This document shows positions 1 through 64,000 of a stretch of 64,000 bases of DNA, piece after piece. Each line of letters opens with the position of its first letter. The stretch's first letter is position 1. Source of the DNA: Nitrospirota bacterium (GTDB taxonomy: Bacteria > Nitrospirota > Nitrospiria > SBBL01 > JAADHI01); contig JAJDBW010000077.1 in the NCBI GenBank assembly GCA_029261155.1, positions 2,365 to 66,364 on the forward strand, read 5' to 3'. The notes below the pieces were generated by a model. That model was not told where the DNA came from. It worked only from the letters and a program-made list of their open reading frames with translations, and did no database searches. A program made the translations under genes and the position numbers.

Positions 1-1130
1 AAAGAGAGTTTTTTGAAGATGGCTTCTTCGCCTTTGTATGCAAAAGAAACGTCCTGAAATTGGATATCGCCCTTGAGGTTTTGGGCTTTGATCGCGTTGG
101 GCCGATTGCGGATTTCCGGCTCGATTTCCAGCAATTTAGATATTCGCTCCGCACTGGTCATCGCCTTAGAAAGTTGAACGGCAATCTTAGCAAGCTTCTG
201 AATTGGACCGTACATATTATTGATATAGGTGGCAAAGATTAAGACATCACCCGGCGTCATTGATCCATTGACCGCTTGGAGCGCACCAAAGAGCACCGTT
301 GAAGAAACGCCGAAGGCTTTGATCATCTGAACCGTCCTAGAGGTTGATGCGACCATTCTGGCGACTCGGATCGATTGCTTCAGCGTCTTAGCGCTGTCCA
401 CATCAAAAAGATCCGCTTCGTATTGTTCACGGGCAAAAGACTGTACAAGCGAAATCGCGGGTAAGAGTTCATTAATTTTTGAGGCCACAATGCCTTCTCT
501 TTTTCTTTGCTTTCTCTGAGAGTCTTTCAATTTTTTGTAAAGGGAAATGAGGCTATAGATAAGAATGGGAAAAGTCGCCAGGGCGATCAGGGTCAGTTTC
601 CAACTGAGAGAGATCATGATGATGAGCATCCCAATCAGGACCATTAATTGAGAGATTAACTCCAGGAAAGAGTTCGAAAAGACATCCCTTAATATTTTTG
701 TATCCCCCGTAATTTTCGTTAAAAGTTCTCCGGATTTGGAGCGGTCATGAAATGAAAGGGATAGGAGTTGCAAATGAGAAAAGAGGTCTTTCCTTAATTT
801 ATGGACCAACTCGAAACCGATCCGAGAGGTGAGAAAAATCTGAAAGTAAGTAAACACGCCTTTACTGAGGGCGATCAAGAGCATGAAAAAAGATAAGATA
901 ATAATCGAGACCGATTTATCTCCGTGAATCAGTTTTTGCATCAGCGGAACAGTAGAAACGGGGGCGTTCTCAAGTAAGACGTAATCGAAAATCAACTTAA
1001 GTGGCCAGGGAGAGAGGAGATGGGTAAGGGTGAAGCCCAGCATGCAAGCGCCTGCGAGAAAGAGTTTTCCCTTGGCTTGGGTCAAGTGACTAAGAATAAT
1101 GTGTTTGAGTGGGTTTGGTTTTTTTCCCAT
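1..1130 (-). CDS. ABC exporter, fused permease-ATPase (MsbA-like type I exporter). N-terminal part only; the gene runs off the window start
   Basis: Own translation of the minus strand from ATG at 1128-1130. It is absent from the ORF track because no stop lies in the window. Sequence MGKKPNPLKHIILSHLTQAKGKLFLAGACMLGF... has several long hydrophobic helices, an SFHDRSKSGELLTKITGDTKILRD loop, and KGDIQFQDVSFAYKGEE, typical of the first strand of an ABC ATPase domain. The frame stays open to position 1. Confidence 0.8.
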   Translation of the reverse strand, partial: MGKKPNPLKHIILSHLTQAKGKLFLAGACMLGFTLTHLLSPWPLKLIFDYVLLENAPVSTVPLMQKLIHGDKSVSIIILSFFMLLIALSKGVFTYFQIFLTSRIGFELVHKLRKDLFSHLQLLSLSFHDRSKSGELLTKITGDTKILRDVFSNSFLELISQLMVLIGMLIIMISLSWKLTLIALATFPILIYSLISLYKKLKDSQRKQRKREGIVASKINELLPAISLVQSFAREQYEADLFDVDSAKTLKQSIRVARMVASTSRTVQMIKAFGVSSTVLFGALQAVNGSMTPGDVLIFATYINNMYGPIQKLAKIAVQLSKAMTSAERISKLLEIEPEIRNRPNAIKAQNLKGDIQFQDVSFAYKGEEAIFKKLS

Positions 1131-1148
1131 GGGAGGCCTTAATCGGTG

Positions 1149-2249
1149 TTAGTTTTGAGTGTTTGTAATTCTTTGCAAATACACTGAGTTTAAAAATTGG
1201 GAAAGCCGATCGGTACAGGCGCTAAGCTCAAAATCCCGTTCCACCCGATCCCGCGCATTTTGGCCAAGTCTTTCACAAAACGCCGGGTTTTTAACGAGCG
1301 ATTCGAGCGCGTCTGCAAGGGGATTCGGATTTCCTGGAGGCAAGAGCAGCCCTGTCTTTTTGTGCACAACGGCGCTTTGAATCGCGCCCACATCAGTTGC
1401 AATGACGGAACGTCCGGAGGCCATGGATTCTAAGACCACGTTGGGCAAGCCATCGCGGTCGCCCACCCGATTGACAATCGACGGGACCACGACGATTCGA
1501 GCCTGTTTATATTCATTCGGAAGTTGGGCATGGGTCATCCCGCCGAGCAATTCGATGTGATCGGAAAGGCTCGCCGTCTGAATTTCTTTTTCCAAGCGTT
1601 TCCTTTCGGGCCCTTCTCCGATAATTCTCAAATGAAAAGGGAAGGACACCTGGCCGAGGGCCTGAATCAACACATGAAAACCCTTCTTTTCGACCAGGCG
1701 GCCCACGGCCAACAACGGTATGGTTTCACTTAGGGGAAGAGGGCCTGGACGAAAGCGTTCAAGATCGACACCATGCGGCATTAGCGTTACCTGGCCCCCC
1801 ACTTTTCTAAGATCCTCGGCCACGTCATCATTGCATGCAATAATACAGGCCGCTTGCTTGGCACGCTTGGCCAAAATTTCGGTCGGAACTTTTCGTGCAT
1901 CGAGGGCGTGCGTACTAAACCCGTACGGTCGGTCGAGTTTTTTGGCAACGCGTGCCGCCACTTCTGCCGGAGTATGGGCAAAGTAGCCATGGATGCCGGA
2001 AACGGCTTGTCCCTCCAGGCGCTGAACTACCCTTTCGGCCTGCTGAGCCGGACTTCCTGGAGGAAGATATTCGACCTGCTCAAGAAACGACTGAGCATCG
2101 GGATGCAGTGGAAGGCCATCTCCGGGTTTTGTCGCGAAGATCCGCAGCAGTAGTCCTTTTTTTTGCAAGGCAAGAAGCTCTTGCAGGGCAAAGGTTTCCG
2201 AGCGGCGGGGAAAACCGCTGACAATCATCACAATTTTACATTGATTCAT
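1149..2249 (-). CDS. Glycosyltransferase family 4 (GT-B fold, WcaL-like)
   Basis: 366-aa ORF. N-terminal GFPRRSETFALQELLAL motif is shared with the gene at 17789-19138. VEKKGFHVLIQAL and DRDGLPNVVLESMASGRSVIATDVG match the GT4 sugar-donor region. 4-nt overlap with the upstream gene. Confidence 0.85.
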   Translation of the reverse strand: MNQCKIVMIVSGFPRRSETFALQELLALQKKGLLLRIFATKPGDGLPLHPDAQSFLEQVEYLPPGSPAQQAERVVQRLEGQAVSGIHGYFAHTPAEVAARVAKKLDRPYGFSTHALDARKVPTEILAKRAKQAACIIACNDDVAEDLRKVGGQVTLMPHGVDLERFRPGPLPLSETIPLLAVGRLVEKKGFHVLIQALGQVSFPFHLRIIGEGPERKRLEKEIQTASLSDHIELLGGMTHAQLPNEYKQARIVVVPSIVNRVGDRDGLPNVVLESMASGRSVIATDVGAIQSAVVHKKTGLLLPPGNPNPLADALESLVKNPAFCERLGQNARDRVERDFELSACTDRLSQFLNSVYLQRITNTQN

Positions 2250-4273
2250 CCCAGGCCCTCATTATGAATAGACTGGGTTGAAAGGCCTTCAAAGGTATGA
2301 AACTGGATGTTAGGATAAGGTCGTAGTGTGCGGAGCAAAAAATCGAGGAAAGAAAATGCCTCCAGGTTCATGACTTTGTGATGCGACAGGATGCCGATAG
2401 GCTCACCCGTCTGCATCTGCTCCAGCAATTGTGCGACAATTGCTTCCGGCGCTTTCATCTCCGGTTTTCCTTTCCAATGGTAGAGATCCAAGGTCGTCGA
2501 GATTTCCTGGAAGGCATAGTTTCGCACGGTTTGTTTACCTCTATCCTTTGAAAAGACCTTGAACCCTAAGCGATCGAGCACCCGAAAGGTGTCATCAGTG
2601 CATCGATTCCAAGGGGGGGTAAATACAGGATAAAACTTGTGGCCAAAGACTTCTTCAAGCCGTGACTTTCCTTTTGAGATATCTTCAAATTGCTGGTCGA
2701 ATGAACGGCTTGGCCCAAATTCGTATTTTCGTCCTTCTTTCTCATGGTTGTGGTGCTGCCAGCCGTGCTGGTTGAGTTCGAATAGGTCCGGGTGGAGGTG
2801 CTTGTGGTTATCCAGCAGTCGAATGCCGCCGGCACTGAGTTCGCCGGGAATGATTTCCAGATTCAATGGGACGCTGGAAGCCAAGGTGACATCGAACAAG
2901 TGCCTTAATGTCTCAAGATCGTCGGTTGCGTCATCGTCCCTCAAAAAAATTCTGATTTCTTTTTTTTCCTGTACCAGTCTTTCCAGAGCGGGCCTGAGTA
3001 TGGCCTCCGACGCTTTAAATTGTGAATCCAGGGGCTTCAATCCGCTCCGGCTTGCTTGGATCGTCTTTTGGTCTTTTTTCGACAATAGTTCAGAAAGGAA
3101 GGCTGAGGCCTTTTGTGCGCCATCGACTTCTAAATGGGCCGACATAGGGCCCGCCAGAAGTGATATTTTGATTTTTTCCGAAAGCGATACCGGTTCCAAA
3201 TTCTGGGATGAAATTACCGTGGCCAGACCGAGGGCCTCCAATTTTTCTGCGCGAATCGTCTGTTCTTCATTTTGATTTCCCGTGAAAGGGAGGAGCAGAG
3301 CCTTGGTCTTGGCCACCAATATGTTCATACAGGTGTTGTAGCCCGCCATGCTGATGGACAGGTCAGCCCTCGTCATGTAGGCAAGGAAGTGCGTTGTATA
3401 TTTTCTGACTTGGATGTTCGAGTGAGAATCGATCATCCGCTCTAATTTCAGAAAATCGTCTTCGGGGAGATAAGGCCCGCTAAAAATGAGGAGGCGGTGC
3501 GGCAAGTCCTCTTTTAAAAGAAGGCTCGCCTGAATGGAGCATTCCAAGAGTTCGAGTCCCACACGGCCGCCACCGATGCTGGCGAGGATGAGAGGCGGAG
3601 CGGTATCCCTGTTCAAATCGTCATTCAAAAAACGGTCATCCGGATGGTGATACAGTGCCTCTTTCGATGGCGCTTCCGCCACAAACCCAGTGTATTTTGC
3701 CGGGCAACGTAGTTCAGTCATCCGAGAAAAAGTCTCGTCTAATCGCTGAAACTTTGGATCTGAGTGAATAAGCAAGAGATCGAAATAGCGGTTCATCGTG
3801 TTTAAGACCTGATCTTCATGCCGTTGTTGATCTCGTTTGCTGACGAGAATGTCCCGAAGACTACAGACGACCTTTGTTTGATCTCCGTTTAATCGGATTC
3901 GGCTCAATAGTGGAATCAGCTCAAAAGCGAACTTTCTCCTTCCGAAGGGAAAAAGTTCAATGATTAACACATCGGGTTGAATGCGTTCATATTCCGCCAA
4001 AATGCGTTGCGTCCTAGCGCTTTTCACTTGTTCGAGCGTTTGATTGCCTACGGAGGATTGGATGTCCTTGAATGCCGCATCAGACTTCATGGGCGGCAGA
4101 TTTACCACCTCAATCCGGGGATCAAACTCAAAGCCGGGGATGAGTTCACCGCCATTGAGAAAGCAAACCTCAAAATCCTTCAAGGCGTGAACAATCTCTC
4201 TGCTCCGGATTAAATGCCCCATGCCCAGAACGTGTTGGCAGTAAAAGAGGACCTTCTTTTTAGAATGTTTCAT
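2246..4273 (-). CDS. Fusion protein: MurG/GT28-like glycosyltransferase (family I recall as COG4671) plus a C-terminal polysaccharide-deacetylase-like domain
   Basis: The track ORF starts at 4474 but overlaps the upstream gene. ATG at 4273 (MKHSKKKVLFYCQHVLGMGHLIRS) is the likely start. The N-terminal ~400 aa parallel the paralogs at 19173-20336 and 20355-21704 (GxGHxRR head; MAGYNTCMNILVAKTKALLLPF...EEQTIRAEKLEALG tail). The C-terminal ~270 aa carry RIFLRDDDATDD, NQHGWQHHNHE and TPPWNR, which resemble the Asp/His metal motifs of deacetylase-type domains. Confidence 0.65.
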   Translation of the reverse strand: MKHSKKKVLFYCQHVLGMGHLIRSREIVHALKDFEVCFLNGGELIPGFEFDPRIEVVNLPPMKSDAAFKDIQSSVGNQTLEQVKSARTQRILAEYERIQPDVLIIELFPFGRRKFAFELIPLLSRIRLNGDQTKVVCSLRDILVSKRDQQRHEDQVLNTMNRYFDLLLIHSDPKFQRLDETFSRMTELRCPAKYTGFVAEAPSKEALYHHPDDRFLNDDLNRDTAPPLILASIGGGRVGLELLECSIQASLLLKEDLPHRLLIFSGPYLPEDDFLKLERMIDSHSNIQVRKYTTHFLAYMTRADLSISMAGYNTCMNILVAKTKALLLPFTGNQNEEQTIRAEKLEALGLATVISSQNLEPVSLSEKIKISLLAGPMSAHLEVDGAQKASAFLSELLSKKDQKTIQASRSGLKPLDSQFKASEAILRPALERLVQEKKEIRIFLRDDDATDDLETLRHLFDVTLASSVPLNLEIIPGELSAGGIRLLDNHKHLHPDLFELNQHGWQHHNHEKEGRKYEFGPSRSFDQQFEDISKGKSRLEEVFGHKFYPVFTPPWNRCTDDTFRVLDRLGFKVFSKDRGKQTVRNYAFQEISTTLDLYHWKGKPEMKAPEAIVAQLLEQMQTGEPIGILSHHKVMNLEAFSFLDFLLRTLRPYPNIQFHTFEGLSTQSIHNEGLG

Positions 4274-4343
4274 GCGATCTCCGATAAGTAATTTTCTGGA
4301 ATCAAATGGTGATTCTCCCTGTTTTCCAAGCGTACAAATACGG

Positions 4344-5504
4344 TCATGATCTCCCTCCGATTTGATCCAGTATCTTTGTGAGAACCTTATCGGAATCGAA
4401 ATAGGCTTCGGCCAATTCTCTTGCTGCTTTACAATGGATGATATAGTTTCGGTCGATTTCCTCAATGCCCGCAATCGCTTCTTCCATCGTTGTAAAGGTC
4501 AGTAAACCGTTACCCGTGGGCAGGTGGTTTTCAATCCCCGTCGACTGCACCAAGACGGGTTTTCCGGAGGCAAGGTAGAGGGCGCTTCGATCGCTGAACC
4601 AGCCGGTAGAAAATTCCACATAACGGTTATGAGCGACACTGAACTCGGCATAGGATTGCCCGATATAACTATTGTAGTCACTTAGATGCTGAAGGTTTTG
4701 GGGATCCGTGATCTGCCAGCTGTTTTCTCGAAACAGTTTACGATCCGCCTGGTGGTCTGCAGCGTTCAGTTTTAACGCGATTTCAAACTTATGTCCGGTT
4801 CGCTTGGGGAGCGCAATGTATTTAAGCCAATTATCAGATTTCTCACCGGAAGCATTTCCCTGCCATTCAAAAGTCGCTCTGCCCCTCCAAGTCGAAATGG
4901 TTGTGAATCGTTTCCGTTCGGGATTCGGTTTCTGCACGGGCCACATGGGCAAAAACACTGGACGAACCAATGGAATCCATTGGCGTCCTCCTGTGGGAAT
5001 GCGACACGAGGCCGCGCCAATATTAAGGCCGAGGGTAAACAGGTAATCGTATTGATCCAAGGCTTCGTAAGTGCCTCCTCGTTGATGAAGCATGACTTGG
5101 GTGTTTCCTGGGTTCCCATCGAAATAGGCTCGCCGTCGTGCACGACTAAAAATATCTGGAGCCTTATGAATTTCCCCACTACGGGTGATCAGTAAGTCGC
5201 AACGCTTTGCGACCTGGATTGCTTCAGATAATGACATTCCGTATGTGGCTTTTCCTCCCTTATAGATCAGGCAGCATCGTGGCCAGATGCCGTAGACCTT
5301 CGCCACTGCAGCAAAGTGGTTTTTACCCTCCCATTTTTCAAATGGAATTTTTTTGTTTTTCGAATCGATGCAACGATTGGGTCCAACATGCTCCATCAAA
5401 TAGACTTCATGCCCCAGCGCTTGAAGGCCGCTCAGGTACGCCATCGCGTGGTCAATATGCCCCACGGTTGTGTTGGCTATTTTCCCCGTACAGATAATGA
5501 TCAT
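4344..5504 (-). CDS. GT-B-like protein (CgeB / Glyco_trans_1_2-like C-terminus), function uncertain
   Basis: 386-aa ORF. The C-terminal WFSDRSALYLASGKPVLVQSTGIENHLPTGNGLLTF resembles the acceptor/donor region of CgeB-type glycosyltransferases. Operon context supports this. I recognise no stronger motif. Confidence 0.45.
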   Translation of the reverse strand: MIIICTGKIANTTVGHIDHAMAYLSGLQALGHEVYLMEHVGPNRCIDSKNKKIPFEKWEGKNHFAAVAKVYGIWPRCCLIYKGGKATYGMSLSEAIQVAKRCDLLITRSGEIHKAPDIFSRARRRAYFDGNPGNTQVMLHQRGGTYEALDQYDYLFTLGLNIGAASCRIPTGGRQWIPLVRPVFLPMWPVQKPNPERKRFTTISTWRGRATFEWQGNASGEKSDNWLKYIALPKRTGHKFEIALKLNAADHQADRKLFRENSWQITDPQNLQHLSDYNSYIGQSYAEFSVAHNRYVEFSTGWFSDRSALYLASGKPVLVQSTGIENHLPTGNGLLTFTTMEEAIAGIEEIDRNYIIHCKAARELAEAYFDSDKVLTKILDQIGGRS

Positions 5505-5566
5505 TGTAAGTCCTTAAAGCCCGACTTCAAGCGCAAGGGGCTGTTTTATATCGTTTGTCCCATCTA

Positions 5567-6562
5567 TTATCCAGGGAGGTTCGATTCTATAAATTTCAAC
5601 CATTCCTTCACTCGGATGTTCCACGAATATTTTGTAAGCACAATTTCCCGGTTATTTTCTCCGAGTTGTTTGACCAAAGGGCGATTCGCCTCTAATTTTA
5701 TAATCCGTTTTTTGATATCCAGCAGATCTCTTTTGATAAAATAACCGTTTATGTTTTCTATAATTAAATCTTCACATCCGCCGACTTTTGTTGAAATAAG
5801 GCCACGACCGCAGGATGAGGCCTCGAGCACGCTTTGGGAATATCCTTCAGAAGTGGAGGCGCAAACATAGAGATCGATTTGATTATAAAGCTTGGGCATC
5901 GCCTCTCTTTTTACTTGTTGTTCGCCTCTTCCCCCGAGTGCCCTGACCTCTACATTCGGAATCTCATTCAGGGGAAGGATGAATTCTGAATACCCTTTCA
6001 AACGGTCATGTTTTTGGAGCGTTGTACTGCCGGAAAAACCGAGGATCAAGGGGGATTTTCGGTTCGTGTTAATCGGACGCATGGGGGTGAATAAATCTGT
6101 GTCAACGCCATTTTGCGTTAGGGCGATATTTTGAAGGCCGGCATCCTTAAAGATTCTATAGAGCCTCCGGCTGATAATATTGATCTGCTTTAGACGAGAG
6201 AATTGATTCAGAAGCGCTGCGGGAGGTGGCGGACCCGTTTCAGGTAAAGAGAGATAGCCATCCCATGACCTGTGAGAGTGAATGCCTGTGATCAGTTTTC
6301 CCCGGTCTAAAAAAGGCAGCAGATCTCTAAAATCCTCCTTTTTCTTTTTTGAAATCACCAGGGTCCAGCCCATCGCAAAAACCAGATCATAGTGCATGTG
6401 GTTTTTTTCGATATAATCGAAATCATCTTTTATCGAGACGATGTCAAACGAAAGCATGGCGCAGGTATTGTGCTTCACGATTCCTTTTGCAATCGTGTCA
6501 TAGGACCAGTCGAACTTATCTAGGATGATCAGCACCTTGTTCATTTTAATCGGCTTTCCCAT
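5567..6562 (-). CDS. Glycosyltransferase family 4/1
   Basis: 331-aa ORF. EGYSQSVLEASSCGRGLISTKVGGCEDLIIENINGYFI contains the EX7E motif of retaining GT4 enzymes. The start abuts the stop of the upstream gene (6562/6563). Confidence 0.75.
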   Translation of the reverse strand: MGKPIKMNKVLIILDKFDWSYDTIAKGIVKHNTCAMLSFDIVSIKDDFDYIEKNHMHYDLVFAMGWTLVISKKKKEDFRDLLPFLDRGKLITGIHSHRSWDGYLSLPETGPPPPAALLNQFSRLKQINIISRRLYRIFKDAGLQNIALTQNGVDTDLFTPMRPINTNRKSPLILGFSGSTTLQKHDRLKGYSEFILPLNEIPNVEVRALGGRGEQQVKREAMPKLYNQIDLYVCASTSEGYSQSVLEASSCGRGLISTKVGGCEDLIIENINGYFIKRDLLDIKKRIIKLEANRPLVKQLGENNREIVLTKYSWNIRVKEWLKFIESNLPG

Positions 6563-7471
6563 TTAGCCTTCGACCGTCACTTGACTGAGCGTTTTAAAGG
6601 TGTAATTCCGTTCTGAGAGCAGCTTAAAGGTATTTTCTATTGTATTGAGCATGTCCTTGCAGTCTTCTTCTGTTCTACTATAAGGGCTTTTGTCCGGGAC
6701 AAGCTCCACATTATGAAACATGCTGCAAAGTACCGTCGGGCTCACGTGGCCTTCATACCAATCAATGACCTTTTTGCATTGCTCAAAGTCGGAAAAGCGT
6801 CGCGGGGTCGGTCGAAGCCAGGTAAGGTCGGGTGTGATCGAGACTGGCACCTCTATAATTTTTAAATCTCCGACGGCACAAAGATTATCCTTAGAAGGAT
6901 AGTAGGGAGAAAGGCTGCCCGGTTTAGAATAATCGACCACATCGTGCCATTGACGAAACGGAGTGACGCTTGTGTCATGCGTATAGCCTAACTTTTCTAA
7001 GCACTCTAAGGTCCACCCCCTTGCTCCAAAGCGTCCCGCTCGAAAGGACTTTGGCGCGAAACCAAAAAGCTTAATAAACTTCTCCGTTAGATTTTCGAGC
7101 TTCTCGAACTCAACCACCTCTTCGTATTCACACTGCATATCTTTTGGGTCACATCCACTAAAATTTTCTCCGGTGAACCGTGCTTGAGGTCCGATGTATT
7201 CTCCGTGTAAATGCGTACCGAGTTCACAATGGTCTCTGTCCAACGCGTTAAGAAAATCAACCGATGCGGGGTCTACCATAACCGCCGGACTGATGAGGTA
7301 AACTGGTTTTACGCCATATTTTTCACATAGCGGTTGAAGAATACCGATCCCTTTCGTTACGCCCTCGTATGTCGCGGGGTTGGACGTTTTCCACTTACGG
7401 CCTGCATCGATTTCGACGTCAATCGTTAACACATAGGTTCTCGAAGCTTTTCCTTTTTGGATGAAGTCCAC
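6563..7471 (-). CDS. Polysaccharide deacetylase-like protein
   Basis: 302-aa ORF. TIDVEIDAGRKW and CELGTHLHGEY resemble the Asp and His metal motifs of carbohydrate-esterase-type deacetylases. No signal peptide. Assignment is by motif resemblance only. Confidence 0.5.
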   Translation of the reverse strand: MDFIQKGKASRTYVLTIDVEIDAGRKWKTSNPATYEGVTKGIGILQPLCEKYGVKPVYLISPAVMVDPASVDFLNALDRDHCELGTHLHGEYIGPQARFTGENFSGCDPKDMQCEYEEVVEFEKLENLTEKFIKLFGFAPKSFRAGRFGARGWTLECLEKLGYTHDTSVTPFRQWHDVVDYSKPGSLSPYYPSKDNLCAVGDLKIIEVPVSITPDLTWLRPTPRRFSDFEQCKKVIDWYEGHVSPTVLCSMFHNVELVPDKSPYSRTEEDCKDMLNTIENTFKLLSERNYTFKTLSQVTVEG

Positions 7472-7635
7472 ACTAACTCCTTAAAAGTCCGTCGAATGCC
7501 ATAAGGACTATACATCCTTCTTCATGAAAAAAACGTTCCGAAGTCTAGTCCCTTTTAGTACCGCATCAACTTGCTTCACTGCCTTGTAGCAGGCCTTGAC
7601 GCAAACCCTAAGAGAGCGGGTTCGTCGAACAAGAC

Positions 7636-9024
7636 CTATGATAATCTCACCGATTTAGACCCATCTGTCGGGTCCGACTGCATATGAGATAATCGAATGA
7701 TTTTTGCAAGCTTCTTTTCCAATTCAGGTTCTTGTTTGGTGTATAAAATGTAAGCCTCGATAATACATTGAGCTTTTAGTTGCCAGTTAAAGCGGTCAAC
7801 CGCTACCTTACTCCCGATATGTTGCTGGTATGCACAAAGAAATGTGGGCACCATTAATTCCACAAGATTTGAATCAAAACTTCTGAAATACAAATCGACA
7901 ACAAATTTCACAAGATCCTGGCACGGATCTCCGATGGCAAACTCATCATAGTCAAAAAAGGCAACTTTATTTCCGCAGGCGAGTAACTGATGAATCGAAA
8001 AGTCGGCATGAATGAGTTTATTTCTAATCGGAGCGATATCGTGCATTTTGCGCTCTAAGCCTTCAACGGTTAAAAGAAAGGCTTCCTTAAATTTTGGAAA
8101 CGTATAAGCGAGGACGGCCGCCTTTTTTTTGACTTCTCTGAGACGATCTGCGATCGAAATCTTATCCGTGCAGTCAAGTGTATGATTGTGGAAATTCCCG
8201 ATACCCTTGGCGACGACTTTCATGTAATGATTGTAATTCGTGTAATCAATAACAGCTGACAAAGGCTCCCCTTGTAACGCTTCCTGCCAAACCGTTTTGA
8301 TCTTGTCGTTGTACCCCAAGGGTCGCGCAACCAAAAAGCGATCTGTGGCCCCATTCGGTGGTGCATATAAGGCGTTCATTCTACGATATACTTCTTTCCC
8401 TCGCTCATCTCTGAACATTTTTCCAAATACGGCATACGTATTTGGGTTCGCTCGATCCCCCCATTGTATAGAATAGCGAATGAGGCAACGACGTTCGGCC
8501 CTGTAGTTCATGATATGTTTGCTGATTTTGATAATATGACCTGGCTCGCTAAGACCCGATGGAAAATTAAGATAGGGGAAATATGCCTTTATTTTATTAG
8601 ATGAGAGTAGGACGGATAAATTGAAAAGTCTTGGATCATGAGGAAAGGCCCAAACGATCAAATCTAAATCTGAAAGATGAGTTACAAATCCGCCAAGATG
8701 AGGGTGATCGAGCATTCCATCCCTGACCCTTTTGAATTCCATACTACTTTGACCACGAATATACGCTTTTGCGTATAATTCCCGAACCGCACATTTTCGT
8801 CCCGAACGATCAACCACTTCTAGCGCATAACCTATCTCCATGGGGCATGTATACTTTAACCGCTTATTGGAAAGTGTCTTATTTCTGAAAATCTCAAGTC
8901 TACAATTTTTTATGATGCGTTCTCCCTGAGCATAACGAGGAAGCCTCCGTTGAAATACGTCTTTCATCTTTTCCTGATCTGTGAATATGTCAAATCGCTT
9001 CACATTAATGCCTTGTGTCATCAT
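7636..9024 (-). CDS. APH/choline-kinase-fold phosphotransferase, paralog A
   Basis: 462-aa ORF. Catalytic loop LIHADFSIHQLL and metal loop VAFFDYDEFAIGDPCQDL. N-terminal extension with IVWAFPHDPRL is shared with paralogs B and C. Confidence 0.7.
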   Translation of the reverse strand: MMTQGINVKRFDIFTDQEKMKDVFQRRLPRYAQGERIIKNCRLEIFRNKTLSNKRLKYTCPMEIGYALEVVDRSGRKCAVRELYAKAYIRGQSSMEFKRVRDGMLDHPHLGGFVTHLSDLDLIVWAFPHDPRLFNLSVLLSSNKIKAYFPYLNFPSGLSEPGHIIKISKHIMNYRAERRCLIRYSIQWGDRANPNTYAVFGKMFRDERGKEVYRRMNALYAPPNGATDRFLVARPLGYNDKIKTVWQEALQGEPLSAVIDYTNYNHYMKVVAKGIGNFHNHTLDCTDKISIADRLREVKKKAAVLAYTFPKFKEAFLLTVEGLERKMHDIAPIRNKLIHADFSIHQLLACGNKVAFFDYDEFAIGDPCQDLVKFVVDLYFRSFDSNLVELMVPTFLCAYQQHIGSKVAVDRFNWQLKAQCIIEAYILYTKQEPELEKKLAKIIRLSHMQSDPTDGSKSVRLS

Positions 9025-9118
9025 TCACCTGTTTTCAAATCTTCACTTATGTTTCAGAGATTCTGCCATTTGGGTTAGCCGAAAGTATTATAGTAACGGC
9101 TTCCCTTCTTTCCCTTCA

Positions 9119-10489
9119 TCACATTCCATTCCAATCTCTAGTACTTTCTTGCTCAACCAGTGCAATAATCTCTTCGATTTTAGGCTCCAGTTGCGGTTCT
9201 TGTTGAAGATAAAACCGGTAGGCTTTCGTAATGAAAAGTAACTGAATGTACCAGATCAAGTGACAACGAGAGATTGAAGCGCCAGCATTTTTTTCGTATG
9301 CACGAACAAATGCCGCTATAAATAGGGGGATGAGATGCGCTTCGAAGGCGTGAACGTGACAATCGACGATAAAATTTGCGATGTCTTGAATGGGGTCCCC
9401 CATCGCCATTTCGTCGAAATCGAAACAGGCGATTCGTTCACCGCATACGAGAAGTTGTTGTAAGGAGAAATCGGCGTGAATCACCGTATTCAGTCCTGGG
9501 CTGAGATTAAGGCCTTCTCTCTCTAAATTTTGGCCGATCAATTTCAAACGTGTCTTAAATTGGGGAAAGGCCCCGATCAATTTTCCGATCTTCTTGTGAA
9601 TCTCTCTGACATGGTCTGGGATTGTCACTCGAAGCGGACTGACGAGACTACTTTGGTGAAAGTGAGCGAGACCCTTTCCGATCGACTCAAGCAATGCTTG
9701 ATAGTTCTTATTATTCAAGAAATTGACCATTGCCTTTCCTGTCAAACCGACTTGCCAGTAGGTTTTGATTTCTTTCGTGTATGCTAATGGTGGTGCAATT
9801 AAAAAATAGTCGTCATCTTGTTGGCTCTCTTGGTAGATTGCGAGGGATCTCTGATAGAGCACCTCTCCTTGATTGTCCTTAAAAGTCTTACCGAAGAGTA
9901 CTGTTTCATTCGATTCTGAACGCTTTCCCCATTTCAAGGTATATCGCGTCATGCATCGGGTCTCTGGCCGGTAGTGGATGACTTTAACTTCAATACTTAT
10001 TATGTCTTCGGAAGCATTCAGTCCTGGAGGAAGGTTTTCGTAGGGAAAATATTCCGAAACCCGTTCGGGGTCGATGCATTGAGGTAGATGCGCCAAGACC
10101 GGATCATTGGGAAAAGCCCACACGATCATGTCGAGATCGGGAAGGTATGCGAAGGAGGCACCGAAGCGAGGAATGACAAAGGGGCCGTTTCCTGTTTCTA
10201 CAAATTTATCCTGGCTGCGGTTTTCCAGGTAGACTTTGGCATAAAGGATTTGTTCGCCGCTTTGATGGGTTGAAGGATCTTCAACCCAGAGGTGATAACA
10301 GATCGAGAGGGTTGACCGTCTCGCCGAGGCGGGATTCCGGTATGTTTTATAGCTTGTATGTCCAATTTTTAAATCGATAATAATGAGTTGGTTTTCCGAA
10401 AACTTAGGAAGTCGCTCCTGGAGGCGCGCTTTCATACGTTCCGGATCCGTAAAAAGATTGAAGGGTGTCTTCTGCGATTTTGTTTTCAT
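9119..10489 (-). CDS. APH/choline-kinase-fold phosphotransferase, paralog B
   Basis: 456-aa ORF. VIHADFSLQQLL, IACFDFDEMAMGDPIQDI and IVWAFPNDPVLAHLP. Collinear with paralog A along its full length. Confidence 0.7.
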   Translation of the reverse strand: MKTKSQKTPFNLFTDPERMKARLQERLPKFSENQLIIIDLKIGHTSYKTYRNPASARRSTLSICYHLWVEDPSTHQSGEQILYAKVYLENRSQDKFVETGNGPFVIPRFGASFAYLPDLDMIVWAFPNDPVLAHLPQCIDPERVSEYFPYENLPPGLNASEDIISIEVKVIHYRPETRCMTRYTLKWGKRSESNETVLFGKTFKDNQGEVLYQRSLAIYQESQQDDDYFLIAPPLAYTKEIKTYWQVGLTGKAMVNFLNNKNYQALLESIGKGLAHFHQSSLVSPLRVTIPDHVREIHKKIGKLIGAFPQFKTRLKLIGQNLEREGLNLSPGLNTVIHADFSLQQLLVCGERIACFDFDEMAMGDPIQDIANFIVDCHVHAFEAHLIPLFIAAFVRAYEKNAGASISRCHLIWYIQLLFITKAYRFYLQQEPQLEPKIEEIIALVEQESTRDWNGM

Positions 10490-10504
10490 TTCATTGATCC
10501 AAAA

Positions 10505-12121
10505 TTATGCCCAGCGGCCTGCAATCGTGCTGCTCTGGATGACGTCGATATCCACAGCATGACCGAGGCCGGCGGAGAGGAGTTGTGCCGCAATGCAAAA
10601 CGGGTCCCGTTTATAGATATGAGGGTCCTTAGGCCGATCCCCTACCAGGAGAGACAGCATGGCGGCCCCCGTGAAGGACACGACTCTTCCGCGCATCTCC
10701 GGCCAAGCCTGTCCAACATTTCTGCGATAAGCGTCGAGCGCCTCAAAAATTGCCGATAGCGCGGAAGAGTCGGAAGCAGCGATCAAGTCGCTTAGGACAT
10801 AGTGTCCCAGGAAAAGACCGAGATCATATGCCGGATCTCCAATGCTCGAACTGAGTTCAAAATCGATCACCCCGATTTTGCGTTGATAGACAAGGATGTT
10901 CTTGGGCGTGTAATCCAAAATCAAAAGTTGGTTTCCAGTCGTCCGTTCACATGCCTGCTCACTGACTCTTTTTAGTGTTTTTAGGTCATTGCGGACTTGT
11001 TCTGAAAGATCATCGGAATTAATTCCCTCTGTCCGCAAAAAGAGCATCTTTTTCCAGTGTCGAAAATCGCTTTCTGTGTCGCCCCAAACCGGTGCGATGG
11101 GTGAAGGCAAGCGGTGGCATTGCGCCAAAAAACGACCGGCTTGACGTGCAACAATGGGGTCGAAAATGCCCTTCTTGAGTGACGCGGATAAGGATTTTCC
11201 TTCAGGGCAGACTTCGGTCAACACAAGGGTCAATGTTTCTTTATCGAATAGGACGACTTCCGGAAGCATCGCCCCATCCACGCCATTGTCTCTTAATCTA
11301 TTGAGTGTGCGCCGTTCCGTGGAAAGTCGCCGTTTTGGCTTGAGGCTCAGCCTCTCCCCCAAAGATTCCGATGCCACCGTATCACCTGCATATTTCACAA
11401 AATACCGCCGACCGTCTTTGAAGCAGACACGGAAAACCGGATCGAGCTTGCCCGCGCGGGCGCTGCCGATTTCACTGATTTCGCCCAAAGCTTTTTTGGC
11501 CAAGATGGAGCGAATTTTTTCTTGGATGATTTCACTGATTTCTTTCATTCCTTCTCGACAGACCGTCCATACGCCTTCACGTTGTGCTGCGCTGAGTTCC
11601 TTTGGGAGGGCCTTGATAAAAGAAGCGCGCCCGGCATCCCCTTGCGCCAACATTGCCCTCAAATCGGTGGCGCGCATGCTGATCGCACCGGTGGGCGCGG
11701 GTATAAGAGTCGCCGAAATCTCGGCTTGTATTGCTAAAACTTCGATATCCTCAAATCGCGCGTCGCCCCCTTCGTAGTCTTTTTCCCCGATACAAAAAAG
11801 CAGACGATCTCCTTTTTTGACGCGTGTAAAATAGCCCAGAGCCTGTTTCACAGAGCTGTGAGGGGCGATCTCGACTTTGACCTTCTTCATTCCTTGCAAA
11901 TAGAGAGACCAGATTTGCAGGGCTACATCGGAATCGAAGGCTTGCGTCGTTCCCGGAATGGTGCGGCATCGATTGGAAATAATGACAACCACCTCATCGA
12001 CCTCCGGTCTCGCCACCAAGTCCAACACGGCCGTGAGATGCGCCGCGTGGGGCGGCCGAAAGGCGCCCGGGTAGAGGGCGATGCATTTGCCCTGGGTTTC
12101 TATCGCTTGATTGCTTTTCAT
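10505..12121 (-). CDS. Bifunctional HxGH-type nucleotidyl(cytidylyl)transferase plus APH-fold kinase
   Basis: 538-aa ORF. N-terminus CIALYPGAFRPPHAAHL carries the GxFxPxHxxH signature of the cytidylyltransferase/NMNAT/PPAT superfamily. The C-terminal half has LILDYTPKNILV and GVIDFELSSSIGDPAYDLGLFLGHY, the kinase catalytic and metal loops. Confidence 0.65.
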   Translation of the reverse strand: MKSNQAIETQGKCIALYPGAFRPPHAAHLTAVLDLVARPEVDEVVVIISNRCRTIPGTTQAFDSDVALQIWSLYLQGMKKVKVEIAPHSSVKQALGYFTRVKKGDRLLFCIGEKDYEGGDARFEDIEVLAIQAEISATLIPAPTGAISMRATDLRAMLAQGDAGRASFIKALPKELSAAQREGVWTVCREGMKEISEIIQEKIRSILAKKALGEISEIGSARAGKLDPVFRVCFKDGRRYFVKYAGDTVASESLGERLSLKPKRRLSTERRTLNRLRDNGVDGAMLPEVVLFDKETLTLVLTEVCPEGKSLSASLKKGIFDPIVARQAGRFLAQCHRLPSPIAPVWGDTESDFRHWKKMLFLRTEGINSDDLSEQVRNDLKTLKRVSEQACERTTGNQLLILDYTPKNILVYQRKIGVIDFELSSSIGDPAYDLGLFLGHYVLSDLIAASDSSALSAIFEALDAYRRNVGQAWPEMRGRVVSFTGAAMLSLLVGDRPKDPHIYKRDPFCIAAQLLSAGLGHAVDIDVIQSSTIAGRWA

Positions 12122-12150
12122 TGATGCCGTCCTTGCTTGTTCTTAAACGC

Positions 12151-13518
12151 TTAAGCTTGAATGCAATATTTTTCACAGAGGTCTAAATATTGATTGATGT
12201 GTTTCATGCGTTTCTCATTCGATTGGCGGAGGCTTCTTCGCACAATTTCATAAATAAAAGCCGCTGCGATGTGCCAGCGCAGATTTTCTTGAGGGACAGA
12301 CCACTCCACTTGTTCGGAATAGGCCAGGCAAAACGTATTGACCAGCGACTGCATCCTGGACGCATCAGATCCGATACGAATGCCGTTATAATAAAAATTC
12401 GCGATAAAACTCCCCAGGTCACACAACGGATCGCCCATGCGCACACAATCCAGATCGATCAAGCCAATCTTTCCTCCATCGATCAACATATTCCCGATCT
12501 TTAAATCGCCATGAATCGGGGTCATGGGGGCGGTCTCAAGCCCGAGATTTTCAGCCTGCGTTAGGAGGGTCTTTACCAAAGATCTCACGCGACGAGCCCA
12601 AGGAGTTTTATCCACGATGTCACAAGTCTCAATGAATAGCTTGTTGATGTCGGACAATTTAAAGAGGGACGCTCCTTCAAGCGAACGACGATGAAGCGCC
12701 GCCACCGTTACGGCGATTTCCCGCATGATCTCTTTGCAATGGGGTGTATCGATCTCTTCCGCGCGAAAGGGGCTTCCTGGTAATTCCGATTGCCAGAGGA
12801 TTTTGAGATCCGCGTCATAAGCCAAGGGCTGGGCTAGGCGCGGATTTTCCGATGGACGATAGAGCTGTCGCATGATGTTGTAGCCCATTTGCCCGCTGTC
12901 GTCGGGATAGATTTTCCCAAACAGGACCCAGGGCCGGACAGCTCCTGTTTCGGTATTTTCTAAATCGAGCGTGTAACGCATCATGCAGGACCGCTCAGGT
13001 AAATAGTGAATCACCTGCACTTGAATCTCCCTCACACGGTTTGGCGTTTGAACATCAATTCGATTTAATTGTCGGGGCAAGTATTCTCGGAGAAACGAGA
13101 GATCGTGCATTTTTGGCAAGTGAATCAGTTTCCTGTCATTGGGGAAGGCCCAGATTACCATTTCGAGATGGGGGAAATACAGAATCGGCGGCAGATATTT
13201 GGGTTTGAAAAGGGCCTTCTCACGGGCGCGTTTAAATACAGAGAGACCTTCGTCCGTTTTGCAGAGTCGCGCATAAAGAATTTGTTCTTGTACGCTTTGT
13301 GCTTCGGTATTGATTATTTCGATACGATAGCTCACGACACAGCTTTTCCCCGGTTTGTATCGCCGCTCTCCAATCTGACAGGAGTAGATAAGAAAATTGT
13401 CCCTTTGCCCTTTAAGGGGATCAAATAAGCTTATTTGCAGGGCTTTACGCATACGTGTTCTATTCAATGCCGTAGAGAGCTGCGGAAAACAGGGGTCAAT
13501 TGGCTTAGTCTGCTTCAT
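12151..13518 (-). CDS. APH/choline-kinase-fold phosphotransferase, paralog C
   Basis: The track ORF begins at 13674 inside the upstream gene. ATG at 13518 (MKQTKPIDP) is more likely and gives a 14-nt overlap. ATG 13452 is an alternative. Canonical PIHGDLKIGNML, LIDLDCVRMGDPLCDLGSF and VIWAFPNDRKLIHLP. Confidence 0.7.
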   Translation of the reverse strand: MKQTKPIDPCFPQLSTALNRTRMRKALQISLFDPLKGQRDNFLIYSCQIGERRYKPGKSCVVSYRIEIINTEAQSVQEQILYARLCKTDEGLSVFKRAREKALFKPKYLPPILYFPHLEMVIWAFPNDRKLIHLPKMHDLSFLREYLPRQLNRIDVQTPNRVREIQVQVIHYLPERSCMMRYTLDLENTETGAVRPWVLFGKIYPDDSGQMGYNIMRQLYRPSENPRLAQPLAYDADLKILWQSELPGSPFRAEEIDTPHCKEIMREIAVTVAALHRRSLEGASLFKLSDINKLFIETCDIVDKTPWARRVRSLVKTLLTQAENLGLETAPMTPIHGDLKIGNMLIDGGKIGLIDLDCVRMGDPLCDLGSFIANFYYNGIRIGSDASRMQSLVNTFCLAYSEQVEWSVPQENLRWHIAAAFIYEIVRRSLRQSNEKRMKHINQYLDLCEKYCIQA

Positions 13519-15709
13519 GGTTTGAATCCATCGTTTTAAATTGGGCGCTTGGGTTGCGAATGATCTTTTGAACACCCGCCAAATTGGCCTTAAATGTTGG
13601 GGTATCTGTGTCCGCATGAAGGACATTGTTCTGAAAGCTGACTCTGCCATGATGCCTTTCAAAATCGAAAACAACCTGGTTTCGCTCCCGCATAAAATTC
13701 AGCCGATTTGCCTGTAAATTGACGATGTCGTTTTGGCGGTTTTTTCTAAAAAAAAGGAGCTTCCCTTTGTAGGTGATCTCTCCAATCGCATATTCTTTCA
13801 GATTAATTCCGTGTGCTAGGCAGAAATAGTCGTCGTAGGTCGTTTTCTCTTTTGCAATCGTAATTTTCAATGCAGTGACTTCCGCTTTCGAACACAACGT
13901 ACCTTGGTGATAGACTGGAATCTCCATGACCTTGATCTTGGGTGCTTCGGACCGATGAGGATAAAGCACGCTACAGAAGTGAGTCGGGCCAAGCGAATGC
14001 CGAGAAAAGCTGACGATCGGCGCTTTTTGTTTCTCGCCGTATTTTGTAGAGACGAAACCGGGTTTGATTGTGGAGCGAATGCCGTCTATTTTCGGCTGGG
14101 CGATCACGAGGTTTGGCGATAGGATGCGCGTTGTCGTTTCAGATTTACTCAACTTGGTTTGGTCGAAAGCCCTAGGGGACAGATGAAAATTCAGGATATA
14201 ATCATGAGTCCCCTCGGCCACTAGTCGGTCGGAAACAATCCAATATTCAGACGCGAGAAAGAAGATGTTACGTTCATGAACGACGTCGTATTCATGGCTG
14301 ATGGCGCTTCCTGAAACAAAGTCAAAACCCTTTCCCGTCGTAAATTCTTTTAAGACAGGCCTTGCGGGCGGGGTTGTTGGGATTCCTTTTCGATACGCTG
14401 TTTGATCCTTCCCATCGATTAATACGGTATTGTGGTAGGCGGTTCCTTTAAATATTTTCCGCCAGTTCACCTCCTCATGATGGGTCTCGCTATAGGTGTA
14501 TCTTCCGGGATCCACAATCAGATCATGGCCATAGGCCGTCAGTTCGAAATTGAGAATATCGTAGTGTCCGTGCGTTCCCTCACCCAAGGGTCCGCAATCA
14601 AAAAAAAGGTAGAGCCCTTCCTCGTAGGGTTTTTTTGTCCAATCGCTTCTGAGGATGTAGTAGCCACTTTCGTTAAAGGATTTGGATCGGCATGGCGGGG
14701 GACGGCCTTCTTTGCCTTTCGTCAAGGCATAGAGCAGATAGGGGTCTCGATAGTACTCGATGCCTTTTTTAAAGAGAGAGAGATAACTATTTCGGTCCCC
14801 ATCGCTCACCGCTGGAATAAAGCCGCTGGGTTTGTGCACATAGAGCGAGAACACAAGTGCGCGCTGGATGAGTTGGTCACATTCGATCGGGAGTAAAATT
14901 TCGTTCAATAAAGCGAGCTCTTTAATCCGTAGGTAATTTTTGAGCACGGTGTGATGATAATCCGGTGAAAGCTCACGCTGAACACCGTCGGAAAGGAGGT
15001 CTTGACGCATATTGTTGAGGATTTCGTCGATAGAAAATAAAAGAAAGTCATCTGCATTGGATAGTTCGGGAAAGAGGGTCGCCACCATGAATATGGCATG
15101 CAACTCAATCGTTCTGTGGTTTCCTGCTTTCGTTAAATTCCGGGTAAGATAACGGGTCTGCAAATAGATGGATCGCAGGAAGGCGATCAGAAAATCGGGT
15201 CTTAAGGCCGGTGAGATTTTTTGTGAAATAAAGTAACGGTAAGAGAGAAGCCATTGTTGCAGCCTTCTTCCAGTTACCTGGGAGTTGATAAAGCCCTCCG
15301 GCACATTTTGAATCCACGAGGAGATCAGTTGAACCCATTTCACTGCGTATTTCTCATTTCCGGAATAGGCATAGGCCTTACCGAGGTCATTCGCAAAATA
15401 AAACTTATGCAGCAAAATAAGCCATTCGATATCTAGGCTTGGATTGATTTTCCAGTCAAAATTATTGACCAAACAGTGTGATTCGTTATTAAGCGTAAAT
15501 CCATTTTTAACGATCTGATCAGCCTTTTTAACATCATCTTTCGAGCCTTTCGAAACCGGGAAGTGTCGAACCGTATTGCGGCTTTGAAAATGGGACAATA
15601 ATGTCCTTGCGTCCATGGAGGCATAGGGTTCCGCCAAGAAATTAAAAGGAGGATTGTTGTGAATGGTAATCATTGCATCACATTCTGTATTGAGGGGATT
15701 CCTATTCAT
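13505..15709 (-). CDS. Heparinase II/III-like protein (lyase/epimerase-type fold), no signal peptide
   Basis: 734-aa ORF. DIEWLILLHKFYF, AGNHRTIELHAIFMVATLFPE and GTHGHYDILNFELTAYGHDLIVDPGRYTY are characteristic of the heparinase II/III family. 4-nt overlap with the upstream paralog. Confidence 0.8.
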   Translation of the reverse strand: MNRNPLNTECDAMITIHNNPPFNFLAEPYASMDARTLLSHFQSRNTVRHFPVSKGSKDDVKKADQIVKNGFTLNNESHCLVNNFDWKINPSLDIEWLILLHKFYFANDLGKAYAYSGNEKYAVKWVQLISSWIQNVPEGFINSQVTGRRLQQWLLSYRYFISQKISPALRPDFLIAFLRSIYLQTRYLTRNLTKAGNHRTIELHAIFMVATLFPELSNADDFLLFSIDEILNNMRQDLLSDGVQRELSPDYHHTVLKNYLRIKELALLNEILLPIECDQLIQRALVFSLYVHKPSGFIPAVSDGDRNSYLSLFKKGIEYYRDPYLLYALTKGKEGRPPPCRSKSFNESGYYILRSDWTKKPYEEGLYLFFDCGPLGEGTHGHYDILNFELTAYGHDLIVDPGRYTYSETHHEEVNWRKIFKGTAYHNTVLIDGKDQTAYRKGIPTTPPARPVLKEFTTGKGFDFVSGSAISHEYDVVHERNIFFLASEYWIVSDRLVAEGTHDYILNFHLSPRAFDQTKLSKSETTTRILSPNLVIAQPKIDGIRSTIKPGFVSTKYGEKQKAPIVSFSRHSLGPTHFCSVLYPHRSEAPKIKVMEIPVYHQGTLCSKAEVTALKITIAKEKTTYDDYFCLAHGINLKEYAIGEITYKGKLLFFRKNRQNDIVNLQANRLNFMRERNQVVFDFERHHGRVSFQNNVLHADTDTPTFKANLAGVQKIIRNPSAQFKTMDSNHEAD

Positions 15710-17796
15710 GTCGGCCGCCTTGTTTCCCGTGAAGGTACTGATGGCTTAGAGACCTTTTCTTGATTCGAGATCGAATTCTCCTGTGCGATCAATCGGCTAC
15801 CTGGCTCTTTATGAATAACCCTTAGCTTCCCGCTCTCGAGTCTACGGATATAAAGGAGTGAGCCCTTGTAAGTGAAACCTCCGAAATGCCATGTTCTTCG
15901 ATAATCCGCGTTCGCGCAGAAGTAATAGTCTTTATAAGAAAGTTCGTTTTGGGTTACGCTGATACACAGTGCGAAGGCCTCACTCGCATTACAATGATGA
16001 GATCGAGACATCACCGGAAGAATATCAACAGCGATTACGGGTTTGTTCGTTTTATAAGGGTAGAGGATGGTGTGGTATGTGGCATTGTCTGCATGACTCG
16101 CAAAACGCAGCACCGGCGCGAGATGCTTTACCCCATAGCTGGGAGAGACCCAGCCGGTTTCCACAAAAAGCGACACCTCCGGATCCTGGGCTTGCGCCAC
16201 TACTAAATGGGGGGCGTTTACTCGTAATGTCTTCTGATCACGATGAACAGAAACCTTCCCCTCTGCGCGATCCGAAAGATGAAAGAGTCGATCGTAGTCG
16301 TGGGCGTTTTTGGCGCTTAAATGGTCTGAAATGATCCAATATTCAGAAGCGGCGAAAAATATCTTCCGCTCATGTACAGATTCGTAGGCATGGCTACGGG
16401 CCATCCCATGAATAAAATCGAATCCTTCACCGCTGATAAATGCTTTAATTTCATGGTCCGGTTCGGGGCCTTTTATTTTAAATTTCTTTTTGTGAAAGGC
16501 GTAATCCGTTTGATTCTTTCGATCGACGAGCACCGTGTTGTGATAGGACGTCCCGCGAAATTGAACGCGCCAATTGGTTTCCCCCGATTCGTCGTAGGTG
16601 TAGCGTCCCGGATCGACAATTAAAGATTGGCCATAGGCGGCCATCTCAAAACTCAAACAATCCAGATGTCCGTGGTTTCCCGATCCCAAAGGTCCGCAAT
16701 CGAAAACCAGGTAGCGCGCGTCTTCATAGGGTTCGCTTCCGTTTCCCCAGCCGCTACGCAAGATGTAATAACCGCTTTCGGCAAAGCCTTTGGAACGCGC
16801 CAAAGGCGGGTAGCCCGCTTTCCCTTGCGTTGCCGCGTAAAGCATCTCTTCGGAACCATAGAGTCCATGACCTTCTTTGAGTAGGTCTAAAAAACTTCCC
16901 ACATCGCCGTCGCTGAGCGAGGGGATGGAACCGTCCGGCTTATGCACATAGAGCGAAAACGTCAGCGCCTTTCTCACTTGGGCATTCATCGCTTCCGGTA
17001 TTGAAATTTTATTAAGCGACGCCAATTTCAGAATATTGAGATAGTTCTTCAGAACGATGTGATGATAATCGGTCGAAAGCTCGCAATGGACGCCGTCGGC
17101 GAGAATATCTGACTCGATGTTCCTCAGTAGTTCCTTTTTCGCGAAATCGCGCCACAGATCGGCCTCTTTGAATTCGGGAAAAACAACAGAAACTAAAAAA
17201 ATAGAATAGAGTTCCAATGTCCGATGGTTGCGGGCCGGGGTGAGGTGATCGATAAGATGAACCACTTGATCGTTGAGCGATTTTAAAAACTGCATATAAA
17301 ATATCGGAGGCAGTTGAAGGTTTGGATTTAGAGTTACGAAATAGTAATGCGCGTAGATCCAGTTTTGTATGCGCCTTCCCGCGACATCACTAGATAAGAA
17401 ACCCAAAGGAACGGTATTGATCCAGGATGATGTCAGATCGATCCACTTTTGAAGATAATTCTCGTTTTTGGTTTCATGAAAGGTCATCCCCATGCCGACT
17501 GCGTAGTAAAATTTGTGAAGCAGGATCAACCATTCAATATCCGTGCTCGGATTTTCAGACCAGTCGAAGGCCTCGGGCAAGCGATACGACTCGTGATTAA
17601 ATTCAAAGCCATTTTCGAGAATAGCGTCTATCCTTTTTCGCTGCGTTTCTGTTTCGTCGATGACGGGAAAATACTGAATATTTTTACGATTCTGAAAATG
17701 AGATAAGCAACGCTCCCGCGACCAAGACCGGTAGGGCTCGTGCAAAACACTGTTTTCATTATTGAGCGCTATAGACGTCATCTCAAATTTATCCAA
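15706..17796 (-). CDS. Heparinase II/III-like protein, paralog of 13505-15709, no signal peptide
   Basis: 696-aa ORF. DIEWLILLHKFYY, ARNHRTLELYSIFLVSVVFPEF and GNHGHLDCLSFEMAAYGQSLIVDPGRYTY. Collinear with the downstream paralog. Confidence 0.8.
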   Translation of the reverse strand: MDKFEMTSIALNNENSVLHEPYRSWSRERCLSHFQNRKNIQYFPVIDETETQRKRIDAILENGFEFNHESYRLPEAFDWSENPSTDIEWLILLHKFYYAVGMGMTFHETKNENYLQKWIDLTSSWINTVPLGFLSSDVAGRRIQNWIYAHYYFVTLNPNLQLPPIFYMQFLKSLNDQVVHLIDHLTPARNHRTLELYSIFLVSVVFPEFKEADLWRDFAKKELLRNIESDILADGVHCELSTDYHHIVLKNYLNILKLASLNKISIPEAMNAQVRKALTFSLYVHKPDGSIPSLSDGDVGSFLDLLKEGHGLYGSEEMLYAATQGKAGYPPLARSKGFAESGYYILRSGWGNGSEPYEDARYLVFDCGPLGSGNHGHLDCLSFEMAAYGQSLIVDPGRYTYDESGETNWRVQFRGTSYHNTVLVDRKNQTDYAFHKKKFKIKGPEPDHEIKAFISGEGFDFIHGMARSHAYESVHERKIFFAASEYWIISDHLSAKNAHDYDRLFHLSDRAEGKVSVHRDQKTLRVNAPHLVVAQAQDPEVSLFVETGWVSPSYGVKHLAPVLRFASHADNATYHTILYPYKTNKPVIAVDILPVMSRSHHCNASEAFALCISVTQNELSYKDYYFCANADYRRTWHFGGFTYKGSLLYIRRLESGKLRVIHKEPGSRLIAQENSISNQEKVSKPSVPSRETRRPT

Positions 17797-19138
17797 TCGG
17801 TTTTACACATGATAAAAATAGGTCTCTTAAGGCTCTGTTGGTTTTCTCCGAATCAAAATGAGTACACACTTTTTCTCGACCCGCCTGACCTAATTGCGCC
17901 CTCAAATATGGATCTTTCAGGTAAATTTCAAGGGCATCGGCCAAGGCAAGGTCATTTTTTTGTGGAACGAGTAAACCATTTATTCCATTATCGATGAGCT
18001 CTGGAATGCCCGATATTGCAGTTGAAATCACCGGAATGCCCATTGCCATGGATTCGACCAAAACATTGGGAATGCCGTCGCGATCCCCATTGTTGACGAT
18101 CTGACAGGGGAGCACGAAGAGGGTGCATTCTGCATAGATTGTCCTCAATTCCTCCTGGGTGACTCCTCCGGTGATCAAGACCTGTTTTTCTAATTTAAGA
18201 TCGCGTATCAGGCCTTCAATCACTTCCGATTGATCGTCGGCTTCCCCCACGATCCTGCATTGAAAACCATAACCCCGCTCTTTGAGGATTTGGCAGGCCT
18301 TGACCAAGGAAACAAAGCCCTTTTTTTCGACAAAGCGGCCCACAGACAGCATGACGGGTTTTCCTTGAGCAAGCGCTGGGTTTTCGCGCGGCTTAAATTT
18401 TTGAGTATCCAATCCGTGGTAAATCGTATGGATGGTGTGATTCCCTTGGCCGATTTTGCTGAGATAGCTTTGGTTCGCAGCCGTACAGGTCACGACAAAC
18501 CGGGCTTCCTTTATTTTTCTTTCTAAAAGATCTCCCGGATTCAGGGTCGATAAATAAATATCCTTGGCGTGGGCGGTGAAGCTAAAGGGAATGTGCGTGA
18601 GGCGGCTCACAAACATCGTAATGGTTGTTGAGCCATGACAAAAGTGACCATGCAGGTGGCGAACACGGCCAGATGCCAAGACCTGCTGTGCTATATATCC
18701 CGCTTGAAGAAACTCCTTAATAAAAGTTTTTTTAGGTTTCTTAAAAAAACCTGAACGATAGTGAAGAGTCATCTGCACCATTTGCAATGCAGTCGATAAG
18801 TAGGACCAGGGTGCTCGCCGCAATAAATAAAGGTGACTTTTAATGAACTTGGGCAGATTTGCCAGAAGCCATCCCAACAAATGACTCCCCGATAAGGAGC
18901 TTACAGAAGGGAGATATTGAACCGCGGATCGACCGTGGTCCGCCGGAGCATGTTGTTTCGATGCCGCAGGGGGTTTCTTCACAGAAAACACACGAATTAC
19001 CAGGCCCATCTTCTTGAGCAACGCGATCTCATTCATGATGAAGGTCTCGGAGAGCCGAGGGTATTCCTTCATGATGTAGGCGATTTCGGATTGATCGCTA
19101 TGCGCGTCCGTCTGACCAGGCGCTTTCTCGGGGGTCAC
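17789..19138 (-). CDS. Glycosyltransferase family 4 (WcaL-like)
   Basis: 449-aa ORF. KEYPRLSETFIMNEIALL head, VEKKGFVSLVKAC and DRDGIPNVLVESMAMGIPVISTAISG. Confidence 0.85.
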   Translation of the reverse strand: MTPEKAPGQTDAHSDQSEIAYIMKEYPRLSETFIMNEIALLKKMGLVIRVFSVKKPPAASKQHAPADHGRSAVQYLPSVSSLSGSHLLGWLLANLPKFIKSHLYLLRRAPWSYLSTALQMVQMTLHYRSGFFKKPKKTFIKEFLQAGYIAQQVLASGRVRHLHGHFCHGSTTITMFVSRLTHIPFSFTAHAKDIYLSTLNPGDLLERKIKEARFVVTCTAANQSYLSKIGQGNHTIHTIYHGLDTQKFKPRENPALAQGKPVMLSVGRFVEKKGFVSLVKACQILKERGYGFQCRIVGEADDQSEVIEGLIRDLKLEKQVLITGGVTQEELRTIYAECTLFVLPCQIVNNGDRDGIPNVLVESMAMGIPVISTAISGIPELIDNGINGLLVPQKNDLALADALEIYLKDPYLRAQLGQAGREKVCTHFDSEKTNRALRDLFLSCVKPIG

Positions 19139-19172
19139 TCCACTTCTCCATGTTTCCTAAAATTCAATGCAA

Positions 19173-20336
19173 TCAAAAGGATCCAAGTAATTCGGTGATT
19201 TTACCCAGAGCTCCCATATCCAAATGTCCATTGGGGATCCTGTTTTTTTTAGCGCTTAATTCTTCAACCAATAATGATGAAAGTAAAGGTGGACTCAAGT
19301 GATCGGGGTGGATCGTCCTGAATAGATTTAATTGTGCCATGCGTTCAGCGCGGATGGCCTGTTCTTGCACGGGCTTGACCCTTGGAACAATAATCGCACG
19401 TTTCTTAAGTGTGAGGATTTCGCATATGGTATTGTAACCACCCATCGAAATAACCACATCGGAAGCACCCATATAGCTCATCATATCTTCGGTAAAGTCC
19501 AAAACTCGAAGAGAACGATATCGCAGCATAGCCTCAGAAAGACGCGCTCTGTGAGGGTCCGGCAATTCGGGGCCGCTGATTATCAGACTTTTGACATAAA
19601 CCGGAATCAAATCGAGGCTTGCGATGTAGGTCTCGAGAAGCCGGTAGCCATCTTGGCCTCCGCCCGGCGTCACCAGGACTAGAGGATCGTCTCCAAGACC
19701 CAATTCTCTTCTGATGGTCTCTCGTGTTTTTCGCCCTCCCTCACGGGCGATGTACCCGCAAAAACGAACCTTCTGGGCCACCGATTTAGGAAACCGATAT
19801 TCTTTGATCACGTCAAAGACTCCGGTCGTGCCGACAACGAGGACAAGGTCATAAAAGCGTTCTATGATTTTATAATATCTATTTTTCCGCCAAACCTTCA
19901 GCGTCGATTCCGGCGAGTCGAGGATATCGCGTAGAAGTAGTACAATCTTCGTTGCGGGAAGATCGCTTTCGATATATTCGAGCGTTTCTTTCAATTCGTT
20001 TTTAATGCCAAAAGGTTTTTTATCGATGAGAAAGATCTCCGGCTTGAAACTGGCCACGGCAGAACGGATGAGCTGGGTCCGGAGTTTCATCGTTTCGTCA
20101 ATTCCGGTTCCAAGAAACTTAACCGTATAGCCCTCTGCTTCAGACCGGTTGAGGCAGGGGAGTTTAAGGTAATCGAGCCGATTAGGAATGCGCAGCGCAT
20201 GGATCATAGGTGAACTTGAAATCACAAGTATAGACAGATCTCGGAAATGTTTGATCAGATAGGTACAGATCGAAAGCATCCTCCGAATGTTTCCAAGACC
20301 ATAGGTGTCGTGCGAATAAACCAACAATCGTTTCAT
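19173..20336 (-). CDS. MurG/GT28-like glycosyltransferase (COG4671-like)
   Basis: 387-aa ORF. MKRLLVYSHDTYGLGNIRRMLSI head, and GGYNTICEILTLKKRAIIVPRVKPVQEQAIRAERMAQL tail. Confidence 0.7.
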   Translation of the reverse strand: MKRLLVYSHDTYGLGNIRRMLSICTYLIKHFRDLSILVISSSPMIHALRIPNRLDYLKLPCLNRSEAEGYTVKFLGTGIDETMKLRTQLIRSAVASFKPEIFLIDKKPFGIKNELKETLEYIESDLPATKIVLLLRDILDSPESTLKVWRKNRYYKIIERFYDLVLVVGTTGVFDVIKEYRFPKSVAQKVRFCGYIAREGGRKTRETIRRELGLGDDPLVLVTPGGGQDGYRLLETYIASLDLIPVYVKSLIISGPELPDPHRARLSEAMLRYRSLRVLDFTEDMMSYMGASDVVISMGGYNTICEILTLKKRAIIVPRVKPVQEQAIRAERMAQLNLFRTIHPDHLSPPLLSSLLVEELSAKKNRIPNGHLDMGALGKITELLGSF

Positions 20337-20354
20337 ATCGATAATCCGAAAATT

Positions 20355-21704
20355 TTACGAAAAAGCGGATACCGTGTCTTCATAAACACGATGTGGAAAA
20401 ACATCCCTCGATTGTAGTTGGCCTTTTGGTTGATCAATTCCATACGGGACTTTTGTGTTAAGCAGTTGCGCTATGGCATCGCTCGCAATTAAGGCACCGT
20501 CTATGCTGAGTCCTGCTTCTTCCGGAGAGACGTGCTTACCTCCCTCTAGACCCTCTTGAATTTTTTTCAGGAGGATGGAAGCGTTTATCTTTTGTGGGTG
20601 AATCATTTCGACGAGGCCGCGCACGGCGAGGCGGCCTGCACGGATGAGTTGTTCAACCCGTGGTTTGATATGGGGGACAATAATTGCGCGTTTGTTCAAG
20701 GAAAGAATTTCGCAAATAGAGTTATATCCGCCTTTTGAAATCACAAGGTCGGCTGCGTTTAGATAGCTGAACATATTGATCGTTGAATCTAGAATCGTAA
20801 AGTTCAGACCCTTGGATTGATAGGCTTTGAGCTGCCTGCGTTTCGGCATAGACATCAGCGGGCCGGGAATGACGATTGAATCGAAGGGAAGGTTGTCGGA
20901 ATTTTGTGATTGTGAGAGCGTTTTTAAATAGAAGTCCAGGAGCTCAAATCCATCCTCCCCACCCCCTGCAGTGACAACGACGAGCCGATTGGTTTTCAAA
21001 TTCAAGGAGCGACGAAGCTGCTCCTTGGGCAGAGTTGGGGAGGTGCGGCCGATAAAGCCGCAAGAGATTATTTTCTGCTCTATATTTCCCGAAAGCCGAT
21101 ACTCACTCACTGGATCGTAAATCTCCCGATTCCCATAATGTAAAATTAAATTGTAATGATTTTCTAATAGTGCATGTATACCCTGATCTCTCCATTGACC
21201 GCGGATTGTATCTTTACCATGAGGGGCATCCATACATTCTGGGATCGGGATTTCAGACCGGTCGTCCTCGCGGGCGATCATGGCATTGTCTTCAATGTCG
21301 CACATACCGAGGACCAGCTTCGTTTCGGGCCGCTCGTTCTGAAGATAGTGAAGAGAAGGAAGCAACTCGCCTCGAACGCCAGCGGGCGCTTTATCGACCA
21401 AAACGAGGTCTGGCTTGAAAAATCGCATCGCATCCAGAATCATTTTCTCCCGCAAGGTTTTTAGCGCATCGATCTGAAGTAGAAGAGAGGGTGCGTGGAA
21501 TTTTTTTTGAGAAGGCTTATCGATGTCTGGCAATTTGATGAAGTCGAGCCGGCTTGGCAAGGTAAAGCAGCTCGGTTGGGGGGTTCCGGAAACCACGAGT
21601 TGCGAGGCATGAGGGAAATCCGAGGCCAGTTGTTCCGCAATGGCGAGAGTTCTCCGGATGTGTCCGACGCCATAAGTATCGTGAGAATAATGAAAAATCC
21701 GCAT
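20355..21704 (-). CDS. MurG/GT28-like glycosyltransferase (COG4671-like), first gene of the operon
   Basis: The track ORF starts at 21806. ATG at 21704 (MRIFHYSHDTYGVGHIRRTLAI) aligns with the N-termini of the paralogs. GGYNSICEILSLNKRAIIVPHIKPRVEQLIRAGRLA tail. Confidence 0.65.
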   Translation of the reverse strand: MRIFHYSHDTYGVGHIRRTLAIAEQLASDFPHASQLVVSGTPQPSCFTLPSRLDFIKLPDIDKPSQKKFHAPSLLLQIDALKTLREKMILDAMRFFKPDLVLVDKAPAGVRGELLPSLHYLQNERPETKLVLGMCDIEDNAMIAREDDRSEIPIPECMDAPHGKDTIRGQWRDQGIHALLENHYNLILHYGNREIYDPVSEYRLSGNIEQKIISCGFIGRTSPTLPKEQLRRSLNLKTNRLVVVTAGGGEDGFELLDFYLKTLSQSQNSDNLPFDSIVIPGPLMSMPKRRQLKAYQSKGLNFTILDSTINMFSYLNAADLVISKGGYNSICEILSLNKRAIIVPHIKPRVEQLIRAGRLAVRGLVEMIHPQKINASILLKKIQEGLEGGKHVSPEEAGLSIDGALIASDAIAQLLNTKVPYGIDQPKGQLQSRDVFPHRVYEDTVSAFS

Positions 21705-21852
21705 GTCGTTCTTCCTTTCCGATAACGATCGAGATGAGGTTTTGGCCGGCCACTCCGGCTGGCCAAATGCCCTAAAATAAACCTTGAATTCTACTTTCTT
21801 GAACATTCCTCAATTCATCTAACGCATGCATTGAAGCGTCTGAAGCAATGAG

Positions 21853-22200
21853 TCAGTTGCAGTTTTGGATTGGTACTTTTGTGAGAACATGATCTCCTGT
21901 CGCATTCTGGTTAACCAAAAAACATTCTCCATTTGTGTCAAGGTGAAAGGTTTTGTGCGTGGCGCTGGGTGCCCTTATGTCTAATTCACGTTCCGGGAGC
22001 GTGTTCACAATTATAGATCCGACAATGGTGCCGAGAATGATCCCTTCGACGACATGATGTGAATGGTGACCGAATCTAAAAAGGTGTTTCATTTCATGTC
22101 CTCGCCCGTGACGGCCACCATGCCCACCTTTGGCTATCGCAGGTGCTGCCGCAACAAACACGCTTAGTGATAATACGATGATCCAAGTTGTCCATTTCAT
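21853..22200 (-). CDS. Small secreted His-rich protein, unknown function
   Basis: ATG at 22200 is preceded by a GGAGG-type RBS. MKWTTWIIVLSLSVFVAAAPAIA is a signal peptide. It is followed by KGGHGGRHGRGHEMKHLFRFGHHSHH, a Gly-rich hydrophobic segment, and two Cys near the C-terminus. Confidence 0.5.
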   Translation of the reverse strand: MKWTTWIIVLSLSVFVAAAPAIAKGGHGGRHGRGHEMKHLFRFGHHSHHVVEGIILGTIVGSIIVNTLPERELDIRAPSATHKTFHLDTNGECFLVNQNATGDHVLTKVPIQNCN

Positions 22201-22391
22201 ATTGCTCCTCCAAATGATCCGATGGTGAATGGATATGCAGACCTGTTTCAAGTCTCGTTTTCCCTACGATTAAAAATATCTACAGACGCTTGGGTAGTGA
22301 TGTTTCCAACGATCTTGCTAAATCTTCGTTTAGCATTTTTGCGACAGAGAGATTTCATCAACTGTCATACGATCCTGGGCCCGCTGCAGGT

Positions 22392-23498
22392 CTAAAGATC
22401 CTCGATTCTGATTGCTAAGTCCCCGAATAGGTGAACCTCGACATTCGGGGTCGCCGATAGAAGCTGCTGTAGGGTTTCCGGCAAACTGCCAAAAGTTCGG
22501 TCGTTGTCCAATTCAACACCGCGTACCCGTTCGATCATGGAATCGTCGATCAGGGTGTTGGCGTTCACCCGCACCGTGCGCCCGTTAATGACGAAGGAGT
22601 CCGCCGTCACATTGCTTACCACGCCGACGACTTCGTTGCCGTTGCTTCGACTGCTGCTGTTGCTGCTGGAAAAATCGTCTTCGCGTTCGATGCGCGTGGC
22701 GTCGATGGCCGTTTCTGAAATGGCGTTTCCCTTCACTTCGACGAACTGCCCTTCAACCAGGCCGGTATTGCCGAAATTGTCATCGAGGTCGCTTGTATCG
22801 AAGGTCACCGTCAGGCTGTTGATTTCAAACTGGCCGCCATTCAAGTTGCGGACAAATCCTTTGACCTCGCCCTCGCCGGCATTGCGATTGCCGACGCCGA
22901 TACGGTCGCGGTTGTCGACATCTTCAATGCGGCTCGCTTCTAGTCCGTTGCCGGTGGGGAAGCCGTTGACTTCCACAAGCATGCCGGCTCTGAGTAATTG
23001 GTCGAGTGTCTCGCTTAGGTTGCCGAAGGGCAGGTCGTTGTCGATTTCGCCGCCGCGCACGCGTTCGATGATGGAATCGTCGATGATAGTATTACGCGTG
23101 ACCGTTACCGTCTGGCCGAGCGCCACAAAGGAACCCTCCGCTGCAGAAACTTGGGTGATGGCGCCGACCAGCTCGTTGTCGACGCTGATACTGTTGGCCA
23201 CGCCATTGCTGCTGTCTGATCTGCTGCCGCGAACCGCGACGATCTGGCCCAAGCCCAGATATTGGCGCAGCTGATTGTCGCTCGGCCGGTCCACGATGAG
23301 CGACCCATCGTCCGCTGAGACAATGCGCGAATTCTCGGTTTCGTAGCGCACGCCGTTGACGATAATGCTGCCGAAGCCGCTAATGGCCCCGACGGAGGGG
23401 TCGGTCGAGGTGGAAGTCGAACCGTCGCCGCCGCAGGCGGTCAGCGCGGTCGCCATGGCAAGTACAATTATCGTTGTCGAAAATCGATGGGTATACAT
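22392..23498 (-). CDS. Lipoprotein built from repeated small beta-domain units (family I recall as DUF5666)
   Basis: 368-aa ORF. Lipobox ALTAC-GG. GFGSIIVNGVRYE head. Repeated units end in xVEVxG...A(S/T)RIExxD. There is an internal duplication: TVTRNTIIDDSIIERVRGGEIDNDLPFGNLSETLDQLL versus TVRVNANTLIDDSMIERVRGVELDNDRTFGSLPETLQQLL. Confidence 0.65.
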   Translation of the reverse strand: MYTHRFSTTIIVLAMATALTACGGDGSTSTSTDPSVGAISGFGSIIVNGVRYETENSRIVSADDGSLIVDRPSDNQLRQYLGLGQIVAVRGSRSDSSNGVANSISVDNELVGAITQVSAAEGSFVALGQTVTVTRNTIIDDSIIERVRGGEIDNDLPFGNLSETLDQLLRAGMLVEVNGFPTGNGLEASRIEDVDNRDRIGVGNRNAGEGEVKGFVRNLNGGQFEINSLTVTFDTSDLDDNFGNTGLVEGQFVEVKGNAISETAIDATRIEREDDFSSSNSSSRSNGNEVVGVVSNVTADSFVINGRTVRVNANTLIDDSMIERVRGVELDNDRTFGSLPETLQQLLSATPNVEVHLFGDLAIRIEDL

Positions 23499-23534
23499 GA
23501 TTTCTTCTCTTGTTTGTTCGGTTGTATATTTGGC

Positions 23535-23565
23535 TTTTTGGCCGGCCGAAGCGGCCGGCCAAAAA
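23535..23565. terminator. Bidirectional intrinsic terminator hairpin
   Basis: TTTTT-GGCCGGCC-GAAGC-GGCCGGCC-AAAAA. It has a perfect 8-bp GC stem, a 5-nt loop, and T and A runs on either side. It lies 9 nt downstream of the stop of the gene at 23574-25034. Confidence 0.75.
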
Positions 23566-23573
23566 GTCCTAGA

Positions 23574-25034
23574 TTAATCCTCGAATTCCACTTCCTCGGC
23601 AGTGATAACGCCGCCTAAGAATGTCCCTTTGGTCTTGACCAGCGTCCCAATCTTCGCCTGGGAGAAGAAGGTCGCTGCCGTGATGGGGGCATCATTTACA
23701 TCTTTAAAGACTGCCCCGGATGTATTCACGCTGAGGCCCAAGAGCGTGAGGTTGGGATTGGCGAGCGCTTCGACGGGCGCTTGGAGACGGACGGGTTTTC
23801 CTTGGTCGTCGTTGTTCCGTTCGACCCGTGTAGCGGTCACGACGCCGTTCTTGGAAAGGTAGCCTCGGATTTCCAAGCGGTCTCCGGCGGTGATCGCAGA
23901 GAAGGCGATGGTTCCACTATCCTTATCCTCGAGCCGGGCCGCGCCGTTAATCACCACAGCCTTTCCTAGAAGGGTGACGGTGTTGAGGCCGGAGCTGCTA
24001 ACGCTTTCGACATTGGCTTCGATCCTGATCTGGTTTTCGTGGAATTTCACTTTCCGGGCCACCAAGACGCCTGCGGCATTCATGCGGCCTTCCACTTCCA
24101 GACGTACATTGGCGGCGACATCGTCCTTTGCCCCATCCTCGAAGACAGCCGAGGCGGCATCGACTGCTTGACCATTGATCGAAAAGGCTGAGCTGGAGAT
24201 GAAGGTTGTGACCAAGCCTTCGATTTCCGCGACCTCGTTTGCGTTTAGGCCGGGAATTGCATCTTCTTTTTGAATGCGCGTGGCCGTCAATGCGGTACCG
24301 GCGGCACCGCGGGTGCCTTTGACTTCAACCAAGAGGCCGTTTGCCAGGTCGGCTTCTGTCATCCTTTCAAAGGTGATGGATCCGCTGTAATCGATGGACT
24401 GGCTGGCGAGCGTAAAGGTTTTGTTTGTCGTGTTGAGGTTCAAAACCGTTCCTCGCAATTCCAGCTCAGTGGTGCCTTGTACGAAGCTATCGTCCCGCTT
24501 TAGAATCAAAGTCGCTTGGACCTTGTCATCGGCAAAGGCCAGACCGCTGACTTCGAGCATGTCGTCATTCCCTAAAGTGGCGAAGGCGACCGTATTGCCG
24601 ACGTTATCTTCGATTTTGGTGGAATCATCGATAATTACCGTCCTGCCGAGCACCGTCAGGGTTTTTGTCGTATCGTCCCTGCCGTCGACTGGTCCTTCCA
24701 CTTCGTTTTCAAATTCGACTTCGGTGGCCGTTCCGGTGGTCCCATCGTCGTTGATCGTCCCTTTGATCGTGACCACTTGACCAATCCGGAGCTGATCTTG
24801 CGTTGTCCCGCTTTGATTGTCGTCGATAATGAAGGTTGCGCCGTCTGTGTTGAACTTGACGCCGCCTCGGATAATGCTTCCGAAGCCTTCGATGGTGCCT
24901 TGGCTGATGCCCGTGCCGCCGATGCCGCCGGAGGCGGTCGTTCCGCCGCCATTACTACTTCCGCTGCTCCCGCAGGAGGCGGAAAGGACTGCGACCAAGA
25001 ACAGGGGCAGGATGTTTTTTAATACGTGTTTCAT
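23574..25034 (-). CDS. Lipoprotein with at least 6 DUF5666-like repeat units
   Basis: ATG at 25034 (MKHVLKNILPLFLVAVLSASCGSS) gives a signal peptide plus lipobox and is preceded by GAGGAG. GFGSIIRGGVKFN head. Repeats include VTIKGTINDDGTTGTATEVEFE, VEVKGTRGAAGTALTATRIQKED, LEVEGRMNAAGVLVARKVKFHE, LEIRGYLSKNGVVTATRVERNN and VKTKGTFLGGVITAEEVEFED. Confidence 0.65.
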   Translation of the reverse strand: MKHVLKNILPLFLVAVLSASCGSSGSSNGGGTTASGGIGGTGISQGTIEGFGSIIRGGVKFNTDGATFIIDDNQSGTTQDQLRIGQVVTIKGTINDDGTTGTATEVEFENEVEGPVDGRDDTTKTLTVLGRTVIIDDSTKIEDNVGNTVAFATLGNDDMLEVSGLAFADDKVQATLILKRDDSFVQGTTELELRGTVLNLNTTNKTFTLASQSIDYSGSITFERMTEADLANGLLVEVKGTRGAAGTALTATRIQKEDAIPGLNANEVAEIEGLVTTFISSSAFSINGQAVDAASAVFEDGAKDDVAANVRLEVEGRMNAAGVLVARKVKFHENQIRIEANVESVSSSGLNTVTLLGKAVVINGAARLEDKDSGTIAFSAITAGDRLEIRGYLSKNGVVTATRVERNNDDQGKPVRLQAPVEALANPNLTLLGLSVNTSGAVFKDVNDAPITAATFFSQAKIGTLVKTKGTFLGGVITAEEVEFED

Positions 25035-25111
25035 GGTGAATCTCCTCTCGTTGTCGTTTTGTTGTGTGGTTGTTTTTTGTTTGTAAGGGTATGCACTGTT
25101 TTCGATTTTTT

Positions 25112-25948
25112 TCATGATGAGGGCTCTCCTTCTGTGAAATCTTCTTCAAAGTAGTAAATGCCGATGCCGGCACGTTTTCTTCCGCTGCCCTTAACCGTTG
25201 GGTTGAGGTCGCGATCCTGTTGGGCGAGCCAACGATCCATTTCTTCTAATAGTGCTTGGCCTTGCACTTCGGTCATCTCCCGAAAATGCCCTAAGATCTC
25301 CTGTGGCAGATTGTCGTAGGCAACTTTTCTTTGGAAATAATGATCTGTACTTGAGCAGATGTTGTGATCGATCGTGCCGATCAGATCTTTCACGTCGACC
25401 CCCAGGATGGCAAGCTTGTCACCCTCTTGAGTGTCGGGAAGAAAGGCCCGTGCCTTCAGGCGGATGGCGCCGTTTTCTAAACGTTCGACGCAGTCCGCGC
25501 GGAGCAATTCATCCATAAGCGCTCGGGCTGGGACATCTCCGCTGAATTGCTTCACGAGTTCGGAAAAGACCGCACCCTCTCCTTCCAAGGGGAGTTCGGC
25601 CGGTTGACCCGTCTTGTCCAAGAAGCGAGGGTCCCTTGCCCATCCGCTAATGACTCGCGCCGCCCGGTGATAGCGTTGCGTGGCCGATTCGCTTTCCTCG
25701 GTCAATGGAGGAAGGGCTTTGACGCGGCGGACTTCTTTCCGATTCAATCCGGTGATGATGGAGACCCGGGAATCGGTCTGTTTTCTACCAGGGAGACCAA
25801 ATTCTTCTGAAGCGACATCGACGAAGACCTTTTTCGCCAGATCGGCAAAGGCTCCATAGGGCACATTGTTGCGCAGGAAAATGCGGACCAAAGGCCGGAG
25901 GATCTTTAGTATGGTTCCAAATAAGATATGGTTTGTTTGTGTGTCCAT
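25112..25948 (-). CDS. Uncharacterised cytoplasmic protein (possibly the family I recall as DUF6502)
   Basis: The track ORF starts at 25963, but ATG at 25948 (MDTQTNHILFGTILKILRPLVRIFLRNNVPYGAFADLAKKVFVDVA...) has a GAGGA RBS 8 nt upstream. The segment SRVSIITGLNRKEVRRV may be HTH-like. No firm family call. Confidence 0.5.
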   Translation of the reverse strand: MDTQTNHILFGTILKILRPLVRIFLRNNVPYGAFADLAKKVFVDVASEEFGLPGRKQTDSRVSIITGLNRKEVRRVKALPPLTEESESATQRYHRAARVISGWARDPRFLDKTGQPAELPLEGEGAVFSELVKQFSGDVPARALMDELLRADCVERLENGAIRLKARAFLPDTQEGDKLAILGVDVKDLIGTIDHNICSSTDHYFQRKVAYDNLPQEILGHFREMTEVQGQALLEEMDRWLAQQDRDLNPTVKGSGRKRAGIGIYYFEEDFTEGEPSS

Positions 25949-25963
25949 ATTTTTGTTCCTCAT

Positions 25964-25995
25964 ATTATATTTGGGATTATAATCCCAAATATAAT
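25964..25995. promoter_or_regulatory. Perfect 32-bp palindrome, candidate operator or hairpin
   Basis: ATTATATTTGGGATTA|TAATCCCAAATATAAT, checked base by base. It lies between the stop of 26015-26335 and the RBS of 25112-25948. It shares the ATTTGGG/CCCAAAT core with the palindrome at 26491-26527. Confidence 0.6.
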
Positions 25996-26014
25996 GAAAG
26001 TCAAGAGGTATTTT

Positions 26015-26335
26015 TTAACCAAAAAGCAAACCCGCACCCCAAATCGTCGCCATCATGAGGAACAACCCGGTCATGGTTGTAAGCGCTGCGAACTTTCTCT
26101 CTTGGCTCATATCCGCCGTCATGAATTGTCTCAGCCGACTTTTATAATAATCGAAACCTCTCGTTGTCTTGGCGTGAGGGACGAACTCCACACCTAAATG
26201 ACAGAGGACCTCTCTCTGAACTCGCTTCAGGGTTTCCTTTTCTGTCTTCCCCGTGCTCATACAACCAGGAAGACTCGCAAGGGTGGCCTGATAACAGCCA
26301 CGGTCATTTTTCTTGAGTTCGATATTAAATTTCAT
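26015..26335 (-). CDS. HicB-fold (UPF0150-like) domain protein with a C-terminal transmembrane anchor
   Basis: 106-aa ORF. YQATLASLPGCMSTGKTEKETLKRVQREVL matches the HicB-like antitoxin N-domain pattern (xPdLPGCxsxGxTxEEA). The C-terminus FAALTTMTGLFLMMATIWGAGLLFG is a TM helix. There is no DNA-binding domain and no adjacent HicA. Confidence 0.55.
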   Translation of the reverse strand: MKFNIELKKNDRGCYQATLASLPGCMSTGKTEKETLKRVQREVLCHLGVEFVPHAKTTRGFDYYKSRLRQFMTADMSQERKFAALTTMTGLFLMMATIWGAGLLFG

Positions 26336-26392
26336 TGGTCTGCCCTCCTCTATCTCGTCGGTCTATGAACTCCTGTATGGTTAGCTAGTAAA

Positions 26393-26407
26393 GCATATCC
26401 GATGCCA
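26393..26407 (-). promoter_or_regulatory. Candidate sigma-54 (-24/-12) promoter
   Basis: The minus strand reads TGGCAT-CGGAT-ATGCT. GG and GC have the canonical spacing of consensus TGGCAC-N5-TTGCW. The -12 GC is 58 nt upstream of the ATG at 26335. An NtrC-type activator gene lies immediately upstream. Confidence 0.55.
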
Positions 26408-26490
26408 TATTGGTTTTAAGACATAAGATATTGATATTTAAGAGAAATTATGAGTCGTATGTTTTGGTGAATGTGTTATTGGAGGAAAGT

Positions 26491-26527
26491 GGGTTATTTA
26501 GCCCAAATAATTTGGGGTAAATAACCC
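26491..26527. promoter_or_regulatory. Imperfect 37-bp palindrome, candidate enhancer (UAS) for the sigma-54 activator
   Basis: GGGTTATTTAGCCCAAATAATTTGGGGTAAATAACCC. The outer 10-nt arms pair perfectly and the inner CCCAAAT/ATTTGGG arms also pair. The centre lies about 100 bp upstream of the candidate -24/-12 element, a typical bEBP distance. Confidence 0.45.
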
Positions 26528-26622
26528 AAATAAATCGTCACAGGTTTTTGGCGGATTGAGAATCTGTGGTTGATGACCGAATGAACTGGTTTTTAGGCAA
26601 GCTTGAAAAAGTGAAGGCTGAC

Positions 26623-28029
26623 TTATTTCTTGTCGTGAAGCGTGAGCTTATATTTATCGATGCGATAACGGAGGGTATCTCGGGAGAGGCCAAGTAATTG
26701 CGCCGCTTTCGTCACATTCCAGGCGGCCCGTTCCAAGGCTTGCGAAACCAGATTTTGCTCGATGGTTTCTAAGGAAATGCCTTCTTCGGGAAGGATAAAA
26801 TCATCGGGGTGGACTTGATTTTTTGTTTCTAGGTCGGTTTTGACTCCAGGTCTTCGTGTGAGTCGAATATCCACTGCGTCGATGAGCGTATGTTTGGAGA
26901 AAAAGACGGTTTGTTCAATTGTATTTTGAAGCTCACGTACATTACCGGGCCAGTCATATTTTATTAATAAGGTTTCCGCCTCTGGGCTCAATCGCCGTCC
27001 ATTTTTTCTATACCGTTGGGATTGTTGTTTCAAAAAGGTATTGGCGAGAAGGAGTATGTCCTTCCCACGCTCTCGTAGTGCTGGGGTTTCAAGTTGTATG
27101 ATTTGGATTCGAAAATAAAGATCAGAGCGGAATTTGCCTTTTTCGACCAATTCCGGGAGCGATTGGTTTGTTGCCGTAATGATTCGGACATCCATTTTGC
27201 GTTCCCGAAGACCGCCCAAGCGGCGGATCATCTTGTTCTCTATGGCTTTTAAAAGTTTCGCCTGGAGCGATATATCGATCTCCCCGATTTCGTCTAGGAA
27301 AAGGGTTCCGCCGTCCGCAGTCTCAAAAAGCCCTTGTTTTTTCTCTTTCGCATCGGTAAAAGCACCGCGTTCGTAACCAAAAAGTTCTGCCTCTAAAAGT
27401 TGATGGGGAATTGAAGCGCAATTCACTTCCACAAAGGGCATTTTTTTTCTGGGGCCATTATAATGCAAAGCTCGGGCGACCAGTTCTTTTCCCGTTCCGG
27501 TTTCTCCGGTGATGAGAACCCCTGGAGGGGCCCCTTCCGTTAATGTCCGTTCCGAGGCATTCAGCTTGTTGATCGAATCTTTTAAGGCAAGCATAGGCGC
27601 GGATTCGCCGATAAGATCTTGGCAAGACTCCTTCTCTTGATAATAGGAGAGTGCGCCTTCAAGTCGGGACAGCCCGATCACCTTATCGAGAAGGGCCTTC
27701 AATTCTTTGAGAACAAGCGGTTTACTGAGAAAATCGCTGGCCCCGGCCTTCATGGCGTCGACCGCGGTTTCCACATTTCCGTGGGCTGTCATCATGATGA
27801 CCTTGATCGAAGGATCCATCTTTTTTATTTCTGCGAGGATTTCCAGTCCATTTCGATCAGGGAGTTGAAGGTCTAATAAAACGAGGTCTGGCTTAAAATG
27901 GTCAATCTCTTGGAGGCCATGCCGCCCATCCAAAGCAATTCGAACATCGTAATCGTAACGTTCCAAGTAGAGTTTAATATTTTTAGCCAGCGTGGGTTCG
28001 TCTTCTATAATGAGAATTCCGTGCGACAT
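26623..28029 (-). CDS. Sigma-54-dependent response regulator (NtrC family: REC + AAA+ + Fis-type HTH)
   Basis: 468-aa ORF. LVLLDLQLPDRNG (REC), GETGTGKELVARALH (Walker A), ERGAFTDA (GAFTGA-type sigma-54 contact loop), WPGNVRELQN and C-terminal AAQLLGLSRDTLRYRIDKY (HTH). Confidence 0.9.
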   Translation of the reverse strand: MSHGILIIEDEPTLAKNIKLYLERYDYDVRIALDGRHGLQEIDHFKPDLVLLDLQLPDRNGLEILAEIKKMDPSIKVIMMTAHGNVETAVDAMKAGASDFLSKPLVLKELKALLDKVIGLSRLEGALSYYQEKESCQDLIGESAPMLALKDSINKLNASERTLTEGAPPGVLITGETGTGKELVARALHYNGPRKKMPFVEVNCASIPHQLLEAELFGYERGAFTDAKEKKQGLFETADGGTLFLDEIGEIDISLQAKLLKAIENKMIRRLGGLRERKMDVRIITATNQSLPELVEKGKFRSDLYFRIQIIQLETPALRERGKDILLLANTFLKQQSQRYRKNGRRLSPEAETLLIKYDWPGNVRELQNTIEQTVFFSKHTLIDAVDIRLTRRPGVKTDLETKNQVHPDDFILPEEGISLETIEQNLVSQALERAAWNVTKAAQLLGLSRDTLRYRIDKYKLTLHDKK

Positions 28030-28036
28030 GTAGCCT

Positions 28037-29392
28037 CTATTTGGAGATTGGGATTCGGATGGAAACCGTCGTGCCCTGATTTTCCTGGCTATCTAATTGA
28101 ATCGTTCCATTATAGCGGCCTATGATGCGTCTTACCAAGGACAATCCGACACCGACACCCGCGCGCTTTGTCGTGTAAAAGGGTTTAAACACCTTATCGA
28201 TTTGGTTTTTTGGTATCCCTTTTCCTGTATCTTTTATTTTTATGATGAGAAGGTTCTCATTTTTGATAAAGTGGTTCGAGATAAGGAGTTCGCCGCCCTG
28301 TGGCATGGCTTCAATGGCGTTTGAGATCAAACTAATAAAGATATGCCGCATCGAGATCTCGTCCGCCTTGATTTTTGGCATGGGTTCTTCTAAATCGAAG
28401 TGTACTTTAACCTCGCATTTATTTAGTCTTAGCTCAAATCCGCCGAGGGCAGATCGAAGCAAATTATTCATTTGAATCAAGGAAAGCGTCTCGCCGGATA
28501 CCTTGGCATAGGCCAGCAGTTCTTTAATCCAACCGGAGAGTCGGTCAACTTCCACAATGATATCTTGTGCCGCGTTACGAAAGAGAGGGGAGGGTTCTCC
28601 CTCCAATGAAAGCTCCGCGGATGACCGAATGGTTGCCAGCGGATTTCGAATGCCGTGAGCGACCGCAGAGGACATCTCTCCGATCGCCACCATCGTTTCC
28701 GATTCGATGAGTTGTCCTTGCTGTTGGCGGATTAGCAATGTGGCGCGTTTGACAATCCAAAAGAGCGAAACATATAAGAAAAGTCCACCCAAGACCGCCG
28801 TTGTCCAAATGAGTTGTTCGCCTTTTTTGATGGCATTAAATAAACTGATGGGTTCTTTGTAGACCTCGAAGGCGCCGAAGACCTTATCCCGGTTTTTGTT
28901 CCATATTGGAATATAGGTCTCAACAAAGAAAGGCACTTGTTTGTCGAAGACGTGTTCCCCTTTTAAGGGTTTACCGGATGTGCCGCTGGAGATGGCGATG
29001 GATCCGGCCAGGGCGCGAATGAGTTCCTCATTCGGCATGAAATTGTGATCGATGAAACGCGAATCATCCGACCAAAGGACTGTCCCTTGTTTGTCGTAAA
29101 TGTTGACTCGAACCACATCCGGCATCAAGGCAATGCGCTTAAAAAGATCTTCGAAACTTGCTTTCGTCTCTTGAGTCTGCGTTCCTTCAAAATACAGGCT
29201 GGCATCCGTGGCACCAATCAATCCGTCGGCAAATTCCTTCGTAATGACGGCATCGCGTTGGAGCATATTATGGGTGAGAAAACGGGCAAGGAGGAGAGAG
29301 GAAACGATAGAGATCAGTGCAATACAAACAAAACTGAGTATGGAAAACCAAGCCAGGAGATTAAAGGGTTTTTTTCTTGGGCCAGGTTTCAT
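28037..29392 (-). CDS. Sensor histidine kinase with a periplasmic sensing domain
   Basis: ATG at 29392 (MKPGPRKKPFNLLAWFSILSF...) is the likely start; the track ORF extends to 29533. Two TM helices flank a ~180-aa periplasmic segment. H-box EMSSAVAHGIRNPLATI, N-box LISNAIEAM, G-boxes DTGKGIP and GVGVGLSLV. Confidence 0.85.
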   Translation of the reverse strand: MKPGPRKKPFNLLAWFSILSFVCIALISIVSSLLLARFLTHNMLQRDAVITKEFADGLIGATDASLYFEGTQTQETKASFEDLFKRIALMPDVVRVNIYDKQGTVLWSDDSRFIDHNFMPNEELIRALAGSIAISSGTSGKPLKGEHVFDKQVPFFVETYIPIWNKNRDKVFGAFEVYKEPISLFNAIKKGEQLIWTTAVLGGLFLYVSLFWIVKRATLLIRQQQGQLIESETMVAIGEMSSAVAHGIRNPLATIRSSAELSLEGEPSPLFRNAAQDIIVEVDRLSGWIKELLAYAKVSGETLSLIQMNNLLRSALGGFELRLNKCEVKVHFDLEEPMPKIKADEISMRHIFISLISNAIEAMPQGGELLISNHFIKNENLLIIKIKDTGKGIPKNQIDKVFKPFYTTKRAGVGVGLSLVRRIIGRYNGTIQLDSQENQGTTVSIRIPISK

Positions 29393-29701
29393 CGTGATCA
29401 ATAAACACTGGGGAATAAGAAAGCGATAAATTAAGGTGGTGAAGGATTTATTATGGCGATGACGACGAGAAGAATATCGTGTTTTATTAGGGATGTCCAC
29501 TTGTATTTCCTCCACCCCTGCCCAGGCACCCAAGGTGATCTGGTTTTGGGTCGCCTGATTGGGTCGCCTTGTTCATATTCCATCAAACCCGTCTCATGAT
29601 CACGGCGGCCGATGAATTGGGATTGTCGTTTTTCAGAAACTCGAGGCCTTGGGGCTAATCGGTGAGGCCCTCAAGCCTTGAGTTCGATGAAATTATTTTA
29701 T

Positions 29702-29710
29702 ATCGTCTTG
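29702..29710. repeat. Target-site duplication, left copy (ATCGTCTTG)
   Basis: An identical 9-mer directly abuts the other IS end at 31036-31044. Confidence 0.75.
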
Positions 29711-31035
29711 CACTACTGTCCCAACGTTATACGAATAAATTCAATTGGTTATCGTCACCGAGGGTTTCATCTTCGTAATCAATTAAAGAAAGCACTTGTA
29801 ATATCGGCGTTTTCTCGAACAGCGACACACTTAAAATTTGTAGAATTGTGTAGAGGCTCCGGTCGAGCTTCAGACGTTTTTTGATGATGGCCACCAGAAC
29901 GTATACGGAGATAGCGATCCAGATTTGGGTTTTGACCGCGTTCTCGGTGGTTCCATAAAAGACTTTGATTCGCAGGTGCTGCTTGATCCACTTGAAGAAC
30001 AGCTCGACCTGCCAGCGACACTTGTACAGCTGGGCGATAACGATTGCCGGTAACTCGAAGTTGTTGGTTAGGAAGATGAGCTGTTTTTTGGTGACGGCAT
30101 CGACGTATCGGATGCGCCTGAGTTTTTCCGGATAGCCTTTCAAGGCATAGAATCCGGTGACGGTGATGACCTGATCTGTCCGTACGCCCGTTGACTTGTC
30201 CACTGGGAGTGAGTAGAGACGCTTGAAGACGAAATTGCTTTTTGCACGGGTAACGAAAAATGCCAGTGACTGATGAACCCGGTAGAGCCGGGCAAAATCG
30301 ACATAGGCTCGATCGAATATATAGATGGCCCCCGCCTCGAAGAAGAGGTGGTCGAGGATATTGACATCGTGGATTTTGCCTTCTGTTATGCTGATCACCA
30401 CTGGGATGTTGCCTCGCAGATCCAAGAGCGTATGGAGTTTGATGGCGGCTTTCTTTCGGCGAAATTTGGCCCAGGGAAAGACGGAGAGACAAAGATCGAT
30501 GGTCGTTGAATCGAAGGCGTAGACGGTCTGGTCGAGTTCTAATCCAAAGTTCTCGCTTGCATACAGCTGCCTGGCGACTGTAATCAGCACTTGGGCAAAG
30601 TCGGCGTAGATTCGGAAGTCGCGCACCTCGTTGGCATGGGCCAGGGTGTTTCGGGAGACCTTGCCCCGGAAGCCCATGTGATAAAGTTTGGACTTCGCCA
30701 CCCGTAGGCAGGCCTCGATGTCCCTGAGGCTCTCGCGGTATGTCAGCTGCGCGAAGGACAGACAGAGAAACTGATCCAGGCACGAGAAGGTGATCACCTT
30801 GTAGTTGCCGTTGTATCGTCGCACGCATTTTTGAAACTCGTAAGGTGGAGCAAAGTCCATCAGTTGAGCAAAGACGGTCCTCCCGATATTCATCAGCTAT
30901 CTCCTTCCGCGGGTATGCGGAAGTGTGGCCTATCGGAGGAAAATATTTCAAATCGAAAAATTGCATTTTGGAAGAAAACATCATATTTCTCTATGAATTA
31001 GATCAGCCAACCCATTCAACGTTGGGACACTACTG
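29711..31035 (-). mobile_element. Intact IS4-family insertion sequence (1325 bp)
   Basis: The terminal inverted repeats CACTACTGTCCCAACGTT (29711-29728) and the reverse complement of 31018-31035 (CAGTAGTGTCCCAACGTT) match at 16 of 18 positions. A single 388-aa DDE transposase ORF lies between them. The element is flanked by a 9-bp direct repeat. Confidence 0.85.
29727..30893 (-). CDS. IS4-family DDE transposase (DUF4372-type N-terminus)
   Basis: 388-aa ORF. MNIGRTVFAQLMDFAPPYEFQKCVRRYNGNYKVITFSCLDQFLCLSFAQLTYRESLRDIEACL is the typical N-terminus of this IS4 subgroup. YKCRWQVELFFKWIKQHL is the C-terminal DDE (E-containing) motif region. Confidence 0.85.
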   Translation of the reverse strand: MNIGRTVFAQLMDFAPPYEFQKCVRRYNGNYKVITFSCLDQFLCLSFAQLTYRESLRDIEACLRVAKSKLYHMGFRGKVSRNTLAHANEVRDFRIYADFAQVLITVARQLYASENFGLELDQTVYAFDSTTIDLCLSVFPWAKFRRKKAAIKLHTLLDLRGNIPVVISITEGKIHDVNILDHLFFEAGAIYIFDRAYVDFARLYRVHQSLAFFVTRAKSNFVFKRLYSLPVDKSTGVRTDQVITVTGFYALKGYPEKLRRIRYVDAVTKKQLIFLTNNFELPAIVIAQLYKCRWQVELFFKWIKQHLRIKVFYGTTENAVKTQIWIAISVYVLVAIIKKRLKLDRSLYTILQILSVSLFEKTPILQVLSLIDYEDETLGDDNQLNLFV

Positions 31036-31044
31036 ATCGTCTTG
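31036..31044. repeat. Target-site duplication, right copy (ATCGTCTTG)
   Basis: Identical to 29702-29710 and directly abuts the right inverted repeat. Confidence 0.75.
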
Positions 31045-31372
31045 TTATGTTAGGAGGTGTTGCAGGTGCTATGCCAATTTAAACTCAAGCGATTCCAAGA
31101 GCATAACGATTTGATATTCAATAGTTTTTTTAGGGGATTCCCCGGCCATGATATAAAGGCCTCAAGTCGGTGTTTTTTGGGGGTTTCACCCAACACGGAG
31201 CGGCCTAAGTAATGAAGGGCCATAAGGACCACTTGGGATGGCGCAAAGATGGACACGGACTCATATGATAATTAGGTCTGGGCGATTGTGCAGAACCTGA
31301 TTGGCCTTAAAGAAGACATCTTAGTGCGGGCTACGCTTGTGAAAGCGGTGAATCTATGGTAGTTTCAAAATA

Positions 31373-31870
31373 ATGAAAGCGCGATGCCTCATACGATGGA
31401 TACTCGTGCTCAGCCTAATCATCCTGGCTGGGATGCCCCTTGCGGCAGAGGGTCCAAAGCCGCCGACATTTGAACTGGTGTCCCTAGATGGGGATCGGTT
31501 CACACAAGACGATCTGAAGGGGAAAGTCACCTTGGTTGTGTTCTGGGCCTCCTGGTGCGGGGTGTGTAAGCACGAGCTTCCCAAGATCCAGCACTTGCAA
31601 AAGTCATTGGAAGGTAAGCCTTTTCAGGTTAGAGCCATTGGATTTAAGGATTCGGAAGCCAATATTCGCCGCTATACCAAGATGCATCGGGAGACCTTTT
31701 CTTTTCCGGTTTACTTTGATCGGGGAGACCGCGTTTCTTCCAAATTCGGCGCGACGGTAACGCCTACGCTGTTCTTATTCGATAAAAATGGCGAATTGGT
31801 CATTCCGTACCGAGGGGGCGGATTGCTTGAACATCCCCAATTCAAAAAGGCCTTGGCCGAGTTGCTTTAA
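31373..31870 (+). CDS. Periplasmic thiol:disulfide oxidoreductase (TlpA/ResA-like redoxin)
   Basis: 165-aa ORF with a signal peptide. VTLVVFWASWCGVCKHELP carries the CxxC motif, and TPTLFLFDKNGE is typical of the thioredoxin fold. Confidence 0.8.
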   Translation: MKARCLIRWILVLSLIILAGMPLAAEGPKPPTFELVSLDGDRFTQDDLKGKVTLVVFWASWCGVCKHELPKIQHLQKSLEGKPFQVRAIGFKDSEANIRRYTKMHRETFSFPVYFDRGDRVSSKFGATVTPTLFLFDKNGELVIPYRGGGLLEHPQFKKALAELL

Positions 31871-32073
31871 GTTTTTCGTTAAAATAGATCGATTTAATTT
31901 CTGCCTTGGTGAGTGGTCCCTCCACGCGAAGCGATGCGGTCCACCACCGAGGTATAGACCTCATACGATCGATAAATAGGTCCTCATTCTCTATTCATAT
32001 CACGAGGCTCCTATTTCCGACTATCGACTAGGGTCTGCTCGAGACTTGATCGACGGGAAGGAAGATTATTCCT

Positions 32074-33216
32074 CTGCACCAATATATTACGACCGCGCCG
32101 GAAAGAGATAAAGCAATCGCCCTTCTCAGCGCCGTTCCCAAAATCGGGGTCGACACCGAAGGGGATTCGCTATTCAGCTACCAAGAAAAAGTCAGTCTAA
32201 TTCAAATCTCCGGTGGCGGGCGCAATTATATTTTCGACCCCCTCCTCCTCGATACGGTACTGCCGCTGGGCGCCCTCTTCGAAAACCGAGATATATTGAA
32301 GATTTTTCATGGTGCCGACTACGACATTGTTTCCTTGAAGCGAGATTTTCAGTTTAAAATCGGCCCGATTTACGATACCGCATTGGCGGCCCGCGCCATT
32401 GGTGTTAAACAATTTTCCCTTCAAAATCTCATCGAAAAGTATTTCCAAGTAAAATTGGTCAAAAAGTATCAAAAATCGAATTGGAGCCTCCGGCCCTTAG
32501 CGGAAGGCCAACTGGAATATGCCTCAAACGACACCGTCTATCTCGAACGTCTCCACGAGATGATGAACGATGCCGTGATCGAAAAAGGAAGAGGGGATCA
32601 GGTCGAAGAAGAATGCCTTCTGATGGAGGCCATGAACTGGAACGGGAAAGATTTTGAACCCGACGATTATTTACGCATTAAAGGCGTGCGCACCTTGCCG
32701 GAGCGTTCTCAAAAGGTCCTTCGAGAATTGGTGACCGTGAGAGATCGTCTCGCGCGCGAACGGGATTGCCCACCCTTTAAAGTGATCTCGAGCCGCTACC
32801 TTATTACCATGGCGACTTCTCCCCCCAAAGACGACGCCGCGTTGATGGCCTTGTTTCCTCATGGAAGCAGCACCGTGCAGAGGAATCTTTCCGAATGGAT
32901 GGCGGCGATTCGCATCGGAATGCACAGCCAAGTTGCTTTACCAAAACCGATCAAAAACGCTACTAGTCCCATGGCATCGCGACTTGAAAAGTTGTTGAAA
33001 CATTTAAAACAGTGGCGCAATGGTCTTGCGCAAAAGGAGGGAGTTGAGCCCGCCATGGTGCTCACTGGCAATGTCCTCACGGAGATCGTGCGTCATCTTC
33101 CCGCTTCTCTGGAAGACCTCCAAGCCATCCCCCTGTTTAGGCAATGGCAATGTGTGCGTTACGGCGAAGCCCTTTTAAAAGAAATCGCGTTATGGAAGAG
33201 TAAGCATCCCCTTTAG
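32074..33216 (+). CDS. rnd: RNase D-like 3'-5' exonuclease with HRDC domains; start codon uncertain (non-canonical)
   Basis: The track ORF starts at TTG 32296, but the frame is open back to the stop at 32047-32049. That upstream part encodes the DEDD Exo I motif (IGVDTEGDSLFSYQEKVSLIQIS). Downstream come KIFHGADYDI, YASNDTVYL (Exo III) and two HRDC-like segments. The start coordinate given is a CTG downstream of GGAAGGAAG. Confidence 0.65.
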   Translation: MHQYITTAPERDKAIALLSAVPKIGVDTEGDSLFSYQEKVSLIQISGGGRNYIFDPLLLDTVLPLGALFENRDILKIFHGADYDIVSLKRDFQFKIGPIYDTALAARAIGVKQFSLQNLIEKYFQVKLVKKYQKSNWSLRPLAEGQLEYASNDTVYLERLHEMMNDAVIEKGRGDQVEEECLLMEAMNWNGKDFEPDDYLRIKGVRTLPERSQKVLRELVTVRDRLARERDCPPFKVISSRYLITMATSPPKDDAALMALFPHGSSTVQRNLSEWMAAIRIGMHSQVALPKPIKNATSPMASRLEKLLKHLKQWRNGLAQKEGVEPAMVLTGNVLTEIVRHLPASLEDLQAIPLFRQWQCVRYGEALLKEIALWKSKHPL

Positions 33217-33268
33217 TACCCTGTAACTTTCAATTGATCAATCTGTCGCTTCGCTGTAAAATGACCCT

Positions 33269-34537
33269 ATGAATGCAAACCGGACCCCCTTAGACATCGT
33301 GTTACTGTGTGCCGTCCTTTTCGGCCTAAACGCCTGCGCCGGATCAGCCGGAAGCGCCGTGTTGGCCATGCCGGAGGAAGACGCGAACATTGCGGCTTCT
33401 TCTGAACAGGGATCTCCGGAATCGCCCTATGTTCAAATCGATCAAGTCGAACCCGGAAAGATTATCCACTTACCCACCGGATTGTCCCTGAGTGAAGCGC
33501 GTGTCCTTGAACTCCTTTCTTCGGCTCGAATTATCTATGTCGGCGAATCCCACGACAGCATCGAAGATCATGCCGTTCAGCTGAAAATCTTGCAGAGCAT
33601 GTCGAAGCGTTTTCCGGGAAAGATTGCAGTGGGCATGGAAATGTTTCGTCAGCCCTCGCAAGGGCAGCTCGATCGGTGGACCGCCGGTGATTTGGATGAG
33701 AAGGCTTTTCTGCGATTATGGGCGCAAGATTGGGGTGGGGATTTTTCCTATTATAAAGCCCTCTTCGATTTTATCGGAGAAAATAAAATTCCGCTGATCG
33801 CCCTAAAAAATTCCCAAGAAATGGAAGTAAAAGTCGGCATGAAGGGTTTCGCCGGACTATCGGATAACGATCTCCGAAAACTCCCCGAAATCGACAAGAA
33901 CGACCCCTTTCACACGCAAGCGCTTCAGGCCATTTTTAAAGGCCATGGACCCGGTTCAGATCGGTTCAATGCTTTTCACGAGACCATGTTGCTTTGGGAC
34001 GAGTCGATGGCCGAAAATGTGGTGCGCTATCTGAATTCTCCTGAAGGGGCCGATAAAAAGATCCTTGTTTTTGCCGGGGGCTTTCATGTGGGTTATGGTT
34101 TTGGCATTCCGCGGCGTGTTTTTCGGCGTTTGCCTGAGCCCTATCAGATTGTCATTCCTCATTCCAACGATTTTCCGGACGAAAAAAAAATGCTCAATGT
34201 GAATTTGCCGGACCTACCGCTGCCGCTCTCCGATTTTGTTTGGGGGGTGGCCTACCGGCCCTTGGAAGAAAAGAAGCTCCGCTTGGGCGTTTTTATCGAA
34301 CCCTTTCAAGCGGGTATCCGAATAACCGAAGTGTTTCCCAAATCCCCCGCGGCCTTAGCGGGTTTGGAGGCCGGGGATATCGTCGTGTCTTTTGATGGCC
34401 AAACCATGCTTGACCCTTTCGATTTAACCTATGCCGTTGGGCAACAGAAAGCCGGGGCGAAAGTGAAAATCCGCCTCATTCGAAATGGAAAGACCATCGA
34501 AACCGAAGCCGTCTTAAAGGCTTCGGGCCATCCCTGA
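33269..34537 (+). CDS. ChaN-like (haem-binding/Tiki-type) domain lipoprotein with a C-terminal PDZ domain
   Basis: 422-aa ORF. Signal peptide with LNAC lipobox. ARIIYVGESHDSIEDHAVQLKIL...AVGMEMF is the ChaN/DUF399-type motif. The C-terminal GIRITEVFPKSPAALAGLEAGDIVVSFDG is a PDZ domain. Confidence 0.65.
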   Translation: MNANRTPLDIVLLCAVLFGLNACAGSAGSAVLAMPEEDANIAASSEQGSPESPYVQIDQVEPGKIIHLPTGLSLSEARVLELLSSARIIYVGESHDSIEDHAVQLKILQSMSKRFPGKIAVGMEMFRQPSQGQLDRWTAGDLDEKAFLRLWAQDWGGDFSYYKALFDFIGENKIPLIALKNSQEMEVKVGMKGFAGLSDNDLRKLPEIDKNDPFHTQALQAIFKGHGPGSDRFNAFHETMLLWDESMAENVVRYLNSPEGADKKILVFAGGFHVGYGFGIPRRVFRRLPEPYQIVIPHSNDFPDEKKMLNVNLPDLPLPLSDFVWGVAYRPLEEKKLRLGVFIEPFQAGIRITEVFPKSPAALAGLEAGDIVVSFDGQTMLDPFDLTYAVGQQKAGAKVKIRLIRNGKTIETEAVLKASGHP

Positions 34538-35094
34538 TGAATGCATACGATCATCAATCCCAAGACCCCGCTCCCATCTTAATCGAACACCTCTCTATTT
34601 TACCTCCCGGACCTGTGCTGGATATTGCCTGCGGCTACGGTCGAAACGCATTCTATCTTGCAGCGCAAGAAGGCTATCGTGTCATCGGTTTTGACCAGAG
34701 CAAAGAGGCGATCGAATTCTGTAATCGACAGGCAAAAGAACGGGACCTCCCTTTTTCGGCTCAGTGTATTGATCTTGAAAAGCAATTCCCATCCGAAAGC
34801 GAGGCTGCGGTCGTCTGTTGTTTTTATTATCTCGACCGCAATATCATCCCCAAGATAAAAAAGGCGGTCAAAATTGGCGGTGTCATCGTTTACGAAACCT
34901 TTCTCGTCGACCAGCATCAACACTACGGGAAACCGACTCGAACTTCTTTTTGTTGGGGACACCAGGAGCTTCTCGAAAGTTTCCTCGACTTCCGAATTCT
35001 TTATTATTATGAAGGCGAAATATTTCCTGCCGGAGATAAGGCGAAAAAGAGCGGACGATGGGTGGCGCAGTTGCTTGCCGAGCGGACTCAGTGA
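34537..35094 (+). CDS. Class I SAM-dependent methyltransferase
   Basis: 185-aa ORF. VLDIACGYGRNAFYLA is motif I. Its start overlaps the stop of the upstream gene (TGATG). Confidence 0.7.
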   Translation: MNAYDHQSQDPAPILIEHLSILPPGPVLDIACGYGRNAFYLAAQEGYRVIGFDQSKEAIEFCNRQAKERDLPFSAQCIDLEKQFPSESEAAVVCCFYYLDRNIIPKIKKAVKIGGVIVYETFLVDQHQHYGKPTRTSFCWGHQELLESFLDFRILYYYEGEIFPAGDKAKKSGRWVAQLLAERTQ

Positions 35095-35160
35095 CGGATT
35101 CGTGTTCCGCAAGCACCATTCTGGGCCAAGCGTATTTCAACTGTAAGGAATCTTGATCCG

Positions 35161-35544
35161 ATGATTAACATCGTGTTCATTGGAATGGGCGGTTTTATTG
35201 GCGCCATTCTTAGATATCTGCTTAGCGGATGGGTCCAGACTTGGACAAGGAGCGCCACTTTTCCTGTGGGCACCCTCGCGGTTAACCTGCTGGGCTGTTT
35301 GCTCATCGGCCTTTTGTCTCAACTCGTGGAGTTGCGCAATTTCTTCAATCCGGAGACGCGGCTCTTTCTCTTTATCGGTGTCCTTGGCGCATTTACCACC
35401 TTTTCCACCTTTGGCAATGAAACCCTGTTGTTGATGCGAGACGGCGAGCGCATGCTTTCCCTCATTAACATTGGGGCGCATATCTTTTTGGGCCTTATGG
35501 CGGTATGGCTGGGTCAGGTTTGTGCCCAATGGCTATGGAGGTAA
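35161..35544 (+). CDS. crcB: Fluoride ion channel CrcB/FluC
   Basis: 127-aa ORF, four TM helices. GGFIGAILRY, FPVGTLAVNLLGCLLIG and GAFTTFSTFGNE are typical CrcB motifs. Confidence 0.9.
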   Translation: MINIVFIGMGGFIGAILRYLLSGWVQTWTRSATFPVGTLAVNLLGCLLIGLLSQLVELRNFFNPETRLFLFIGVLGAFTTFSTFGNETLLLMRDGERMLSLINIGAHIFLGLMAVWLGQVCAQWLWR

Positions 35545-35703
35545 TACGAGAGACTGCTCGAAGAAGATGTCCTGCTGCATCTAAGAAGGCTTGGCGACGA
35601 TGGAAAAGGTGCAGGTCCGGTTTTATCGCGGAAGGGCATCCGCCTTTAAAACGTATTTCTTTTTCTTGAAAGACCCACATCTGTAAAGCCGAAACAAAAC
35701 TTT

Positions 35704-36402
35704 TTACAATGGACCCCACCTCACTTCTTTAAGCTCGACATTCGCGTTTTCTAAGGATTTCATGACGAGCTGCGCCAAATCGTCTGTAAAGCCGCGATGA
35801 AATAAACTCAAGGAGAGCTTGGTGACCGTCGTTCCGGTTTCGTAGTTACGGCGGATGTCGCAATCGAGAACTTTCAGCCCTTTTCTTTTAACGATTTCGA
35901 TGATGTCGGCCGACTCAAATGTGATGGGTGTCGTAACCTGGAGCATGCGATAGGAATTTTTCGAATAGGAAAAAATTTCAAAATATTTCAGTAAAATGAG
36001 GCAGACCAGGGCGATCAAGGTTGGAAAGACCGCTAGGAAATAATAGCCTCCGCCCGCAGCCATACCAATTGCCGCGGCGGTCCATAAACAGGCGGCTGTG
36101 GTTAATCCGCGTACATTCGCCCCCGATTTAATAATGACGCCTGCCCCCAAAAAGCCAATGCCGGTGACCACTTGGGCCGCGATGCGGCCCCGGTCGAATT
36201 GAAGCCCACTTCCGGCAGGTCCCGATGCGACACGTTCGGAGAGGATCATAAACACTGCGGCGCCCATGGCCACGAGGATATGGGTGCGTAGGCCTGCGGC
36301 GCGGCCACGAATATCTCGTTCCAATCCAATAAAGCCACCTAAAATGGCGGCAACTAAAATCCGAACGAATATATCTAAGGTTTCTTTCGGTATTTCGATC
36401 AT
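35704..36402 (-). CDS. MgtC/SapB family membrane protein
   Basis: 232-aa ORF. ILVAAILGGFIGLERDIRGRAAGLRTHILVAMGAAVFM is the MgtC signature. It has a C-terminal soluble ACT-like domain. Confidence 0.85.
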   Translation of the reverse strand: MIEIPKETLDIFVRILVAAILGGFIGLERDIRGRAAGLRTHILVAMGAAVFMILSERVASGPAGSGLQFDRGRIAAQVVTGIGFLGAGVIIKSGANVRGLTTAACLWTAAAIGMAAGGGYYFLAVFPTLIALVCLILLKYFEIFSYSKNSYRMLQVTTPITFESADIIEIVKRKGLKVLDCDIRRNYETGTTVTKLSLSLFHRGFTDDLAQLVMKSLENANVELKEVRWGPL

Positions 36403-36467
36403 GCTTCACTCCAAGGCAAAGGAAGATGAGGCGCGATCTGGGACCGGGCCTTGATCTCAGCGCCTCA

Positions 36468-36800
36468 TCAGATCTTAGCGATTCGCGGGCCAAACAGGAT
36501 CAAGGCCGCGCCAAGCAAGCAAACAACAGCCCCTATTATATCCCAAACCAAAGGCTTTCTCCGTTCAATATAGTGGAGCCAAGCCAGCGAGGCCACAATA
36601 TAAACGCCGCCATAGGCTGCATAGGCCCTGCCTGCAAACTCGGTCTCAACTTGGGTGAGGATAAGCGCAAACATGGCCAAACTTCCGCTGCCCGGAATGA
36701 GCCATAGGATATGTTTGCCCAGCCGCATCCAGGCCCAAAAGGCGTAACAGCCTGCAATTTCAAAGGCAGCAGCGGCAAAAAAATAGAGGGAATGGGTCAT
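36468..36800 (-). CDS. ynfA: YnfA family (UPF0060) small membrane protein
   Basis: ATG at 36800 ([29 protein letters not shown]) gives the expected ~110-aa protein. The longer track ORF overlaps slyD. Confidence 0.8.
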
Positions 36801-36822
36801 GATTTTAAGGTGCCTGTTCGAT

Positions 36823-37290
36823 TTAGTGCGTGTGGCCGTGGGCAAGCTCTTCCTTTGTTGCTTCTCTAACCTCGACAATTTTTAAATCGAAATTTAAGCT
36901 GACACCCGCAAGCGGATGATTCGCATCGATGGTCACCGCATCGCCCTCGACTTTTTTTACTTCAATTCGTTGCGCCGCGCCATTTGACCCTTGTGCTTCG
37001 AAGGTCATTCCGGCTTCTATAGCGCTTACCCCTTGAAAAGCCGATTTATCGATTGTCTGCACCAGCTCCGGCTTGACTTCGCCATATCCCTCGGCCGGCT
37101 CTACACGGACTTGTAGGTTGTCTCCCGCGACCTTACCCACCAAGGCTTTTTCGAGTCCGGGGATAATGTTTCCTGCGCCGTGTAAATAAGCCAGGGGCTC
37201 GTCTTTTGAACCATCAAGCACATTCCCATCATCGTCCGTCAGTTTATAATGCATGCTGACCACTAAATTATTACCAATCAATAAAGACAT
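36823..37290 (-). CDS. slyD: FKBP-type peptidyl-prolyl isomerase, SlyD-like
   Basis: 155-aa [39 protein letters not shown], the IF-insert region and HPLAG. Confidence 0.85.
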
Positions 37291-37410
37291 TATCCCCCCT
37301 TTTCTTTGATAAGATTTTTCTTCACTCGAAGGCCTAGCTTACGATGCTCGTGTTCAAATGTCTAGTCTGGCGAATAAAGCGGCAGGCCCGATGGGCTTCA
37401 TAATGCGGCC

Positions 37411-37836
37411 CTAGCAGTTTATTGCAATCTCATCGCTGCGATTATAAATGAGGGCGGTTTTGCATTTTGGGTTTATGTTTGAATTTTGATTGGGCGCCCA
37501 AATCGTATGCTTGGTCAGTCGATGATTTAAGAAGGTTAATTGATAGACGGGAATGCCAGGCTGCCGCCACATCAATAATTTAGCGGCCTGCCATCGATAC
37601 AAATAAACACTTTTGACTTGCTTGTCTTTAAACGCTTCATACAATTGCCGTACGCGCCATTGGCCGCTACCGTTATTCTGATTGGAAAAATAAAGATCGA
37701 TATCGTCTTTGGTTTGTCCGGGGCTGAAGTGGCTTGGGGGCATCATCGTTGGTGCGCTGATCGCACAGGCCTCGATGAATATTAAAAACGGCAAGAGGAT
37801 GAGCCAATGCATATGGGGTATCGATTGGGTTTTCAT
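37411..37836 (-). CDS. Hypothetical secreted protein or lipoprotein
   Basis: 141-aa ORF with an N-terminal hydrophobic signal (HWLILLPFLIFIEAC). No recognisable family. Confidence 0.4.
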   Translation of the reverse strand: MKTQSIPHMHWLILLPFLIFIEACAISAPTMMPPSHFSPGQTKDDIDLYFSNQNNGSGQWRVRQLYEAFKDKQVKSVYLYRWQAAKLLMWRQPGIPVYQLTFLNHRLTKHTIWAPNQNSNINPKCKTALIYNRSDEIAINC

Positions 37837-37868
37837 TTGGGGTGCAGCGCGTATAAAGGAGAAGTTTG

Positions 37869-38906
37869 TTAATCCAGGCTTCGGTGTTTTACGCAGTTGC
37901 GACCGGCGTCTTTTGCTTCGTACAAGGCCGCATCGGCCAGTTCAATCATCTTCTTTACTTTGAGGTCTTGCGATGCCTTGGCGATAGAGAATCCGATGCT
38001 CAGGCTAAGCGTGAATTCGATCTCTCCCTCTTTAAGGGGTTCGCTGTTCACCCGAGCGAGTATGCGTTCCGCCAGCATGATGCCCCTGTTTTCAGCGCAA
38101 TCCGGTGCGAAAACCAGAAACTCGTCTCCGCCGTAGCGTGCGATAACATCGTAGGGCCGGACAGAAGAACGAATACGTTGGGCCACTTCTTGTAAGGCGA
38201 TATCGCCGACCACATGGCCATAATTATCGTTCACCGCCTTATAATGGTCGACATCCAATAACATGAGAACAACCTGCTGCTTTTGACGTGCCGCATGAGA
38301 AAGTTCTGAAACCAAAAGTTCATCCATGCCCTTTCGATTCCAGACCTTGGTTAAGGGGTCGATCAAGGCCGAGCGTCGCGCTTCGTCCCGCTCGGAAACC
38401 AATTGTCGTTGCGCTTGGCTCAATGCGGTGACTTTTAATTCGTTTTCCACCCATCCGGTAAGGCTTCGCAGTGTTTCTAAGTCTCTCGGCAATAATTTTC
38501 TCGGAACACGGTCGATAATGCAGAGTGTGCCCAAGTGCGTTCCATCATATGCGATGGGATGTCCGGCGTAAAAGCGGATATGAGGATCATTCGTGACGAG
38601 CGGGTTGTCTGCGAAGTCGGGGTTAAGCAAGGTGTCCATAACGACCAGTGTGTCTTCGGAAAGAATGGCGTGCCCGCAAAAAGAGATCTCTCTGGGAGTT
38701 TCAGCGGCCGTTAAGCCTTGGGCCGATTTAAACCACTGGCATTTTTGGGTGATAAGAGAAATCAAGGCGATCGGGACATTGAAGATATTCCGGGCGAGTC
38801 GGGTAATACGGTCGAAGCGTTCCTCTGCAGGAGAGTAAATAATATCCAAGCCATCAAGGTTTGCGATGCGTTGGATTTCATTCGAGGGTAAAGGTGGTTT
38901 TTTCAT
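37869..38906 (-). CDS. GAF domain diguanylate cyclase (GGDEF)
   Basis: 345-aa ORF. The N-terminal GAF-like region (ALISLITQKCQWFKS...FCGHAI) is followed by DPLTKVWNRKG, LLDVDHYKAVNDNYGHVVGD and RYGGDEFLVF (intact GGDEF). RxxD I-site not checked. Confidence 0.85.
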   Translation of the reverse strand: MKKPPLPSNEIQRIANLDGLDIIYSPAEERFDRITRLARNIFNVPIALISLITQKCQWFKSAQGLTAAETPREISFCGHAILSEDTLVVMDTLLNPDFADNPLVTNDPHIRFYAGHPIAYDGTHLGTLCIIDRVPRKLLPRDLETLRSLTGWVENELKVTALSQAQRQLVSERDEARRSALIDPLTKVWNRKGMDELLVSELSHAARQKQQVVLMLLDVDHYKAVNDNYGHVVGDIALQEVAQRIRSSVRPYDVIARYGGDEFLVFAPDCAENRGIMLAERILARVNSEPLKEGEIEFTLSLSIGFSIAKASQDLKVKKMIELADAALYEAKDAGRNCVKHRSLD

Positions 38907-39370
38907 GGACCTAAATCGATTCTAAGATAAAGATTGACCGGACTGATACACAGGCAATGCTCGAAAAACACTATACTCAAGCCCGCTTCATGGTAACCGG
39001 TGTCATCCTTGTATACATCTTTTATTACAGTTTACCCGAATAAGGTTGTCGATTTCCAGCGCAATATGGGAGACCGCTTGGCTTTGCCTGCATTTAATTC
39101 ATATCTAGAGGATGCTTCTTCACGCTGACGTAGGCCAATTCCAACAACCATAGTCTCTATTTCGGCGAGATTAAACCGGTACCCCTGAATGCCGTGTTCG
39201 ATTGCCTCAGGCCGCTTTAAACTTAAACAGGATTCAGCTCATATTGTGCTGAATGCATAAGGGATGTCTTTTTTTGAAAGATCGGAAAGCCATTTCGTGC
39301 TAGGGGAACGATCCGATTGATATCGATTGGGGTATAAATGTAATCCCAGTAACATTAGGGCGTTGATTTA

Positions 39371-39826
39371 TTAATGATACTTGTCCGAGGTATTCTTTTC
39401 AGTCAAGGATCCGGCGATAGCCAGAGTGGCGAGGAAAACGGCGAAATCTTTAATGAGATACTGGCCTTCCGGTGTCGGTGCGAGAGGAAACTGGAAGAAG
39501 CAAACTTCGGGCTTAAGGATAAAGGCCAGCGGGATGCCGGGCAAACGGATCACGAGCAATAGGAGGGCAAGGCGAACGAGGGGACGGAACATTAAGCAGA
39601 TGCCGATCGCGACCTCCCACCATCCTAAAATCAGCACCGTCGATTCCGGATTGCCCCAATAAACGGTATGCGCCAGTAATGAGGTCGTTGTCTTGTGTCC
39701 GAGCGGTTTCAACAGGCCGAACCAAATATAAAGCAATCCCAACGAAACGCGATGCAACCGGTGGCCGTAGCGTTCGAATACGGCAAGAACCGTCCGATCC
39801 GCTTTTTTTATCTTGTCGAGGTCCAT
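39371..39826 (-). CDS. Small multi-pass membrane protein (YkgB/DUF417-like)
   Basis: HRVSLGLLYIWFGLLKP and QYLIKDFAVFLATLAI resemble the conserved ends of YkgB-type proteins. Start is either ATG 39826 or 39841. Confidence 0.45.
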   Translation of the reverse strand: MDLDKIKKADRTVLAVFERYGHRLHRVSLGLLYIWFGLLKPLGHKTTTSLLAHTVYWGNPESTVLILGWWEVAIGICLMFRPLVRLALLLLVIRLPGIPLAFILKPEVCFFQFPLAPTPEGQYLIKDFAVFLATLAIAGSLTEKNTSDKYH

Positions 39827-39859
39827 CCGCCGCCCGCTCATTCCCCATGTGACCTTACC

Positions 39860-41017
39860 TCAGGCCTCCATAATATCCGTGATCTCCCACAGTTTCGCGC
39901 CCATCGTGCCCAGGCCCAGGGCGATGGTCGCGCCTTTTTTAATGACGAGGGCTTGGCCGACGCCCGGCAGAAACATGGCCGCCAATTGCGCGATCATCAT
40001 GGCGATGATCAAAGCGATACGCCAACCCGACAGGCCGTCGAAGAGCTTCTTAAACAAGAGGCCGAAAAATCCCGCCTCGAACATGGATTGCGCCCACCTG
40101 AAAATGGCCTCCACTTTTTCGGCCATGCTGCGTCCGGCGTCGCTGAGGATTTTCATTAGGCGTCGCAGCAGGCGGCGGTTGCGGGGCCGGGCCATTTCGC
40201 GGCCCACGTCGTCGGCCAAGCCAGCGGGGACTTTCGGCAGCACCACGCCCAAGAGCGCGGCAAACATGGCGACGAGTTCCAACACGAAGAGCCCGATCAT
40301 AATGCCCAGCCCGGCGGCCTTGTCCGAGGCGCTTTGTTTCACATTAAACACTACTTGCTGTCCGCCGCTGGTTTGCCAGGCCAGCATGGGCCCTGTGCGA
40401 TTCCACAGGCCGTCGGCCTGAAGATTGTGTTCCATAATCTTGTGCAAGCTGGTGTGCCGGTCCAAGGCATAGCTGAGGCGTCCCATGCCTTCATCCATGG
40501 CCGTGTTCAATAGGTCTGTGACTTGCTGATCGCTGATATCTTCCCCGGTGAGTTCCGCGAACTGTTTTTTGAACACGCTATGATAGTTGTGTAGTGTTTT
40601 TTTAACCTTGGCTTTGACTTTGGCCGTTAAAATCTTTTCCGGTTTCACATCGCGGAAAAACCGCGCGTCTCTTCTCAGTTCCGCAAACAAGGGTTTCATT
40701 TCCTTGGCCATGGCGTTAATCGTTTTCCGGTCGATTCCGGTTCCGATCTCCGAAGTGGCGCTCGCACCGGAGGCTTGTTCGGCCTTGCGCCGTCCTGCGG
40801 CAATAAAGGTGCCGGTGAGCAGGGTGTTTAATGCTGACTTCGCTCTCGGCAATTCCATCCCGGCCAAGTCGGCCTGGGTGGCCGCCACCAGCATGAGTTC
40901 GTCTTTCGTTAAACGCGAAAGGAGTTTCCCAACGCTTCTGCGATTGATGGTTTCTTTGCCGAGTTCCCTGCCCACGAGCGACAGGGTCCGCGCAATCTTA
41001 ATCGACATCTCCGACAT
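39860..41017 (-). CDS. Orphan protein: ~230-aa soluble N-terminal part plus a C-terminal region with 3-4 hydrophobic helices
   Basis: 385-aa ORF, visibly more GC-rich than its neighbours. Hydrophobic segments are AAGLGIMIGLFVLELVAMFAALLGVVL, WRIALIIAMMIAQLAAMFLPGVGQALVI and GATIALGLGTMGA. I recognise no family motif. Confidence 0.45.
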   Translation of the reverse strand: MSEMSIKIARTLSLVGRELGKETINRRSVGKLLSRLTKDELMLVAATQADLAGMELPRAKSALNTLLTGTFIAAGRRKAEQASGASATSEIGTGIDRKTINAMAKEMKPLFAELRRDARFFRDVKPEKILTAKVKAKVKKTLHNYHSVFKKQFAELTGEDISDQQVTDLLNTAMDEGMGRLSYALDRHTSLHKIMEHNLQADGLWNRTGPMLAWQTSGGQQVVFNVKQSASDKAAGLGIMIGLFVLELVAMFAALLGVVLPKVPAGLADDVGREMARPRNRRLLRRLMKILSDAGRSMAEKVEAIFRWAQSMFEAGFFGLLFKKLFDGLSGWRIALIIAMMIAQLAAMFLPGVGQALVIKKGATIALGLGTMGAKLWEITDIMEA

Positions 41018-41092
41018 CTTAGCCTCCTTAGGTTAAATGGAAAGGTTAAAGGCTTGGGTGGAACAATTTAGGTGCCCTGTTGTATGGTAGTG

Positions 41093-41626
41093 TTAGGCAA
41101 GCAAGGAACGCCATAACTGCTCTACTTCTTTTGCTAAGTAGCTCAAGTGATGCTTCCTACCATCATCTAGCTCAACAACGACCGAAGGCCCACCACCAAA
41201 TGGTCCGGTCCCAAAATCTGCTTCTCCAAAGCCCGTTGTTCCAAGTGTGGTTTGATTTGACTGTGTGAGCACTCGAGATGTGCGATCTAGCTGCATGTGT
41301 TTGTGTGCTTCCACTACATCGCGTAGAACTGCAAAGTGGTTGTTTCGGTGTGCGAGTTCAGAGCGAAACGAGCTAGTATTTGTCGTGCCAAAGACTCTAC
41401 TTGGATCAACGACTGCGTATGCGTGCCAGAAATGATCAGCCATGTGATATAGCGAAACGGCAGCATTCATGGCTAAGCGAATATCTGTTGGATCGTTCAG
41501 CCATGCCTTGAGATTAGGAACAGTATGGATCGTAAAGAACTCATGAGCCGATGTGGAAATACTTGACATGCTTGAGCCGCTCTTTGCTAGCCAAAACTTA
41601 ATATCGTGTTGCTGGATAGTAACCAA
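41093..41626 (-). CDS. Hypothetical protein with a possible HEPN-like Rx4H motif
   Basis: 177-aa ORF in a lower-GC patch. Predicted mostly helical. FRSELAHRNNHFAVLRDVVEAHKH contains R-x4-H. No firm family call. Confidence 0.4.
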   Translation of the reverse strand: MVTIQQHDIKFWLAKSGSSMSSISTSAHEFFTIHTVPNLKAWLNDPTDIRLAMNAAVSLYHMADHFWHAYAVVDPSRVFGTTNTSSFRSELAHRNNHFAVLRDVVEAHKHMQLDRTSRVLTQSNQTTLGTTGFGEADFGTGPFGGGPSVVVELDDGRKHHLSYLAKEVEQLWRSLLA

Positions 41627-41794
41627 TCGTTATCGTATTTGCAATTCTATGTTTCCAATGATCAATGAATGAATATTGGGTTGAGTATAATCATGTTGAA
41701 GGTCGTATATTAATGGAGGGTTTATCTTTTGTGAGAGGGTAGATGTATTTTCGGCGGTTATAAAAGCTTGGGAGAAGGTTCACGGCAAAGCGCG

Positions 41795-42076
41795 TTACCA
41801 TTGATGTGCGCGTTTGGTCAAGGCTTCGACGTAGTCGGACCAGTCGTGTAATGTGGCGGGATCGAAATCGGCTCCATTTGGCCAAATCAAGGTATGAACA
41901 TCGGGATCGATGGACACTTGATTGAAGAGGTCCAAATCGCGCAAGGGTTCGTAAAGTTCTCCGGAAAGGATCGGCTGAAAGTCGATGGTCTGTTCGGTGT
42001 TGTCGTCGAATGCAATGCGAAGGGTATAAGGTCCGACAGCTTTAAATGAAAGAACACGATAAATGGGATGGCTCAT
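41795..42076 (-). CDS. DUF2442 domain protein
   Basis: 93-aa ORF. VLSFKAVGPYTLRIAFDDNTEQTIDF...IWPNGADFDPATLH matches the DUF2442 pattern as I recall it. Confidence 0.6.
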   Translation of the reverse strand: MSHPIYRVLSFKAVGPYTLRIAFDDNTEQTIDFQPILSGELYEPLRDLDLFNQVSIDPDVHTLIWPNGADFDPATLHDWSDYVEALTKRAHQW

Positions 42077-42080
42077 GTCC

Positions 42081-42266
42081 TTATTTTCGCCATTTGTGTA
42101 TGCGCTGCTCCATTTCCTTGTTTGAAACGGTGCGCTCCAAACGGGAATCCTTAAGACCGCTTGTGATCATCTGATCTAACGCGAGCTCACGCATAATCTC
42201 CTCGTAGCTCGCATCGTCTGGTTGCGACTGGATGACCTCAGTCATTTTCTGTTTGGCTGTGTCCAT
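42081..42266 (-). CDS. Small protein (61 aa), possible antitoxin-like partner of the DUF2442 gene
   Basis: ATG at 42266 has a GAGGA RBS. MDTAKQKMTEVIQSQPDDASYEEIMRELALDQMITSGLKDSRLERTVSNKEMEQRIHKWRK. A 4-nt gap separates it from the downstream gene. Confidence 0.4.
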   Translation of the reverse strand: MDTAKQKMTEVIQSQPDDASYEEIMRELALDQMITSGLKDSRLERTVSNKEMEQRIHKWRK

Positions 42267-42354
42267 CGAGTTTTCCTCTGCCTCTGGGCCGACCGGGACA
42301 ATTAGGGTGGGGTTGATCTCGCTAAGGAGATTTATCGATGACGCGTGGCAACGG

Positions 42355-42931
<577 letters not shown>

Positions 42932-42983
42932 TCAATCGTTAATTGATCGTACCGAATAACGGAAAGATTTTCAATAATTGGAG

Positions 42984-43913
42984 TTAAATCCGCTCCCGCC
43001 CATGCGGGCTTGCCAGACCCATAATAGGTCCAACCGGAACAATCTGCGTCGGATTGATTTCAGTGTGCGTCACGTAATAGTGGCGTTTGATGTGGTCGAG
43101 GTTGACGGTTTCTGCGATGCCCTCTTGTTGGTAGAGGTCTTTGAGGTAGCCGTAAAGATTAGGGTAATCGAAAATCCGGCGGAGGTTGCATTTGAAGTGG
43201 CCGACGTAGACGGGGTCGAAGCGCAGCAGGGTGACGAAGAGTTTCCAATCGACCTCGGTGATTTGATCACCCATGAGGTAGCGCCGTGTGGAAAGGCGTT
43301 CCTCCATTTGGTCGAGCGCGGCGAAGAGGGCCTTGACGCCTTTTTCGTAGGCGGCCTGTGTGGTGGCGAAGCCGGCGCGGTAAACGCCGTTGCTGATCTG
43401 GGGATAAATATAATCGTAGAGTGCGTCGATTTCTTTGCGAAGGGCTTCTGGGTATAGGTCTAATCGACTTTCGGTGAAGGTATTAAAGGCGCTGTTGAAC
43501 ATGCGCATGATATCGTCTTCGCTGTTGTTGACGATGCGCTTTCGTTGCTTGTCCCAAAGCACGGGGACGGTCACGCGGTCGTCGAAGACGGGGTCGCTCG
43601 CTTTGTAGGCCTCGCTTAAAAAACGAAAGCCGTTGATGGGGTCTTCTGAAAATCCTTTGCCTTTACGGAAGGCCCAGCCGCGTTCGTCGCGCAGAGGATC
43701 GACCGCCGTCATCCCGATAACGGGCTCCAGCTTTTTGAGCATACGGACAATGATGGTCCGATGCGCCCAAGGGCAGGCGTAGCACACATAAAGATGGTAG
43801 CGGTTGGCCTCCGCCGGATAATCCGACGATCCATCTGCCGTGACCCAATCACGGAAGGCATCTTCTTGCCGGACAAATTCACCACTCTCGCTCATCTCTT
43901 TTGGAAATTCCAT
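42984..43913 (-). CDS. yqjG: Xi-class glutathione transferase / glutathionyl-hydroquinone reductase (YqjG/ECM4-like)
   Basis: 309-aa ORF. RYHLYVCYACPWAHRTIIVR carries the CPWA active site. RVTVPVLWD is also present. Confidence 0.85.
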   Translation of the reverse strand: MEFPKEMSESGEFVRQEDAFRDWVTADGSSDYPAEANRYHLYVCYACPWAHRTIIVRMLKKLEPVIGMTAVDPLRDERGWAFRKGKGFSEDPINGFRFLSEAYKASDPVFDDRVTVPVLWDKQRKRIVNNSEDDIMRMFNSAFNTFTESRLDLYPEALRKEIDALYDYIYPQISNGVYRAGFATTQAAYEKGVKALFAALDQMEERLSTRRYLMGDQITEVDWKLFVTLLRFDPVYVGHFKCNLRRIFDYPNLYGYLKDLYQQEGIAETVNLDHIKRHYYVTHTEINPTQIVPVGPIMGLASPHGRERI

Positions 43914-43925
43914 TTCTAGCGCCTC

Positions 43926-44276
43926 CTATTGCTCGGCCTCTGTCGCGCAATCGACGCATAAAAACGCTGTGGGGTCGAAGTCTAGCCGTTTTGCCGGAAG
44001 GTCCTCTTCACATTTAATACAAAGGCCGAAGGTGTCTCGCTCTATTCTTTGTAGTGCGCCCTCGATGCGTTGAAGCTGAACCGCCCGCCGACGCTGGGTT
44101 TCCTTTGACATCTCCTGCATCTGCAGGGCATCCATTCTCGATAAACGCCCCACGCGCGATTGATCGAGCTCGACCGGTTGTGCGTCATCGCCACGTTCTT
44201 CCAGTTCCAATAGTTCTTTCTTTAGGGCGAGGAGTTTTTCTTTGAATGCTTCCGGGTCGATCGGCGTTTCAGTCAC
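43926..44276 (-). CDS. TraR/DksA family C4 zinc-finger protein
   Basis: GTG at 44276 follows AAGGGGA. The longer track ORF overlaps aspS. A coiled-coil N-terminus is followed by CIKCEEDLPAKRLDFDPTAFLCVDC (CxxC-N17-CxxC). Confidence 0.7.
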   Translation of the reverse strand: MTETPIDPEAFKEKLLALKKELLELEERGDDAQPVELDQSRVGRLSRMDALQMQEMSKETQRRRAVQLQRIEGALQRIERDTFGLCIKCEEDLPAKRLDFDPTAFLCVDCATEAEQ

Positions 44277-44307
44277 GAGGTTTTCCCCTTTACAGAAAGG
44301 GTGTGGT

Positions 44308-46074
44308 CTAGGGTAGGCGCGGTGTTTTTTTGATGTGTAGTTCTTTGAGCTGACGGTCGTCGACGTCACCGGGGGCCTCGGTCATCAGGCAGATGCCTTT
44401 TTGGGTTTTGGGGAAGGCGATGACCTCGCGGATGGATTCCACCCCGGCCAAGAGCGCGACCATGCGATCAAAGCCGAAGGCGATACCGCCGTGGGGGGGC
44501 GCGCCGTATTGCAGGGCTTCGAGTAGAAAACCGAATTTTTTCGCGGCCTCTTCTTTGCCGATGCCGAGCAAGTCGAAAATCTTCGATTGGGTTTCTTCCT
44601 GGTGAATACGGATGCTGCCACCACCGAGTTCGACGCCGTTGACGACGAGGTCGTAGGCCTTGGCACGGGCCTTTAAAGGATCACTTTCCAGCAGGGCCAG
44701 GTCTTCGTCCATGGGGCTGGTAAAGGGGTGGTGGATGGCGATGTAGCGTTTTTCCGTTTCGTCGTATTCCAACAAAGGGAAGTCCGTGACCCAAAGGGGA
44801 TTGAAAACCTTCGGGTCGATGAGATTCAATCGATGGCCAATGCTGAGCCGAAGCGTGCTAAGCACATCGTAGACCACCTGGGCTTTGTCGGCGACAAAAA
44901 GGAGCAGATCGCCCGTTTCGGCTTCGAGGCTTTGCTTAATTTCCTCCAGTAATTCCGGCGTGAAGAATTTTGTGATGGGGGCTTCGAGTCCACCGTCAGC
45001 AACCTTCATCCATGCGAGGCCCTTTGCGCCGCGGGTGATAGCCTCTTGCGTGAGATTGTCGATCTCTTTGCGTGAGAGGCCGGCCATGCCCTTGGCATTG
45101 AGCCCTTTGACCAAACCGCCTCCTTCGGCGACCGCGCGGAAAACCTTAAAATCGGAGCGTCCGGCCAGGTTCGTCAGATCCTTCAATTCGAGACCAAAGC
45201 GGGTGTCGGGCCGGTCGTTGCCAAAACGGTCCATGGCGTCTTGGTAGGTCAATCGAGGAAAGGGGCGTGTAAACTGGATTCCCTGGACTTCGGCGAACAC
45301 GGTCGAGATCATCTCCTCCATGAGTGCGATAATGTCGTCGCGTTCGACGAAGGACAGTTCCAAATCGATTTGCGTAAACTCCGGTTGCCGGTCGGCGCGC
45401 AGATCCTCATCGCGAAAACAGCGGACGATTTGATAGTAGCGGTCGAAGCCGGAGACCATTAAGATTTGCTTAAAAAGCTGCGGGCTTTGCGGCAGGGCGT
45501 AGAAGGTGCCAGGATTCAGGCGGCTGGGCACGAGAAAGTCGCGCGCGCCCTCCGGGGTGCTCTTGGTGAGTGTGGGCGTTTCGATTTCTAGGAACTGGTT
45601 CGCATTTAAAAATTGCCGCAGGGCTTGCGACAAACGGTGGCGGAGGACGAAGTGTTGCTGAACGCTGTGTCGCCTTAAATCCAAGTAGCGGTATTGCAGA
45701 CGGAGGGCTTCGGAGATCTCTTCGCCATCCTCGATTAAAAAGGGCGGCGTTTTGGATCGGTTTAGAATCTTCAGGTCCGTGACGTGGACTTCGACTTCGC
45801 CGCTGGGCAGGTCCTTATTTAAGGTGCCTTCGGGCCGGAGCGCGACTTTGCCGGTAATTTGGATGACGAATTCGGAGCGGAGTCCGTGGGCCTCTTGGTG
45901 GATGGCCTCCGAGATTTGCGGATTAAAAACGATTTGAACGAGGCCTTCCCGGTCGCGCAGGTCCACGAAGGTAAGGCCGCCGTGGTCGCGGCGGCGGTGG
46001 ACCCAGCCGGAGAGGGTGACGTCCTCGTCCAGATTTTTCTTCGAAATGCTTCCGCAATAGCTCGTTCGATACAT
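44308..46074 (-). CDS. aspS: Aspartate--tRNA ligase
   Basis: ATG at 46074 (MYRTSYCGSI...). GWVHRRRDHGGLTFVDLRDREG (anticodon-binding OB region), FYALPQSPQLFKQ, RCFRDEDLRADRQPEFTQID (motif 2) and GGIAFGFDRMV (motif 3). Confidence 0.95.
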   Translation of the reverse strand: MYRTSYCGSISKKNLDEDVTLSGWVHRRRDHGGLTFVDLRDREGLVQIVFNPQISEAIHQEAHGLRSEFVIQITGKVALRPEGTLNKDLPSGEVEVHVTDLKILNRSKTPPFLIEDGEEISEALRLQYRYLDLRRHSVQQHFVLRHRLSQALRQFLNANQFLEIETPTLTKSTPEGARDFLVPSRLNPGTFYALPQSPQLFKQILMVSGFDRYYQIVRCFRDEDLRADRQPEFTQIDLELSFVERDDIIALMEEMISTVFAEVQGIQFTRPFPRLTYQDAMDRFGNDRPDTRFGLELKDLTNLAGRSDFKVFRAVAEGGGLVKGLNAKGMAGLSRKEIDNLTQEAITRGAKGLAWMKVADGGLEAPITKFFTPELLEEIKQSLEAETGDLLLFVADKAQVVYDVLSTLRLSIGHRLNLIDPKVFNPLWVTDFPLLEYDETEKRYIAIHHPFTSPMDEDLALLESDPLKARAKAYDLVVNGVELGGGSIRIHQEETQSKIFDLLGIGKEEAAKKFGFLLEALQYGAPPHGGIAFGFDRMVALLAGVESIREVIAFPKTQKGICLMTEAPGDVDDRQLKELHIKKTPRLP

Positions 46075-46177
46075 GGCGGTGCAGGGTAGCACGCGGGCGA
46101 AAATCTTGTCAATTTCCTTAAGAGTTTTTCGCGGGCGATTCAGGGTGATGCCAAGGGAACCACCGGACTCATTTCAT

Positions 46178-46230
46178 AGGGGCGCACCCTTGTGTGTGCC
46201 CTCATGGGGCAGACACACAGGTCTGCCCCT
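46178..46230. repeat. REP-like double hairpin in the divergent aspS/osmC intergenic region
   Basis: Hairpin 2 is GGGGCAGAC-ACACAG-GTCTGCCCC (46206-46229), with a perfect 9-bp stem. Hairpin 1 (46179-46202) is GGGCGCAC...GTGTGCCC with one G-T pair. This is the only copy in the window. Confidence 0.5.
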
Positions 46231-46345
46231 ACGATCAATTGAATGCGATCGAGGACTTTCGTGTTCTATTGGCAGGGGCAATCGTGATAAATTGAGATGG
46301 GGCGAGTCAAGTGCCATTGGTTTCAAAATAAGGTGGAGGTAAGGA

Positions 46346-46822
46346 ATGGAAGCGAAAAAAGACGAACACTATTTTCATGCCCGTTTGGAATGGACGGAAG
46401 GGGAGAAGGGCTCGACCCTCGATTATCAAGCCTATAGCCGATCTCATCAAGTGACCTGTCCGGGAAAGATTTCGCTGGCGATGTCTTCCGCGCCGCAGTA
46501 CCTGGGCGATCCGCAACGTTTGAACCCGGAAGAACTGATGACCATGGCCGTTTCTTCCTGCCAGATGTTGACCTATCTTGCCTTGGCTTCTGGGGCAGGG
46601 ATTCGGGTGCTTGCCTATACCGATGAGGCGGAGGGCGTGTTGGAAAAGAAAGATCGAAAGATGCAGATGACCCGGATGCGGCTTCGGCCCAAGATTTTGG
46701 TGCCGGCCGGGACGGATGGCGAAAAGGCCTTGGCCTTGGTCGAAAAGGCGCATGCGCAATGTTTCATCGCCAATTCGATTAAAGCGGATATTGTGAATCA
46801 AGCGGAGATTGTTTTTGCCTGA
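46346..46822 (+). CDS. OsmC/Ohr family peroxiredoxin-like protein
   Basis: 158-aa ORF. It has the two conserved Cys contexts, MAVSSCQMLTY and KAHAQCFIANS. Confidence 0.8.
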   Translation: MEAKKDEHYFHARLEWTEGEKGSTLDYQAYSRSHQVTCPGKISLAMSSAPQYLGDPQRLNPEELMTMAVSSCQMLTYLALASGAGIRVLAYTDEAEGVLEKKDRKMQMTRMRLRPKILVPAGTDGEKALALVEKAHAQCFIANSIKADIVNQAEIVFA

Positions 46823-46831
46823 GGGCTTCGC

Positions 46832-47641
46832 TTAAGTTTCCAAGAGGGTTTCGAGCGGAATGGGTGGTTTGCCTCGCGCCATGAATTCGGGATTGGCCAG
46901 GTCGGCTTTGTTATAGCTTAGGGGCTTGCCTTTTAAATCCGTGACGCTTCCGCCGGCCTCGGAGACGATGCAGTCCGCCGCTGCCGTGTCCCATTCCATG
47001 GTTCGTCCAAAACGTAAATAGAGGGAGACGCTTCCATCGGCAACCAAACAGAATTTTAATGAACTGCCGACGGCGATGGCTTCATGCTCACCAAGCTTTT
47101 CGAGAAAGCGAATCAGTTTTTCTTTCCCATGCGAGCGGCTTGTCGCGATTTTTAAAATGCCGTTACGGTAATCGCCTGCAGTGATCCGGACGGGATTTTC
47201 TGCTTTATTTCTTTTAAATGCCCCCAGACCTTGAGCGGCAGAGTAGCTTAGATCCAGCGCAGGGGCGTGGACCACCCCCATTGTGGGGACGCCCTTTTCG
47301 ATGAGCGCAATATTCACGGTGAACTCATTGTTCCTTTTAATAAATTCCTTTGTGCCATCTAGGGGATCGATGAGCCAGTAGGTCTCCCAATCCTGCCGGG
47401 TTTCGTAGGCGATTGTTTTTGATTCCTCCGAAAGTGCCGGAAACTGGGGGGACAGGTGTGCAAGCCCTTCGATGATCACGCGATGCGCGGCCAGATCGGC
47501 CTGGGTGAGCGGAGAATCGTCTTTCTTAAAGGTTGTGCCGAAATCCGGTTTTTTGTAAATGGCCATGATGGCCTCACCCGCCTTTTCGGCCAAGGAGACA
47601 ATTTGGGGGAGTAAGGCTGCTCTTTGTTTTGGTCGCTCCAA
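46832..47641 (-). CDS. cysQ: 3'(2'),5'-bisphosphate nucleotidase CysQ
   Basis: 269-aa ORF. ALSEES, YWLIDPLDGTKEFI and MEWDTAAADCIVSEAGG are inositol-monophosphatase/CysQ signatures. Confidence 0.85.
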   Translation of the reverse strand: MERPKQRAALLPQIVSLAEKAGEAIMAIYKKPDFGTTFKKDDSPLTQADLAAHRVIIEGLAHLSPQFPALSEESKTIAYETRQDWETYWLIDPLDGTKEFIKRNNEFTVNIALIEKGVPTMGVVHAPALDLSYSAAQGLGAFKRNKAENPVRITAGDYRNGILKIATSRSHGKEKLIRFLEKLGEHEAIAVGSSLKFCLVADGSVSLYLRFGRTMEWDTAAADCIVSEAGGSVTDLKGKPLSYNKADLANPEFMARGKPPIPLETLLET

Positions 47642-47652
47642 TAAATCTCCTT

Positions 47653-48819
47653 TTAATCCTTTGTTTTGGCTTTTTCCATGGCTTTCGCCTTCTCCAAATA
47701 TTCCAGGAAAAAGACAAGAAAAATGCCGAAGAAGCCTGCCGTAAATGTGGACAAAATGACGATCTGTGTCCGTTTGGGCCGAACACGAGTCTCCGAAGCG
47801 ACTGCGATATCCAATATTTGAACGGTCGGACTGTCTTTGGCCTCTTGGATGCGGGCCATTTCATATTGTTCAGTCAAGAGTTCAAAGAGGGTCTCGTGAA
47901 TCTTTGCATTGCGAAGAAGTCTGACATATTGCAGAGAGAGGTCAGGGAGCCGGTCCGTGGGTATAAAGATGTTTCTGGACTCCTCTCCTTCTTGATCGCC
48001 TCCCGCCGCAAGGCTTTGGAGCATTTTTCTTAATTCTTTGACCTCGGTCTTTAAAATTTTCACTTGGGGATTTTCCGGTGTGGCGAATGAGAGCAAGGTT
48101 TGAAGTTCCACCTCTTTGGCGATCAGTGTTCCCTTGACCTCACCTATTGCGCCGATGATGGCCGAGCTTTGGTCGTCCAGTTTTATGGCCCTGTTTTTTT
48201 CTTGAAAAGACTTCAGCGCTTCTTCCGATTGCGCGAGGGCAATTTTTGCATCCGCCAGTCTTTTTTCTACAAAGGCCCGCATACGGCCTCCCGATGTTGT
48301 GGTGATGCCGCGATTAAAGTTGTCGAGGGCCTCTGAAAAGGCGTTGGCCATATCGGCCGCGCGTTGTGGGTCGCGATCTTCGACGGTGATGGTGAGTATC
48401 TCTTCTTTTGACTTCTTGACGTGGAGGGCTTCTTGGAGCCGTTTTCTCGCCTCTTCTTCGCTATCCGTTTCGTACACCGATTTGAGTTGAAAGGTCGAGA
48501 TAATTTTATCGACGATGGTGCGGCTTTTGAGAATGCCAACCCAAAGATCGATGGGTGAACTCATTCCCAGGGCGCTTCCGGCAAGGCCACCCCATCCGCC
48601 GGGCAGCTTGGAAGATATCAAGCTCATATTACTTTGACTGTTTTGAGGCGGAAGGAGGCTGGTGGTCGCTGAATAGATCTTAGGAAGCATGAGACTGATA
48701 ACAATCGAAGCAATAACGGCGAGGAAAACGATCAATAAGAAAAGCTTTTTCCGTTTGACCAACACGCGCCAATAGTCAAGCAGGTTGATTTCGTCTTCCG
48801 CGATGTATTCCGGGTCCAT
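47653..48819 (-). CDS. Polysaccharide co-polymerase / chain-length determinant (Wzz/GumC-like, no kinase domain)
   Basis: 388-aa ORF. EINLLDYWRVLVKRKKLFLLIVFLAVIASIVISLMLPKIYSATTSLL is the Wzz N-terminus. It has a long coiled periplasmic region and a second TM at the C-terminus. Confidence 0.8.
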   Translation of the reverse strand: MDPEYIAEDEINLLDYWRVLVKRKKLFLLIVFLAVIASIVISLMLPKIYSATTSLLPPQNSQSNMSLISSKLPGGWGGLAGSALGMSSPIDLWVGILKSRTIVDKIISTFQLKSVYETDSEEEARKRLQEALHVKKSKEEILTITVEDRDPQRAADMANAFSEALDNFNRGITTTSGGRMRAFVEKRLADAKIALAQSEEALKSFQEKNRAIKLDDQSSAIIGAIGEVKGTLIAKEVELQTLLSFATPENPQVKILKTEVKELRKMLQSLAAGGDQEGEESRNIFIPTDRLPDLSLQYVRLLRNAKIHETLFELLTEQYEMARIQEAKDSPTVQILDIAVASETRVRPKRTQIVILSTFTAGFFGIFLVFFLEYLEKAKAMEKAKTKD

Positions 48820-48823
48820 AAGA

Positions 48824-51397
48824 TTAAAACGCCACGATCAAAACTCCGGCGGTGACCGCAATCTGATAGAGGATCTGGGTTATGTCCTTCACCTCTCTTA
48901 ACCAGGCGATCTTGCCGATCTCTGCCGGTACAACAATGGTATCTCCGGGATCTAGCGATTGGGAGAGAAGCCCTTTTTTCCAAAACCCTTTCGTTTGTTG
49001 TTTTGAAACGGCAGTTCCGTCGACCTTCAGGACGTAGATGGTTTTTTCGTTGGCGTTTTCAGTAAGCCCACCGGCTTTTTCCAAGTAATGTGATACGTGG
49101 GTGTCGGGGTCGTAGATAAAGGCCGTTTGATTATAAACCGCCCCGATGACCTGGACTTGTTGCGCTCTTTCGGGAATGATCAGATGATCCCCATCCTCAA
49201 GCGTAATGTTGGAAGGCGTGATTTTGAAGGAATCCAATTCGACAAGCTGGATTGCCATCCTTCCCTTGGCTTTCGCGGCGCGCATTTTGATGATCAGGGC
49301 TTTCCGTTGTTCGATCGACGCGCTGTGTTGTTGAGAGGCTTCCGTGCTCAAGGCGGCCTCGAAGGTTTCGGCCGATTCGGAAAGGATTTGATGTTCGAGC
49401 CGGTCGATTGAATCATCCAATTGTTTTTGTTGAAGTGCTCGAACGGATTCCCGTGTGAAAATGGCGCCCTTGAGGTAGGCATTGTCTGTGTAGCCCCCCG
49501 CGCGTTCGATCAGGGATGAAAGGGTTTCCCCTTTTTTTGCGGTATAGCTTCCAGGGAAACGGACCTCGCCTTCGATCTGTACCCTTCGATAGAGCGACCA
49601 TTCCGGCACGGTTTGGACCGAGAGATGATCATTTTTTCGAAGCGCTAGATTGTGATCGGGATCTCCAGAAATGGCCTTATTTAGATCGATGGTCATTCGT
49701 TCAATGCGAGGGCCGTCCGGGACCGGTGTAATTCGCGTCAGTTCCGCCGAATCGAGAAAAGCATAATCCTTTGGGCCCCCCGAAAGATTCAGAAGGTCTG
49801 AGAGCTTCATATTGGGACGAAACGCATAGGGTCCAGGTTTGTTGACAGCACCCTCTATATGTATCGTTTGCTGATCGATAAAATCAAACCGATTGAAGAC
49901 AGAAACATTATCGTGTGGTTGAAGAAGGATGTCTTTTTCCTGCACTCCATTGAGATAAAGGTCTCCTAGCGCAATGGAAAGATATTCTTGATGATTGTCC
50001 GGCGGTACTAACCTTTCAATCAAGGCAAAGTCGAAATAGGTGTCGGGCAGAAATGCGCCGAGAGAGGGAATTAAATCTCGAACGCGCATCCCAGGGTACC
50101 ATTCGTATTTTCCCGGACGATTGACATTTCCTTTGAGGGTGATGGCATTCGTAATGCCGAAGTTGATGGAAAAGACCTTGACCAGGTCGCCGTCCATTAA
50201 GGGAAGATCTTTGTTTTCGGAAAGTGCGCTGAGGTCAATATCGAGAATCGTTTTGGCGTCATTATCGAAGATGCGCTCGACTTGGATTTGTTGAAGGTAT
50301 CCTGTTGCGCTAATACCACCGGCCATCTCGATCAATCTCTGTAGGGTCATTTCTCCTTTCGATTCGTAAACGGCGGGGGCTCTTACATTACCCGCAATGC
50401 CGATCAAGGGTCCGACGGTGGGGATAAAAATCACGTCTTCGGGCATGAGTCGAATGTCGTCGCGCTTGTCTCCCTTGAGGAGTAAATCGTAGAGATCGAA
50501 TTGGACAAGGGTTTCTCCCTTTCGTTTGACTGTAATATTACGCATCGAGCCCACTTTGCTTGGGCCGCCTGAAGCCAGAAGGGCGTTAATCAGTGACGAA
50601 AAAGAAGAGAGGGTGTAGCTGCCGGGGTGCTTGGCCTTTCCGACTACGAAGACGCGAATTGAGCGAAGCTGGCCCATGCTGACATTCATCTTGACTTCGG
50701 AGGGGTCGTAGAAACGGCTAAATGCTTTTTTAATAAAGGTCTTGGATTCCGAAAAGCTGAGGCCGGCCAAGTGCAAGGTTCCAAATTGGGGCAGGACAAT
50801 CTTTCCGTCCCGATCGACGACAACGGTGTGTGCCGCGTTGACCTTTCCCCAAATGTCGATGCGAAGTTCGTCTCCGGGGCCCAGAAGATAGTCAGGACCG
50901 ACGGGCAGGGCATCGACCGGTGTGAAGCTACTTGGGGCTTGCCGAAAAAGTTCGTAACCAAATTGCTCTATGTTGAGCGAAATGGAAGTCGGAAGATCGC
51001 CTCGAATAAAGTCCTCGAATTGAGAGGATCCGTTTTTTTTCGTACGGGAGGGGACTTCCGGTGTTTGTCCGATGTCTTTGTTGATCGGCTCGCTCTTTTG
51101 AGGCGGAAGCGGCTCCTTATTTTTCGGCGAACCGGATTTCGGATCGACCGAGCGGTCCTGTTTTTCTAAAAGTGCCTTCGCCTTGGATATCTCCTCCGGG
51201 CTTAAGGATTCCAGCGTTTTGTTTTCGAATTGGGCAAAGGCATGGGAAGAAAAAAAGAAACCGGTGATTAGGATCGTTAAGAAGAAGCGGAGGCGATGCC
51301 GAAAAAAAGAGCAGCTATTTTGAGGCCGTGCTTTGTTTTCGGCCTTCAAACGTTTAAGCCGTTTCGTGGAAAGCGCATCATATAAGAAATGACTCAT
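48824..51397 (-). CDS. Large Wza-type polysaccharide export protein (Poly_export domain plus multiple SLBB domains)
   Basis: 857-aa ORF with a signal peptide ending HAFA. YLLGPGDELRIDIWGKVNAAHTVVVDRDGKIVLPQFGTLHLAGLS is the Poly_export motif. SLBB-like units recur (GDVIFIP, GDLVKV, HDNVSVF, NDHLSVQ, GDHLIIP, GDTIVVP). Confidence 0.85.
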   Translation of the reverse strand: MSHFLYDALSTKRLKRLKAENKARPQNSCSFFRHRLRFFLTILITGFFFSSHAFAQFENKTLESLSPEEISKAKALLEKQDRSVDPKSGSPKNKEPLPPQKSEPINKDIGQTPEVPSRTKKNGSSQFEDFIRGDLPTSISLNIEQFGYELFRQAPSSFTPVDALPVGPDYLLGPGDELRIDIWGKVNAAHTVVVDRDGKIVLPQFGTLHLAGLSFSESKTFIKKAFSRFYDPSEVKMNVSMGQLRSIRVFVVGKAKHPGSYTLSSFSSLINALLASGGPSKVGSMRNITVKRKGETLVQFDLYDLLLKGDKRDDIRLMPEDVIFIPTVGPLIGIAGNVRAPAVYESKGEMTLQRLIEMAGGISATGYLQQIQVERIFDNDAKTILDIDLSALSENKDLPLMDGDLVKVFSINFGITNAITLKGNVNRPGKYEWYPGMRVRDLIPSLGAFLPDTYFDFALIERLVPPDNHQEYLSIALGDLYLNGVQEKDILLQPHDNVSVFNRFDFIDQQTIHIEGAVNKPGPYAFRPNMKLSDLLNLSGGPKDYAFLDSAELTRITPVPDGPRIERMTIDLNKAISGDPDHNLALRKNDHLSVQTVPEWSLYRRVQIEGEVRFPGSYTAKKGETLSSLIERAGGYTDNAYLKGAIFTRESVRALQQKQLDDSIDRLEHQILSESAETFEAALSTEASQQHSASIEQRKALIIKMRAAKAKGRMAIQLVELDSFKITPSNITLEDGDHLIIPERAQQVQVIGAVYNQTAFIYDPDTHVSHYLEKAGGLTENANEKTIYVLKVDGTAVSKQQTKGFWKKGLLSQSLDPGDTIVVPAEIGKIAWLREVKDITQILYQIAVTAGVLIVAF

Positions 51398-51514
51398 TGG
51401 GCGAACAGCGTTCTATTGAGGACGGCCTGTATTTAATAATATACCGTCTGTTAATGTCAAGGCGCATTTAGGGAGACCACGATAAGCGAGTAGTGGTTAA
51501 TTGTTATTCGCACA

Positions 51515-51994
51515 TTAGATGGGATCGGGGAGGCCGCCCTCAAGGACGGTTTCGCTTTTCCATAGGGCCTCAGATTTTATTTCTTCCTTGGATTCCTTGA
51601 CGACAATGACGGGTGTGTCGGAAAGACGAATCACACGTTCCGCGAGGCTGCCTACCATATAATCTTTAATCTGCCTTTGAGAGGAGAGCCCCATGACGAT
51701 GTAGCGGCAATCCCAATCTTCTGCGGCGTCTGCAATATGCTGGGCACGACTCCCACTTAAGAGGAGGGTTTCGATGAGATAGCCCTTCGCGCGCCAATAC
51801 CTGGCATCTTGTTCTAAAATGGCCGCTGATTTTTTATTCTTTTCGAAGCGATCCGGCGGCCCCAGACTCGGAAGGATATGGCAGAGGAGGATGATCGCCT
51901 TGAGCTTTTTGGCCAGAAAAGCCGTGTAGCTCAGGGCAGAGGCCGCGCAGATGGAAAAATTCGTTGGCGTTAAAATTCGTGCCTCTTTTTCCAT
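51515..51994 (-). CDS. Universal stress protein (UspA family)
   Basis: 159-aa ORF. CRYIVMGLSSQRQIKDYMVGSLAERVIRLSDTPVIVV is the Usp C-terminal ATP-binding-type motif. Confidence 0.75.
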   Translation of the reverse strand: MEKEARILTPTNFSICAASALSYTAFLAKKLKAIILLCHILPSLGPPDRFEKNKKSAAILEQDARYWRAKGYLIETLLLSGSRAQHIADAAEDWDCRYIVMGLSSQRQIKDYMVGSLAERVIRLSDTPVIVVKESKEEIKSEALWKSETVLEGGLPDPI

Positions 51995-52188
51995 TTAAAT
52001 TCTCCTTACCCCGAAGGCCCTATTTTATCGTCCTCAATACTCGGATAGCAAGCGCGTGCGCCTTCCTCGGTTTCTTGGGGCGTTCTCATTAACGAAAGTA
52101 GAAAAGGAAAGAGATCAATTCGGGCTAGGAACGAAAAGACCGCAGTTTTTTCTGAAGGCCGGGATTGCGTGTAATTTCTAAACGAAGA

Positions 52189-54249
52189 CTATCTTGGAAA
52201 GGCGTCTCGAAGTCCGCCGTCGACGGGAAGGATGGCCCCTGTGGTTTTGGCCGCGCGTTCGGAAGCCAAAAAAAGCACGGCTTCGGCGACATCTTTTCCG
52301 AGGATGGGAGTTTGAAGGAGGTTTCGCTTGGCATAGAAGGTTTCGACATCTTTGATGCGAATGTTATGGGCTTTTGCCCGTTCCTTCCGAATTTGCTTCG
52401 ACCAGAGGCCGGAGCCCTCGAAAATACCGTCGGGTGTAACCATGTTGACGCGAATGCCATCAGGGGCATTTTCGATGGCCATGATGCGCGCAAGCTGGGT
52501 TTGCGCCGCTTTGGAGGCCGAGTAGGCGCCGAAGTCCTTGCCGGGGGCCAGGACGTTCTTGGTCGTGACCACGACGATGGATCCGCCCAAGCCTTGGGCC
52601 TTCATCATGCGCAGCGCCGCTTGCGAGGTCAGTAGATGGCCGGTGGCGTTGACGGCCAGGGAGTCTTCCCAATCGGCGGGGCTTAAGTCTTCGACCGATG
52701 CGGTCCGTGCGATGCCGGCGTTCGAAATAAAAACATCCAAGCCGCCGAAACAACGTGCCGCTTGCGCGAAGCCTTGCCGGACGCTCTTTTCGTTGCGCAC
52801 ATCCATTTGAAGCGCGGCGGCATTTTGGCTTCCGGACTTCCGATTGAGCGTCTCGGCCAGTTTCGCCGTTTTTTCAAGGTCAATGTCGGAGAGCACGACG
52901 CAAGCGCCCGTATCGATAAAGGCCTCCGCGATGGCGGCGCCAATGCCGCCCGCCGCGCCCGTAATCAGGACGATTTTGCGGGAGAACTCTTTTTCAGCCG
53001 GGAGCAGGGAGAGTTTGAAATTTTCCATCGGCCAATACTCGAAGTCGCATAAATCTTTGACGCCGATGGTCCGGTAGCGATCAATGGCGCTCGCCGCTTC
53101 GATGACCGGAAAGGTGTGCATGTAAAGATCGTGCACGATGCCGGCGGCGCGCGGATCCTTGCCGCTGGTGAACATGCCGACGCCGGGGATTAAAATCACG
53201 CGCGGATTGGGATCGAGCATCGTGACCCCCTCCGGTTTGTAGTCTTCGAAATAATCGACGGCCCCTTGGCGATAGCGTGCGCAGCCCATTCGGATGGCCT
53301 CGGCGAGTGCGATGGGGTCTTCCGGGTTTTCGATCTCGACGAAAAGGGGCCAGGGCTTCGTGTGCATCAAATGGTCTGGCGTGAAGGGGCCGATTTGTGT
53401 GAGTTTATTCGCCTTTGCCGATCCGATGAATTTCAGCAGCGCGGGATCGTCTTCGTATCGTAAAACCATGCTTTGGTTTTCGCCGATCTCACCGCGCAAG
53501 ATGGGGGCGATTTCCGCAGCCAGCGCCCGCCGTTGAACTTGGGGCAGGGCCCCTTGTTTGAGTCGTCCCAGAGGTCGCTTTCCGCGTGCCTTTTTGGCGG
53601 CGAAGGCCTCCGCTTTCGTCACCATCTCGATGGTTTTGAGGTAGGCCGCTTTTGCCGTATTGCCCCAGGTGATTAGGCCGTGTTTGTCGAGGATGATGGC
53701 AGTTAGGGTCGGATTTTTTTTATAGATTTCGCCGACCGCTTTCGAGAGCTGAAAGCCGGGCCGGTGGTAGTTGACGACGCCGACGCTGTCACCGAAGACC
53801 GATTGTATGATTTTTTTGCTGCTTGGTGTGTCGCTTAAGGCGCAAATGGCGTCGGCATGGGTGTGGTAGATGTGTGCCGGTGGCAGAAAGGCGTGAAGTA
53901 GGGTCTCAATCGAAGGTTTGGGCCGCTTGGGGTCGAGGACCGATTTGAGTTGGTAGTCGACCATTTCATCATCCGACATGGCCTCGCGTTCCATGAGCGG
54001 TAGCAGATCGTCGAGGCGAAGCGGGGTGAAATTCTTGGGGGCGATGGTGCGCATGTCGGAGCCACTGCCCTTGATCCATAGGATGCGGGTGGGTTCCCCC
54101 TTGTGATCCTTCCCCTCGATCTTGATGGAGGAATTACCGCCGCCCCAGAGCACCAAATTCGGATCGGCACCGATGAGGCGTGAGGTGTAGACGACGAGCT
54201 CCAGCCCGGATAAATTCTTCGTTGCCTTGTTCGACCACAGACTTTTCAT
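52189..54249 (-). CDS. Bifunctional class II aldolase/adducin-domain protein fused to a short-chain dehydrogenase (RhaD-type aldolase/SDR)
   Basis: 686-aa ORF. The N-terminal GGGNSSIK...ILWIKGSG...YHTHADAI is aldolase II-like. The C-terminal LITGAAGGIGAAIAEAF (TGxxxGxG), NAGI and YSASKAA (YxxxK) are SDR motifs. Confidence 0.85.
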   Translation of the reverse strand: MKSLWSNKATKNLSGLELVVYTSRLIGADPNLVLWGGGNSSIKIEGKDHKGEPTRILWIKGSGSDMRTIAPKNFTPLRLDDLLPLMEREAMSDDEMVDYQLKSVLDPKRPKPSIETLLHAFLPPAHIYHTHADAICALSDTPSSKKIIQSVFGDSVGVVNYHRPGFQLSKAVGEIYKKNPTLTAIILDKHGLITWGNTAKAAYLKTIEMVTKAEAFAAKKARGKRPLGRLKQGALPQVQRRALAAEIAPILRGEIGENQSMVLRYEDDPALLKFIGSAKANKLTQIGPFTPDHLMHTKPWPLFVEIENPEDPIALAEAIRMGCARYRQGAVDYFEDYKPEGVTMLDPNPRVILIPGVGMFTSGKDPRAAGIVHDLYMHTFPVIEAASAIDRYRTIGVKDLCDFEYWPMENFKLSLLPAEKEFSRKIVLITGAAGGIGAAIAEAFIDTGACVVLSDIDLEKTAKLAETLNRKSGSQNAAALQMDVRNEKSVRQGFAQAARCFGGLDVFISNAGIARTASVEDLSPADWEDSLAVNATGHLLTSQAALRMMKAQGLGGSIVVVTTKNVLAPGKDFGAYSASKAAQTQLARIMAIENAPDGIRVNMVTPDGIFEGSGLWSKQIRKERAKAHNIRIKDVETFYAKRNLLQTPILGKDVAEAVLFLASERAAKTTGAILPVDGGLRDAFPR

Positions 54250-56022
54250 CTAGGTCAGCGCGCTGACGGTGATGACGCTGCCATCCTGGACGATCTGAAA
54301 TTGGGTCGTGCTGGAGCCGGCGAGGTCGGAGTCGTCGGAAAAGAGGTCTTCGATGGCCTTTTTGACGAAATCCTTGCCCATCTCGGCGGCTGCCGGGCTA
54401 AGGCCTTGCGCATGGGTCTGGGTGGTGTTGCCGAATTCCAATTCCTTGGAGGCGCCATATTCTTGCGGCAGCGTGAAATCGACAAAAACGATTTTGGCCT
54501 TGGGGAGGGTCTCGATCTTTTTGAGTATTGCCGGGCCGACCTGGGCCAAGGTGAGCACCTCGGCTTCGGGTTTGTCTGTCGCGGCTTTCGGCGCAAAGGC
54601 CTTGAGGGTTTCGTGGAGTTTAACCTTGGCGTCATTCATCATCAACAAAGGCTCCAAAGTATTCAAGCGCGCTAGAATTTCTTCGTCTTTCGAAAGCCGT
54701 CCTGCAGATTGAATGATTTTGATATGCATCATCGGCAGATCGAAGCGCTCGACCATTGGCCTTTTGGTCTTTTCGTTGAGGCCGAGCCAATACATTAAAC
54801 GCTTTTTAAGGCTGGGCAACGGCGCGAAAAGCTTGTCGGCCAAGGTGGCCTGAATGTCGGCATGGAGTCCTTTTCCTTCCAAGAGCTTGTCCATTTCCGC
54901 CTCGATTTCTTCGTCCGGTAGAAAGGCGGACACCGCGTACAAGGTGGTTCGCTGGGCCTCAAGGCGAAGCGCGGCGAAATTTTCTTTCAGCATCCGAAGC
55001 AATTCCGCACGGGTTTCGGGGGTTTTGAAACCGCCGATGAGGCCGACGACGTTTTGCTTTTGAAGTTCGTCGTCCACTTGGTTCAATAATTTAAAGAGGC
55101 GGACGAGCCGGTCCGGATTAACGGGAAGGACGGCGAGTCCGTTTCTGGCTTGGTCTTTGTCGTAGGCTGTCGTCGAAGCAAGCCGTTTCGAATAGAGTTC
55201 AAATAGGCTGTCCCAAACCAAGTCTTCCAAGGGAAGAGTGGTTTTTTCTTTTTTCGCCGCCTTGGCGCGCGAGGCCAGCACGGCTGCGGCTTCACGCCGG
55301 ATGTTTTCGCTGGGGTCGTGTAAGGCACTGGCTAAGGTCTGAACCATGGACTCGGTCGTCGGGTAGCCCTTTGCAGGGCCCTCTTTGGAGAGGACGATGT
55401 TTAAACCCCGAAGCAGGTAGACTGTGGTGGGGTCCGATGTCGATTTTTCGATACCAGCCAAGAGGGCCGCCATGCATTCTGGAGGGTATTTCCCATGAAC
55501 GTATTGGGCGAAAACATAAAGGGCTTCGTCTCCACCTTGTGGAAGCAGCGCGACCATTTCTTTATGAATTCGTTCGGAAGGTTCGATATTTGCCAGCACT
55601 TTGTAAAGCGCATTCCATGTGCCGGAATGGGCGGCGATCTCCTTTTTATTTAGCAGACTAAGAAGCGTATCAAGGCAGTTTTGCGTAAAGGCCTTTTGTG
55701 CTTCGGTGTTTTTCTCGATGACGACGCGATCAATAATCTGGTCCAGGAGGACAGCGCTTTCGTAACGAAGGTCCTGTTGGGGCGAGTCGAGTAAAGACAG
55801 AATGGCCTTTGCGTAATCCAAGTTAAAAGCGAAACGCTTAAGCAGACGAACCTCCAATTGTCGGATCCACTTCACCGGTTCTTTTTCGAGCAGGGGAATC
55901 AGGGTGCGCCAAAGCTCGGGGTCGGGGGGTGTGGGATTGAAGGTCATGCTTTCGATGGCTTGCTGCCGTTGGGCATCGGGGGTTGTTTTGGGATCTAGCT
56001 TGACTGCCAATGTGTTATCCAT
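54250..56022 (-). CDS. All-alpha HEAT/ARM-like repeat protein, unknown function
   Basis: 590-aa ORF. Leu/Ala/Glu/Lys-rich helical repeats, for example HDPSENIRREAAAVLASRA, which is HEAT-like. Its stop codon (54250-54252) directly abuts the ATG of the downstream gene. Confidence 0.5.
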   Translation of the reverse strand: MDNTLAVKLDPKTTPDAQRQQAIESMTFNPTPPDPELWRTLIPLLEKEPVKWIRQLEVRLLKRFAFNLDYAKAILSLLDSPQQDLRYESAVLLDQIIDRVVIEKNTEAQKAFTQNCLDTLLSLLNKKEIAAHSGTWNALYKVLANIEPSERIHKEMVALLPQGGDEALYVFAQYVHGKYPPECMAALLAGIEKSTSDPTTVYLLRGLNIVLSKEGPAKGYPTTESMVQTLASALHDPSENIRREAAAVLASRAKAAKKEKTTLPLEDLVWDSLFELYSKRLASTTAYDKDQARNGLAVLPVNPDRLVRLFKLLNQVDDELQKQNVVGLIGGFKTPETRAELLRMLKENFAALRLEAQRTTLYAVSAFLPDEEIEAEMDKLLEGKGLHADIQATLADKLFAPLPSLKKRLMYWLGLNEKTKRPMVERFDLPMMHIKIIQSAGRLSKDEEILARLNTLEPLLMMNDAKVKLHETLKAFAPKAATDKPEAEVLTLAQVGPAILKKIETLPKAKIVFVDFTLPQEYGASKELEFGNTTQTHAQGLSPAAAEMGKDFVKKAIEDLFSDDSDLAGSSTTQFQIVQDGSVITVSALT

Positions 56023-56459
56023 TCAAATTTTCCTCCGTTTACAATGCGAGATGGCTCGCCTTGCTTCTTCATTTTAGGTCGAGGATTCAGTCTACGGAGC
56101 TCAATCGGGCCATTTTCCGACGGAAGGGACCGGGGTTGCTCTGTCATGCCGGGAAAAGTCGAACAAGCTTACTGCGGGTTGCACGGAATTTCCGATAAGA
56201 ATCGCTCAAGTTTAATTAAGGCACATTAAAGGTTGATTTTTTATACCCTACTTCTCCATTTGAATTCAAGGCATTGTTGGTCGATGGTGGGTAAAGAAAA
56301 AGATAATTCGTTTTTTTTCCGATTTGGAGGCTTAATCCGGCTTATTTGAGTAAAAGATGCAGTCGCCCCCCTGCTTGCAACACCAGGCCGTCTTGTTCTA
56401 AACTGGGACCCTTTATATCGATAAAAGGAAGGGCCTCAGGGCGAAAAGGGTGATATTGC

Positions 56460-57203
56460 GTGGAACAAATTGAGATTCATCTTGAGGGAATCGACTTCAA
56501 ATCGGGTCTGATTCCTGCCATTATTCAGGATTATCAAAGCAAGGCCGTCTTGATGTTGGCCTATATGAACGAGGCCTCGCTCCGTTTAAGCTTAAAAACG
56601 GGCGAAACCCATTTTTGGAGCCGATCCCGAAAGCAGTTATGGCGAAAAGGCGAAACCTCAGGTCACATCCAAAAAATAAAGAATATTGGGGTCGATTGTG
56701 ATCAAGACACCTTGTTGATCGAAGTGGAACAGGTCGGAGTGGCTTGCCATACCGGGGCGCCGAGCTGTTTCTTTCGCGAACTAAGAGAGGCAGGGCAATT
56801 GGCCGATAAGCACCTTGTCGAATCCAATGCGCCGAATGCCCCCCGCACCGTTCTCGAATCTCTTGCTCAGACCATCGCTGAGCGAAAGCGGCAACCTTCT
56901 CCCAGTTCTTATACGAGTCTGCTTTTGGAGGGAGGAATCGATGGTATTTTAAAAAAGGTCGGGGAAGAATCGGCTGAATTGATCCTTGGCGCCAAAAATG
57001 GAGACCCAGCGGAAATCGTCCATGAAGCAGCCGACCTCCTCTATCATATTCTGGTGACCTTGGGCTATTACGACATTTCGTTTAAGCAGGTTGAAGCGGA
57101 ACTGACGCGAAGAACGCAGATCTCTGGTCTGGAGGAGAAGCGTTCGCGCAAGGGGAAAAAAGATACGTCGTCTAAAGCGATAGAAAAAGAGGAGGATGCG
57201 TGA
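56460..57203 (+). CDS. hisIE: Bifunctional phosphoribosyl-AMP cyclohydrolase / phosphoribosyl-ATP pyrophosphatase
   Basis: GTG start. [25 protein letters not shown]...[19 protein letters not shown]...DCDQDTLL is His[30 protein letters not shown]...[11 protein letters not shown] is HisE. Confidence 0.9.
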
Positions 57204-57562
57204 GGAATTCGCATTTGGAGGCCGATTGCCTCTTTTGTAAAATCATCCTAAAAGACATCCCTGGCAAGGTCGTTCACGAAGACGACAAGGCCTTGGCCTT
57301 CGAGGATATTAGCCCGCAGGCGCCAGTGCACCTCTTAATCATTCCTAAAAAACACATTGCGCGCCTTGCGGATCTTCAGGCTGACGATGCAGCGCTTCTG
57401 GCGCACCTGTTTTCTCTGGTGCCAATATTGGCTGAAAAGTACGGGGTCTTGGAGTCGGGATTTCGAACGGTGATTAATTCAGGCGAGCGGGCAGGACAAA
57501 GTGTTTTTCACCTTCATATCCACCTGATGGGTGGAAGAGATTTTCGCTGGCCACCCGGTTAG
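57200..57562 (+). CDS. HIT family nucleotide hydrolase (HinT-like)
   Basis: 120-aa ORF. CLFCKII...[16 protein letters not shown]...[14 protein letters not shown] carries the histidine triad. GTGA overlap with the hisIE stop. Confidence 0.9.
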
Positions 57563-57612
57563 GCATCGTCGAGGTCCTATGCGGCCGCGTTCTTTAGCTG
57601 ATCGGGTTTGGC

Positions 57613-58053
57613 TTAGGGTTGCGGAGGTTTGGTCAAGGTTTTCAAGGCTTCGCAATAACCGGATTCGTCCATCAATGCGCCTCCGCGGATGGATTTGAAG
57701 TAGAGGTTTCCCCATAAGCCTGCAATCTGGTGGATGATCTCGTGACGCACCATCCCTCTTTTCAGCATTGCGTCATAGGCCTCTTTGACTTCCGTTGGGT
57801 TTTCTTCCAAAAGCTGCCTTTCGACCAGGACGTGAAGGCGGGTGTGAATGAGCGGATTGACGACATATCCTTCAATTTCTTGAGGGTGAAGGGCCGCGTC
57901 TCCTTGTTCCCAGAATGGATCGAATTCGGCATGATCTTTCATGACTTCGACGACTTCTTCAGCATCGTCGGATAATAATTCCTCCCCTTTTTTCATTTGT
58001 CTCCAGATCTCAACGTATTCGGCTAAGGCTTCGCTTGAAAAAAGGACGTCCAT
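57613..58053 (-). CDS. DUF1841 family protein
   Basis: ATG at 58053 is preceded by AAGGAG. NPLIHTRLHVLVERQLLEENP...GMVRHEIIHQIA matches my recollection of DUF1841. Confidence 0.6.
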   Translation of the reverse strand: MDVLFSSEALAEYVEIWRQMKKGEELLSDDAEEVVEVMKDHAEFDPFWEQGDAALHPQEIEGYVVNPLIHTRLHVLVERQLLEENPTEVKEAYDAMLKRGMVRHEIIHQIAGLWGNLYFKSIRGGALMDESGYCEALKTLTKPPQP

Positions 58054-58197
58054 AGATTTTCTCCTTGATGGGCTACGATTGGAACGTAGGGCAATAAGGT
58101 GTCTATGGTAGCAGAGACGAGAGAAGGCGATCAAGGGCTAATCGAGGCCTTCATCTAAAATGGTGTGCGGGGATCGTTTTGATTTTTAATGCGGCCC

Positions 58198-59427
58198 TTA
58201 CCACCGACCTTTTAAGCCGAGCGTGTTTTGAATATTGGTGTATTCTCGCGTGGGATCGCTAGCGTCTTTCGTCGAGATTTCAAGTTTGATATAAGGCGAA
58301 AATCTGGGACTAATCGGTTTGGAAAGTTCAATTTCTCCAAGGTAAAATATCTCGTTAAGCGCTTCTGTTGATCCGACCGCTGTTTTTCGCTCGCTATAGT
58401 CTCGATCGGCAAAATAAAGCACGATGTTGACTTCCGCAAAATCCGAGTTGTGAAAAAAAACTTGTCCCATGAGTTGAATTTGTCGATAGCTCAAATCGTT
58501 TTCAAAATGGTCGGTGTTGATGCGGTATTTTGCCGTGAAGTCCGTTTCCAGAGCCGTCCCGTTGTCGAAGCCAAGTTTCATGTCCAGTTCCTGCCTCCGG
58601 AGACCGAGCACCGGATTGGCGTTGTTGAAAGTGCCATCCCGGTTATTGGCTTGCCGTTCGCTATAGGCAATGTTTTTGAAACGGTATCTAATTTTGGCGG
58701 TCCAGAATTCGTTCAAAACCTGTTTTGATGAGAGGTCTCCTCCGGTTTCCTTAAAATCGAGAGAGGGCTCGGCTCCAATTTCTTTTACGTTAAAAATGCG
58801 ATGAAATGCGCCTAATTCAAAGCGAAGACTTTTTGAATAGCGATAGATGCCGAAGACGCGAATCTGATCGCTGATGGATTCGAATTGGTTCATCGGCAGG
58901 GCATCGCCTTCGTTGTCAAGTAACTTGAGATCGGTGTAGGAAAGGGTGTTCGTCATGCCAAGGGAATAGTTTGGGTTGAGACGATACCGATATTGTAAGG
59001 CGAAATTAGCGAAGAGTTCATCGGCTTGGTTTAACTGAAAGAAATCTTGAAAGGTCGCGTTGAGAAAACCGAATATTAGGGCGCGCTTGCTGGGTTGAAA
59101 AAGCCCTTCTAGAGAGGCATCGAGAAGCGTATACCAATCCGACTGGGTCTCTCGATCACTTTGAAAGACGTTCGATTCGAAACCGAGGCCTAGGTCGGCA
59201 TTGCTTTCTATGGGAAACGCCTTCTTTCCCTCATCGGGCGAAGACGCCATGAGCGGTGCTGTTTGAATTCCGAAGAGCATGACGAGGATATAAAATACGG
59301 TTTGGAGCGGCTGCGCTAAATAAGGCTCATTCGCGTTTCTTGTCGATCCGATTGATGCAGGTAAGTTGAGAACCCTCCTTCTCAAAAAATAATCTCCTCG
59401 TGTAAAAATATGGAAAGGCGGCCCCAT
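58198..59427 (-). CDS. Putative outer-membrane beta-barrel protein
   Basis: 409-aa ORF; the true start is probably internal, near the hydrophobic FYILVMLFGIQTAPLMA signal. It has alternating amphipathic strands rich in Y/F/N/D/G and a C-terminal LGLKGRW with a terminal aromatic residue, typical of a beta-signal. Confidence 0.5.
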   Translation of the reverse strand: MGPPFHIFTRGDYFLRRRVLNLPASIGSTRNANEPYLAQPLQTVFYILVMLFGIQTAPLMASSPDEGKKAFPIESNADLGLGFESNVFQSDRETQSDWYTLLDASLEGLFQPSKRALIFGFLNATFQDFFQLNQADELFANFALQYRYRLNPNYSLGMTNTLSYTDLKLLDNEGDALPMNQFESISDQIRVFGIYRYSKSLRFELGAFHRIFNVKEIGAEPSLDFKETGGDLSSKQVLNEFWTAKIRYRFKNIAYSERQANNRDGTFNNANPVLGLRRQELDMKLGFDNGTALETDFTAKYRINTDHFENDLSYRQIQLMGQVFFHNSDFAEVNIVLYFADRDYSERKTAVGSTEALNEIFYLGEIELSKPISPRFSPYIKLEISTKDASDPTREYTNIQNTLGLKGRW

Positions 59428-59507
59428 GGGTATCGGACCGCCTTTCCTGCTTCATGGGGAGGACTTCGACCTCAATATCCACGGTCAACAATCATCCAGC
59501 TATGGTA

Positions 59508-60548
59508 CTAATTTAATAGATCATTCAGTGTGCTACTCAGCTCTGAGGTCGTATCCTGTGTATCGTCAATGACCTCCTCGGCGGCGGTTTGCGTGTCGTC
59601 ACGAACCTCGGCTGTGGTGGCCTGCGTGTCTTCACGGATTTCCGCCTCCAATTCTTGTTGCTCTTCTCGAAGCGTTTCGCTCAGGGCCTTATTGTCTTCT
59701 TTAAGTTCAGCGACCAGAGATTTTTGAGTATCGCGGAGGTCTTCGAGCATGGATTGCCGGGTGTTCTTTAGATCTTCCTGAACGTCTTGAGATTCCGCTT
59801 TGAGGTCCTCTTTAAATGCCTCGGCATGGTCAGACGCTTTCAAGGGTTTATCCCTGAGATCGGATTTTATGGCCCGGACTTCACCAGGTTTTTCCCACGA
59901 GTGGGGTTCTTTTAGAAGGAGGTCTTCACCGCGATGTTCTTTAGGCGGCGTTAAATGGCCATTAAAAAGTTCCGTGTAATGTTTGGCTCTGACTTCGATT
60001 ACTTCATTCCGAAAATCTAAATTGATCACTTCAACCACGCCTTCAGAAACCGCGACACCGCTAAAGGCTTCTTTTTCGAAGACCTCAAAGACCGTGCCTT
60101 TTACCCCGGCCATAAGTTTAGGCGAAATGACTTCAAAGCGTCCCTTTAGGCGATTTTCAAATACTTTAAAGATGGAATGCCCTTTTTGAAGGACGACCGT
60201 GACCAGGTTGTTTAGGCCTTCTCGGACCTGTTGGCTGGATTGTTCCTTGGGAAATTCGAGTAGGGTGTTTTCGAAGAGCTGTATTTTGGCGGAATTATGC
60301 CGGAGGGTGGCCCAAGATTTTGCGCCGGTTCTGATGACATTACCGGGCTGGATAACAAGGCCTTTTTCCACTTTTTGCCAAGCCACGGTTTGACTCTTTC
60401 TGATTTCAACCTCACCATTAAAGCTTGTGATCATGGTGTCACGATTTTCGGCCCCCGCGTTTAGTGAGAAAAATGCGAAAGAGGCACTCAGGGTTCCGAG
60501 AATAAGGATCCCTTTTAAGAAGATCATCATTTTATTGCGCTGAGTCAT
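59508..60548 (-). CDS. FecR-domain-like secreted protein with a C-terminal tail of 11-residue repeats (paralog 1)
   Basis: ATG at 60548 follows GGAGGA. Signal peptide MMIFLKGILILGTLSASFAFFSLNAGA. GEVEIRKSQTVAWQKVEKGLVIQPGNVIRTGAKSWATL...AGVKGTVFEV is FecR-like. The last 105 aa form nine 11-mers. Confidence 0.65.
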   Translation of the reverse strand: MTQRNKMMIFLKGILILGTLSASFAFFSLNAGAENRDTMITSFNGEVEIRKSQTVAWQKVEKGLVIQPGNVIRTGAKSWATLRHNSAKIQLFENTLLEFPKEQSSQQVREGLNNLVTVVLQKGHSIFKVFENRLKGRFEVISPKLMAGVKGTVFEVFEKEAFSGVAVSEGVVEVINLDFRNEVIEVRAKHYTELFNGHLTPPKEHRGEDLLLKEPHSWEKPGEVRAIKSDLRDKPLKASDHAEAFKEDLKAESQDVQEDLKNTRQSMLEDLRDTQKSLVAELKEDNKALSETLREEQQELEAEIREDTQATTAEVRDDTQTAAEEVIDDTQDTTSELSSTLNDLLN

Positions 60549-60743
60549 AAGGTCCTCCGTTCTAATAGGAATGAATATGAAAACCAAAAAGATTAAAGTT
60601 GATCATTGTAGAATCGACTAAGATTTTTCTCCAATGAATATAGATCCGCAGAGACATTCTTCGATTTACCCATTGAATGATTGTCCGGCTCGTTTGATTT
60701 CTTTTCGATCACCATTGGCTAAATCGCATCGCTCAATTATCTA

Positions 60744-61784
60744 CTAGCGTTGCCGTCTTCCATTCCCACCTGCATTGCTGTGATCGGGAGGGTTTCCGCC
60801 TGCGTTGCTATGACTCGGAGGATTTCCGCCTGCGTTGCTGTGGTCAGGTGGTCCGACTTCCAAGTCCGCACGGAAATCGGCGGTCATTTCCTTTCCCTCA
60901 TTCCGAAGGTCGGCGGCCAGGGTCCTTCTTTCATCCTTTAGGTCAGTGAGTAATGTCTTTCTTTCCTCGCGGAGATCGGCAGCCAGGGCCTTTTCCGCAT
61001 TCCGGAGGCTTAGTTTGTGTTCCTTAGAATCGCTTTTTATATCTTCTTCATGCTCTTTTGCATCGTCTTTTTCCTGATTGTGAAGTTCAGTATTGACCTC
61101 GCTTTGTAGGGGGTCGGCTTCGTTGGGTTTTTCTTGGGAATGTTGTTCTTCATGAAGCAGGTCTTCACCAAGGTGTTCTCTTGGCGGCATTAAGTGGTCG
61201 TCTCGAATTTCAGCGATTTGGTTGGCCGTTAATTCGAGAATCTCGCCCCGAAAATCTAAGTTGATCACTTCTACCACACCTTCGGAAACAGCAACGCCTT
61301 TAAAGGATTCTTTTTCGAAGACTTCGAAAACGGTTCCTTTTACGCCTGCAATGAGGCTGGGAGAAATAACCTCGAATCGGCGCTTTAAACGGTTTTTAAA
61401 AACTTTAAATATGGAGTGACCCTTCTGCAACACCACGGTCACCAAATCATTTCCACTTTGACTTACTCGTTGGCTGGATTGTTCCTTGGGAAATTCGAGA
61501 AGGGTGTTTTCGAAGAGCTGGATTTTTGCGGAATTATGCCGAATCATGGCCCAGGATTTTGCACCGGTTCTGATGATGTCGCCGGGATGAATCACGCGGC
61601 CCTTTTCGGCCTTCTGCCAAGCCACGGTTTGGCCTTGCTTAATTTCGACTTCTCCTTCAAATCTTGCAATAACCGTATCCGGCGTTTTTGCCGTGACAGC
61701 TTGTGTGAAAAACCCGAGAGAAAGAAATAAGCTTCCAAGAATGACGGCTCCCTTTAAATGACCCATCGTTTTATTAAATTGCAT
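60744..61784 (-). CDS. FecR-domain-like secreted protein, paralog 2, with 11-residue and 10-residue repeat tails
   Basis: ATG at 61784 follows GGAGG. Signal peptide, then the same FecR-like core as paralog 1. The tail is ALAADLREERKT/LLTDLKDERRT/LAADLRNEGKE..., then three copies of PP(D/S)HSNAGGN. Confidence 0.65.
   Translation of the reverse strand: MQFNKTMGHLKGAVILGSLFLSLGFFTQAVTAKTPDTVIARFEGEVEIKQGQTVAWQKAEKGRVIHPGDIIRTGAKSWAMIRHNSAKIQLFENTLLEFPKEQSSQRVSQSGNDLVTVVLQKGHSIFKVFKNRLKRRFEVISPSLIAGVKGTVFEVFEKESFKGVAVSEGVVEVINLDFRGEILELTANQIAEIRDDHLMPPREHLGEDLLHEEQHSQEKPNEADPLQSEVNTELHNQEKDDAKEHEEDIKSDSKEHKLSLRNAEKALAADLREERKTLLTDLKDERRTLAADLRNEGKEMTADFRADLEVGPPDHSNAGGNPPSHSNAGGNPPDHSNAGGNGRRQR
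60763..60852. repeat. 3 x 30-bp tandem coding repeat
   Basis: The units are TTCCCACCTGCATTGCTGTGATCGGGAGGG, TTTCCGCCTGCGTTGCTATGACTCGGAGGA and TTTCCGCCTGCGTTGCTGTGGTCAGGTGGT. On the minus strand they encode PP(D/S)HSNAGGN three times. Confidence 0.85.
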
Positions 61785-61843
61785 TGAGAGACCTCCATGT
61801 TGATCAGTTGGATGAATCGAAAACCCAGAAACTCTAAAGTTAA

Positions 61844-61858
61844 GCAATAATGATTCCA
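61844..61858 (-). promoter_or_regulatory. Weak candidate sigma-54 promoter upstream of FecR-like paralog 2
   Basis: The minus strand reads TGGAAT-CATTA-TTGCT. GG/GC spacing is correct and the -12 TTGCT is perfect, but the -24 lacks the conserved CA. It lies 60 nt upstream of ATG 61784. Confidence 0.3.
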
Positions 61859-62075
61859 GAAATGGCTAGCCCATGATTACCTTAAGATTGATATTTTGAT
61901 TAATAAAATCAATGTCCATTAAAAAAGAAGGAGAAGAGCTTCAGGACCTTCCGGTAATAAATTGACTGATATTTGTCACTCACTATGTCATTGGCTACAC
62001 AATTTTATATTCCATATTGGATAGGACTGCCCTTTCTTGGTGCGATCGACATCGGGTTTCGGGTACATCGCCCTT

Positions 62076-64000
62076 TTAATGAATGTGGGGATGCACTTCC
62101 ACTGCCGGGACATAGATGTTTTGAAAACCACGCTTTCTTGCCGTTTCGTCGACCTTATATCGGATTTCTTCGAGCTGGTCTTTCGTGATTTTTAAAAAGG
62201 CTTCGACAATTTTGGGGTCGAATTGCGTTCCGGAAAATCGGACGATTTCATCCATGGCCTTTTCGTAAGGCGCCCCTTTGCGATAAGGCCGGTTCGAGGT
62301 AATGGCATCGAAGGTATCGACAATCGTAAAGATTCTCGAATAGATGATGATTTCATCTCCCGAAAGCTCACCGGGATATCCGGATCCATCGAATTTCTCG
62401 TGGTGATGCAATAATATTTGGGCGACCGATTCAGGGAAATTGACGTTTTTTAACATTCGATAACCATATTCCGGATGCTTTTTAATCACCTCCATTTCAG
62501 CCGTGTCTAGTTTTCCTGGTTTTCTTAGAATCGCATCCGGCACGCCGATCTTCCCGATGTCATGTAACAGAGCGCCCTGTCGCAGCTCTTCAAGCATTTG
62601 GGTATTGAGTCCCAGGGTTTTACCGACTTCTGTCGCATAGGATGCCACGCGTTGCGAGTGCCCCTCGGTTTCGTTATCGCGAAGTTCTAGAGCGCTTGAG
62701 AAGGCCTCGATACTGCTGTTTAAGAGTTGACTCACTTCTTTGATCAGGTCGAGGTTTTCGATATTCATCGCCAGCTGGTTGCTTACGGTATAGAGCAACT
62801 TGACCGATTCATCGTCGAAGGGATCCTTTTTAAAGCTATGGAGATGCAGGGTGCCGAGTTGTTTTTCATGCGTGATCAGGGGGACGAAGAGGCTTGACCG
62901 AATTTTTTCCCTACTGGGGTTCTCCGATTTAAAGATGTGACCCAGGTTCGAAACAATGACCGATTCCTTGGACTGGAGGACTTTATCGATCCATTGTTGG
63001 CATGTCGTGGTGGGTGTGGGGCTGTCCTTGTCTTGGTGGCCTTCGGTTTTGACGATCCGTCTGGCAAAGGCTAAATTTTGAGGGCGATGAATCTCAAGAA
63101 CCATGCTGTGGATGGACAACATGCCCTTGAGCATCTCAAAAATAAAACTCAAGGAGTGTTCCAATGGCTGTTCTTTTAAGGAAAGCGTTCCCATCGAGTG
63201 GAGCGTCGAAAGGCGTAAGGTTTTAATCTGAACGGATCGGCTGCTCAAGAGGTTCATCGAATACGAAGCCCAAAGATAGTGGACCATAAGGGCGCTGAAA
63301 ACAGGGATAAGGTCTACGATCATTCTGCCGTATACAAAAAAAGCCAAAGATCCAATGGCGTAAAGTGTCGTAATCGTAAAAGCGAGGACAGAAAATAGAA
63401 TGAAGGGGGAGGGGCCTTTTGTGCCCTCTTTTTTAAGAGATGTTGTCAGGGAAGCTTCCATGATGAAGGCACCGCACAAAACCAGTATTAAAGTCATCCA
63501 GAGGGGTTGACGGTTGTACATTTCTCCCGAAAGCAAGGTCTGAAGATTATTGGCTTGAATTTCCAGCCCCGGCGTTAGACCGAAGGGGCCAGACCAAATG
63601 TCACGGAGTTCCATGGCCGTGGCGCCAATCAGAACGATTATGTCCTTAAAGCGTTTGGGATCGACGCGTCGTTCCAAGACATCTGCGAAAGAAACTGTTG
63701 GGAAGCTTTGATCCGGCAGGATAAAATTGATGTAGTAGCTGCCATCCGCTTCGGGCTGAAAGACCCTGTCTCCGAAGTGGATCGCTTCACCTCTCTTGGT
63801 CAGGAGCGGTTCTTTGGGCAACGTTAGGGCTTGTCGTGCCACTTCTGCGGCAAGACTTAAATGGGCTTCTCCCTGGAGCATATCAATCCATTGCGCCCGT
63901 CGGATGGTTCCGTCCGAATCGACAGGGAAAAGGATGCTGCCCAACCCTGCTGCGGCGGATCGCAATGCCGGAAAAGGAAGGCTGGCGGAATTCAGGAGTA
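62076..64000 (-). CDS. CHASE2 sensor - TM - GAF-like - HD-GYP phosphodiesterase; N-terminus outside the window
   Basis: The track ORF is trimmed to the first Met at 63965, but the CHASE2-like region (DGTIRR...VLIGATAMELRDIWSGPFGLTPGLEIQANNLQTLLSG) clearly continues upstream. Three TM helices follow. HD-GYP motifs are HSQRVASYA, LHDIGKIGVPD and HHEKFDGSGYPGEL. Confidence 0.8.
   Translation of the reverse strand, partial: LLNSASLPFPALRSAAAGLGSILFPVDSDGTIRRAQWIDMLQGEAHLSLAAEVARQALTLPKEPLLTKRGEAIHFGDRVFQPEADGSYYINFILPDQSFPTVSFADVLERRVDPKRFKDIIVLIGATAMELRDIWSGPFGLTPGLEIQANNLQTLLSGEMYNRQPLWMTLILVLCGAFIMEASLTTSLKKEGTKGPSPFILFSVLAFTITTLYAIGSLAFFVYGRMIVDLIPVFSALMVHYLWASYSMNLLSSRSVQIKTLRLSTLHSMGTLSLKEQPLEHSLSFIFEMLKGMLSIHSMVLEIHRPQNLAFARRIVKTEGHQDKDSPTPTTTCQQWIDKVLQSKESVIVSNLGHIFKSENPSREKIRSSLFVPLITHEKQLGTLHLHSFKKDPFDDESVKLLYTVSNQLAMNIENLDLIKEVSQLLNSSIEAFSSALELRDNETEGHSQRVASYATEVGKTLGLNTQMLEELRQGALLHDIGKIGVPDAILRKPGKLDTAEMEVIKKHPEYGYRMLKNVNFPESVAQILLHHHEKFDGSGYPGELSGDEIIIYSRIFTIVDTFDAITSNRPYRKGAPYEKAMDEIVRFSGTQFDPKIVEAFLKITKDQLEEIRYKVDETARKRGFQNIYVPAVEVHPHIH

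What the first reader, a model, noticed from the sequence alone, without database searches (positions are those of the whole stretch)
22392..29392. Candidate self-contained sigma-54 circuit: sensor kinase + NtrC-type activator, then palindromic UAS, then a -24/-12 promoter, then an operon of uncharacterised envelope proteins
Seen in sequence: (1) The HK (28037-29392) and the bEBP with a GAFTGA-type loop (26623-28029) are separated by 7 nt. (2) Just downstream of the bEBP stop lies the 37-bp near-palindrome GGGTTATTTAGCCCAAATAATTTGGGGTAAATAACCC. (3) About 100 bp further on lies TGGCAT-N5-ATGCT with exact GG/GC spacing, 58 nt before the ATG of the HicB-fold membrane protein. (4) Downstream, co-directional, are an uncharacterised protein and two lipoproteins built from DUF5666-like repeats. 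The first lipoprotein gene is closed by a strong terminator. Established knowledge: bEBPs bind inverted repeats about 80-150 bp upstream of -24/-12 promoters. Inference: the TCS directly controls this operon, whose products have no known function.
Basis: partly seen in the sequence, partly recalled or inferred. Interest (0 to 1): 0.65.

Follow-up and report, generated by a model that had tools for sequence, protein, structure and literature searches.

The report
Sigma-54 circuit feeding a self-regulated envelope operon

Summary
The HK and NtrC-type activator (GAFTDA loop) lie 7 nt apart. They are followed by a 39-bp palindrome (26490-26528), a sigma-54 motif (26392-26407), a 106-aa gene, DUF6502 and two DUF5666 lipoproteins.

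Comparative evidence supports the enhancer and promoter. In 9 of 12 loci with an orthologous activator, a paired GGG…CCC inverted repeat, an IHF-like box and TGGCAY-N5-TTGCT follow the activator gene, whatever gene lies downstream. There were 10 promoter hits where 0.5 were expected.

The circuit is not self-contained. DUF6502–DUF5666 is a two-gene cassette found across phyla. In 74 of 80 loci it carries its own TTGACA-17-TATAAT promoter inside a TGGGAWWWWWWTCCCA palindrome (window 25964-26004), and the mRNA is usually leaderless. The same operator precedes extra DUF5666 genes and GT28 glycosyltransferase genes elsewhere, so it marks a regulon. DUF6502 is the likely autorepressor, by inference.

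The 106-aa HicB-like tail-anchored protein is a real but rare gene family. The "strong terminator" is a conserved hairpin with no U-tract.

This is an ordinary kind of sigma-54 circuit, layered on an undescribed promoter-operator regulon.

The parts
28037..29392 (-). Sensor histidine kinase. It has two TM segments flanking a roughly 160-aa periplasmic domain, then HisKA and HATPase_c. The architecture is ZraS-like.
   Evidence: Pfam. The NCBIfam ZraS model aligns over the full length, 18-449, but scores 174 bits against a cut-off of 479. AtoS scores 181.6 against 646. Ortholog lengths are 448-452 aa.
26623..28029 (-). NtrC-family sigma-54 activator (bEBP). It has REC (Asp53), an AAA+ domain with a GAFTDA loop, and a Fis-type HTH.
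   Evidence: Pfam. GAFTDA is present in 115 of 120 homologs, and the recognition helix RDTLRYR is conserved. No NCBIfam equivalog cut-off is reached.
26490..26528 (.). 39-bp inverted repeat made of two GGG-N8-CCC sites 23 bp apart. It is centred about 128 nt upstream of the predicted sigma-54 start. Candidate enhancer (UAS).
   Evidence: The homologous paired repeat is found in 8 other bEBP-ortholog loci. It also scores 20.1 and 11.7 with the DUF6502-operator matrix, against a background maximum of 10.06.
26424..26436 (-). IHF-like box TATCAATATCTTA (matches WATCAANNNNTTR), between the enhancer and the promoter.
   Evidence: Read from the sequence. A similar (T)TTCAAT…TTA box sits at the same place in the orthologous modules. 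Binding was not tested.
26392..26407 (-). Sigma-54 promoter P1, TGGCAT-CGGAT-ATGCT. Predicted start is near 26381.
   Evidence: Unique in the window. Orthologous sites occur in 9 of 12 loci: 10 hits against 0.5 expected. Homology to the L171/L172 copies of the 106-aa gene starts exactly at TGGCAT.
26015..26335 (-). 106-aa protein with a HicB-like N-terminal domain and a C-terminal TM anchor.
   Evidence: Six full-length homologs at 37-60% identity. Pfam HicB_lk_antitox gives E 0.011, below the cut-off. Absent from L081.
25964..26004 (-). Sigma-70-type promoter P2. The -35 is TTGACT at 26004-25999, followed by a 17-nt spacer and the -10 TATAAT at 25981-25976. It is embedded in a perfect 32-bp palindrome (25964-25995) with core TGGGATTATAATCCCA (25972-25987).
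   Evidence: The operator is present in 74 of 80 loci. The -35 has at most 1 mismatch in 61 of 74. The operator matrix scores it 37.9.
25112..25963 (-). DUF6502 protein, the predicted HTH/winged-helix regulator. The likely start is ATG 25948, which has a GAGGAA Shine-Dalgarno.
   Evidence: Pfam. The gene call in the collection is 278 aa. The invariant block S60-R75 coincides with the predicted helix-turn-helix. Foldseek hits to IclR/BlcR are weak.
23574..25115 (-). DUF5666 lipoprotein a, with six OB-fold-like repeats. Its start overlaps the DUF6502 stop by 4 nt.
   Evidence: Pfam. The repeat model has pLDDT 93.6 and is a small beta-barrel with OB/S1/cold-shock-like matches.
23534..23566 (.). 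Conserved GC-rich intercistronic hairpin with no U-tail.
   Evidence: It is conserved in L081, where the flanking stem positions covary. A second copy lies at 21744-21764 with its flanks read.
22392..23498 (-). DUF5666 lipoprotein b, with lipobox LTAC and four repeats. Absent from L081.
21853..22200 (-). Small His-rich exported protein (GGHGGRHGRGHEMKH…HHSHH). Absent from L081.
   Evidence: No family match.

Best explanation
This is a two-layer control region.

Layer 1 is shown by conservation. Its mechanism is inferred from NtrC-family knowledge. The membrane kinase phosphorylates Asp53 of the NtrC-type activator. The activator binds the paired GGG…CCC inverted repeat (26490-26528). With an IHF-type bend at 26424-26436, it contacts sigma-54 polymerase at TGGCAT-N5-ATGCT (26392-26407). 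Transcription starts near 26381.

That transcript first encodes the 106-aa tail-anchored HicB-like protein. No terminator lies before DUF6502, so the transcript reads on into DUF6502-DUF5666. It may continue through a non-terminating hairpin into the second DUF5666 gene, the His-rich gene and the glycosyltransferase cluster.

Layer 2 has a shown architecture. The binder is inferred. DUF6502-DUF5666 is an autonomous cassette found across phyla. It has its own near-consensus sigma-70 promoter, and the -10 lies inside a TGGGAWWWWWWTCCCA palindrome. A dimeric regulator occupies this operator and represses the promoter. The most likely regulator is DUF6502 itself, since its invariant block is a predicted helix-turn-helix. 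The same operator marks a small regulon: extra DUF5666 lipoproteins, GT28-type glycosyltransferases and others.

The products are periplasmic lipoproteins built of OB-fold beads. Their context is exopolysaccharide and envelope synthesis in a biofilm organism. In this lineage the TCS adds a signal-dependent sigma-54 input upstream of a self-regulated operon.
For: TCS domains:
- Domains are assigned.
- The GAFTDA loop is conserved and tolerated (PMC4641369).

The sigma-54 module:
- The UAS, IHF-like box and sigma-54 promoter are conserved downstream of the activator in the window, L081, L083, L010, L085, L086, L167, L168 and L170.
- Matrix hits of 12.5 or more number 10 in 17 kb. The background rate of 0.031 per kb predicts about 0.5.
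- The module points into DUF6502 with no intervening gene in L081, L083 and L010.
- The 106-aa gene in L171/L172 has the same TGGCAT-N5-ATGCT at the same distance from its ATG. L174/L175 have TGGCATtaaatTTGCT.
- No terminator-like site lies on the minus strand between 26392 and 25963.

The sigma-70 promoter and operator:
- The operator is present in 74 of 80 loci.
- The -35 TTGACA has at most 1 mismatch in 61 of 74.
- The spacer is 16-18 nt.
- An in-frame ATG lies 1-5 nt after the palindrome in 45 of 74.
- Operator-bearing promoters also precede other DUF5666 and GT28 genes, some as tandem pairs.
- The DUF6502 invariant block S60-R75 coincides with helices 59-66 and 70-77 of the model. A winged-helix-like unit spans 128-164.
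- The top-probability fold hits are wHTH regulators.

The products:
- The DUF5666 repeat is an OB-like barrel.
- A glycan cluster lies downstream.
- A DUF5666 protein is among the 20 most abundant proteins of Dissulfuribacter (PMC13490349).
Against: - There is no transcript data. Only four DNA metagenome runs hold this sequence, so neither start site is mapped.
- The window's sigma-54 site is the weakest of the set (12.9, with A in place of T in the -12 element). On its own it is not statistically significant.
- L007, L084 and L169 have an orthologous activator but no good site.
- DNA binding by DUF6502 is not shown. Foldseek E-values are 0.15 or worse. No PDB or Pfam sequence relative exists beyond DUF6502 itself.
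- The window and L081 enhancer sites score as moderate DUF6502-type operators, so which protein binds them is ambiguous.
- rpoN and ihf were not looked for in this genome.
Confidence: 0.62

Rival explanations
1. The 39-bp palindrome is not the activator's enhancer, or not only that. It is a tandem pair of operators for the regulator of the DUF6502 regulon. That regulator would modulate the sigma-54 promoter, or loop to the P2 operator about 520 bp downstream.
For: - Both half-elements are TGGG-N8-CCCA with TTTGGG/CCCAAA flanks, like the P2 operator.
- They score 20.1 and 11.7 with the operator matrix, above every one of 470,000 background positions (maximum 10.06). The better one lies inside the range of true operators (minimum 13.9).
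- Tandem operator pairs 24-26 bp apart precede regulon genes in L008, L065 and L077. The window pair is 23 bp apart.
Against: - Homologous paired repeats sit at the same place downstream of orthologous activators that have no DUF6502 nearby (L085, L086, L167, L168, L170). Those repeats score negative with the operator matrix.
- Positions 5 and 12 of the core, almost invariant A and T in true operators, are T/C and C/A here.
- No -35 hexamer accompanies the sites, unlike every other operator copy.
- The centre at about -128 suits an enhancer.
Confidence: 0.2
2. The sigma-54 promoter serves only the 106-aa gene. DUF6502-DUF5666 is expressed solely from its own sigma-70 promoter, so the TCS does not control the lipoprotein operon.
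For: - The 106-aa gene family carries a sigma-54 promoter in unrelated contexts (L171/L172, L174/L175).
- DUF6502-DUF5666 has its own promoter almost everywhere.
- A repressor on the P2 operator could block read-through.
- In a long transcript the palindrome folds into a -18.6 kcal/mol hairpin directly before the first ATG, at 25963.
Against: - In L081, L083 and L010 the same promoter is followed by no conserved gene before DUF6502.
- The 106-aa stop is only 10 nt from the P2 -35, with no terminator between them.
Confidence: 0.15
3. The -24/-12 motif and the palindrome are chance matches without function.
For: A single match in 64 kb is reached by 19 of 100 shuffles.
Against: Position-specific conservation in 9 of 12 orthologous loci, and in the L171/L172 paralogous context.
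Confidence: 0.03

Closest known systems
ZraS-ZraR / zraP envelope-stress system of E. coli and Salmonella
   Same: - A two-TM periplasm-sensing kinase and an NtrC-family activator are encoded together.
- They drive an adjacent sigma-54 promoter for small envelope proteins (PMC4987338).
- The ZraS model aligns over the kinase's full length.
- A His-rich exported protein lies in the cluster.
   Different: - It is not an ortholog. Scores are 174 against 479 for ZraS and 338 against 760 for ZraR.
- The target is co-directional and downstream, not divergent.
- There is no ZraP homolog.
- The target operon has a second promoter of its own.
NtrB-NtrC at glnAp1/glnAp2 (tandem sigma-70 and sigma-54 promoters). 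The details are from general knowledge and were not tested here.
   Same: - Paired dimer sites lie about 110-140 bp upstream of a -24/-12 promoter.
- One operon has both a sigma-54 and a sigma-70 promoter.
   Different: - Here the sigma-54 promoter is the distal one.
- The sigma-70 promoter has its own separate palindromic operator.
- The NtrC equivalog cut-off is not reached (381.5 against 558.6).
Autoregulated HTH repressors whose operator overlaps the -10 of their own promoter, for example IclR-type or antitoxin-type regulators
   Same: - A palindrome covers the -10 and the start of the regulator's own gene.
- The cassette is multi-copy, spread across phyla, and carries its own promoter.
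   Different: - DUF6502 has no sequence relative of known structure or function.
- Fold hits are weak.
- The mRNA is leaderless in most loci.
- The partner is a periplasmic OB-fold lipoprotein, not a toxin.
HicB antitoxins
   Same: The N-terminal 47 residues or so of the 106-aa protein resemble the HicB-like fold.
   Different: - There is no DNA-binding C-terminus. A TM anchor replaces it.
- There is no HicA partner.
- The Pfam score is below the cut-off.

Membership tests
NtrC-family (group I) bacterial enhancer-binding protein | REC, AAA+ Sigma54_activat and Fis-type HTH domains in that order | tested here: met
   PF00072 E 6e-32, PF00158 E 6e-64, PF02954 E 8e-16.
NtrC-family (group I) bacterial enhancer-binding protein | GAFTGA loop that contacts sigma-54 | tested here: met
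   The loop reads GAFTDA, as in 115 of 120 homologs. It is listed among the variants that keep activity (PMC4641369).
Sigma-54-dependent promoter | GG at -24 and GC at -12, exactly 10 nt apart, within TGGCAC-N5-TTGCW | tested here: met
   TGGCATCGGATATGCT scores 12.9 of a maximum 18.2.
Sigma-54-dependent promoter | Conserved at the same place in orthologous loci | tested here: met
   9 of 12 loci, with 10 hits against about 0.5 expected.
Sigma-54-dependent promoter | rpoN- and activator-dependent transcription start | not testable with these tools
   No RNA runs hold this sequence.
ZraSR (equivalog) | NCBIfam equivalog score cut-offs | tested here: not met
   ZraS 174 against 479. ZraR 338 against 760.
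AtoSC (equivalog) | NCBIfam equivalog score cut-offs | tested here: not met
   AtoS 181.6 against 646. AtoC 387.5 against 714.
Intrinsic (Rho-independent) terminator | GC-rich stem-loop | tested here: met
   15-bp arms, -31.6 kcal/mol.
Intrinsic (Rho-independent) terminator | U-rich tract directly 3' of the stem | tested here: not met
   The stem is followed by AAAAAGCCAAAT. It is not listed by the scan. In L081 the same hairpin lies 38 nt before the next ATG.
HicB antitoxin | HicB-like N-terminal fold | tested here: inconclusive
   PF15919 gives E 0.011 and 16.3 bits, against a cut-off of 27. The homolog P0241 carries a weak precomputed hit.
HicB antitoxin | C-terminal DNA-binding domain and an adjacent HicA toxin gene | tested here: not met
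   The C-terminus is a hydrophobic anchor. No HicA-like neighbour in the window, L171 or L174.
DUF6502 (PF20112) and DUF5666 (PF18914) | Pfam gathering scores | tested here: met
   296 bits for DUF6502. 159 and 94.7 bits for the two DUF5666 proteins. The cut-off is 27 in each case.
Bacterial lipoprotein | Signal peptide ending in a lipobox, L-[AS]-[GA]-C | tested here: inconclusive
   Read by eye only. Protein b has LTAC. Protein a has LSASC, which is off-consensus. Homologs have LMAC, LAAC and AAGC. No predictor was run.

The most novel reading that the evidence does not exclude
DUF6502 founds an undescribed family of DNA-binding autoregulators. Through a leaderless promoter-operator conserved across phyla (TTGACA-17-TATAAT inside TGGGAWWWWWWTCCCA), it controls a regulon of periplasmic OB-fold-bead lipoproteins and GT28 glycosyltransferases for envelope or exopolysaccharide remodelling. 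In this Nitrospirota lineage the sigma-54 enhancer has drifted to resemble that operator. The TCS activator and DUF6502 would then meet on the same DNA and integrate two signals at one promoter.
Probability: 0.2. Interest if true: 0.7.

Novelty: new member of a known kind. Interest (0 to 1): 0.5.

Why it matters
The sigma-54 part is an ordinary NtrC-type local circuit. Its value is a clean, conservation-backed enhancer and promoter assignment for an unnamed clade of activators (GAFTDA loop; Nitrospirota and Ca. Manganitrophus).

The more useful result is the by-product. DUF6502-DUF5666 is found in thousands of genomes, and no paper in the searched library mentions DUF6502. It now has:
- a testable regulatory model, with a defined 16-32-bp operator, a leaderless near-consensus promoter and a candidate autorepressor;
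- a fold assignment for DUF5666 as strings of OB-like barrels;
- a link to glycan-synthesis clusters.

This gives experimenters concrete DNA probes and reporter designs for two families of unknown function.

Tried and rejected
- A scan of metagenome contigs with the activator protein returned only the already-known L081 contig plus generic activators at about 40% identity. It added no orthologs.
- A search for RNA-seq runs to map start sites found only four DNA biofilm metagenomes.
- A PDB sequence search with the DUF6502 profile gave no hit at E up to 10. Relaxed Pfam gave nothing but DUF6502. Foldseek on the full-length model gave no hit below E 0.15.
- A profile of the 106-aa family found no copy in any DUF6502 or activator locus. 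The idea that the small gene is a regular member of the cassette was rejected.
- A general sigma-54 promoter upstream of DUF6502 was rejected. Only 4 of 77 loci score 12 or more on the forward strand, against 1 of 77 on the reverse.
- Aligning the region upstream of the kinase with L081 gave no useful conservation.
- A literature search for the operator sequence and for DUF6502 found nothing.

Full report
**What is there**

All genes of the finding lie on the minus strand.
- The kinase (28037-29392) has HisKA and HATPase_c.
- The activator (26623-28029) has REC, Sigma54_activat, AAA_lid_14 and HTH_8.
- The two genes are 7 nt apart.
- Neither protein reaches any NCBIfam equivalog cut-off. The nearest models are AtoS/ZraS and AtoC/NtrC/PEP-CTERM regulator/ZraR. 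The ZraS model aligns over the whole kinase.
- The sigma-54-contact loop reads GAFTDA, not GAFTGA. 115 of the 120 best homologs share this. A survey of Desulfovibrio activators lists GAFTDA among the variations that would maintain an activator's ability to activate transcription (PMC4641369).

Downstream lie, in order:
- a 106-aa ORF (26015-26335);
- DUF6502 (25112-25963);
- a 513-aa DUF5666 protein (23574-25115);
- a 368-aa DUF5666 protein (22392-23498);
- a small His-rich exported protein (21853-22200).

A co-directional cluster follows: two GT28-like glycosyltransferases, a GT1, two heparinase II/III-like proteins and four APH-like kinases. An IS4/IS5-type transposase gene sits upstream of the kinase.

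The near-palindrome is real. It is the best inverted repeat in the 8.5 kb, with 19-nt arms, 95% complementary, at 26490-26528.

TGGCATCGGATATGCT (26407..26392) is the only match to TGGCAY-N5-WTGCW in the window. By itself it is unremarkable: 0.19 were expected, and 19 of 100 shuffles gave a match.

The 'terminator' at 23534-23566 is a very stable hairpin, -31.6 kcal/mol with z -6.3. Its T-run is on the 5' side and an A-run follows the stem, on either strand. It therefore lacks the defining U-tail, and the terminator scan did not list it.

**Test by conservation: the sigma-54 module**

I collected 12 loci whose activator is 60-86% identical to the window's, counting the window itself.

In nine of them the activator gene is followed by three elements in order (alignment A2):
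- a pair of GGG(G)-N6-8-CCC(C) elements in inverted or tandem arrangement;
- about 70-100 nt containing an IHF-like (T)TTCAAT…TTA box;
- TGGCAY-N5-TTGC.

The nine loci are the window, L081, L083, L010, L085, L086, L167, L168 and L170.

With a simple sigma-54 matrix, the background rate of scores of 12.5 or more is 0.031 per kb per strand, measured over 3.07 Mb. The 17 kb downstream of these activators holds 10 such sites where about 0.5 are expected. The window's site is the weakest, at 12.9 against 15.7-18.2.

The module is present whatever gene follows:
- DUF6502 in the window, L081, L083 and L010;
- small membrane or secreted proteins in L086, L167, L168 and L170.

It therefore travels with the activator, as an enhancer-promoter pair should.

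The activator's recognition helix (RDTLRYR) is conserved across the clade. This fits the conserved GGG/CCC arms. In the window the repeat is centred about 128 nt upstream of the predicted start (about 26381). The IHF-like box TATCAATATCTTA is centred near -49. These positions are inferred from the usual -24/-12 geometry.

**The 106-aa ORF**

It is a real gene of a rare family. A full-library search found six full-length relatives at 37-60% identity. All share a HicB-like N-terminus and a hydrophobic C-terminal anchor. The Pfam HicB-like hit is below threshold (E 0.011).

The gene is missing from the closest relative, L081. There the enhancer and promoter are conserved, but about 210 nt including the ORF are absent.

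Other copies sit in different settings:
- In L171/L172 the homolog is in a region rich in TA modules and IS elements. DNA similarity to the window (69% over 385 nt) begins exactly at TGGCAT. The site there is TGGCATcaaatATGCT, at the same distance from the ATG.
- L174/L175 have TGGCATtaaatTTGCT upstream.
- L173 instead has the DUF6502-type promoter-operator upstream.

So this small gene is repeatedly placed under one or the other of the two control systems described here.

DUF6502 followed by DUF5666 is a two-gene cassette found in about 75 of 80 genome loci. The loci come from Nitrospirota, Desulfobacterota, Gammaproteobacteria and others. Only L007 and L010 of those 80 have the TCS next to it.

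While scoring sigma-54 sites I saw a recurring palindrome. TGGG-N8-CCCA lies directly upstream of DUF6502 in 67 of 80 loci, and in 74 of 80 with one mismatch allowed. Its core is TGGGAWWWWWWTCCCA, with TT and AA flanks. Three further features go with it:
- A TTGACA hexamer with at most 1 mismatch, in 61 of 74 loci, sits 16-18 nt upstream of the TATAAT-like hexamer in the middle of the palindrome.
- The in-frame ATG begins 1-5 nt after the palindrome in 45 of 74 loci. That implies a leaderless mRNA.
- The window copy is TTGACT-17-TATAAT (26004-25976), inside a perfect 32-bp palindrome at 25964-25995. Here and in L001, L011 and L013 a short leader with a Shine-Dalgarno precedes a second ATG.

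The same promoter-operator precedes other genes near DUF6502:
- further DUF5666 lipoproteins (L005, L049, L065);
- GT28-like glycosyltransferases homologous to window ORF 20355-21806 (L008, L015);
- a 352-aa protein (L044, L066, L055, L009).

Some of these are tandem operator pairs 24-26 bp apart (L008, L065, L077). This is the signature of a dimeric regulator's regulon.

DUF6502 is the only protein that always accompanies the operator. Its invariant block (S60-R75, SRVSIITGLxRKEVRR) coincides with helices 59-66 and 70-77 of an AlphaFold model (pLDDT 77). A winged-helix-like unit lies at 128-164. Foldseek gives only weak matches, but the highest-probability ones are wHTH regulators such as BlcR and IclR. 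No sequence relative exists in the PDB or in other Pfam families. No paper in the library mentions DUF6502 or the operator sequence.

Autoregulation by DUF6502 is therefore an inference, not a result.

**An ambiguity**

A matrix built from 65 operators gives these scores:

| Site | Score |
|---|---|
| Window P2 operator | 37.9 |
| Window enhancer half-elements | 20.1 and 11.7 |
| L081 enhancer half-elements | 17.9 and 15.9 |
| Highest of 470,000 background positions | 10.06 |
| Enhancers of the other seven activator loci | negative |

So in the window and L081 lineage only, the enhancer looks like a moderate DUF6502-type operator. There it has GGG-N8-CCC geometry and TTTGGG/CCCAAA flanks.

The placement, the homology to the other enhancers and the lack of a -35 all favour the enhancer reading. 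Binding by the operator protein, alone or together with the activator, cannot be excluded. I keep this as rival 1.

**The products**

The ten repeats of the two DUF5666 proteins were aligned. They gave a confident model, pLDDT 93.6, of a six-stranded small barrel. The barrel matches OB/S1/cold-shock-type domains with TM 0.55-0.78 and probability up to 1.0, but E-values of only 0.03-0.5.

The proteins are thus membrane-tethered strings of OB-like beads in the periplasm. A DUF5666 protein is among the 20 most abundant proteins of Dissulfuribacter thermophilus (PMC13490349). That fits the near-consensus promoter.

The ligand is unknown. Given the attached glycan-synthesis cluster and the biofilm origin, a role in binding envelope glycan is my guess only.

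**Extent of the transcription unit**

No terminator-like site lies between P1 and DUF6502. The 106-aa stop is 10 nt from the P2 -35.

The hairpin after the first DUF5666 gene is conserved in L081. The core is identical and the flanking stem positions covary (CTTTTT/AAAAAG against GGATTT/AAATCC). There it is followed 38 nt later by the GT28 start.

The window has a second copy of the hairpin at 21744-21775, just before the true GT28 start at 21704. The 1.8 kb between the two copies holds the second DUF5666 gene and the His-rich gene, and it is an insertion relative to L081. The hairpin looks like an intercistronic stabiliser or attenuator rather than an operon end.

**Verdict**

The circuit is a new member of the NtrC-type family of local circuits. 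It is not self-contained, however. It feeds from upstream into an operon that has its own sigma-70 promoter-operator, conserved across phyla. That second layer, with DUF6502 as the probable autoregulator, is the less expected part of the locus.

No transcript data were available, so all starts and dependencies remain predictions.

Noticed in passing
window 29727-30893 (-): An IS4/IS5-type transposase gene (DUF4372 and DDE_Tnp_1) lies 335 nt upstream of the kinase ATG. It is absent from the closest relative, L081, which has a DUF4202 gene there. It may have displaced the native promoter of the TCS operon.
   Followed up: partly
window 21744-21775 and 23534-23566: Two copies of the GGCCGGCC-N5-GGCCGGCC hairpin flank a 1.8-kb segment holding the second DUF5666 gene and the His-rich gene. 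L081 has one hairpin and lacks the segment. The GT28 gene therefore starts at ATG 21704, not 21806.
   Followed up: yes
window 21853-22200 (-): A small exported protein has a His-rich stretch (GGHGGRHGRGHEMKH…GHHSHH). It has no family match and suggests metal binding. Together with the ZraS-like kinase it hints at a metal or envelope-stress theme.
   Followed up: no
window 1149-21704 (-): A long co-directional cluster holds GT28-like x2, GT1, heparinase II/III-like x2, APH-like kinases x4 and more. The gene order matches L081. It may be co-transcribed with DUF6502-DUF5666.
   Followed up: partly
L010 3058-3530: A second sigma-54 promoter, TGGCATattatTTGCT, lies right after the activator stop. 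It precedes a stand-alone receiver-domain gene. The enhancer and main promoter come after that gene.
   Followed up: no
L084 6411-6560: An orthologous activator is followed by an enhancer-like GGGG…CCC pair and by TGGCAT…TTGCA. The -24 and -12 elements are 7 nt too far apart, so the promoter may have decayed.
   Followed up: no
L008 11993-12032; L015 437; L044 2434; L066 2406; L009 9188: The DUF6502-type promoter-operator also precedes GT28-like glycosyltransferase genes and a conserved 350-aa protein of unknown function. This outlines a regulon.
   Followed up: partly
L171 1476-2390: The 106-aa gene homolog is followed by a conserved 304-aa membrane protein with no family. The region is dense in toxin-antitoxin genes and IS fragments.
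   Followed up: no
window 31061-31076 (-): A second sigma-54-like site, TGGCATAGCACCTGCA (score 12.9), lies just upstream of the transposase gene. It is probably a chance match.
   Followed up: no
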